Below are positions 1 to 64,000 of a DNA stretch of 64,000 nucleotides, piece after piece. How positions within the stretch are numbered: position 1 is the first letter of the stretch; every line of letters starts with the position of its first letter. The position numbers and the translations under genes were made by a program. This DNA is from Thalia democratica. Its lineage: Eukaryota. Under the pieces are notes generated by a model. The model was given only the letters and a program-made list of their open reading frames with translations, did not search any database and had not been told where the DNA came from. Where the stretch lies: contig OZ241829.1 of the NCBI GenBank assembly GCA_965202585.1, positions 28,334,001-28,398,000 of the forward strand, in the 5' to 3' direction.

Positions 1-1025
1 AATCGAAAACAAGTGATCAACAAGATTCAGTTGATCAAGAGATTGAGACAAATTTTTTTTTGGCTGAAAAAAATTTATCTGACCACCATGTTCCGTTTAT
101 TCTGAAATGTTATTTTCAGACGCTGGTATTTTGTACGAACAAAATCGAAATCAATTGCTTCCAAATTAGCAAAAGACTTTTATATCTTCAAAAAAACTGG
201 AAAAAACAAGTTAAGGTTTCTTTGCAGCTTAATGGCGTTGTTATGAGTAAATGTTATTTACTAAATTACTTACTTTTATATATGTAAAGTAAACATAAAC
301 AGTTACTAAAGAAGTTAATGTTTATCTTATAGTTCGAACTTTTATAAATAATAGTATAATGTAAAGCTTAACATAATTAAAATAAATAAAGTTCTTAATG
401 TTTAAAGCATTGTACATTTAATTTATTCTTGTTTTACGTCATACAAGGTACAAAATTCAAGTTTAATCATATAAGTAGCTTGAAATTTAACACTTAAACT
501 TAGATTTCATATAAGTAGATTTTTAATTTAACGTTCTTATTCCTAATGTAAAAATATAACTTTTAGATATTGTATAATTTAGATATTTTGATATTTAGAA
601 TAACATTGTGTCTTTTTGACATGTAATGCATTGGTAATGCATCCCTGATATTAAGTGTAGAATATCAAAGTGAAACTGTACAGCCAATCATAATCAGCAA
701 ATTGCTAATTACTTATTATTATTATGCAAAAATTGCATTTATCTAGTTTGTAAGTTACAAACAAATATTTTTATTTTACTATTTTTACTAAATAAGGGTA
801 TTATAATATCTCAATTTTATAAATTTATTATACCTGAAACTACACAAAACTTAAAACATTTAGGATCCGGAACCGGATCCGGCTGGATCTTAATTAACAA
901 AAATAAATCTGGAACCAGATCCGGCCGGATCCTAGTTCTAAAATAAGGTCTGGACCTGGTTCGGGCAGGATCTTAAACTATAAAAAAGATCCAAATCCTG
1001 CCGGGACCTAAATAGTAGATCACTA
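1..1025 (+). mobile_element. hAT DNA transposon, 3' portion (copy A), truncated by the window start
   Basis: 1-~1025 is a diverged inverted match to 3799-4213 plus 9024-9360. It ends in GTAGATCACTA (1015-1025, reverse complement of the TIR TAGTGATCTAC), preceded by clustered (CC)GGATCC(GG) subterminal repeats at 861-1010. Frame 3 at the start reads SKTSDQQDSVDQEIETNFF, matching the transposase tail of copy B. Confidence 0.8.
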
Positions 1026-2890
1026 TTTATTTCTTTTAACGAATACAAAAGATACCTCAAAAAACATAGATGTCCCAGAAATAAGTAAAAACATATTTAA
1101 ATTGCAATATATTTTGAAAACACCAACATCTTAGCACCTGATAACTTAAGCACTTATTTTTCTTTACTGATTAAATCCATTGACTTTTATTTATATAAAC
1201 CGAGTGATGATAGACTTAGCCATTAAGAAAGTGTCTATATCTTATTTAAGACATACTGTTTATAGGAAAACAATAGTTTTAAAGCTGAACAATTAAAAAT
1301 GTTACAGCTTTACTATAACAAAGTTGGCATAAATTTAAATTTAGAAATTAAAAAATGCTTTTTAGTACTCACGAATTATTTTTGTTTTAACTTCTTAATA
1401 ATAAATATTAGTAAAGTTTATTACAACCAAATTGTAAACTGCAGAAAAAATATTAAAATGTACATATCAAAAAAATTCTAAATTAACTGTTATGACTAAG
1501 TACAAACTTGTATAATACGTTAAACAAAAAACATATATTAAAAACATTAGCAACTTCAATTATATAGTCAAGTAAAATAGTGATTTATAGCCAAAATCCC
1601 CGTCAAAAACAATAAGTTAATATCTTTCTTTGACTTTGCTTTTTAAACCAAAAGTAAAAATTTCTTCAAACTAATTTTTTTATTCATAATGTACGCAGTT
1701 TAAATTAATAAACATATTTCTTCTACTTTAACATTATAAATATTTAATACTTTATCTAAAATATTTTGCAATTTACTGAAAATTAAAGCATCTCTTATTC
1801 ACTAATGGATACACAATATCTTCAAAAAACTGTAATACTGGCCGAAAAGTTTTTTCGTGCACCAGGTTCTTAGACCAAATATTTTTACCTCTTATTTTTA
1901 AACTTTAATAAAGAATAAAATACACTTTGAATTTAAAAAATCTCATTTTTTCATACTAATTTAATATATATCGGCCTTATATCGTCAGAGACGTAAAGTA
2001 CAGAATATTAACAAATGAAATTATAAAAAAAAAACTTAAGCAATTAATGCGAGATCGAACGAAAAACAAATCAATATATATTTTATCAATAAACTAGAAT
2101 AAAAATCAAGCTTGATAAAATGGTGTAAGAAGTAAATAAATTTACTTTATGATTAACAAAATAAGACCGGCAAACTGCAGTCCGCGAAATGCATTTTGGC
2201 ACAAAAAAAAATTTTTTTGTTTTATATACAGAATAAATGTATTAGTTCTGACAAAACTGATCTCTAATAGTCATCGTTTTTTTCATATTTTTCCTGTATT
2301 TTTTTAAGGAATGTTTCCAATAAGTTTGAAAAACAAAAACATACATTTAGTCAGTTTAAGGTTTTTGGAAAACTAATGATAACAAATCTGTGGTCTACCT
2401 ACCTTTTGTATCAAAAACTTTTTTTAAGTTGACTTTGTCTCAAAAATAAATTTAAAGTTTTTATTTTATGTAAGATGTAACGGGAAATAATTATTTTATT
2501 AATTTCAGTATGTAATTGTTTGTAAAAAAAATAAAACCTCCTCGTTTTAATAGAATACTCAGGCTTAATATATACATAGTAATTACTTCTTATTTAATTA
2601 GGCTTCATAAAATACATGATTTTTTACGTAAGTTATTAAAATAAAGTACTTCTTTATTAAGCAATGTTTCAATACTAACCCTAAAGTAAATAAATATCTA
2701 ACACTTCACATCAAGAAAGTTCAAGAGTAAAAAGCTTTTATAATCGTACAGTTATTAGCTAAATTTATGATATATTAAAACAAACTTAAATTTTTGTTGC
2801 TTAGTTTATCATTCTAGTTTCTTACAAGTTATTTTAGCCAGTATTTATTTCGGCCATCATCAACGAAGTTGAGATGTTTTATGCAATCGA

Positions 2891-3126
2891 TAATAAACAA
2901 TGAATTTTACCGCAAGATCAACAACAACAGCATCCGAGACATTTTTTCAACTTTACCCACAAATGGTCGCTTCAGTACTTCGTACTTAATCCCGCTTGTT
3001 TAAGTTCACAATAGCAGTTTCTCGCGACTATTCCTGCCTGATGAGTCCTAATAAGGACGAAACCGGTCGTAGGATTGTCTCGGATGCTGTTGTTGTTGAT
3101 CTTGCGGTAAAATTCATTGTTTATTA
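2891..3126 (+). mobile_element. Penelope-like solo pseudo-LTR with inverted tail, carrying a hammerhead ribozyme
   Basis: Perfect 51-bp inverted repeat (2891-2941 / 3076-3126) enclosing a type I hammerhead. A hammerhead plus an inverted partial copy is the known architecture of Penelope-like pLTRs; the family assignment is inference. Confidence 0.65.
3033..3073 (+). ncRNA. Minimal type I hammerhead ribozyme
   Basis: CCTGC-CTGATGA-GTCC(TAATAA)GGAC-GAA-ACCGGT-C|GTAGG. Intact core, stem II GTCC/GGAC, palindromic mini stem III ACCGGT, GUC cleavage triplet ending at 3068, stem I CCTGC/GTAGG. Confidence 0.9.
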
Positions 3127-4213
3127 AGTTATTTTAGGAAGTAATGACGTTTTGTTGAAGTTAATTTTGAAAGTGTGTTTTAAAAAAACAAAAACACAGC
3201 ACTTATCATTATGGTTTGTAGTAAATAATTAATACTTTTATCTCTCTCTTTGAAACAACTGAATGCAGGCTAACTACGAATATACGTTTTATGTATGTTT
3301 TATTTATCGCTTGATTGTTACTTAATTGCAATTTCGAAGCCAGGTGTCAATTAATTGAAGGAGCAGTCATTTAAAAATCAATATTTTAAAACTAGCGGTT
3401 CTTAAACTTAACAATTTTGAATGTGATAAACATGTTAATTAGGCAATTTTGCGGTTACAATAGAAAGTATTAATGCTTTGTCTACAAAAACATCTAAAAC
3501 CTTATTTTGTTTTGAAGTGTTACTTTTTTCATAGAAAAGAGGTTATGTTGTGCGCTTGATTAGGCAAGCCAACCGGCCAATGCTATAACTTGTAAAAACT
3601 AGCGCCTTTTAAGGTCAAGCTAACAATTTTAATTGCTTTTGGGAGTTTTTAATTTATGCTGATTGCAGCAAGTTTTTTGGGGTAGCTTTGGATTTCCATT
3701 ACAAGCTTTAACCAATCAGAGCCAACTTTGTTTTGACTGTATTAACAGTATTTTAATAACAACTGATGCTAAACTGAAAACTATTTGTATGTAATAAAAA
3801 GTGATCTACCGGATCCACTATTTAAGACCGGATCCTAAATGTTTTTTAATTATGTAGTTTCAATAGTCAAGAAACTTATAGAATTTAGTTATTATGATAC
3901 CATTAACTAGAAAAAATAGGTTGATAATTTTTTTTTGTTAGAAAAAAATACAATGTTATTGTCTAAATATTTCGTTTTAACATTAGGAAAAAGAACGTTA
4001 ATTAGAAAATTTACTTATATGAAATCTCAGCTTAAATGTTAAATTTCAAGCTACTTATACGAGTAAACTTGAATTTTGTACCTTGTATGACGTAAAACAA
4101 AAAGAAATTTAATGTAACAATGCTTTAAAGAATAATGAACTTTATTCATTTTAATTATGTTAAGCTTTACATTATACTTTTACTTATAAAATTTCGGACT
4201 ATAAGATGAACAG

Positions 4214-4317
4214 TGTATAAGTATTTACCTAGCTTTCATTATGTTTTCTTGTACAGATTTTATCATTCTTTTAATTAGTTTGTAAATAAACTCAACAAAG
4301 AAAGATATATTTATTTA
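4214..4317 (+). repeat. 5' LTR (104 bp, TG...TA)
   Basis: Identical to 8915-9018; TATAA at 4216-4220 and AATAAA at 4285-4290. Confidence 0.97.
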
Positions 4318-4871
4318 TGATAAAATCTTATTCAATATTTGAATATAGTACAAGACAGGATTTGACTGAAAACACGAGATCATTTGCTGCCCGTTTAAAG
4401 GGAAAAGCTAGTACATGCTCGTACTCATGTAAATGCCCAAAGGATGGCTGTAACCAAATGATAGATTTCACAGACATTATCCTTAAAGATGTCATGGTAA
4501 CCGGTTTAGCTGATGAGGATATACGCAAAGAGGTGTTAGGATGGGGTAGTTTAGACGAGAAAGATGTCAATGAGACAATTGGTTTTATTGAAGCAAAAGA
4601 GATGGCACGTGATGCAATGACACAACCTGCTGTTACTGCCTCAGTTTCCTCGTACAAATCCTTTAGGAAAATTACAAAACGACCAAGTGGTAAAATAACT
4701 TGTAATATATGTAGTAAAACATCTACAAAATTTATTTGGAGCAGGAAAAATAACAAGTATATTGAGTGTTCTACATGTAAGCAATGCTGGATTAAATCCA
4801 GGAAAAAAGTTTATCATGGTGACAACAATTGTGCAGATGAGACGAATGCACTTCTAGTTGGTGGATCATAG
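4317..4871 (+). CDS. gag: Gag, apparently N-terminally truncated (184 aa)
   Basis: Capsid C-terminal-like RQDLTENTRSFAARLKGKASTC and GLADEDIRKEVL segments, then a Cys-rich basic region (CNIC...CSTCKQC). The ATG straddles the LTR end. Ends at a TAG that is in frame with pol. Confidence 0.75.
   Translation: MIKSYSIFEYSTRQDLTENTRSFAARLKGKASTCSYSCKCPKDGCNQMIDFTDIILKDVMVTGLADEDIRKEVLGWGSLDEKDVNETIGFIEAKEMARDAMTQPAVTASVSSYKSFRKITKRPSGKITCNICSKTSTKFIWSRKNNKYIECSTCKQCWIKSRKKVYHGDNNCADETNALLVGGS
4318..4328 (+). promoter_or_regulatory. Putative self-priming primer-binding site (non-tRNA)
   Basis: TGATAAAATCT abuts the 5' LTR and is the exact reverse complement of AGATTTTATCA at 4255-4265 inside the LTR. 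There is no TGG-initiated tRNA-type PBS. Confidence 0.7.
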
Positions 4872-7800
4872 ACACAAAATTTTGATCAGTCAGTTGATGT
4901 TAATGATAGTGTAGTAAAACTTGGTCATTACGTCTTTGATTGTTTGAATGGATGGAAAGCATCAGTGTCACTGAAACATCCAATAATTCAATTAAAAGCT
5001 TCTATTGATGAACAAGCATACACTCAGATGAATATAAAATGCCCTAGACAAAATTATTGCAAAATTAATGTCGTTACAGATACGGGTGCTCAGTCATGCT
5101 TATGGGACCTTAATAGTTACCTCAAACATGGTTTTAAGAAGTCAAGTCTTATACCAGTTAAAAGGAAAATGTTAGCGGCCAACAGAGAACAGATCAAAAT
5201 AACTGGTGTTATATTTATGGAATTAATGGTTAAAGATGTACAAGGTAAAGTTCATGTTGCAAAAGAAATGGTATATATAAGCCCATGTACTGACAGGTTT
5301 TTCCTTTCAAGAAATGCCTGCATAACACTTGGCATAATAAATCATGATTTTCCTCGTATTGGTGCGACCATTGAATCCTGCACTGTCCATGAAGAACTGC
5401 AAACTTGTGATTGTATACCTAGAACTCCTCCCCCTGATAGGTCAAAGGAGTTGCCATTTGCTTGCATTCCTGCAAACAATCAAAAGATGAGAGAATGGCT
5501 TTTAGATAGGTACGCATCATCTACATTTAATAAATGTACTCACCAATTGCTTCCAGAAATGACAGGTCCACCTTTGAAAATTCATATTGACCCAGATGCC
5601 ATTCCAAAAGCAATATCAACTACTTCCCCAATTCCAAAACATTGGGAAAATGAAGTAAAAGAAACTTTGGATAGGGATACTCGATTAGGTGTGCTTGGTA
5701 AGACTCCAGTTGGTGTTCCGTCTACTTGGGTACATCGTATGGTTGTGGTTGCTAAAGCTGATGGTAGCTGTAGAAGAGTTGTTGACCTTTCGCCTTTAAA
5801 TAAGTATTGTGTACGAGAAACACATCATGTAAAGCCTCCATTCATTCAAGTATGTGAAATTCCTGCAAACACCTGGAAAAGTGTGACCGATGCATGGAAT
5901 GGGTTTCATTTAGTACCACTTCGTCCAGAAGATCATCATCTCACAACATTTCTCACTCCATGGGGGAGGTACTACTACAAAGTAGCACCACAAGGTTATT
6001 TGGCAAGTGGAGATGCATATACGCGCAGGTATGATGAAATCATAATAGATATACCTAGAAAGACAAAATGCGTTGATGACACTGTTTTATGGGATGAGAA
6101 GTTGGCTGATCATTGGTGGCGTATGATTGACTATTTAGATTTAATGGGAAAAAATGGAGTTGTACTCAATCCTGAAAAGTTTCAATTTGCACAAAAAGAA
6201 ATAGACTTTGCTGGCTTTACTATTACGAAATCTGAAATTAAGCCACAAGAAAAGTTCATAAATGCTATTAGAGATTTTCCTATACCAAAGTCAATAACAG
6301 ATGTGCGATCATGGTTTGGTTTAGTGCACCAAGTTTCACACTACAACCAATTGACTTCTTTGATGATTGTGTTTAAGCCATTATTAAGTCCAAAAACTAA
6401 ATTTTACTGGAATGATGAGCTAGATGATACATTCTACAAATCAAGAGAAGCTATAGTTGCAGCCATAACAAAGGGAATACAAATTTTTGATTTGGGAAAG
6501 CCCACTTGTATACAGCCAGACTGGTCTACAACTGGTATTGGTATTTTTTGTCGCAGAAACATTGCTCTTGTAAGTCTGCTGTGCCAGGATGTTGTCAAAC
6601 CGGATGGCGTATTGTTTTAGCAGGCTCTCGCTTTCTTAGACCTTCTGAATCACGTTATGCTGCGGTAGAGGGAGAAAGCCTTGCAATTGTATGGGCACTT
6701 GAGCAATCACGGTATTTCACACAAGGATGTGATAATTTGTTGGTTCTGACTGATCACAAACCACTGGTTAAATTATTTGGAGACAGAACACTTGATGAAA
6801 TTGCAAACCCCCGCCTTTTCCTGTTAAAGCAGAGAAGTCTTTTATGGCGATTCAAGATTCTACATAAACCTGGTAAACTACACCTTGCTCCAGATGCAAT
6901 GTCACGTCATCCAGTGGTTACCGTACATAAAACAAAAGATGAAGTTGAGATAAGTGCTTCTGAAATTTTAGCTGGAATACGTTTGCCAGACAGTGAGTGT
7001 ATCATTGCAAGTAATCAAGTAGGTGACAATTTTCAAGCTGTGACTTTTGACCGAGTTAAAGAAGAAACTTTAAAAAATAAACAAATGATGAAGCTTATTC
7101 ATTATGTTCAAGCTGGTTTTCCAGAGACCAAAGACCACCTACCATTAGAATTGCATGAGTTTTGGATAGTTCGCTATTCTTTGTTTATGATGGATGGGGT
7201 CATTATGTGTGGTGATTGTAAACGAGAACTTGATCATAATAAGTTTCTATCACCTAGCAGTATACTTAAGGATGATGTGTATAGAATTGTTATTCCTCCA
7301 TCATTAAGAAAAGAGGTTTTAAGAGTGTTGCATTCTGCTCATCAAGGAGTCACTGCAATGAACGAGCGAGCAAAATCGATTGTTTATTGGCCGGGAATAA
7401 CAAATGACATTCAAGGCTGTCGGGAAAATTGCAATAGTTGCAACTTAATTGCACCAAGCAATCCTCGCCTACCTCCAATTGAACCATTGATTCCAAAGGT
7501 TCCTTTTGAGTCAATTGTTTGTGATTATTTTCAGTTCAAAGGTTGGTATTATTTTGTAGCTGCCGACAGACTTTCAGGATGGACAGAACAACTAAGAATC
7601 AAATTGGGTACAAATGATTCTGGTTCAAAAGGGCTGTGTAAAGCTTTGCGTCGTATTTTTGTGACTTTTGGTGTTCCAGTTGAAATATCTTCTGATGGAG
7701 GTCCAGAGTTTTCTGCAAAAGTTACCAAAGATTTTCTGAAACGATGGGGTATACACCATCGTATGTCATCTGCATATCATCCAGTGTCAAACGGTAGGGC

Positions 7801-8716
7801 GGAATTAGCAGTAAAGGCTTCTAAGCGATTGTTAATGGAGAATGTTGGTTCAAATGGTGAACTAAATAATGACAAAATGGTACAAGCTTTACTTACGCAG
7901 AGAAACACGCCTGATCCAGGATGCAAACTATCACCTGCACAGATCCTTCTTAGAAGAAATTTAAAGGACTCCTTGCCTTTCCTCAGGAAGAGTATTATGG
8001 CTTACAATAACCCGCAGATCTTAAACATTTGGCGTAACGCATGGAGTAAAAAGGAAGAAGCTCTTAGGTCTCGTTATGTTAAGTCTCTCGAGAATTTAAG
8101 TGAGCACACAAGATTGTTGCCACCATTGAATTGCGGTGATCATGTCATGATACAGAATCAAGCAGGTAACTTCCCTAACAAGTGGGGGAAAAGTGGTGTA
8201 ATAGTAGAACTAAAAGACTATCATCAGTATGTTGTCAAGATTGATGGATCAGGTCGCTTAACTGTACGAAATCGAAAGTTTTTAAGAAAATTTAATCCTC
8301 CTGTTTGCAAATCTCAAAATAGTATCCCTTATCTTAGAAAAGCAAACATACCAACGCAGAAGTTGTTTTTTTCTGGCAACTATGAGAGAAAAGATTCCAA
8401 GGAAAGTTTTGATTGTGTGCGCTCCCATAAAGGAATACGTTTCAAAGCTGGAGATAACTTTGACAAAATTTGCAAAGCGAAACCAGCTACCTTCCTTTCA
8501 CCTGAGGACTCAAATTGCACTGAAGAAAGCCAATCCTCTACAAATCAGAAAAATGGTGTATTGTCTCGTTTGGACCCTAATGATAAATCTAGGGTATTTG
8601 AAAGAAATTTTAATGACGATGGAGTATTTCCAGAAAATGAACTGCGCCGTTCCGGTCGTGTAAGAACCCGGAGAAAGATTTATGATGCCGAAAGCGGTAC
8701 ATACAAACCTGTTTAA
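4872..8716 (+). pseudogene. pol: Pol polyprotein (protease, RT, RNase H, integrase) split by a 1-nt deletion at ~6542
   Basis: Protease VTDTGAQS; RT DAWNGFH, PQGYLASGDAY, CVDD; RNase H QPDWS, YAAVEGESLAIVWAL, TDHKPL; integrase HSAHQG...C..C, DYF, SDGGPEF, SNGRAE. Restoring one T in GGT(T)ATTTTTTG joins ORFs 4944-6620 and 6506-8716 as TTGIGYFLSQKHC. Confidence 0.92.
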
Positions 8717-8905
8717 ACTGTTGTTAAAATTAATGTTTTTTTACAAATTGTAACTATGTTTATTGTAACATTTTAGTGATTTACGTTCGTTTTGAGTGTT
8801 GTTTCGTTGATGTTAGCACAGAAAACGGTATTTAAGTTTGCAATTTTGTAAATAATTTGTTTTGTTAGCTAGACGTGTCGTTTCATCTCCTTGGTGATAA
8901 AATCT

Positions 8906-8914
8906 GGGGGGAGA
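8906..8914 (+). promoter_or_regulatory. Polypurine tract
   Basis: GGGGGGAGA immediately before the TG of the 3' LTR. Confidence 0.9.
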
Positions 8915-9018
8915 TGTATAAGTATTTACCTAGCTTTCATTATGTTTTCTTGTACAGATTTTATCATTCTTTTAATTAGTTTGTAAATAAACTCAACAAA
9001 GAAAGATATATTTATTTA
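8915..9018 (+). repeat. 3' LTR (104 bp)
   Basis: Identical to 4214-4317 and followed by the TSD AACAG. Confidence 0.97.
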
Positions 9019-9279
9019 AACAGTAACTTCTTTAGCAACTGTTTTTTGTTACTTTACATATATAAAAGTAAGTAATTTAGTAAATAAAATTTACTCTTAA
9101 CAACGCTATTAAGCTACAAAGAAACCTTAACTTATTTATGAAGATATAAAAGTTACCAGCGTCTGAAAATAACATTTCAGAATAAACGGAAGATGGTGGT
9201 GCCGAAAGATAGCTTCTGTGTGTTTTTTTTTCTGTTTTGAGTTACACAAAGACAAAACTTCAGCTTCTTAAACTTTTCA

Positions 9280-10013
9280 GCAGATAAGTTATTTTCAGCC
9301 AAAAAAAATTAATTTTTGTCTCAATTTCCTGATCAATTGAATTTTGTTGCTCACTTTTGTGAGTGTTTACACTTCTCTCCGATTTAAATGTAGAATAGAA
9401 CGACAAAATGTTTTTGGGAACATCATTTTTAGGTAGTTTAGTTTTAGGTTTATTTGACGGTACTAGGGGAACTTGACTACTTCGACCAGTCTCACGACAA
9501 TTTTATTTTTTACTTCTGATTTCAATAGCCTTACAACCTTCTATTTGAGATTAGCAGGAAAGTCAAGTCGATACCGTGGATCAACAGCTGTTGTGAGTAA
9601 AAACAAGTCGTTGTTATGAAGGTTTATTCGTGTGCTGTTATTAGTAGTATAAAACCTTATTTTGAAATCCTCGCTTACATTTTCTGCCAAGGTTGCTAAG
9701 GTTGACCTGGTGGACTATAAGCTTCATGATTAGAAAAAGTTTTTTGTACTGATGCATGCGGGATTACACTTGGCAGCAATGCGTTGTTTATACTTCACTG
9801 CTTCGTTACTATGTAAAAGGGTTCGAACAGTTCATTAAGGAGGCTAACAAGTTTCCGTTCATCAGCTGTAAGAATATTTTTGGGTTTAAACTTGTTGTTA
9901 GCCACGTAGTTCTGGACAACTGTTTTTATTTTTTCTAGACTTTTTAGAATGATGTAGGTTGAGTTCCACCTTGTCTCAACATCTTGCAAAACCGTGGCTG
10001 GATCCGGATCCAA
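9280..10013 (-). pseudogene. hAT (ZBED-like) transposase remnant
   Basis: DVETRWNSTY motif (ORF 9795-10013) and LLTTAVDPRYRL (~9565-9600), interrupted by stops and frameshifts. Confidence 0.88.
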
Positions 10014-12245
10014 GCAACGGATACGGATCTTGTTTCCGACAGATCAGTAGAAATAAACATTGTTTTACGTACATTTCAAATTTGACCATCAAACTATTTT
10101 TACAAACAGCAATAAATAAATGTAAGTTAGTTTTTACACACAAAAATTAAAAGTTTTATGAAAAGTGATAAGCCTATAATGTTAGTTAAACTTGCAAACC
10201 TATGCAAAAATATAGTGCTGTACAGGAAATTAGATTATATTATAAGATACTTAAAAAAAAACTACTGAATATGCACTTGAATATTTTTTTTCTTCTTTTA
10301 ATTTTAAATAAAAAATGTTTGAACAACATAATTACTTGTCATCTGTAAGGTGGTTTCGAAGGTTTACAAAAGCAGTGCTTTTCACAGTAGACAACTGAGA
10401 TAAGTCCGTATACAATAAATTCGTGAAATTTTTTTTTTCTTTAAAATGTTTTTTGATAGTTTTGCTGTAACTAATTTCTTATAAAAAAAAAGTTTAGAAT
10501 ATATAAATCAATTAAACAAATAGCTTTATTAGTCACTAAAGTATCTAGTCACAGTATATTACTTTAATATCTTTTTCTGTAAACAGATGCAATCATTTTA
10601 AGAAACCCTTATATATTACCTTATTTGCATTTTATTTGACTTGGTACAACTCATCCATGAAAATAAAGCTTTTCGAAAAAATCTAGCGAAAGAAACAGAA
10701 TTTCAAACTCAAAGCTTACTAACTTGCAATAACTTTCAGAAATGTTTCGACTATATATTTAAATCTAATTATTTTTATAGCTAAAACATTAAGTAGAGTA
10801 ACATTTATCTAAATTATATCAGTTGTATGTAGTTAGTTTTAAAGAATCAATTTTTGTAATTGTGACAACAACTTCATGCGTTGAGTTTTAATATTTAATT
10901 TGACATAGTATAGTAATAGCACAAAATAAATAAAAAAGTAACTTAAATAAAGAAAGTTTTTCCTTTTAATTGCAAACAACAAATATAGAATTTAATGCGA
11001 GAATCTTCAAGGTCATGCATGACTAGTTTATTACTTATTTTCCGATTGATCAGTGTTTTGAAAGATAAGTTCTTGCGAAGAAGATTTTGATGAGTCACCA
11101 TTTTTTAAACTAATCCATCGTTGGAAAGATTTTAAGGATTTTCTTAACTAAAACCATTTAATCCGTACTTAAGCCCCGTAAAGAAACAAGCAAATGTTGT
11201 TTGGTGTCTAAAAGTAACATAAATAACCATATAAAACTGTAATTATTTCGTAAGATAATAATAACTTCATCAACATATCGAAGTTGTCGAACCACTATCA
11301 ACTATTTAAAAAATTTAAAAATGTAGTATTTCTGTCGTAATACAACACTAAATGCTAGATGATTTTAAATTGTAAAAGAAAATTAAAAAGGAGTCTTTAA
11401 ACAATTTAAACTTATTAAGTTAAAATTAAACAACTTATCATGTGACAGTTTAAAACAATTACATTTTGTAATGAAATCTAATTGATGTCTAAAATATTTA
11501 TGTACTGACGTTCAATGTCAAATTAGATAACGAATAAAAAACCTTTTTTTTAAATAAAAAGTCTTAAAATCTTTTATTTAAAATAAAACAACAACCAATT
11601 AATTTTACGTCTATAATTTATTCTTAACACGCTAAAAAGTATTGTGTGTTTTTTCAACAACAAATTATATTCGGCCAAACGTTTAACTTGTTTAATAATT
11701 CGCGGTTTTTGGAAGTTGTTGATTTACCTGTTGGATAAGTTGGTCTAATAAACACGTTAAAATGTTTAATGTATATAAAATTACTTTAAACATTTTTCAA
11801 AATTTGTTTTAAAATGTTATAATATATAACATAAAAGTGCATTCTTATTTTACAATATTAATTAGTATTAAAAAAAATTACATTTTTGTATAGCAAAAAA
11901 GAATACAAAGGATAAAAAAAAAACTTCTACAACTTGAAATTTTGTAATTTAAAGGGAGTTTTTCTGTTTATAAGAGATAATTAATAAAATCAAATGCACT
12001 TGAAAACTTAAAAGCTTTTTAATTTACTTGCCGAAAATCTGCTATATTTTTGGTACTTTTTACTTACTGAAAAAGTACTTGTTAACCCTAAATATTTAAA
12101 CGGTTTAAAACTTCCAAAGTGTATAACTTTTTGATTGTACCATACAATTCATACAATATTTATCGTTTTTAAACCTTGGTAAAATAAATGTTATTGATAA
12201 GGATTTTTTTTATATAACTTAAAATTTGATAGAAATATCATTACT

Positions 12246-12561
12246 GGGTGCACGACTATTCAAATTATAACAATTATTAGTAATTAATTATCTATTTTAA
12301 TAAATTTGTTTTCATCTATTGTAATCCTATTATATTTACCTACATAATAATTTTTATTGAGCTTTTTTGAGATATGGTCAAAAAAGGTCATAAAAACTAC
12401 TAAAATATAACACTTTTTAAAATTATGAATTGTCTTTTTTACTAAGAATTTTTAATTGTTTGTGACACAATTATTCAGCTTTTTTTAATAATTTTTGAGA
12501 TGTGGCCCTTTAGAATGTTTCCAAAAAATTAAATTGTAAGAATTTAAATAGTCGTGTAATC
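12246..12561. mobile_element. Mutator-like MITE
   Basis: TIRs GGGTGCACGACTATTCAAATT / AATTTAAATAGTCGTGTAATC; 9-bp TSD ATCATTACT / ATAATTACT (8/9 match). Confidence 0.65.
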
Positions 12562-13656
12562 ATAATTACTTGTAATTTTTTATTATTCTAATGCTAAGAA
12601 TTGTTGCTGTAACTTACTTTTTTCAAACTTTCAACTTAGAAAAATTCAAAAGTAAAATACTTTATTTCACTATTTTAGAATATATTAGTTTATATATAAC
12701 CTTACATATTATTTAAGTCAAAATAGTTAAACTAAAAACTGTCTATCCTTTTACATTGTAAAAGCGTTTAAAAAGATTTACGAAAAATTACATCTTTTAA
12801 TTTATCTAACAAATTTAAATCAAATTTTATAACAATTTAAGATATTAAATAATAAAAAGAAAACTTTTTTTCCGTCCAAAATTTTATTCAATGGTCAATA
12901 TACCGAATAAATACAAATGAAACATAAAAAGTCACTAAATAAATTATTTAAAAAGGACAAACAACACATAGAAGCTACTCTTAACAATGAAGACAAAATT
13001 CACATAAAAAAAGCAAATATTTCACAAAACGAAAATAAAATACCTTCTTTGAAATGTTAATACCAGTTGATATAAGTTAGTGAAAGCCATAATTTTTTTT
13101 CTTGAGAAAAAACGATACATTTAAATAGATGAAAGTTATTTATGATTGACCTTATAGCGCGACGCATCTAATAATTTTAAATTAAAGTTACCGCCGTGAA
13201 ATATATAATATTAAAAAGAGGTTTTCTAATTTAGCAGCCAGCTATATGTAAACTAATTGTAACAGTTTGTAAATTTTTCTTACCCAATGCGTGCTTCATT
13301 TTTTGTATTGAAATCGTAAAACTCATTGATTTAAAATTCAGAACGGAGTTTTTTTTTTTTGATAAAAACGCTTTGACTAGCAAAAAACTTGAATAAAACA
13401 CATTAAAACTACTAATGAAACCAAAAAAAAAAAAAGTTTTCATAATAAAATTGTAAATAGTGTATCAAAATGTGGGTACTTTATTAAGGTGCAGTTAAAA
13501 CTAAATAGTGCCGTGATAAAAGGACGGGTAAAAATTTTCAAAGAAAAATCCCAAAAACCTCCTCTAAGCACACTATATAAAACGCGCGGGGGAAAAGCAA
13601 AATTGCGCGGGAAAAGTTCAGAAACTCTCATCGTTGGGAAAACCCCTAATTCGAGC

Positions 13657-16600
13657 TTAATGAGGAATTATATTCTCAAACGCCTCCTCGTTCAAAGCAA
13701 TGAAGAGCATGATGAGAAATCCCGACACGATTCCGAGGTTGATGATGAAGAAGTTGAACCAGCCCTTGGATCTGTCGCCAGCCTCTGCTACCACACACGG
13801 AAGCTGTTTGAAAAATAAACAATATGTAAAATAATTGTATGATAAAAAAAAGATGAATATTTTGAAAAAATAAATTAATTAAATGATATATTTGTGATCA
13901 AATGATTAAGATTTATAAAATACTTTTAAAGAGTTAATTAGTAATTTAAATGTTTGAGACTAAAAACTAAGTACTTTAATTATTAGTAGACAATTAAGTT
14001 GTATGAGGTAAATTTAAATAGATTAATTAGTTGTTGAGATAAATATAAATAAATCAATTCTTTATATGAGATCTTGTAAAAAAACTACTTTTTTAGTAAA
14101 TGTAAATAACTTAATTGTTTGTATGAGATCTTGTAAATAAATTAATCAGCTGCTAAGGTATTTGTAAATAAACAAGTTGTATTTAGTGCTCGTGAAAAAC
14201 AAGTTACGTGAGATATTTTCAAATAAACTAATTAAATGAGGTACTTGTAAAAATAAACAAGATGATCAGTTAAACACGATAATATTTTTTCTAAACAATA
14301 TAACAAACAAACCATGTTAACGAGTGAAACGTATAGAAAACCTCCAGCAGTCATGGCGAGTATCCAAGGTTTCAGTCCTTCAGTCATCTCTCCCAATGCC
14401 AATCCTGTAATAAGACATTTTGTTACTCCAAATAAGCGTGCAAAAATTTATGCTTGGTTTAAAAAAATTCTGATTACAAGGTAAATAAAACACTTAAAAC
14501 ATAATGTTAAGCCTAGTTGTATTTAAGTTAATAAAAAAAAATCAAATTATACTCCAAATTGTACTTTGATTTCTAAGGTTAAAAATAGTGGGTAATTTTC
14601 TTATTAAAATTTATATCTAATAAAATAACCGTTTAGATTATTTTATCATATTCTGCCCAGGCGAAATTTACTTATCATAACTTTTAATCGGATAATCGTT
14701 ACGCAATACCCAACTAAACTTAAATTGCGATTTTTACGACTTATAATCGAATATATTGTGTATTGCAATGGAATTTGAATTTTGGTTTAAATGTTGCTTC
14801 AGGCAATATCACATGAAATTACCATTTAAAATAAAGCAACTCTATTTTCTTTTTTTTTAAGAATACAAAAATAAATGGCTTATTTGATGTTATATATAAT
14901 TGTTTACATAATAAATAAATTAATTGTTGGTAAACAAACATGAAAAAAACCATTTGTTATAGGAATAAAAGTAACCGTTTGACATAAATAACAAGAAAAA
15001 TAAACCATTACGTAAATAAAATATTAGTTCTAATGTCGGTAGAGTTTTGTTGTATTTAGAAGTTTTTTTTTTAACTATTTATTTATTATAAAATCATTTA
15101 TAAAAACCTAATCAACTTACATGTAAAAGTGTTGTGTAAACATGAAATACTTTTACTGTTTTCTAATCAAATATGATGTTAAAATAAGTAAATATGTTCA
15201 AACTATAACTACTTTGAATTTTCTTAGATATTAGAAAAAAAATCTAAAGCAAAGTTAAAGTTTCTACATTAACATAACCTGTATTTCAATTTAATTAACA
15301 TTTTTAACATAGAAAACAAAATAATGTAGAAATCATTAAAATTCCGTAAACTCGCTAGAACATAACGCTTAGATACATTTTATCAACACAAAGTTACACA
15401 CTGTAGAATGGTGTAATACACTCATCTGTCAAAATTAAAGGGGATATGAAAGCCAGTGATGTGATGAAATATTTGTTTTAATGGCCAATAAAAATAAATT
15501 CGTGTCAGAAACGCATATACACTTGCCTCGCCACAAATTGAATGGAACTCAATTACACTATGTACTTATTGTACAGCTAGAAATTTATGAAACTTTAAAA
15601 ATTGATTAAATGTTTAATACTTGGACTAACTTCGTCTTCCTAAATAATTTTTAATTTCAGAGAACATTTTTGAACTTTCGTAAGCTTACACTAAGCTTCA
15701 AATGAACTACAACTTACTATATCAGCTAATCAAAGTAGCACAACTTCCTATTCAGGGATTGCCAAACCGCTAATTTAATTTGTTTCATCTTATTTTTCAA
15801 CTAATTATTATTTTCACTGAACTATCACTCTTTTTTATTAGTACATTTAAAAAATATATATCTTAACTATAATCTAACTAAGACTTCGGCTTGTCTAAAA
15901 TTTATAATTTTATTATTGACTGTTTCGCAAGAAATATATTTTTCTAACAAACCAGCAAAAACTCAAGAATTTTTTTACACTACTTATTTAAGGGCATAGG
16001 GGGGGGGGGGGGGGGGTAAACACCCTTTTTGGTTTTTGATCTTATTTTATATAGTTTTTACTAAGCTACAACATACTTTTTACAGATTTAAAAAATTCAA
16101 AATAATTTTTGAGATGTAGCCGGTCAAAGTCGGAGGCAACAATAGGATCCTTATGGGAGGCGCAAACTAAAACGGCAAATAACTAGAAATCACTAAAAAT
16201 CTATCTCCTCCTACGTTTTTTGAGATAACTACCTCAAATTTTCAGGAAATGTTCCTTGCAGTATTTAGAAAATTCTGTCATAAGGAATTTTAAAAAAATT
16301 ATTAAAAAAAAATTTTATAATAAAAAAACAAAAAAAAAACTGTTTTTTTTTGTTTATTTTTCATATAATTTTTTCAATTTTTATTTTTTTAAAAATTCCT
16401 TCTGTCAGAATTTTCTAAATATATTAAGGAGCACTTCCTGAAATTTTGAGGTAGTTTTCTCAAAAAACGTAGGAGAAGATAGATTTTTAGTGAAATAGTC
16501 TATTTTTGCCCTTTAGTTTGCGCCTCCCATAAGAAACCTATTGTCGGCTCCGACTTTGACCGGCTATATCTCAAAAATTATTTTGAATTTTTTAAATCTG

Positions 16601-19600
16601 TAAAAAGCACCTTGTAGCTTAGTAAAAACTATATAAAATAAGATCAAAAACCAAAAAAGGGTGTTTACCCCCCCCCCCCCTATGCCCTTAAACATTAAAT
16701 TTTAGTGTTCTTCCCAAACAAAAAAGATAAATTATTATCCAAAAATTTAAACTACTTTTTTCAAACTAAATACCTGAATGTTTTTTTTTAATAAAAAAAA
16801 CTAATCAATAACAAACCGATAAAAGTTCCGAAGAAGGCGAGGCAAGCGGACATGAGGTTGAAGAGAACGGCCTTCTTGATCGACATTCCGCTCCTTAGTA
16901 GCAGCGCGAAATCGCCAAGTTCCTGCGGAAGTTCGTGCAGGAGAATGGCGACGCTGGTGGACAGACCCGCCGCCATCGAACCCGTGAATGCTGCGCCTGT
17001 GGAGATTGTTTAAATAATATAAAATGGCCATTTTTAGAAATGTTTGAGGCTTGTGAATGTTGTACATGTATGTGGGGTAAAAATTGTAAAGTGGAAGTTT
17101 GTAAATAGCAAATAAAACTTTTAAAAGATTAGAAAAAGGAAGTTTTCTGAAAAGTTTTAGTTGAATGCTGCTGCACCTGTGTTTGGGTGAAATTGATTTA
17201 TAAATGTAAAAAGGATATGAGTAAAAAAATATTTTACAGTATATATGTAAATATTTGTAAAAATGTAAAATTGTAAAAGTAATTTTTAATAAATATCTTA
17301 CTTTTTATGAAAGTCATACTTATTTGTTAATACAAATATGAGACAATTTAAACCCGAGTGCTTAAAAATAAAATTGTACTAGCTTTGTAAAAAGTATATT
17401 TAAAAAATTTTAGAATTCAATTAAAACACGATTTTGACGATTTTGACTATTTACAACTTTGTTAATAGTACTTCATATAGTTTTTTCTCACATTAACTTA
17501 TGCCAATGGTCAATTTGATAAACACATAAATTTTATAAAAACAAATTATAAATTAATTATTCCCTGCAAAACTAGGAAAAGTAATTAAACTTTAAACAAA
17601 ACAAATACTTGCAGCTGAAAGTGATTCGCCTTATTAGGAGTAAAGTATAAAGTTACTAACAAAAAAAAAAACATTAAAAAGCTGTGAGCAATTAGCTACT
17701 CAAGACAGGATGTAACTCAATAATGGTGTTGGTAAAAATAAACCATTTTAATATGAAGAAAATGGTCATTAAACATTATAAGCAGTTAGATAGGATAATC
17801 TATGCTTTTTAGAATACGCAGGTTGAGAAAATATTTCAATTTATGTACTTATCATTTCATTTTACTTAAGTGGTTTAGAATATTGGTGTTTACAGGGTGG
17901 CCACTGGTTTTTGAGAAATTTCTTCCAGGTTTTTGAAAGTACACGTTTTCGGGTCTATTTTTAGTTTTAAGTTAAATTTTAGGTTTAAAACTGTGTTAAG
18001 TAGCATAAAATTATTGAATAGATACAGTTAAGCTTACTTTAAATGTGTCTTTAAATTTAAAAAAAGGTTTTCATGGTGACAATCTTTATCTATTTATATT
18101 ATAGATATGTCGTCTCAAATCAAAATTTTACTACTTTACATGTAAAAATTGTTTAAAATATCAGGTTTTTTTCAAAATTTTAGCTATTTTAATCATAAAT
18201 TGTCAAATTCCAGGTTTTTCCAGGATTCCAGGTTTAGTGGCCACCCTGTGTTCAATTCAAATAAAACTTTTAAAAACGCTTAAGTAATTACTGTTACCTA
18301 AATATAGATTGATTAATTTTTATTACTTTTTTATCGCATTTACTTTAAAGTTATATGTTTTTACATTTCCAAATACTTTATTACAATTTTAGTACCGCTT
18401 TCTGCTTACAGAAACTATTTTAAGCATGCGATTTACAACTTTTTAAATTTCTAAAATAACCACAATTAAACAGCAAATAAAATAAGAGCAACGACTTAAC
18501 CTACTAAACATTGAACTGTATGCAGAGTTCGCTTAACATATTCTCAACAGCAATGTAATTTCCTGCTACTTTTACCTCACTCGAAAATGATTGTTCAAAT
18601 GGTGCAAAAGGCTAACAAAGGTTAAAAAATATTTTCTCAACAAATAATGGTGTGTGTCACTACGTCCTTTTTGTAAATGACGTAGTCACGTGCCATTATG
18701 CTTTGTTTAAATTTATTTTCATTTTCAGAACAATTTTCATAAGGATGTCTTATAGACGTTTTGTTATATTTGAGAAAACTTTATGAACAACTTTAATTGT
18801 GTTTACATCTTAAAAAAGCAAAAAATTACTATTTTTAATCAAATTATTTGTACTAAGCTTTATACTTATAGTTATTTGTACACTTTAGTATTTAGCATTG
18901 GCCATTATTTCTGTGAAACTTAAAATTTTCTCTCCAACTTATTGTTCTATTGATGTCGCACCATTTACATCCTGTTTTGTGGTAAACCAAATTGTTTACA
19001 GATTAAATGGTTTTTTGTGCATCATTTGGCAGTTGTTATCAGGAACTTTATACGCAGTTCTTTTATAGCTTATGAAAAGACCATTAAATTTCAAATAGTA
19101 TCAAATTTTACAATTTATTTCTAAAGTTTTATAATAAAGCAACATAATCTTTATTATACGTAATAAGAAATAGTTTTAAAACTTTTATAACAAGCGACAT
19201 TAAAATAATGTTATTTTTATTAGAAAACTCTTTTACCATTTTTCTCTTTTAAGTATGTTTAGTTTATGCAAAGCTTCCTTAAAAGAAAAACCAACAAATT
19301 ACATTTAAAGTAGTTGTTTATATAACTATTTAAATAAATTATAAATTTAGATGTTTCAATTTGCGCAAAAAACTATTAGTCATGTTTAAAAGTTTATAGT
19401 ATTTGTTAAAATAATATTTCTAAACTTTTGTTGTAAGTAAAATGAACTAATAAAACTAAATTCAAATAAAATATTTATTATTTCCTAAAACTTTAACGGA
19501 TACATTTTTATCTATTGGAAAAATCAAACAAATGTTTTCCTTTTTTTTTTTTAAAACAGATTAGCCTTTTAAAATGTTTTGTTAAAAACCAATAAAAGAC

Positions 19601-22600
19601 TAATCTGAGCTTAGTATTTCGAACAAAAAGCTTAATTTTAGAACAAAAAACATCAAGCTTTTTGTTTTAGCTCGTAAATGGTTTTTAAAACTTTTGGTAG
19701 TTCAATAAATGGTCAAAACCATAATTTATATGTTTTTTAATGGTTCAAAAAATAAAAAATAAACTTAAATTCAGCTGTTTAAAGCAGCTCACTTCAAACA
19801 ATCTTTCAGCTCGTTTTGTAGTTTTAATATAATTTTTTTATTTATTAGGCTTTAAAAGCACCAATTAATTATAAATTGGTTCAATTCACATGATTCCAAT
19901 TAAGTCCGAAATTATTGATGACTTTGTGATTAATTAATCTTACTAAAACTTTTTGTTTAAATATTTCTAAAATTTAAAATTTTGAAAAATAAATTAGAAT
20001 TTAAATTTAAAAAATACTTTAAAGGAAAATATTATTTAAGAAAATTTTAAGACCTTATATTCAAAATTTAATGAAAAATCTATACAAATAAATTAAACTG
20101 TATCAAGTTTTATGCAGAAAATATTAATAGTATTCGTATATAAATGTCGTGTTATATTATCTTAATGTTTAATTTTACATAACCGATAACATCAAAAAAA
20201 CTTGCTTTATTGCATTCTAAAACAACTTCATTAAAATTAAGGATATACTCATGTTTGCTTTTATGAGCTTGAAACAGTGAACTTCTTAAATAAAACAAGA
20301 ATAAAATTAGCCAACGGGACACTTCACTTAATTAAACATCAACTACTAATAATTGCTTTAGAAAGTTATAGAACTTAAGTAACATTATTATTGTTAACTT
20401 GAATTAAATTCACGTATACAAAAAAAAAAATTTTGCACGAATGCAGCCAAACCAATAGCCAATCCGTCAGAGAACTTTATTTAGATAATTTAGATTTTTT
20501 TAGAAAACTTTGTTAAAAATTTCTTTGCTACAAACTATTATTCATATAGAAGCAACATGACAATTAATAATCCTTCATAATAAAATTAATCTTTTTATCA
20601 ATTATAATAACATTCCACCAACAAATAGCGAGTCCGTCAGAGAAGTTGTGGATTGTATACAATAAACTACTGAAACATATCCTTGCTTTGTAAAAAAAAC
20701 TAATTAAAGCTCTAATAATTTAGTTGTAAATTGTTATAATGCATAAAATAAAAATAACTTTTTTGTCACAACTACTTTTGCAACAATACAAATTAAGAAC
20801 CAACCAATAGCAAGTCCGTCAGAGAAGTTGTGGAGGCCGTCACCCACGATTATCATGTATGCCATCTTGAGCACGCCACCTTGCGACGCCTCCAACATCT
20901 CCTTCTGGTCGTGGTGGTGGTGATGGTGCGAGTGGTGGTGGTGGTCATCTGTTTGGGGGATTTTATTTTTCATATTCTATTTTTGTATCTAACTTTATAA
21001 TTTAAGTAACTGTTTGGAGGCTCTTTATTAAGTACTTGCTTAAGGAATTCTATTTTAGTATTTGTTTGGGGTAAGTAATTTTGGTATATGTTTGTATGGG
21101 GTTATTCTTGATTGTAACATATAATAGTCTATTAATCAGAAGTGCTTTCCTTTAAAATCTATTTTCTTAAAAAGGTGGGTATTTGTTTGGGGAATTTAAT
21201 TACAGTTATCTGTTTTGGGGGTTTTATTGTATAATCTGGGATTTGTTTATATAATGTAAGATTTTCTCTCAATTGGGAATGCTTTTTCTCTTAAATGTAT
21301 TTTGAGTATATTGCAAAATGATATAGGGGAAAATTATCAGTTTAAAAAAGATACAATACCGTAAAAAAAATATATATTTACTTGTATACAACTATCAAAA
21401 AAAACCATATATTTTTAAAAGCCCGTATAACACATAGCAGAGGCATCTTTGAAACACATCTAACAAAAATTTTGTGGAAATAAATAAAAATATTTACTTT
21501 GCATCAATCAAAGTTGTTTGTGTGTTTTTCTTGTTTGATAGTAACACTATAAATAAATTTAAACTAGCTTTGGAACAATTAATTTCAAAAAGAAAAAACA
21601 TAAAATCAAAAGAGTTTGTTTAATTAACCCAACGCGCCAGTTTAGTTTTGTTTGCACAATGAAGTATTCAATATTTTCCTAATAAAACAAAACTTCTGTA
21701 ATCACAGTGACTCTGCACTTTAAATTAAAAATTCACATTTCAAATTGACTTGAATTTTGTAAAAATAATTTTTTGTTTGTACACAAATGAGCATTTTATT
21801 TCACTTAACATTTAAAATCATTCGATATAAAAACTACATGACTAATGTTAGATATTAAAATGACATTTCTTTCTTTAATAAATTACTTTAAACACTCAAG
21901 AAAATTATTTTTTTTTTTGTTTTGATCAATCACAAAAGTAAATGAACAAACTATTAAAAACAAATGCACCAGCTGTTTTGATACGCAAAATATATATTTA
22001 TTTTATGTAAACATGCTCGCGGTTAATGAAAACCAAAACACGCCTCTTTATACAAGCCAACCGTATATTGTTTAAACTAGGTCAATTATAAAACAAATCT
22101 AAAAAGTACAAAATCAATAACAATGCAGAATTTTAATCAAATTTTAATCTTTTTTTACAGATGTTCTGCCAATGGACATTTGAAAAAAGAAGATTTCTTA
22201 TCCTAAAAAACATATTTATATTTAAAATACATTTTTAAAGTATTTGATTACCCTAATAAATAATTAAATTAAAATAATTACTTTGTTATAGTACTAATGC
22301 AATTAATAAAAACTAAAAATATACCTCCGGATTCAACATCAACTGTTGAAACTTCGACCTTCACATCTTTATCCCCGATAAGTCCTTCTGTTGAAATTTC
22401 AGTAGCTATTTAAAGTCTAATGTAGATACTTTATTTTAAACCCTATTTTAAACTGTGATTTATTATTATTACGTTGTTAACAGCTCTAAACGTTTAATTA
22501 GCAGAAAGGTATATAATTAAATTTAGAAATTTACTTTGATCTACTTTCAACAAATGAAGCAGGCGTTAAACCTCATTTCAAATAAAAAGGGCTAATTGCA

Positions 22601-25600
22601 ATAGGGTAGAATTTATTGTAGGAACTACAACTGAAACTTACGAAAATATGTAAACTAACAAAAACGCTATACATAAAAGGCAACACAGAAAACATCCAAT
22701 CAGAACAAAGTGTGCGAGAGTTCAAAAAAACAGTTTGTTTCAATGCAAACACCGTAGTCAGAAGAAACAATTCAAAACAAACCAACCTCGGCAAAAAATT
22801 TCATTGAAAATAAAAAGAAATGAACTTTAACCATAATTTTCGTACTAATGAGCGAATGCATGGTGAGAAAGAAATGGAAATTATAAAGTGATAAAGAGTT
22901 CTCTCTCGAGAAGACCAAGCCTCCATTTGGTAAAGCACCACTCAACAGAGCAAAAAAGAGTGTAAAAATAAGCACTAAATTGTAAAGTATGGCTCGAAAC
23001 AAGCCTATCTCGTTTCATCTTTCAATTCTCTCGTTTTTTAAAGCTCGTTGCAACATCGAATGGTTTTTTTGAAGCTTATTATTTTAAACTGATTTTGTTG
23101 GGTTTATTGGTTTTTCCGTTTATTTTTTTAATGTGGGAAATGACTACCCTGTGTTTGCACAGGGTAAATATTTGGCTGTACTTGGCGACAATGTGCATTT
23201 CTCTTAATGTGATGTTACTCAGCACTTTGCAGTTTCTTATAAATGACCACATACAGTTATCATAAATGACGTTAGTATAGCTAAGTACAAATAACCATAC
23301 AAGATAAATGTTAGTGAAATCGTGTAAAAAGAATATGAGAACTTTTGTAAAATCATAAAAGTGTCTGTATGCGAATTTGTACTTTTAAAGGTTAAGACAA
23401 ATAATATGTATAAGACCTAAAAAATGGTTTACTATTAAATATTTTAGTAACTATTTTTAATCAAAATAGAACTTGACAAAATATTAATCATGTACAGCGT
23501 TGGTTAATAACTTATCATTAGTAATCTGGTTTTATGAAACATCTTGAATGAGATTATATAATATGTTGTATGTATATTATGGTGGTTTAAACAACTACAC
23601 TTAACAATAATTTAAAGTTATTATCAATAACAATATAGATTTTCTTAAAATTTTAGAACAGTTTCAAGAATATTTTTTTAATTTTTATATTAAAACTATA
23701 CAAGTAGTTAAAACAATGATGTTTTTGAATAGGTAAAATATATTGTTTCTGAGAAACAAAAAGTGACGTGCTTTAAACGAATTAGAGAAAGTTTTTCCTA
23801 TTCGTGCTTCATCAAGTTACAGTTTATAAACTGTGGTAAAAAAGGAGTTAGAAGTAAATTAAATGTAATTTCCGAGATAAAATTAATTTGAATACTCGTT
23901 ATACACTTGAAAAGTGAATTTTTGTGTAATAAAGTTGACTAGCACTTTGGAATTTATTTGTCAGAAAAAGTTTAAATGTCACTAAATCATTTATGAATCA
24001 GACTGGCTGTAGTTAATTAAATTAGAAGAATTTTTCAAAATAATTTTAAATAGTTGCTATTGTTGTGCAACTAAACTTGTTAAAAAAATTCTTTTAAATT
24101 GAGAAAATAAAAAATTATAAAATTAAGAGTAAAACTAATCTCATGTAAAAACTTATATCTTGTTTAAGCTTAACCAAAAAGAATTGTAAACTTTTTAAGA
24201 GAAACAACTAATTCAAGTTGGTTTAATTCAACAGAAATGTATTTTTAATTTAAGTCCGAAAAGTTACTGCTACATTGGTCAAAATTAAAACCACCCAGTT
24301 AAATTTATATTAAGCAAACGTTTGAAAACAGCATACTTTAACTCAAATACTTTAACTGGTTCTTTTGAAAAGGCGGGTTAAATCTATGCAAATGTTAAAA
24401 TTTATAATAATTTTCTTTGCACGCCTATGGTAAATAAAAGCTTGATATGAATAGCAAACTAGACAATTACAATAATTACTGACACAGACAACACGGAAAC
24501 AAAAGCAATCATTCTTCGGTTACAGAGAGAATACGTTTTTGAGAAAATTACACTTAAACTATTCCTACATTAAGACAGGTGTCATTTGTTATAAAAATTG
24601 CATAGAAACTGAAAAAGGTGAGCAAACCAACAACTAACCCTCTACTGCTGCATCTTACAACCATGTTTAAAATTGCACCATTACTCGCAACGCACTATGA
24701 ATAATTCATGAGAAAATTTTCACCAGTATAACATTACTCACCATTCACTGCCTGGGCGAAAACCACTTTGATGGCATATGGCGCGCATTTGTAGAAAAAA
24801 GGTTTGTTTTATTTTTTAATGGTGCATAAGAACCATATTGTTATCAAACAGCTGCCCATTTAAAAACTGAACTAAAAGAGCATAAGATGGAAGAGTTTTA
24901 CAAAAATTTACTTTTTCTAACACATGCTGGGCGTCAGTAAAAATTCTGGTTGCTAAGAACCAGTTCAAAGTAAAGAAAAATTACCCACTTATTAAGCTTG
25001 AATTGGTAAGATTTCACAAGTTAATGGTCCTTTCTGGTAAATTCTCAAATGAAGAGCCAAACTACCAACTCTTAAAATGTATAGCAAAAGGTGTTTGAAA
25101 ACCATTTTAGAGCAGTGTTTAGTTTGAAGCGCTCGAAAGAGCTGGTAATTTCTGGAACCATTTGAATAAAGAGAGAAACTGGCAACACTACTCTGAAGTG
25201 ATGAGACACTTTGCACGCATTTTTGTGGCTAGCTCACAAGGTTCAATATGTTATAAAATGTTATTTTTATGAAACACTAAATGCTTGTACCAAGTTCATT
25301 TTGTTGGCTAATTTCTGGTGTTCTTGAAGCTAAATAAATATTTGGTTTAAACAAAGAACTAATGGTTTAAATAAAGTTAAGGTACTTAGATTAAAAACTG
25401 TTTTAAATGTTAAATCTAAAACAGATGTTTAATTTTTCTCTTTACTTTTTTCGTTTTGGTTCATTGATAACAGTTTTGATATTTTATACTTGCATGAACT
25501 TGTGTTTCATGTACTTACAAAACAGATTAAGCTTTAAATCAGTTTTCAACTAATAAAGTAGAATACAACCAAATGTTAGACAATTGTTATAAGAAAACGC

Positions 25601-28600
25601 AAAAAACCACACACAAAGTTTACAGACCATTTGCAAAGCATATAACGAAAAATGAGTAATGGCTTGTTTACTTTAGTATTATGCATGACGCGTAGAATTG
25701 CAGTTTTCTGCTTACTATGGTAAAAATAAAAAACTAATTAAGAAGTTTTTCGCTTTTACAGAAAATTAGAATGGAAATTTTTTTTAAAACTAACAGTATT
25801 AAAAACAACTAGTGTAAAAAACCACTTAGACCATATTTTTAAATCAAAAATATATCCAGAATAAATAACTATTTTTAACCGAACTTTTATAGACATTCAT
25901 ACGAATGCCGGTTACATGACAATTCAAATTCGGACAACTCAAATTCCGACAATTCAAATTCTTAAAAAAATACTTGAATTACTATATCTCAATAAGTAAC
26001 TTAAATTTGAAAAAAATAAAAAAATCATATGTATTTCTTATTATTATCTACAAATATTTTCTTTTTTTTTTTTGCATAACCTTAAATATTTTTTAAAATA
26101 TTCTAAAATTACTTAAAATAACTACGTTTTTCACTTTATTTAACCTATATCTCTAAAAATATTACATTTATTTCATAAAGAAAAAAATGGCTCGTAGATA
26201 TTTATATGATCTACATAGGTATTTTTTATTTTTGAAAAATGCTCATTACTTTTTTACTTGTGGCCGTTTCAATTATTTTTTAAGAATTTGAATTGTCGGA
26301 ATTTGAATTGTCCGAATTTGAATAGTCGTGCACCTATAGAATGGGCACCATAGAATGCCTATGTTGTAATATTGCCTAAATAATTATTTTGATATTTTAT
26401 GTTCTAAAAATAAATTGTTTATATCACAAAAACCAACTACTGCTAAATGGTAAACAAAAAACATGAGTTCACGTAAAATACCATATTTATAAATTAAACA
26501 TAAACACATGCTTAGTTTTAATATATATAATTATATACATATAACTGTTTTTTTTTTTTTTAATTATGTAACTTAAATTTAAATAACGACTCGGAGCAAA
26601 ATATTAATTAATAAACAATCAGCATAAAGATGTTAATGTACTCATACGTGAATGGTTTTTACATACGTAAATGGTTAATATAGAATAAGCAGAGTGATAT
26701 TTAATTGTTTTTTTCATCAAAATATCTCAATATAGGTCAAACAAAAGCATATTTCAACGTTAAGTAAAATTTTGTTTTAAATTAACAATTAATCTTACAT
26801 GCCATCAAATAAATGGTTTTTGTTTGAAAGGTTTGAAATCAAATTGCTTAATTATAATTTTATGCACGCCTAAAAAAGCACACTGACATTTAAATGCTTA
26901 TTTTAGTGTTGATGTTAATTAAAACAGACATTTAAAATAAAATGATAATTATTTTGCAGTAAATAGGTCAACTTATGTTCTAAAAACCTTTTTATGGTGT
27001 TTTTTACCTGCTACAACTGTTTATGTAGGTCAAGTGCTTTCAACTTAAATTGCAATCCGACTTCAACTAGTTTATGTTTTACTCGTGTTTTTTTTTTATT
27101 GGTTGATTTAAAGCGTTCTACGTGTAAATCACGCGTTTTTATTTTCGCGATGAATTGACAGGAGTCGTAAACATCTAGCTTTTATTTTATTGGAATCTAG
27201 ACTTGTACGTTCAACATTTTATTATTAGCGCCAAAAACAAGCTACAAAACGAGTTACGCAAAATGTTTTCGAGACTTAATACTTTAAATTAAACGAAAGA
27301 AATTGTTAAAGACGTGTTATATTTTTTCATGATTTTTTTACGTTTCTAAAAGTTTTTAATGAGCAATACAACGATTCATAACCGAAACGGAAATTATATT
27401 TGTTTGTTATTTTTCTTTAATGGGTTTTGAATTTATTATTATTTATCATTAAAAACAACTAACGTCGTATGAGTGGTTTTCAAATTTTTGCTTGCTTTAT
27501 TTTCAAAGTCAAAATTTGAAGGATATTTATTTTAAATACTACTACAGACAGTTAAAAATAAACCTTTTTTTTATTACTGAAATTGAACGTTGCGGTTGTT
27601 TTCGGAAGTATATTTTTACCATGAACCATTTTTCCAAACATAAAACAACTGTATTCTGCAGAGTTTGAAAACAGCATTTGCAGCAGAGTGTACACGTTAA
27701 CTAAGGTACATTTTTTAAATTTAAAACTTTAACTTAACTTTGTTTTTTATACAAACCTGCCTAGGAAGTGGTGTAAGTGTAACTTGAAAAAGCGGTGACT
27801 TAAAACATCAAAATAAATTCTAATGTGTCTCAAACTATGCGTATAACAAATGAATGAGTCTTTGTTTTATGTTTATCACTACCTTACTTTACGTCGCGTC
27901 TTTTAATTTACTGAAATTATACAAATCTAAACTTTGTTAGTCAAATCTAAATATATAAATTCAAATCAACGAACTGTTTTCTTCCGAGGGCAGATTCTGG
28001 CTGACTACAATGCCGCTGGACTTGCTCGTGTTCGAAGATCCCTTGCTGTGCGTCGAACCGTTCATAGATCCCAGCTCAATACTGTCCGAGTTCTTCTGTT
28101 GATTTGTAAAAACAAATGTCATAATATCCAAGCTCGTATATTTATGAACTCGGCTTTACTTTTTACAAACTCAAATGTAAGTTGTATTTGTTGTAAATTC
28201 AAAAATATAACTAAACTTTAATTATGTTGTACTTTTTGTGAAATTTTTAAAAACTGTGCATAATAAGTAAGCCAAATTTGACGCTGACCAGCATCAGTCT
28301 TAACTCTCCTGTTCAGTAGACAGGTGTAATGCTTTAATATGTAAGGATGTAAATAAAATAGTTGTTGATAAACATTGTTAATTTTGAAAATAGACATGGT
28401 GATTTTAAACAGGTAGAAATAATTAAAAGCTATATTTCAAACAAACCTTGCTCTTCCTGAAAAGTGACATGGTGGTTTCGAAGAGGAAGAACAGGTAGAT
28501 GCCGGCGACACCCATCAGGTTCTTGTAGATTCCGGAATGGTCGTGGTTGTGGTGGCCCGGCTCCATCTGCGCCTGTTTGCAATTCAACATATTTTGTTTT

Positions 28601-31600
28601 TGATTTATATTTTACAATATTGCTTCAAATATGCAGACAATGTGCTGAAATTCGCTTGTTATTTAGTTTTGCAGGTATAGTGTATAAGATATTAGAGCTT
28701 TACAATATCGTTTCATCTGAGCCTGTTTGTATGCTATATGTGTGTTTAAAACGTTGTACAGCATTTCAAATATCCTAATATTACATGTTTGTTTAATATT
28801 GATGAGTATACTTACAACTAAAAATTTAATAATTTATATCAGTTAATATGAAAATAAAAAATAACAGCTAACCGTGTTTTTAATATTTGTGTACATATCA
28901 AATAACTAAAGCTTAAAAATAGATATCAAATTTTATTCTAGAGCTTCAAATTGTAATAAATTAAGTCTGCATATTATAATAACTTTACGCTATGCTTTAA
29001 TAAAAGCCATGAACAAATAAATATTTTCAATAATATAGCTAAAAGCATTTTCTGAGAAGAAATCTAAACTAAACAAAAGGTTATTAAAGTTCATATAAAG
29101 GTTTGTATTTACGTTTCAACGGAAATATAAATTTATGCTACGTAGGCATTCAAACTTGTATTGAAAAACCATAAATCGAGTTTGTGGATAAAAGCTTTCG
29201 GTACATGATACAACTTTTTCTAATAAGAATCTTTATCAAATACTTAAAATAAAACATGATTACATTTTTAAAATAGATTAAATTAGCTACTAAAAACTTA
29301 TTTAGCTAATTACTAATATTATCTGAATAGTTTAATAATTCTAATTAGTTAATCAGTATTACATTGTATTGCAGTCAATACAAATTTTTATGACAATATC
29401 TTTGTTAGTTAATAGTGTATGACTAAGATAAGCTTTTTTGAAATATCATGTAATTGGTTTTATTATGTGGCATACAAAACAATAAAATAAAGATTTAAAT
29501 TACTATTTACTTTGTTACACAAAAGTGATTTACTAAATTCTTTTTGTTTCGATTGAACAAAAGTACCAGTATACGTTAACAATCAAATATATATCTACGG
29601 ATAATGTTTAAACAAAAACCGATTTAACACAAATGTTTGAAACAATAACTTAATCCTTTGTTTAAAAGAAACAAACAGACAATGCTTTTATTTCAGGCTT
29701 TAACACAAAAAGTACTCGAAATTATGATTGAACAAACAAACAAGAGCGTTTAATAAAAAGTCGAAAGGAAGTGGATATCTTCAAACAATGGTTTTAATAA
29801 AAATTCAATAGTACTTTAAAGCTTTGTGTGGGCAAAAACGGGCGAACAGAAAACTGTGAGTCAATTCAAACGAACTGGAAACAAGTTTGATGGGTCATTG
29901 AAAAATCTGACCTGATTATGAGTCATAGTTATTAATCAAACACTGTAGAGTTTTGTCGAATTAATCTTTAAGCTTGGGGCAAACAATGTTGGATTGTCGA
30001 TTACTAGAAACAGGAACGAACTCTCGTAAAGCAAAAGTTTGCCGCCTTTTTTAGAACGGAACCAAACAGTTTTCAGCGTTTGACATTGGCCAAACAAAAA
30101 GACCAAACAAAGCGGTAATTGATGTTGCGAAATGGTTTTGGTGAAAGACCAAACAAGCTTTGTAAATAGACAAAGCGGTGGTTGATGAAAAATGCTTTTT
30201 TTACCAGAAAAGGTCAAAACTGAGATTTCCATTTGAAGCTAGCTGAGTTTTTCAAGTGCGTTATTGCGTCACAGAGGCCAATTTTCGAGTGGCTTTCGGT
30301 TAATTTCGAGTGCATCTGTGAAGGTTAAATCGCCCGGGCGGATAAGCGAGGCGTAATCGATCAACCAGTTGTTAATTTGGTCAATTATCCGTTTAAAGTT
30401 TGAGTTTCGCAGTTTAACAGCAACTGAATATAATACAACATTTCAAATTATTTGATTATATTTTTTCTAACTATACGTTTTTCTCTTTTAGAAAATTTCA
30501 CAACGATTTAAACGGCCTGGGCAAACAGATTTTATCGAACTTATCTGATTTTTTTCGCCCAGGCGTAAGTTGACTCGGTACAACTCACAAGGGTGGGAAA
30601 ATTGACCATATCTACAACCAAACATTAGATAGTGACTCATCGGCGACCAACTTGATTTGAATGTGGGAAATTTCTTAATTTGTGTTAATTATTAGTAATG
30701 TTGAAAATGAGAAGTGATTTTTAAAACAACTATATCAAAATCGAAATTGTAATCTTCTTTTAACTTTGATTTTCAAATACTTAATTTTTTTCGATTTCAT
30801 TCAATTAAATTCAAACAACAGAAAAAATCTAACATCTTTAACTGTTCTATGATGTTCTAGCATTTTAAACATTTTAAATGTGAATATTGCTAAATTTTCA
30901 TACTTAACACGATAACTAAAAATTAAATTACCCGTTTAATTTTGCAAACACCACTCAACATTAACAACCCAAGTTCTTAAAAAAAAAAATTAAAAACATT
31001 TATCACACGCGTCATACTAAAAAGTTTTAAGCGCGTCAATTGTGAAGCTTCAAAAAGTATTTAGAAAATTGAAACTTGATTGGTTTTGCCCGGGCAAGAA
31101 GTGACTCCAAAAAATTACTCATGTTTCACGCTTTAGTCACAAAAATGATTAATTTGTTTTTTTGCATAACTAATGGTTAATTGAATTGGTGATTTCTATT
31201 GGTCGTTGCCGATTATATTTTTTTGAACTTTACCATCAATTTGACGCTTAACTTGACATGTTTTATAAAGCTTTCTTTTTGTTAGACACGATTTTATAAA
31301 TTATATTTGCATACTGTCTAAGTAACGTAACTTTTTATTTCGATAAACTTTGATTCGTGAGATATTTTTGCCAAAAGTTTTAAATAACAAGTCACGACAT
31401 TAATACTTATAACTTTAAATTATTCAAGGTTTATTGCGAAATTAATCTTTAAAGACCTTTTCAAAATTTGGTACAGAGTTTAGCTTTAAGATTTTTCCTA
31501 ATATAGCCACATAACAGCTATTAAAAACGCAAGAAATATATATAAAGTATTGCAACATCTACTAAAACTCATACGCAAGCATAATAAAGAAACTTGGAGT

Positions 31601-34600
31601 CAAGAGCTTAATTAAAATTAAAGTATGTTAAAGTAGCAAAAATATATAATTAACTGAGCAAACTTAAACACAGCAATTCTAGTTTTTATTGGCTACTTTT
31701 TAAACGGTATGGGCTTTCAAAAACGTTTCTCTATAATCTTGCTACTATTGGTAGCTGAATATATACGCACTTTCTAGCTAGGAAGAAACAAATCTAACAC
31801 GTGTTGAATGTACGGTAGTACTACACTTCCGTATTATATAGTAACATTGAGGTATTCAACAAACATTTATTTGTTTGATTCTATTTAAAAAAATACAAAT
31901 GCAGACTAAATTACTACCATTCATAATCTTAAAATTTAATCAACTTTTACTCGGAAATTTGATTAAAAAAGTTAATTTTTATTTGATAAAGTAAAACTTT
32001 TATCTTAAATAGACATCTATAGGTATCAATAAAAATAGAACTACTATTAAGTTATTTTAAGAGTGTAAAAAAGGATTAAGTTGAGATATTGTTTTATTTG
32101 TTTTTGACCTCATTAAATGTTTAAGTTAATAATTAACTAGAAAATACAAATACTTACAGCTAAATACATACATTTCATTTGATCACTTTGTTGGTTTGTA
32201 ATGTTATTTTTGCATTAGAGTTTTCAGTATTACATCAAAATGATTTAAATTAGATGGAGGTTTACTAAAAATAATTTGTATCAGATATTGTTAAGGCATC
32301 AGAAGATTAGCTCGTTACTTTATTGATTTGCTTAAAAAGTTTTACTAGATTATCTTATAGCATAACTTAATTTGTTTTGCAGTTAATACTTAAATAATTA
32401 GCAATACAAAATATCCATTTATTTTAACTTTTTATCTTAATTAGTGGTTGTTTAAGTAACTATGATATTAAACTGTTCCTATTTATTTGTTTGGTAAATT
32501 ATTTAGGAACTGCTAAATATTAAGCAAACGACTTTTAACTTAAACATTTTGCAGAAGTTTCCAAAAAACTGTTTACCACAAAGTGGAATTTTTTTAAAAA
32601 CTTACAACAAAAACTATTCTTATTCTTATCAACTCAGCTTTATAAATGGGTCAAATATTTATAGAGCCTCGGTAAACATTTTTTTTTTGCTAAGTGAAAA
32701 AAATCACAACTTGTTTAAAATTATTCTTTTCTAAAATTTCTTTTTTAAAAAGGTAATCGTAAGCATTTAAAACATGATAATTTATTGACTTGTATTAAAC
32801 TTTCAAGTGTATTGTCTAAAAACAAGTTTGTTGTATTAAAAAGCAATTAATAATTGTATTTTGTTGTTTTTAAAAACAAGATAATGGAAAACTTTTGGTA
32901 AAATGCCAATAAAGTTTTGAATAAAGATTTTTTAGCTAATAACCAAACTTTATTAATTGCCAATTAAATAGGTTGTTTTTCAGAAAATCTTAACTTAAAC
33001 TTTTATTATTTTTAACATTTTGAGGTCTGTTGGGAAAACAATATAATTCATCATAAACACTAAATTTACATTTTATAAATTTAATCAACTCACAAAAACA
33101 CTTAATATTTTTATTTGCTTAACCTACATATAGTAATTAATTAATATTTTTTACTTACTTCTCTGAAAATGTGTTATAAAAAGTGGAAATAATGTTATGT
33201 ATGAATATTTTAATTATTATTATTATGTTTTTAATATTTTTAAACAAATTCAGTCAACAAATGGGGTAGCAGTTTTAAAGTTTTTTTCAATATATCATCT
33301 ATATCATTTATCTTAAGTATAACAAGTTTAATCTAAAATAGGGATTATCTGAATTATCAAACATTTTTATTTTTAATAAACTGTCTGGTGTCTAATTGTT
33401 TTAAAGTTTTTTTTTCAATAAATCATCTATGTCATTTATCTTAACTATAACAAGTTTAATCTAAAATAGGGGTTATCTGAATTATCCAAACATTTCTAAT
33501 TTTAATAAACTGATCTATCCAACTAACATGAGGCAGCAAGTGAAGGACAGCATCCCCACACATGGTCCCGACCGCCATGGCAACCAGAAAGTTCATGGTG
33601 ATGTGGTACATGCGGGTGAACTTCATCAGCGGGATGGTTGCTATGCCGACTATGGAAATGAGGGAAATAACCCCGACTGAAACCGTTGCCACTACCCATG
33701 ACACTGTAGTGAATGAACAGGTTGAAATCAATCAACATTTATTTTATTGAATGTTGTCAAAGCTGGAGTTTATTCCACTTATTTTAAAATGCTTTTTTTA
33801 CTGAAATTGTTGCTAATATATCTTAAAATATGTTATTTAACAATTTATTACAAACATTTTACATATAATTTTCATAAATTGGTTAATTTTACTTGATAAA
33901 TGCCAACTTAGCTCAAGATTAGTCACATAATAAAACAATAACAAATATAAAACCCTAAAAAGGTCAACAGTAGTTTATCAAATTATAGTTAAATTTTTTA
34001 AATTTATTTAATGAAGGTTATGAAATTGTAAAATTCAAAAAAAAAATTCAACATCTTTTAAATAATATATAATTGAGTTTCTCATCACTTTAATTTACTT
34101 TTATAAATTTAAGTTAAGTTAAACTTAAAACAATAGTATATTTGTTTAAACACGATATATCTCTTTGTATTTACAGACAAGACAACTTTACAAGTAAGAA
34201 CAAATAAAATAAGACAATGTCATTATTTGAATAGCTGAACAAATACACCATTTATAGCATACAAATATACCCACCCCTATTTGTAAACAAAAATTATAAA
34301 AATATATAATCAGTTACACCTACCAATATAATTATCAGTAAAACATACATTTTACCTTATAATGCTTTTAGATGGTAAAATTCTTAATAGGGTATTTTTA
34401 AATTTACAATTAATATTATTAATTTTTCTTACCTACAGAGTTGTTGCTTTCTGATTGCTCTTCTTCTGTTTAAATAGTACATTGTTGGGCTTCAATTTTA
34501 TTTTAAAGCTTAGTTTCCACACAAGTTTATTTAAATTATCAAGCAAAATTTAGTTTATCAGCTTTGAAAACTTACCTATCATTTTTAAACACTTTACTGG

Positions 34601-36712
34601 TTTATAAAGCACTTAATTATGTGAACTAGAACTTTAAGTCTGAGCACTGCTAAATTTTATTTTAACCTCAACTATAAAAATTTATTTATTTGTAAATTAT
34701 CTTTCACAAGTATTTTTAAACTGATGTAAAACTATTCATTAAAACTAAACTAATCATTTTGACTAACGAATCTGGCAAGGTTCCTTGCCACTGATCTTGT
34801 ATTGGAGCAGCCTTGGCATAAGGGCAATGAAATGGTTCAGGTTTAATGGGAATCCCATCATAATTTGCTCAACTTCACTTAATATAGCGCACTGTGGAGT
34901 TCATATTTTCGATTAAAATATTCAATGGTTAAATTACAGCAGTTTTATTAGGAAGATCAGAAATATACAGTTGGTACGATAAGCAGCCATACTTAAATCG
35001 TTTTATTTTATTTTTAGGTAGTTTTTAACTGAAAGCAGTAAAACAAGAAAAAACTAAAAGGATATCTTTGCCAACCACAGCAGATCTTAGAAAAAATTTC
35101 ATAAAAATGTACAAAACAAACAACAAACCCCCTCAGTGATGTTCATGGGTTTCATTTCTTCTTCGTGTTCATCTTCCTCATGTGGTCCGTGGTTGTGGCC
35201 ACTGTGATCATGAATTTCTCTTCTTCTCCTATTAAGAATGATTTATCAACAATGTGCAAGTGACTACTTGTCTAAAGTAATAGAAAAATTAAAACTTTAA
35301 CTGATGTGTGTACTATATTTAATTAAATATATTCATTCAACTTTTTATTTAAAGACTCTCCACCAAATAAAAGCAAAACAAACCTGTGGTTGTGTCCAGA
35401 ATGATCGTCGTGACTACCATGATCATGTCCTTCATGACTACCATGGTCGTGGCCATCATGACCTCCGTGATCATGACCATCGTGACCGTCAGAACCACCC
35501 TGAACAAGGTCTAAGTCCTTGAGTAACCTTAAAAATTAAGATGATAATTTGTTATGTAAGAAAAAAAGTTTCAAAGATGATCTAAACACTAAACATACTT
35601 CACAACACAGTTGCTTAAATGCATGTTAGATAACTAGTAAAAACAAAAACAATTAATTATTATTACAAAACCAAAAGCTTAAAAGTAGTTTGCGGCTCTA
35701 TCTATTTATCAAAAACTAAGCTTATTTAAAAGGAAATTAAATTATTACAAAGTAAATTCAAGGTTTTTACCTGTGGAGGCCGGCATCGAGTACCAGGTCG
35801 TGCTGTTTGTCCTTGTACCTGTCAAACATGGACCTGGTGTTGAAGGCCATGTCGTCCATCAACGCCCCGTTCCTGCTGCTAACCTTCACCACATAGCTGA
35901 CCCCGTCCTGCGACTTTTCCACCAGACTGTCTGTGAGTTTTAAATTTAGTTAAATTTGTTTATAAAAACTAAAATTAATTTTGAATTTAAATAATTTTTT
36001 CATACAAAAAATTTTATTGCTCAGGTATGTGGGGGGTTTTGGTTGAACATGATAAAATATGTGTATTAATTAGAGGGAATTTTATCTCAGATAAATTGTC
36101 ATATGTTATTGGTATAACTTGTTTTGTAAAACTAATTCAAATGTTGGTTTTTGACCTAAATACCTATATATGACCTAAAAATTTTGTAGAAAATCAAAAA
36201 AAATTATAATTGTTTTAAATTTGAGATTGCTTGAACTTTAAATATACAATTGCATAACTTTGTTTGATCAGATAAAATTCAAAAAGTATTCAAAAAACAC
36301 CCAGTATTTAATGCAAGTATACTTTATGGAATTAATTAATAACCACACTTTTCCTTTAATTTTTTTGCAAAGATCTCTATGAGTTTACTACAAACTTGTT
36401 GGTAAAAATTCAAAGTCATTTATTAATCTTTGAGCAGCAAATAAGGAAATATAATTTTATACTTTTCTTAAATGTTAAACATCAATTTTAGTCGCAAGGG
36501 TTGTGATAAAAATTAAGTAATTGCTATTGAACATTAAAAAGTTGTTAGATTGTTATTTAACATTATATCAATAAATACAAACCTATGGCAGCAACAGAGG
36601 GTACCAAACTCCATAGCATTAGAACTGCAACTGCACATAACATACACACATGATTTTTGTGACACTTCTCCTTATGGAAGTTTGATTTGCTTCTTCCACA
36701 GCTTGACTTCAT
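13657..36712 (-). CDS. ZIP/SLC39 LIV-1-subfamily zinc/metal transporter, 14 coding exons, ~579 aa
   Basis: Exons (minus): 36712-36583, 35930-35771, 35527-35384, 35228-35129, 34891-34768, 34465-34433, 33703-33528, 28572-28447, 28095-27975, 22387-22325, 20948-20805, 16996-16817, 14404-14313, 13803-13657. All are AG/GT-bounded and phases join into one 1740-nt frame. Features: signal-like N-terminus, His-rich ectodomain, PAL-like MPRLLQY..C, TM2 GTMCGDAVLHLLPH, TM4 GDGLHNFSDGLAIG, TM5 HELPQELGDF, TAGGFLYVSL, C-terminal TM. Not assignable to a single vertebrate paralog. Confidence 0.95.
15992..16687. mobile_element. Foldback MITE (~696-bp near-palindrome) with TTAA target duplication, Kolobok-like
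   Basis: TTAA|GGGCATAGGG...CCCTATGCCC|TTAA, with arms of ~330 bp matching along their length. TTAA plus RR..YY termini fits Kolobok (inference). Lies in ZIP intron 12. Confidence 0.85.
17893..18248. mobile_element. MITE (TIR CAGGGTGGCCACT), copy 1
   Basis: 13-bp perfect TIR; TCCAGG subterminal repeats; flanks TGTTTA/TGTTCA; body homologous to 37552-37933. Confidence 0.85.
25910..26335. mobile_element. Mutator-like MITE, same TIR family as 12246-12561
   Basis: Inverted ends, each with 3x GACAATTCAAATTC-type repeats; termini GGTTACATGAC / GTCGTGCACC; TSD ambiguous because of a small duplication at the right end. Confidence 0.7.
30269..30640 (-). CDS. Candidate nested two-exon small ORF (68 aa) in ZIP intron 7; may instead be an enhancer
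   Basis: 30640-30589 (ATG...CCT T|GTGAGT) and 30423-30269 (TTCAG|...TGA) join in phase: MSHYLMFGCRYGQFSHPFAVKLRNSNFKRIIDQINNWLIDYASLIRPGDLTFTDALEINRKPLENWPL. No recognised homology. Confidence 0.3.
33272..33512. repeat. Intronic tandem duplication (~113 bp x2)
   Basis: 33272-33383 and 33398-33512 align with scattered substitutions; ends 15 nt from the ZIP exon 7 donor. Confidence 0.85.
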
Positions 36713-37551
36713 TGGCGGACCTGAAGCATGAGGTGATGTTTTAGTAAAACAAAACAATCAACTTAAAAGTAGTTTATTTAATAAAGAGTTATTGTTGGCA
36801 ATTTGTGGTTTGGCAGGGTACCTCTACACGTTAGATATTACAATGCAAGTCATATAGAGACACATATTGATTATTTTTGCTTCTTATTGACATTAGTTAG
36901 GTGATTGAATTTCAGTTTGTTATATTCATAATATAAACTTCCACTTTTGTGATCAATGCAAATGAGCGATAGTTTAAAGATTTCAAGTAATTATTCTTTG
37001 ATATCAAAACTTGTTTTGAGTTAAACTAAATTAATCTTTAAGGTTTCATAAATTTACACACTTTAGTCTGGTAATATGTTTCACAATACTCAGGACTTAT
37101 GTCAGTTTATTTTTCAATAGACTTTTACTCTAAGGAATTTTCAATTTGATAATTTTCATTACTCAGTTACACCTCACTGACACTTTGAGCTTAATTTGTG
37201 TTATTATTTGTGGAATTTATCAGAAATAAATATTAAAATTTTGAGTTAAAAAAGTTTTGAATAGCAAATATTAACTTTTAAAACGTTATGGTTAATTGCT
37301 AAAAACTTTAAAAAATAAGGATGTATTAAATATGTTGACTTATTACAATAAACTTGGTATGAAAATAATAAACAAGTAAAAACAAACAAATATTTATACA
37401 CTACTTCAAAAACATTTTAATGTTGTTACCCACAAAAACTGTGTTATTATTAGTAAGAAATGAAGTACCATATGATTTTAAATTACAATGAGCTTTTACA
37501 AGATATCAGAATAATTAAAATATTAACTTAAGTATTTTTTTTTGTATTTTG

Positions 37552-37933
37552 CAGGGTTGCCACTTGTTTTTCAAAAATTGTTTCAGGTTTTTCAAATTTC
37601 TTCCAGGTTTTTAAAAGTAGACATTTTTGGGTCTATTTTTAGTTTAAAGTTAAATTTAAGCTAAGAAACTGTGCTAAATAGTATAAAAAGATTGAATAGA
37701 TACTGTAAAGCTAATTAAAATGTGTTTTTAATAAAAAAATTTTTGGTAATGACTTAAATTTTTTATCTATATGATAAATTTTTTGAGTCAAACCAAAACT
37801 TTACTACTGAAGATGTTAAAGTTCTTAAAAATTCCAGGTTTTTTGATCAAAATTCCAGGTTTTTCCAGGTGTTTTTTGCCTAAATTGTCAAATTCCAAGT
37901 TTTTCCAGGATTCCAGGTAAAGTGGCAACCCTG
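37552..37933. mobile_element. MITE (TIR CAGGGTTGCCACT), copy 2
   Basis: 13-bp perfect TIR; exact 6-bp flanking duplication ATTTTG/ATTTTG; homologous to 17893-18248. Confidence 0.85.
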
Positions 37934-38569
37934 ATTTTGGGAGGCTCTAAAATTATTCAATTTTACAACTTACTGTTTATAAACTTTATATAACCTACCA
38001 TTCTAAACTAATGACCAATTTAACAACTCTCTTAATTTATTTTAATGACTTGAACATTGTAAGATCAAAACCCATGGCCAACACATAATTAAAAAAGAAA
38101 AGTTACTAGACTAGTAGGACTAAATTTTTTAAAATGATATCAATATATTTAAAAAAATAAAAAATTTAATCAAAACATTTATCAAATCATTCTATTAATG
38201 AGATTTTAAACATTATATCATACCTGTGTTAGATTTTGAATAAGACAACATGCTTTTTATTTGCTCTTATGAAGAGTTTCTGATTTCTGAAGGTCTATAA
38301 ATTTAAAATAGCTTCTGCAGATTTTACAATTGTTATGTTTGGAAAATTTGGGCTTTATAAGTTTTTTTTTTTGAGAGAGAAATGAGTAGAAAAAAGTAAT
38401 TATTAAAACTTAAAGACACATGAGACTAAACTACTTTTTGAGGTAAAACTAGTATTGAACTCTAGCATATATGGATGTAATATATACAGTAATTAGTTAT
38501 CAACAATTCTGTTAATCTTAATCAACGGTTATATACATCTAAAGTCTAAACATATATAGTTTTTTGAAC

Positions 38570-38685
38570 GACAAAAAAGACGCTCAAAGTGTTTGTCCCT
38601 TGAACCTAGTGAACGAAAAAACCTTTCGGTTATCGAGTCGCACACCACGGATACCTTTTAACGTCTTGTCCAGGACGACCTATTT
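38570..38685 (-). repeat. Dispersed repeat fragment, possibly SINE-derived; second decayed copy at ~50741-50810
   Basis: Shared TTGAACGACAAAAAA...AAAAACCTTT(C/A)(G/A)GTTATCGAG blocks. The minus strand has GTCCTGGACAAGAC, reminiscent of SINE bodies (inference). Confidence 0.4.
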
Positions 38686-38717
38686 TACTTAATCTAAAAA
38701 ATGCTATACTAGTGCTA

Positions 38718-39004
38718 ACTGTTCAAAATATAGATTTAATTGTTTGCTAACAAAAGATCCTAGTGAAGTAACTTCACTGGAATATAAATAAAAACAAATT
38801 ATACAGTAATCTTCCTTTATTCTATCAACATATGTTTCTGTGTGTCAACTAATCAACACACTTCAACTGGGTTGTTAATGGGAAAGATCTAAACTATTAA
38901 CATCTTTCCCATTAACAACCCAGTTGAAGTGTGTTGATTCGTTGACACACAGAAACATATGTTGGTAGAATAAAGGAAGATTACTGTATAATTTGTTTTT
39001 ATTT
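38718..39004. repeat. 287-bp insert with a 106-bp-arm hairpin, flanked by 13-bp direct repeats
   Basis: Arms 38783-38888 / 38902-39008 (2 substitutions, 1 indel) with a 13-nt loop; TATACTAGTGCTA at 38705-38717 and 39005-39017. Confidence 0.85.
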
Positions 39005-42000
39005 TATACTAGTGCTATAATTTTTTTTGGCATAACTATTTTTTTTCAGTTATCTGAAACTTTAGTTCCGATAATTTTTTTTTAAATAATTGGATAAAAA
39101 AAAAATAATTAAGACAAAACATTTTTAGAACATTGCATAACTTTTTGCCAATGTTTCCTTTTACTCAAAATTATTTTAAACTAGTTTTTAGTAAACTACA
39201 ATGTTTGCTTGTATCAAAATTCCACTGTTTGTTTAAATAGGAGTATTTTGTAACAGTTGAGACGAAAATAAGCTTATAAAGGTAACAGTTAACCTTATAA
39301 AGCTATTTAAATTGTTATACATAAAAGATTATTAATCTAATATTCTTTTTTGTATAGCAATTGATTCAGCCGAATAAGATTAATTGATGAAATATTATAA
39401 TTATATTTTTGTCTTAAATGTTTCAAAATATTGAGAATAAATCGTATATGTTAAGTATTAAGCTTTTTATTCTTTATTATTTTGAAACAGAATACAAAAC
39501 CTACTTAAAAATATATATTTACAATTATTAGTACAATAGACTAATTTGTAGACAATTCCAATAAAATGAATTATCGTAATTTAGATAAAATTATTGGTTA
39601 ATCTTAAGTTTTAAGTTTTACTCGGAAAACAAGCTTTATAATTATTGCTTTCCTACTTTTACCATGCTAGTTTTAACTTTAATGCATAAGCTATTTGATA
39701 AGGAATTAAAGTTTCTAAATTAGTGTTAAAACTAATGAAATAAAAAATTAGGTTACTATTGTAGCCGACCCTATCTTTTAAAGTTTTTTATTTAGCTGCT
39801 GTAACGCTTTATTTGTTTTATATTTTGGATCATTAAGCTATACCAGGGTTTTTGAAATTAGTTTTCAGGATCACCCACTTTGCATATATTTAAAAGAACA
39901 ATCACACCTCGTTATACGTTTCCATTTTACTCGTTGATAACAAACTTACTTTTTAGCTCCTCGCTATTTATTGCCCACTGATATCTTAAACCTCTCACTT
40001 TAAGTAACACTGTGCTAGACTTATTCCTGTACTGCAGCTAATAACAGTAGTAATGATTTATTTGTTCTATATGTGCCAACAGCTATTTTAAAATATACTT
40101 TCTTATTGCTTTCTAACGAACTTAGCATAAAAACTTTATGCAAGTATTTTAAAAATACGGCTTATATATAAGTAAAAAAAGAACTAATAAAATTTTGCAT
40201 AAATTATTATTCTAAAAAAAAAACTTTATGTTACTTAAAAAAAAACAACAAGATTTTGTTTTTGTTAACAACTTTTTGTTGATTTCGCAATCAAAATCTT
40301 TTGTTTGTCAAACTTTGTATTTTTGGTAAAAAGCAAACTGTGTGTATATATATATGCATTAAACAATGAACATTAAGCTTTTGTTAAAACAAACAAAACA
40401 CAGATTAACAAACTAGTGTTAAGCTAAACTACTTTGTTAATTTGTGTTTTGTTCTCTGGTTTAATATAATAGCTTTACAATACTGTTCTTATTTTTACAA
40501 ACCATTTTATGTACCATTAAAACAAAGAAGAAAAATTAAGAATAATGCATAACACAACTCATAGCTTCTGAACAAAAAAAAAAATTAATCTTTTTTGTTA
40601 TAATACTTAAAAAAATAAAGTACTACAATTGAGAAAATTAAAAATTTATCTAAATTGGTTTGTTTTAGATTATTTAAAGCTTTTACCAACTTAATTTTTA
40701 GATTAAACTGTTTTATAAAATTGAGTTAATAGTTGTGCTTAAGATTACCAGGAAAAACGAATTAATATTTTAAAACAATAAAAATCTAATCACGTATCTT
40801 TATGGTCTAAAATTAAATTCAAGTAGTTCAAAATATTCCAAAAATGCGTTTTTTTAATTATAGAAGTATAACATATAATGTACAAATCAAAATCATAGTT
40901 TTACTTGTTCGGACAAACATGTGTTCATTAAAAAATTATTAAGTATGACAAATTTAACTTTTAAACTTAAAGCTTTTACCTTTGAATAAGTTTATACACT
41001 ATTGTTTTCGAAACGTGTATCGTGAAATATCTCACAAAACAGTTACTTTTTTAACTTTTTTTTTTCAAATATACATTAGCTTTCAAAACTTAAACTAAAA
41101 CCTTTTAAAATATTTATAAATATTTTTCACCATCTATCAATATAACGTTTTGTTTACGGTAACTCATTATTTTTTAAATGTTTTACATTCTTAAACTGTA
41201 CAAATAATAAATAGTCGGTTGAAGCTTTGTGGTTTTAATGCCTATGTTTTTAGATTAAACTTCAAATGGATTATTTCTAAAGTTTTTAGTTTTTTAATAC
41301 TGTTTTAATTTAGATTACTTTACGTTTGATAAAGTTTTCTTAAACTTTTATCAAGTTTAGGCATTTTAACTAAATTAATCTGGTCGTAAATCTTTATAAT
41401 CGCTTTCATTACCTATTACGAAATAAAACTTGATAAAAATAAGAAATTTGATATCGAAACAAAAGGTTTTTGTATTTGCTTCAAAAACTAAATGTTTAAT
41501 GCAAATCGAGCTCTCTAAAAAGTACAAAGCGGTTTTTTAGATAAGATATACTAATAAATTAGATAATTTATCTTAAAACCTGATAACTTTTCAGTGAGCT
41601 TTCTTATATTTCTATGACTGCTAAAGTTCAAAATTTTTGTTTATCTTCAAACAATATAACTATAAAGTGTTTATTACATTAAACATACTTATCTAATCTA
41701 CAACATGTAAAATAAATTTTAATACTTCAAATATACAAGTAAAAATTGTTTTTAATTTTAAGTTTCTACAGCACAACATTGAAGGCAGCTTTTAGTAGCT
41801 TTTTAGTTGTTTTAGAGAAGTTTTAAGAATTAGTATAGATTTTAAGTAAATAAACTCGATTTAAATTATTTAATTAATAAGCGATAACATTTTTAACATT
41901 TTAAGATTCATCTTTTTATTGGAAAAGTTTTGCTTAATGTAAAAATTCCAACGGTTGTTTAAGTTCAACCAAAAATTGCAACAAACTCAAAAACCACCTA

Positions 42001-42589
42001 AAATTTGCATTTTGTTTTGTTCACTTTATTTTACTGCAATTTGTTATGTATACTCAATTTAATTGCCGTCAAACAATTACTATCGCACGAAGTTGACCTA
42101 TCGTGAGCTCGTTTTGTTCTCGGAAAACAGTCGTTACTGTGTGATCTTACGTGAGTCAAATGTTAAAAAGACAGTTTTAACTTTTAAAACTTAAAATCAA
42201 AATTTTAAAAGAATGAATTGACTTTGAATAGCTTTTTGCTGTTGCATGAACTAATTTCGAAGACAAAGCTCATTCGGGAAAATTATTCATTATGAAGCGC
42301 TACGTAGCCGTTTAAAATTTACGACAATTAATCATTATTTTATATAATTACTATAACAAAATAAGAAATAAAATAAGAAATTAAAAGAAGATACCTACAA
42401 CACTAAAAAAATATCATATAAACAGGTATATAACGTAAATGTATAAACTTTGATATAAGACTTCAGTTTATGATTTAAGTCACAGCTTTTTATATAAATA
42501 TAACTTTTATGCACTTTGATTGTTGAAAAACAAATAAAAAGATCTCAACTTCCAGAGGAGAAATAGTACATTTATTTTTTCAAACTTTA

Positions 42590-42631
42590 TTGTGCAAACT
42601 AAGTTTCGGTCAACGACCTCGTCAGTGTCAA
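42590..42631 (-). ncRNA. Degenerate type I hammerhead ribozyme (Penelope-like pLTR remnant)
   Basis: Minus strand TTGACA-CTGACGA-GGTC(GTT)GACC-GAA-ACTTAGT-T|TGCACAATAAA. Core and stem II intact, stem I interrupted, AATAAA immediately after. Confidence 0.6.
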
Positions 42632-43029
42632 AGACAAAAGTAATTGAAAAGATAAAAGTCTTGAAAGAAAAAAAATATAAATGCATTACTTGAGTTTTTA
42701 TCTAAAATATGAAGAAGTGAATTTCGACATAAAATAAATTTTGACTTTTATTTAAAAATAGTACTTTATGTTGGAGTATAACTCTTATTTTTGTTCGTTA
42801 TAACTTTTATCAAGCTGAGTTTTTAATCTTGACTGCTACTAAAACTGTTCATTGAAAACTTGAACTATGTTTTATGGTTAAAGCAACATTGTTTAGTTTA
42901 ACACCACTGCTCAAGTTTTGTTGACTCTTAATTTAGGGTTCAAAACGTTTAGTAAACTAGTTTTATGGTATTTTGATTTTTTAATAGGTCGCAGCTTATA
43001 CGCTTGGTAAAATGTTTTATATTTTTCAA

Positions 43030-45560
43030 AACATCAAGTTTTACATTCTTGCTTTTTGTTTATAAATTTCCATTCTAACTCCCTATCGTAAATTTGGTTT
43101 TATCAAACATCATATCGCCTCGTGTTTATGAAAATGGTGCATAATCATGATAATTTTGATAATTTTGATTAAACAATCTACAAACCATGTTCTGCACTGG
43201 TTGCACAACATTTGCCCAGGCAGAAAAATTAAATTGTTGATTACAGAAAATGAGTAAAATTTAATTGGTTTGTGCCATGTTTTTAATTGTAAATATCGAA
43301 AATCACACTGTTTTGTAAATTTGTAACAATGGTGTGATTGCTACTGTATGGTATAAAAAAGTGTTGAAAAACTGCTTTCTCAGTTGCTTAATTTTGTTTA
43401 CTGTAAGTAAGCTGTAACTGTTTGAAATTAAAAAATCGGTATCGAAAAAAAGTTATTATAAATGCAGTCATATAAATAACAACTATAGTTATGAAACTTT
43501 AAAGACCATAATGTTTGAAACCTTGTTTTACTATTTAAAGTACACCATTAAACACAAGTGCCAAAACCGAAAACCATAGATAATCTTTTTTATAAATGAT
43601 TTAACTTCAAAGAATAAAAAAAAAGGTCTTTTATTTTTTGAAAAGTTTTATTGACAAAGAGGTGTTGTTTGAAAAAACAAAAAGTACATTTGTTCTCCTT
43701 TTACAGAGTAGAGACCTCTTTTTGTTTTACAACAATAAAATATATAAGAAAAACATTTCCTTAGTTTTATATGACAAACTAATAATTCAAAAAATAAGTA
43801 CTTGTCAATTAAAATTAAATTATCATGTAATGTTTGTTGTTTGTTTGAATTGTTGAAATTTTATAAAAATAGCCTTAAAAACTAAAAAATTCTTTATCTA
43901 AAAAATTCAAAGTTTGTTATAATGTTATTAACAGTTATGTAAGTACGCAAAACATTATAAAAAAAAGTTTTAAAGTGGATAGTTTATATCTTACAAAAGT
44001 AAGTTAACAAACTTACAAAAAAACAGTATTATACACTTAAGTTAAATAGCCTTAATTTTTTTCGTCTTTTAATGTTTCATTGTTTGTATTTACAGAAATA
44101 TCAAAACATAAACATCCTGTATATTTAAATTTGTTAAGTAAGCAGTTAAATAAAACAGCAAAAAAACAGCTGTTTGTCTATAAAGGTTATAAATATACAT
44201 TTTCTGAAAAAATACTCCTTTTAAATAATAATAACAGCAAGTTGTTTTGCTTATATTAACTTTTAAACAAATTAAAAGTCAGTTTTATTTTGAAAAGCGT
44301 TATTTTTAACTCTTGTTTATTTTCGCATAAGCAATATTTAAAAGTTCAAAGTTGTAGCGACAAAAGCAAAATAAAACTTATAAGCTTGTCCTGTTTTAGG
44401 AGGAAAACAAATAGTTGAATTAATAAATATAAAAAAATTCAAACTAACTTAGATATTAAAAAAAAGTTCACTTATTGAATTTTGATATATCAAGTGTTCT
44501 TATTTTGTGTACGAAGCTTTACAAAAAAACTATTGATACTGGTATGTTAAACATAACATACATAATATGTTTTTCATACAATTCCAGTTAATACTTTCAA
44601 AAATGTTTTATTAAAGTATTAGGATTATGCAACTACTTCTAACAATTATGTACATAACATTTTTAACAAACAGGTTAATTTTTTATAATGTATATAAGAT
44701 ATTCTTATTAGCTTTGTGGCTCAATTATTTAGTGTTTTTACTTTCAAATGTAAAATTAACTCATATAACTTTTAGTTAGGTCAGTTAAATAATTACATAT
44801 TCAAAACTTTGTAGTTATAGATATAACTTTTAAAAACTTATACATGAAAATTTTATGCATATCAAAACAGTCTGCTCTTTAAAAACTGCTATAATTGTTT
44901 AGTTTTTCAGTTTTTACATTTAAGGTGTATAAAAATGCTTGTAAAATAATTTATAATAGAATACTCTTTTTAAGTTTAACACGTTTTATGATTTTCGGTG
45001 TCGGCTAATACTCTGTTGTAATATTCTAATTTGTTTGTATTTGCGAACAATAAATATAGTTTTAAATCAGTTGTACATGAAATACGTCCAAATAAGCGTG
45101 ATAACCTGTTTTACAAAGGCTTTCACTATCGATCTGAAGAAATATTGTTTATAATTTAAAATAAAAATGTCATTTTAAATAACTTTATAATAAAATTACT
45201 CAACAATGTGACTAAAAAAAGTAAAAAGTATTTAAGTTAAACGCTACAGCACCATAATAACAATTTTTAGTCTAGCTTTCTAGTTTGGATAAAAAACTTA
45301 AAAAAAAATCTATTATTTTTTTTTTAGTTTGACCGTGCATTGAACGGTTTTAAGGAGTTTTATCCGGGTTTTGTTTGACATAGTTGTTTTTTGTTTATAA
45401 ATTTCCATTCTAGCTCGTAATCGTAATTTTTTTTTAATATAAGTCCATACAAACTCATTTCAACAAAAACGGCTTATAATCTTGATAATTCCGGCTAAAA
45501 AATCCAACAAACTTTTAATTATTCGCCCAGGCAGAAAAAAAGATTATTACAGAGAATTAT
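43030..45560 (+). repeat. Two diverged copies of a ~200-bp dispersed repeat (~43030-43250 and ~45380-45560)
   Basis: Shared TTTTTGTTTATAAATTTCCATTCTA, ATAATC.TGATAATT and GCCCAGGCAGAAAAA blocks in the same order. Confidence 0.6.
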
Positions 45561-47144
45561 GTAATAGTTAGTTTTCTTCTTTTTTGAAATCATATAATAA
45601 AAACTGTCTACAAAAACTTTGTATGTTAATAAATTGCTATCTTTCGATATAAAAAGATAAGAACAGTATGATTAAAGTAAAGTGTTATAAGAAATGTAAA
45701 ATAACAAAAGTAGTAGTGAAAACTTATATTACTAATTTTTGTACATAAAACTTATCTCAGTACTTTAAAGATAACATTAAATGATTACGTCTAAAATTTA
45801 AAATACATAAATTTAATACATGATTTAGCTATGAGTACTTTTATAGAAATAACTTTTACATTTAAATATCACAAATTATTACAAACAACACAATGTTTCA
45901 CACTTATATCAAGTTATAGAAACTCATCTGTTGTTAAAATAAATTATATTCGAATAGAATAGTTTATAGCTCAATTTGATGTAAATTAGTTTTTGTAGAT
46001 TTGTTTATACCAAAAATATTTCGCTTAGTTTTAAATTACAAACAAACTCAATATTTTATTAAAAATTAAGAAACTGTAAAATTTCTATTTTTTTAAATTA
46101 AATTACGACTAATTATCATAAAAATTTTGTAATTTCGAAAATACAGATTTCTTTGTTTTTTAATAAAAAATTAAAACAACTTGATGATTAATCTCGAATT
46201 CAAAATTTTCGACCCGCGAAGTAAGTCAGCACAAACTTTTCATAACAATAAAAAAAAAGTTTTCACGTTAAAATTAAAACTAGGCTCTTAATTTAATAGT
46301 TAATCTTCACTGGTGCTTTTTTATTGCGTGTTTTATGGTACTTTCGGCTTATGATAGTATTTTTATACTGATTATTACAACTATTTTAGAATAGCTGCGG
46401 CCCTCGAAGGCTTTTTTCTATAAAGTGCGGCCCGCGAGCAGCTTTTTCCGAATAAATTAGCCCGCGACTTATAAAAGGCTACCGGTATCTTATTTAATAC
46501 TTGGTTTCAATTAAAAAAAGCTTTTGTGTACTTCTAAAATTTTCCTAATATGGAAAACATTCACCCCTTTTTAGCTTGTTTGAGAATTTTATTTAAGGTA
46601 AGCCAAAAGATAATTATTTTTTCAAATGGTTTCAAAATGCATTTTAGAAGGCTTATCACAAAAACTTATTTTTATATAGAACAATATGTTCTGTTTATTT
46701 TATAAACAATCAAACATCAATAGTCAATGGAAAACTTTTTTAGTACATATACTTAACTTACTTTTTTTGCTAAATTGGAATTGCTGTATTGTTAAAGAAG
46801 GTTCGAATGAACTGGTTTTGCTTTTATACAAAATAATTAATTCAAAAATTTACAGTTTAATTCAAGTTTTAAAAGAATTTGCGTCATAAACAAGTAAATT
46901 AATTTATTCAAAAATAGTTTACATACTTACTTAAATGGTGTAAAATCGTCATTTTTTGTTTGTAAAAGTCGTTTTTTTTTCTTCGTGTTTTAAATGTAAA
47001 TTTGGAATGGAACTTAGACGACTAATTTGAAAGTAAACAAGACTAAAGTAAGTAGTTTTCGGTTTAAATAGCTTCAAGTAAAAACGAACTTTTTTTTCTA
47101 AATATTAAAACTTTATTTTACAAAACAACGGTGCGAGAAAGCAG

Positions 47145-47151
47145 TATAAAA
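47145..47151 (+). promoter_or_regulatory. TATA box and probable non-coding first exon (donor after 47264) of the orphan gene
   Basis: TATAAAA at 47145-47151; CAG|GTAATA at 47264; the next acceptor TTTACAG abuts ATG 47455. Confidence 0.4.
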
Positions 47152-47454
47152 ACTACCTTTCCAGTTTAACATCTTGAAACTTAATGTTTCATTGGAAAAT
47201 CAAACAAAAGACAAACAATTAAAGTTTATTAACAATAATAGACTAGATACTTTACAACTTTCAGGTAATAGTTTATACTTAAAATTTGTTTTTTAATTAG
47301 TGTACTTTTTCGCTAAAAAGCAAGTTAATTTGCCTTTAGTGAGCATGGTTTCGGGCGCTTAAATGTCAAAAACTTCGTTTTAAACTTTAAAACTTTTTCT
47401 GTGACAAGAATAAGTTCTATTTATTAAATAAATTAAACAAATTTTTTTTTACAG

Positions 47455-50400
47455 ATGATAGGAACAGAGCACCTGCAAGAGATTTCTCGTCAACTGCAAA
47501 GTGTTTGTTTCTAGTTAAAACTACATAAAAGTCTATAAAACTTTGTAAAATAAACTTTTTTATAAAATCTTTATAAAAGAGTAATAGTAATTAATAATCT
47601 TTTCAAAACGTTCTGCATTCAGGATAAAACATTGGCGAATTTTTAAATGCATTTGTTTAAATTGATTAAAGTTTGAGTAGATTATTGTTTTTTTAAGTTT
47701 CAATCATAACATTGTTTTAGTACTAAAAAATATTGTAATGTAACTTTTTCAGACTTAGTGATTAAAAGCGCTTAATTTTTTTATAAAACTAGTTCAATTT
47801 TCTCAACAGTCGAATATATTCGAAGAGGTTGATCCTGAAAAGCTAAAAGTTGTCGTCAGATACCCAAAAGTAATAACTTCGATAAATTTATTTCAATATA
47901 TTTTATTTTTTTCATTCATTTTATTAAAATGAGCTCCGTTACAATTTTTATACTCATAATGATAGTTTTTTTACGCATTCTTAAACTAAGTTCAAAGTAC
48001 CTTTTTTATACATAACCTTATAAATAAATATAAAGAAAACCTGAATTCAGTATACTTTACAAATTTAGAAATACACGTAAAAACAAGATCTAATGTATAA
48101 AACAGACAAAAAAGTAGACAAAGCTTTGGTTTTTGTTTTCTCGTTTTACCAAAACTTGTAAAATATTAATTAAAGTCATTTTTTCAGAATCACAACGGTT
48201 TGGGAGATCCGCACGACATTTTAAATGAGGACCAACAATGGGAAAGGAAAAACTACAAAGTCGTTCTCTCGCAGGTCAGTAATAAAAGTTTTTAAATTTG
48301 GTTTTTATAGGTCAGTTTGAATTTTTTTTGGTCTTTACAATTAAATTGCTGTCAAATGTTCTATAAAATCTTTGATAACTTGCGAATAGTTCTCATTTAT
48401 AAAATAACAAGTATAATGCGAGCCTAACATGCTTATGAAAAGTTAGATTTTAAAAAAAATTATTTTGCTGTAATACTAAGTAATATATCTATTAACAAAA
48501 ACAAAGCTAGCTAGTCTTTAAAGACCTTTTACTTCAACAGGCACATTTTTACGTAGCTTTTTTAGTACAAGTCGAATTATATTTTTGCAAAAAAACCTAC
48601 TTAAGTTTTTAATATTGTATACAAGTTTATAATTTCTATATTATTGAGAAATTACTTATTTTTTAAGAACATTATTTTGATGGTTGAAAATTTATGCATA
48701 TATTTAAGTTTAAATTCAATTAAATTAAACAAAACAATACATAAACTAAAGACTTGCAAAAATTAAAGTAGCATTCTTGTCAAAATTATTTTACAAAGAT
48801 ATACATATTTTTTGTTACTCTTACGTTTTTAAAACGTTTTATTTTTGCTTTTTGTCTTTCTGGTAGAATGTTTAACATTTTTAAACTAGAATTGTGTTTA
48901 GTCTTCTAGCAAAGAAATACATAAAAATATAGCTACCTACTATGAGTTCAACAGTAATTAATTACACTATACAAGGCAAGTAACAAAAATATCAAGTCTT
49001 CTCAACTTTAACTTCTTTGAAAATAGCTTTACTAAATTGCTAGCGTATACAAGACAAAGTTTATATTTTTAATTTAAAAAAATAGACAAAGCTTTGGTTA
49101 TTGATATTTTTCAAGAGTAAATGTCTCTTTAACTTCTTTTTATCCGAAAACTAATTTCAGAGCAACCAGTTTTTTAACATTTTTTATCCGAATATTTTTT
49201 CAGATAAGCATTTTTTTTTAAAGCCATTTTTTAATTCGAATAATCATTTCAGAGAAATTTTTTTTCTAAACTTCATTTATCCAAATATTTTATTCCAGAG
49301 AAACTGCTCGCTGGAGGGCCGAAAGTCCTGCATTTCGATGAAGTCCCGGAGATCCGGATACTCGACGAGATCAAAGAAGTCCTGCCACTCCATGAGGTCC
49401 CGCTTCGATTCCAGCATTTCGATCGTTTCAAGGCAGAAGTGCTATAACGAGTTTGAGGAAGAATTGGTCGTTAGTTTGTTAAAATTTGTAAAACAAATTT
49501 GTAGCTTAAAAATAAGAAAATTTTAAGTTTAGCCTAGTTTTTCTGATTAACGTTTATTATTGAATATTAATAATAATTTAAAACTTTTAATATGAACTTT
49601 TATAGTTTTTTAAACATACTTTTCTTATATTTAATTTCAACTAATAGTACTTTCTAAATAAAATATTAACGATTTGTTTATAAACCTGTTATGAAAAATT
49701 TAGTTATTAGCTTTTGAGCTGTAAAACGTAAAGTTTTCATGAATCAACTACTTAAGGTATTAAAATTACTTTAGATATTAAGCCTCATGATTATATAAAT
49801 GGAAAGATCTTTTATCCAATTTTTACTGCAAGTAACTTTTCAGGATATAGTTTCCAGAAGTTTCAATTCTTTGTTCGGCGGTGTTAGCAATTTTTTCTAT
49901 TGTATTAAGGTTTGTTTGTTTTATGTGTGAAGTTTTGAGTAAATTATAATTAACTATGGACAAATAATAATTTTTGTAGGCTGAAAGCTGCTGCATTATT
50001 CATGACTTAAAGGTTAGCATTAAAAAAGATATTAGATCTTAAATGTAACTTACGTTATTAAGGTTTTTTGAATTGAAACTTATTTATAGACTCGTTAATT
50101 ACACTTTAAATACTGTGGTCAATATAAACTTCCTATATACATAAGCTCTTGTTAACATGTAGGTGTTTAGTATAAAAAGAAATTACACATTTACTGCTAT
50201 TATAAAGGCTATAAACCAGGGTTTCCCAAAGTGGGTCAAGTGACCCTCTTGGGGGCCATGACATATACTCAGGGGGCCATTAGCAGCAAAGGGGTAAGAA
50301 GGGGGGGGGGCATGAGCAGTGAAGGAGTCACAGGGGGCCATGAGGTCATAATCTGAAACTTACACTAGATATTCTTGAGTTGCAGATGAAGAGCAAAAAC

Positions 50401-62671: not shown

Positions 62672-64000
62672 GTGCATGTTAAATTTGCTGAAACAACAAA
62701 AATGCATCAAAATAGCTGTAAAGCACTTAGCAGCGTAAGCTCTTGAATTGTTTTCCAACTTGTTGACAGTGGATTGTGCTAAAATAAAAGAGCTGAAGCT
62801 ATGCTGCTGAATAAACTGACTATTAGAACAAACAGGGTTTACTATTTAAGTGGCTCTTTTTAACACGCAGTTTTGATTGACATCAATAGGTTTATTGCAT
62901 AATTTGTTGTGATAAGTTATACGTGTGGTTGATGCGTGTACTGAATGTTATGAACTGATGTTACGTTGCTGTTGGTTACCGGGCAAACATGAACTAGAAA
63001 CGAGTTGAGTTTGTTGTAATGAACTAGCTTCAATGAATGTAGGTTAGAAATCTAGCATGCGACTCAAGTTGTAACGAGTATTAAATGCAAGTTTGTAACT
63101 GTATATTTTTGTTTTTAAAACTGTTCGTTTCCTTACAAAAGCTATTTGTTTCATTGTCTATAAATGTAGATAATGTTTATAAATTGTTACAAATATAAAA
63201 GTTTAACTGTTTTTAACATCAAAATTTTTGTAGTAATCAGATCTTAAGCTGTTTTAATATGGTTATTTATTAATTGATATCTGTATTTGACTGTTTAGTC
63301 TTGAAACTTGAAGTTTATTTTACTACTTTTCAATTTTTTTTTATTACAGTATGTTGTAAATTGTTTAAAATTTATTATAATGAATGTTTCAAGTAAAGTT
63401 TGGCTTCAAATAGTGCCTTTTATATCAAAACTTTTTATTCTTTTTCAATAACATATTCCATTTCAATTTTTTATGAGTTAAATGCACAAATTCTCTGAAA
63501 TATTTTGTTTAGATATTTTTTCAAGATGTACAGCAGCATGGCAAGCGCAAACACTTTAAGTTGTTTGTTTAAATTTGAATGTTTTGTTGAATTTTAATAT
63601 AAGTTTGTAATTTATGTTATCTTCGTTTATAGCTTTTAATAAAAACTAAATAAAACTTACAATAGATGCAAGTTTTGTGGATTGATACTTTTTAAATAAA
63701 TTTTCATGTTTCTGTCTTATGAAGAGTTTTCAAGCGGTTTTGTTTATAAATTACAAGCTAAACCATTTCGTTCCAAAGTGTGCTTTTAAGCACGCTAGTG
63801 TGCATTGAAGCTAGTTTACAATATATTATTGTAAGCCGTTGAAGTACTTTTATTCATGAATTAGTATATCATGTTTAATTTCAAAAGCTGTTTTAGTACA
63901 TCTTAAGAAAATGCAAAACTCCATGGTAGCGATTACAGTGAAACTGTGTAAGTAGTACTGTAGAAGCGCACATGCTTTCTTAGTTTTGTTATTTACCACA

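Follow-up and report, generated by a model that had tools for sequence, protein, structure and literature searches.

Probable Tf1-like self-priming in a chromodomain-less clade of Ty3/gypsy retrotransposons from marine plankton

How does an LTR retrotransposon start minus-strand DNA synthesis when the sequence behind its 5′ LTR is complementary to the LTR itself and does not look like a tRNA-type primer-binding site (PBS)? This question was raised by the single Ty3/gypsy-type LTR retrotransposon found in a 64,000-nt stretch of Thalia democratica DNA (hereafter the window), which lies at C5:28.33 Mb in a genome of 801 Mb with ~25% G+C. The element occupies positions 4214–9018, with its LTRs and internal features on the forward strand. 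Its two LTRs (TGTATAAG...TTTATTTA; 4214–4317 and 8915–9018) are both 104 nt long, 100% identical, and composed of 80% A+T. They are flanked by the two copies of a 5-bp target-site duplication, AACAG (4209–4213 and 9019–9023), so that 4317 can be taken as the LTR end without recourse to a priming model. The 5′ LTR contains a TATAAG motif at 4217–4222, 38 nt upstream of position 4255, and an AATAAA poly(A) signal at 4285–4290.

The internal region begins with a gag remnant (4346–4871) that lacks ~140 N-terminal residues, is closed by a stop at 4869–4871 and matched no Pfam family. The first part of pol (4872–6620) encodes a protease (DTG) and a reverse transcriptase (RT; DAWNGFH, PQG..SGDAY, and CVDD motifs; PF00078 RVT_1, E 3e-12). 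RNase H (PF17917) and integrase are encoded by the second part (6506–8716); the integrase (PF17921, PF00665) comprises an H2C2 zinc finger, a DDE core, and a short C-terminal beta domain, and a chromodomain is absent. The open reading frames at 4944–6620 and 6506–8716 overlap because one nucleotide is missing at 6543 in comparison with a canonical copy, which shifts the pol frame. A polypurine tract (PPT), GGGGGGAGA (8906–8914), adjoins the 3′ LTR and is the putative plus-strand primer site. The element thus combined LTRs, a target duplication, a PPT, the protease–RT–RNase H–integrase order, a gypsy-type RNase H, and an H2C2 integrase, as expected of Ty3/gypsy elements (Metaviridae). The best solved relative of the RT–RNase H (RT-RH) profile was the Ty3 RT (4ol8, E 2.5e-46), with caulimovirus and foamy-virus enzymes ranking next; the predicted integrase fold (mean pLDDT 52) was too poor for a structure search.

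The window element belongs to a family that is still represented by many recent insertions. The genome contained 143 exact LTR cores, 69 exact junctions of LTR end and PBS, and 59 exact 3′ junctions at the PPT, which indicated ~70 very young copies. Canonical copies measure 5.21 kb and generate 5-bp target duplications (ACACC and ACTGT in further copies), and one of them, L033, carries a single gag-pol reading frame of 1451 codons. Aligned to L033, positions 1–116 of the window element corresponded to canonical positions 1–116 and positions 133–4805 to canonical positions 538–5211. In place of 421 nt that span the canonical leader and the 5′ end of gag, the window copy therefore has 16 nt (4330–4345), which belong to the palindrome ATTCAATATTTGAAT. 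It is a defective derivative of its family that inserted recently: these 421 nt are gone, yet its LTRs are identical and its target duplication is intact, and hence it was copied and inserted anyway. This indicated that the LTR, PBS, and PPT are enough in cis.

The first 11 bases past the 5′ LTR, TGATAAAATCT (4318–4328), here termed the putative PBS, are the exact reverse complement of AGATTTTATCA (4255–4265) inside the LTR. The first-pass annotation had pointed out this match, together with a TATAA upstream of the LTR 11-mer, the lack of a tRNA-type PBS, and, if the 11-mer acts as primer, an extension point at A4317 that would coincide with the end of both LTRs. This description held on closer analysis, and the inverted repeat turned out to be 12 nt long when the T4266:A4317 pair is counted. 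In 20,000 shuffles of the LTR, a complement of the post-LTR 11-mer occurred at P = 0.0003, close to the analytic value of 2.6e-4. The post-LTR site begins with TGA instead of TGG and therefore offers no pairing with the 3′-CCA end of a tRNA. As in relatives, AGATTTTATCA is preceded by a pyrimidine-rich tract and CAG, and the minimum-free-energy fold pairs it with the PBS. Assembled contigs from marine metatranscriptomes covered most of the element in fragments; these public RNA data consist of contigs only and carry no information on starts, ends, or poly(A) tails.

Both arms were identical across 30 copies of the window family, the sole change being one uncompensated PBS base in L007. Because of this invariance, co-variation within the family was uninformative and the comparison was taken to relatives instead. 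A protein search returned >1,500 relatives at 50–77% identity in public assemblies, mostly marine. Twelve families were compared, namely the window family, a second family of the same genome (L071), and ten relatives for which DNA was recovered, with RT-RH identities of 55–85%. All 12 possess their own distinct inverted pair of 9–13 nt, the right arm of which begins at the first base past the LTR end. The LTR and post-LTR arms, in this order, are AGATTTTATCA and TGATAAAATCT in the window family, AGATTTTACA and TGTAAAATCT in L071, GTTTAATCA and TGATTAAAC in L037, AGCACAAACA and TGTTTGTGCT in L035, GAATCATTTATCA and TGATAAATGATTC in L036, and AGAAACAACA and TGTTGTTTCT in L038. In the remaining families they are AACTAGTGTGTCA and TGACACACTAGTT (L039), AGATTATACA and TGTATAATCT (L040), AGTTATTAAGA and TCTTAATAACT (L072), TGCCGCGTTCA and TGAACGCGGCA (L073), ATGTCTGTACA and TGTACAGACAT (L074), and GATCAAGCA and TGCTTGATC (L075). 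The LTR end was set by the 3′ LTR and the target duplication in six of the 12 families (AGTTG, CCTAC, TACTT, and ATTTA besides AACAG) and was inferred in L037, L038, and L072–L075, whose contigs are tandem or circular assemblies.

The geometry was thus retained with different sequences in every family, which is the co-variation between LTR and post-LTR 11-mers that the first-pass annotation had proposed to look for. Six of the eight pair positions compared covary, with 100% Watson–Crick pairing. Positions 3–8, counted from the priming site, each showed two to four Watson–Crick pair types and zero mispairs, while positions 1–2 are nearly fixed, the primer ending in CA and the site starting with TG. 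The probability of such a match by chance ranged from 7e-6 to 2e-3 per family, and its product over eight families with different sequences was ~1e-31. The exact arm match is shortest in L037, with 9 nt only. The arms of the window family and L071 differ by a compensated one-base indel; as both families reside in one genome, this is evidence against a shared host primer. Full-length relatives with a longer LTR and a tRNA PBS, one of the findings that would have spoken against the initial proposal, did not occur, and none of the 12 post-LTR sites starts with TGG.

The position of the LTR arm was consistent with a role as the 5′ terminus of the transcript. In all families, 46–68 nt separated the start of the left arm from the PBS, and LTR length ranged from 104 to 601 nt, with a segment upstream of the arm that varied from ~40 to 543 nt across relatives. 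A constant distance between arm and PBS next to a variable upstream part would follow from an arm located at the RNA start, with length variation restricted to U3. An AG preceded by a pyrimidine-rich tract forms the beginning of the arm or lies just before it in most families, giving a pyrimidine tract followed by YAG; the complementarity ends exactly at the AG in five families, and the left arms of L073 and L074 lack the preceding AG seen in the others. When the inferred 5′ RNA was folded, the minimum-free-energy structure paired the 5′ end with the PBS in all eight families folded. A hairpin of 4–5 bp adjoined the PBS duplex on the U5 side in six of these eight folds and may represent a candidate analogue of the U5-IR.

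With this co-variation across 12 families, the right arm fixed directly behind the LTR end, and no site beginning with TGG, the best reading of the locus is that the window family probably primes minus-strand synthesis with its own RNA, in the manner of Tf1. Points against this reading are the short match of L037, the AG missing before the arm in L073 and L074, and the six families with an LTR end not set by a target duplication. The Tf1 mRNA pairs with the PBS through its first 11 nt, and RNase H cleavage of this RNA duplex releases an end that serves as primer (PMC4600332, PMC10085805). Applied to the window element, transcription would start at A4255, which would leave a U3 of 41 nt (4214–4254, deduced from the position of the primer arm and containing the TATAAG) and an R+U5 of 63 nt. 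The putative self-primer, that is the first 11 nt of the RNA (AGAUUUUAUCA), would fold back onto UGAUAAAAUCU just beyond the LTR, and the RNase H of the element would cut after nt 11 (A4265). The freed 3′ end at A4265, paired with T4318, would then be extended from A4317 back to 4266. The resulting strong-stop product, 52 nt of DNA headed by 11 nt of RNA, would move to the 3′ R, after which synthesis would go on. Plus-strand synthesis would start at the PPT and copy the RNA primer, whereby the PBS would be regenerated in each cycle. Rewriting of the PBS from the RNA 5′ end in each cycle would explain why the two arms are always matched and change together.

Complementarity of this length could also have been a product of base composition, since short matches are commoner in an LTR with 80% A+T than in balanced sequence. 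The shuffle probability of the window copy alone (3e-4) already spoke against such an accident, and with the product over eight families given above the comparative data rule it out; we regard the chance of coincidence as negligible. A host RNA acting as primer, either an internal tRNA fragment, as in copia or Ty5, or another small RNA, would make the match with the LTR secondary. Priming by half-tRNAs does exist in Ty1/copia lineages (PMC6317226), but tRNA-derived sites are conserved among related elements, whereas here the site differs from family to family and each time matches its own LTR. Even the two families of one genome have different sites (TGATAAAATCT versus TGTAAAATCT). Moreover, the 11-mer, with 82% A+T, is unlike nuclear tRNA sequence, and an Rfam search of positions 4150–4450 gave no match. 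We therefore judge a host primer to be very improbable, an internal tRNA fragment being excluded by argument from these sequence comparisons only. ARAGORN, applied to the window and to 350 kb of loci to obtain host tRNAs for comparison, detected none.

A different main job for the duplex, such as hiding the 5′ poly(A) signal, packaging, or dimerisation, would require some other, unrecognised primer. The AATAAA at 4285–4290 does fall within the loop that the duplex closes, and A[AT]TAAA is present in the inter-arm loop in seven of the 12 families. In addition, only the 5′ copy of R-U5 precedes a complementary site, so that a hairpin would tell the 5′ poly(A) signal from the 3′ one. A generic hairpin, however, need not begin at the first base past the LTR, as it does in 12 of 12 families. 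A primer is needed at that position, and an alternative site is absent: there is no TGG and no conserved post-LTR sequence across families. A purely structural duplex is thus unlikely, if less so than a host primer. A structural role such as occlusion of the 5′ poly(A) signal may be compatible with priming, but it supplies no primer.

Given that self-priming is the preferred reading, the next question is whether it was inherited from the chromoviruses in which it is known. The first-pass annotation had described an RT with DAWNGFH, SGDAY, and CVDD motifs, unlike that of Tf1, in an element without a chromodomain, and these descriptions were borne out. The three motifs are conserved in 32 relatives, and the clade as a whole shows DAWNG[FY]H, PQG..SGD.Y, and CVDD, as compared to PFG..AP and YxDD in typical gypsy-like RTs; no CVDD-type RT was found in the literature searched. 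In a Foldseek comparison with Swiss-Prot, RT-RH identity was ~21% to Tf2, 24% to gypsy, 297, and opus, and 22–23% to Ty3. No chromodomain (PF00385) was detected at E <= 0.1 in the open reading frames of the window or in the intact canonical polyprotein, and none was present among the 120 relatives listed. Resident chromoviruses were considered as references for a tree; the chromodomain matches examined in the genome belonged to host HP1- or SUV39-type genes.

Searching the RT-RH profile against 1.8 billion cluster representatives led to a tree of 95 rows (IQ-TREE quick run, SH-aLRT support), which is unrooted and contains no named reference sequences of Tf1/sushi, Mag, or other groups. All 12 self-primed families fell into a 20-row clade (97%), nested in a 52-row clade (100%). 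Beyond the branch with 100% SH-aLRT support were the sister group, with PYG..ISEHY and [KR]IVDD, a second group marked by PMGL..GDE[FY] and KVVDD, and typical RTs with PFG and YxDD. L076, which belongs to the PMGL group, shares 35–39% identity with the self-primed families. Its LTR has TG...CA ends and is followed by TGGCGCGGTCGGTAGGAC, which has no complement in the LTR. The complement of the L076 site (TGGCGCGGTCGG...) is an authentic tRNA 3′ end: it occurs in tRNA-Arg genes on metagenome contigs. A match of this site to tRNA-Ser was not confirmed, and with the exact 3′ end located in tRNA-Arg genes we describe the site only as tRNA-type.

With the tRNA-primed L076 branching off between the self-primed clade and ordinary gypsy RTs, an origin distinct from that of Tf1/sushi is favoured. 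The first-pass annotation had put forward an independent origin in an animal Ty3/gypsy lineage; this was favoured by the lack of a chromodomain, the lack of the side duplex discussed below, and the intermediate position of L076. On balance, a large clade of chromodomain-less Ty3/gypsy elements of marine plankton, with distant relatives that use tRNA, seems to have gained or kept self-priming independently of the Tf1/sushi chromoviruses. We hold this with only a modest leaning because the tree is unrooted and lacks named references, and because the primer sites of the immediate sister group are unsampled. The finding is a new clade with a known kind of priming system and not a new mechanism.

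Elements of the Steamer/Mag type have a single gag-pol frame and 5-bp target duplications, like the window family. Further similarities to Steamer are a length of ~5 kb, short LTRs, and marine invertebrate hosts, but directly after its LTR Steamer has a 12-nt tRNA-Leu site, TGGTGTCAGAAG, where the window family has TGATAAAATCT (PMC8905726). In priming, the closest counterparts are Tf1 and Tf2 of Schizosaccharomyces pombe and Tj1 of S. japonicus, which likewise have no tRNA site; self-priming of the same geometry has been established in Tf1, and it has been put forward for Tj1 and the Tf1/sushi group (PMC4600332, PMC10085805). The single gag-pol reading frame of Tf1 also recurs in the canonical element of the window family (PMC4600332, PMC10085805). 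In contrast, Tf1, Tf2, and Tj1 are chromoviruses, whereas the window family has no chromodomain and resides in a marine eukaryote, and its RT-RH is no closer to Tf2 than to gypsy, 297, opus, or Ty3. Tf1 furthermore requires a three-duplex "pretzel", composed of the primer:PBS duplex and two duplexes between PBS-adjacent sequence and the LTR (PMC10085805). The central primer:PBS duplex is present in the window family, but the side duplex (a helix between post-PBS sequence and the LTR loop) did not rise above shuffles in any of the 12 families.

Documented or predicted self-primers are the Tf1/sushi chromoviruses found in fungi and vertebrates, their relatives of the Tcn1 clade in non-seed plants, and, within copia, the TAR lineage (PMC6317226, PMC10085805, PMC6934838). 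Like the window family, sushi-ichi and its vertebrate relatives as well as the Tcn1 clade, which occurs in fungi and non-seed plants, have been predicted to self-prime on the basis of the same LTR/post-LTR complementarity (PMC6317226, PMC10085805). They are, however, chromoviruses that cluster with Tf1, unlike the chromodomain-less clade described here, with L076 branching between it and the gypsy RTs. The TAR lineage of Ty1/copia (Houba, Osr-1) in plants offers a case of predicted self-priming outside the Tf1/sushi group (PMC6317226) and thereby demonstrates that unrelated lineages can acquire or keep the trait; it differs from the present clade in superfamily, having the copia domain order, and in its plant hosts.

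In the literature searched, self-primed reverse transcription was linked with one copia lineage of plants and with Tf1/sushi chromoviruses, the hosts of which are fungi, vertebrates, and non-seed plants. The same co-varying geometry in a widespread chromodomain-less marine clade widens the range of hosts and lineages and suggests either repeated evolution of the mechanism or a greater age than has been assumed. As a practical consequence, PBS finders based on tRNAs will mis-annotate the clade as lacking a primer site. If the origin was indeed independent, LTR retroelements would have arrived repeatedly at priming without a tRNA, and the clade would offer a dozen or more natural compensatory variants of a primer duplex without the Tf1 "pretzel". 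Elements of this kind would also evade small RNAs derived from tRNA fragments and aimed at primer-binding sites, a defence discussed for mammals (PMC7472051), and the clade would constitute a natural test case.

The 3′ end of the element shows an additional peculiarity. The PBS sequence TGATAAAATCT occurs again at 8895–8905, immediately upstream of the PPT, and this second copy was found in the 59 exact 3′ junctions of the genome. Ty3 is known for a bipartite primer-binding site, the 5′ and 3′ parts of which both bind the initiator tRNA. The window family resembles Ty3 in having primer-site-related sequence near the RNA 3′ end as well, here as an exact second copy, but differs in that this copy is absent from eight other families. 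A conserved part in the mechanism was considered for the pre-PPT copy and rejected on these grounds; being exact in the window family only, it probably lies outside the core mechanism. It was also considered as a source of LTR-PBS-PPT-LTR tandem products, of which none were present in the genome with <=3 mismatches allowed. L037 retains GATAAAATCT before its PPT although its PBS itself has changed. G-rich tracts comparable to the window PPT precede the LTR in all relatives.

Analysis of the 3' part of the element revealed a second exact copy of the 11-nt putative primer-binding site (PBS; window 4318-4328), located at window 8895-8905 and adjoining the upstream edge of the polypurine tract (PPT; 8906-8914). 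Fifty-nine elements of the window family carried this copy without a mismatch, and L037, a 77%-identical family, kept GATAAAATCT at this site despite a change in its own PBS. The pre-PPT copy was absent from the eight other families compared, and no LTR-PBS-PPT-LTR products were present in the genome. At the RNA level, the pre-PPT copy could form a duplex with the first nucleotides of the 3' R, enclosing a 50-nt loop composed of the PPT and U3, and such pairing would be the mirror image of the 5' hairpin.

Several family copies, the window copy among them, were 5'-deleted derivatives (window 4329-4345; L002-L009, at approximately 1605-1640 in each). Their left breakpoints were clustered 7-20 nt past the PBS, while the right breakpoints were scattered across gag, protease or RT. 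This combination of clustered left and varied right breakpoints suggests template switching, either as minus-strand synthesis approached completion or during plus-strand transfer. The leader just after the PBS, TATTCAAATAGAATCT (L071:1557-1572), was common to a window-family subgroup (L008/L012) and to L071, which represents a separate resident family (approximately 55% protein identity). The shared leader points to inter-family recombination or else to a conserved leader signal. Additionally, a variant LTR in a marine metatranscriptome contig had ACAGACTTTATCA instead of ACAGATTTTATCA within the primer arm (matched at position 561 of L033, a canonical 5.21-kb copy; LTR side only).

The gag opened with a conserved Cys/His motif, MP.I.CP...C.Y.T....VAAALL..H...H (L033:631-730 and the same region of relatives), which may represent an unusual N-terminal zinc finger. 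Pfam contained no family matching this N-terminal region, and a CCHC knuckle was not detected in gag. With the RT-RH profile, 9,612 protein clusters matched at E <= 1e-30, a count that includes ordinary gypsy RTs. A very large RT superclade (clusters P0137-P0285) was characterized by a non-aromatic residue ahead of the catalytic DD ([CIV][VI]DD), with P[QM]G..SGD.Y replacing PFG..AP.

Members of three related families on metagenome scaffolds (L038, L072, and L074) were organized as element-LTR-element tandems with one LTR in common. Such tandems either exist as arrays in the source DNA or arose when the two LTRs were collapsed during assembly. Elsewhere in the T. democratica genome, a tRNA model gave approximately 60 weak hits, all identical and scoring 38.6 bits, at G000:C6:22746503-24124559. 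These hits recurred at intervals of approximately 16.03 kb and formed two oppositely oriented blocks. The region is a megabase-scale tandem array with a 16-kb unit, possibly consisting of organelle-derived DNA or an rDNA-like unit.
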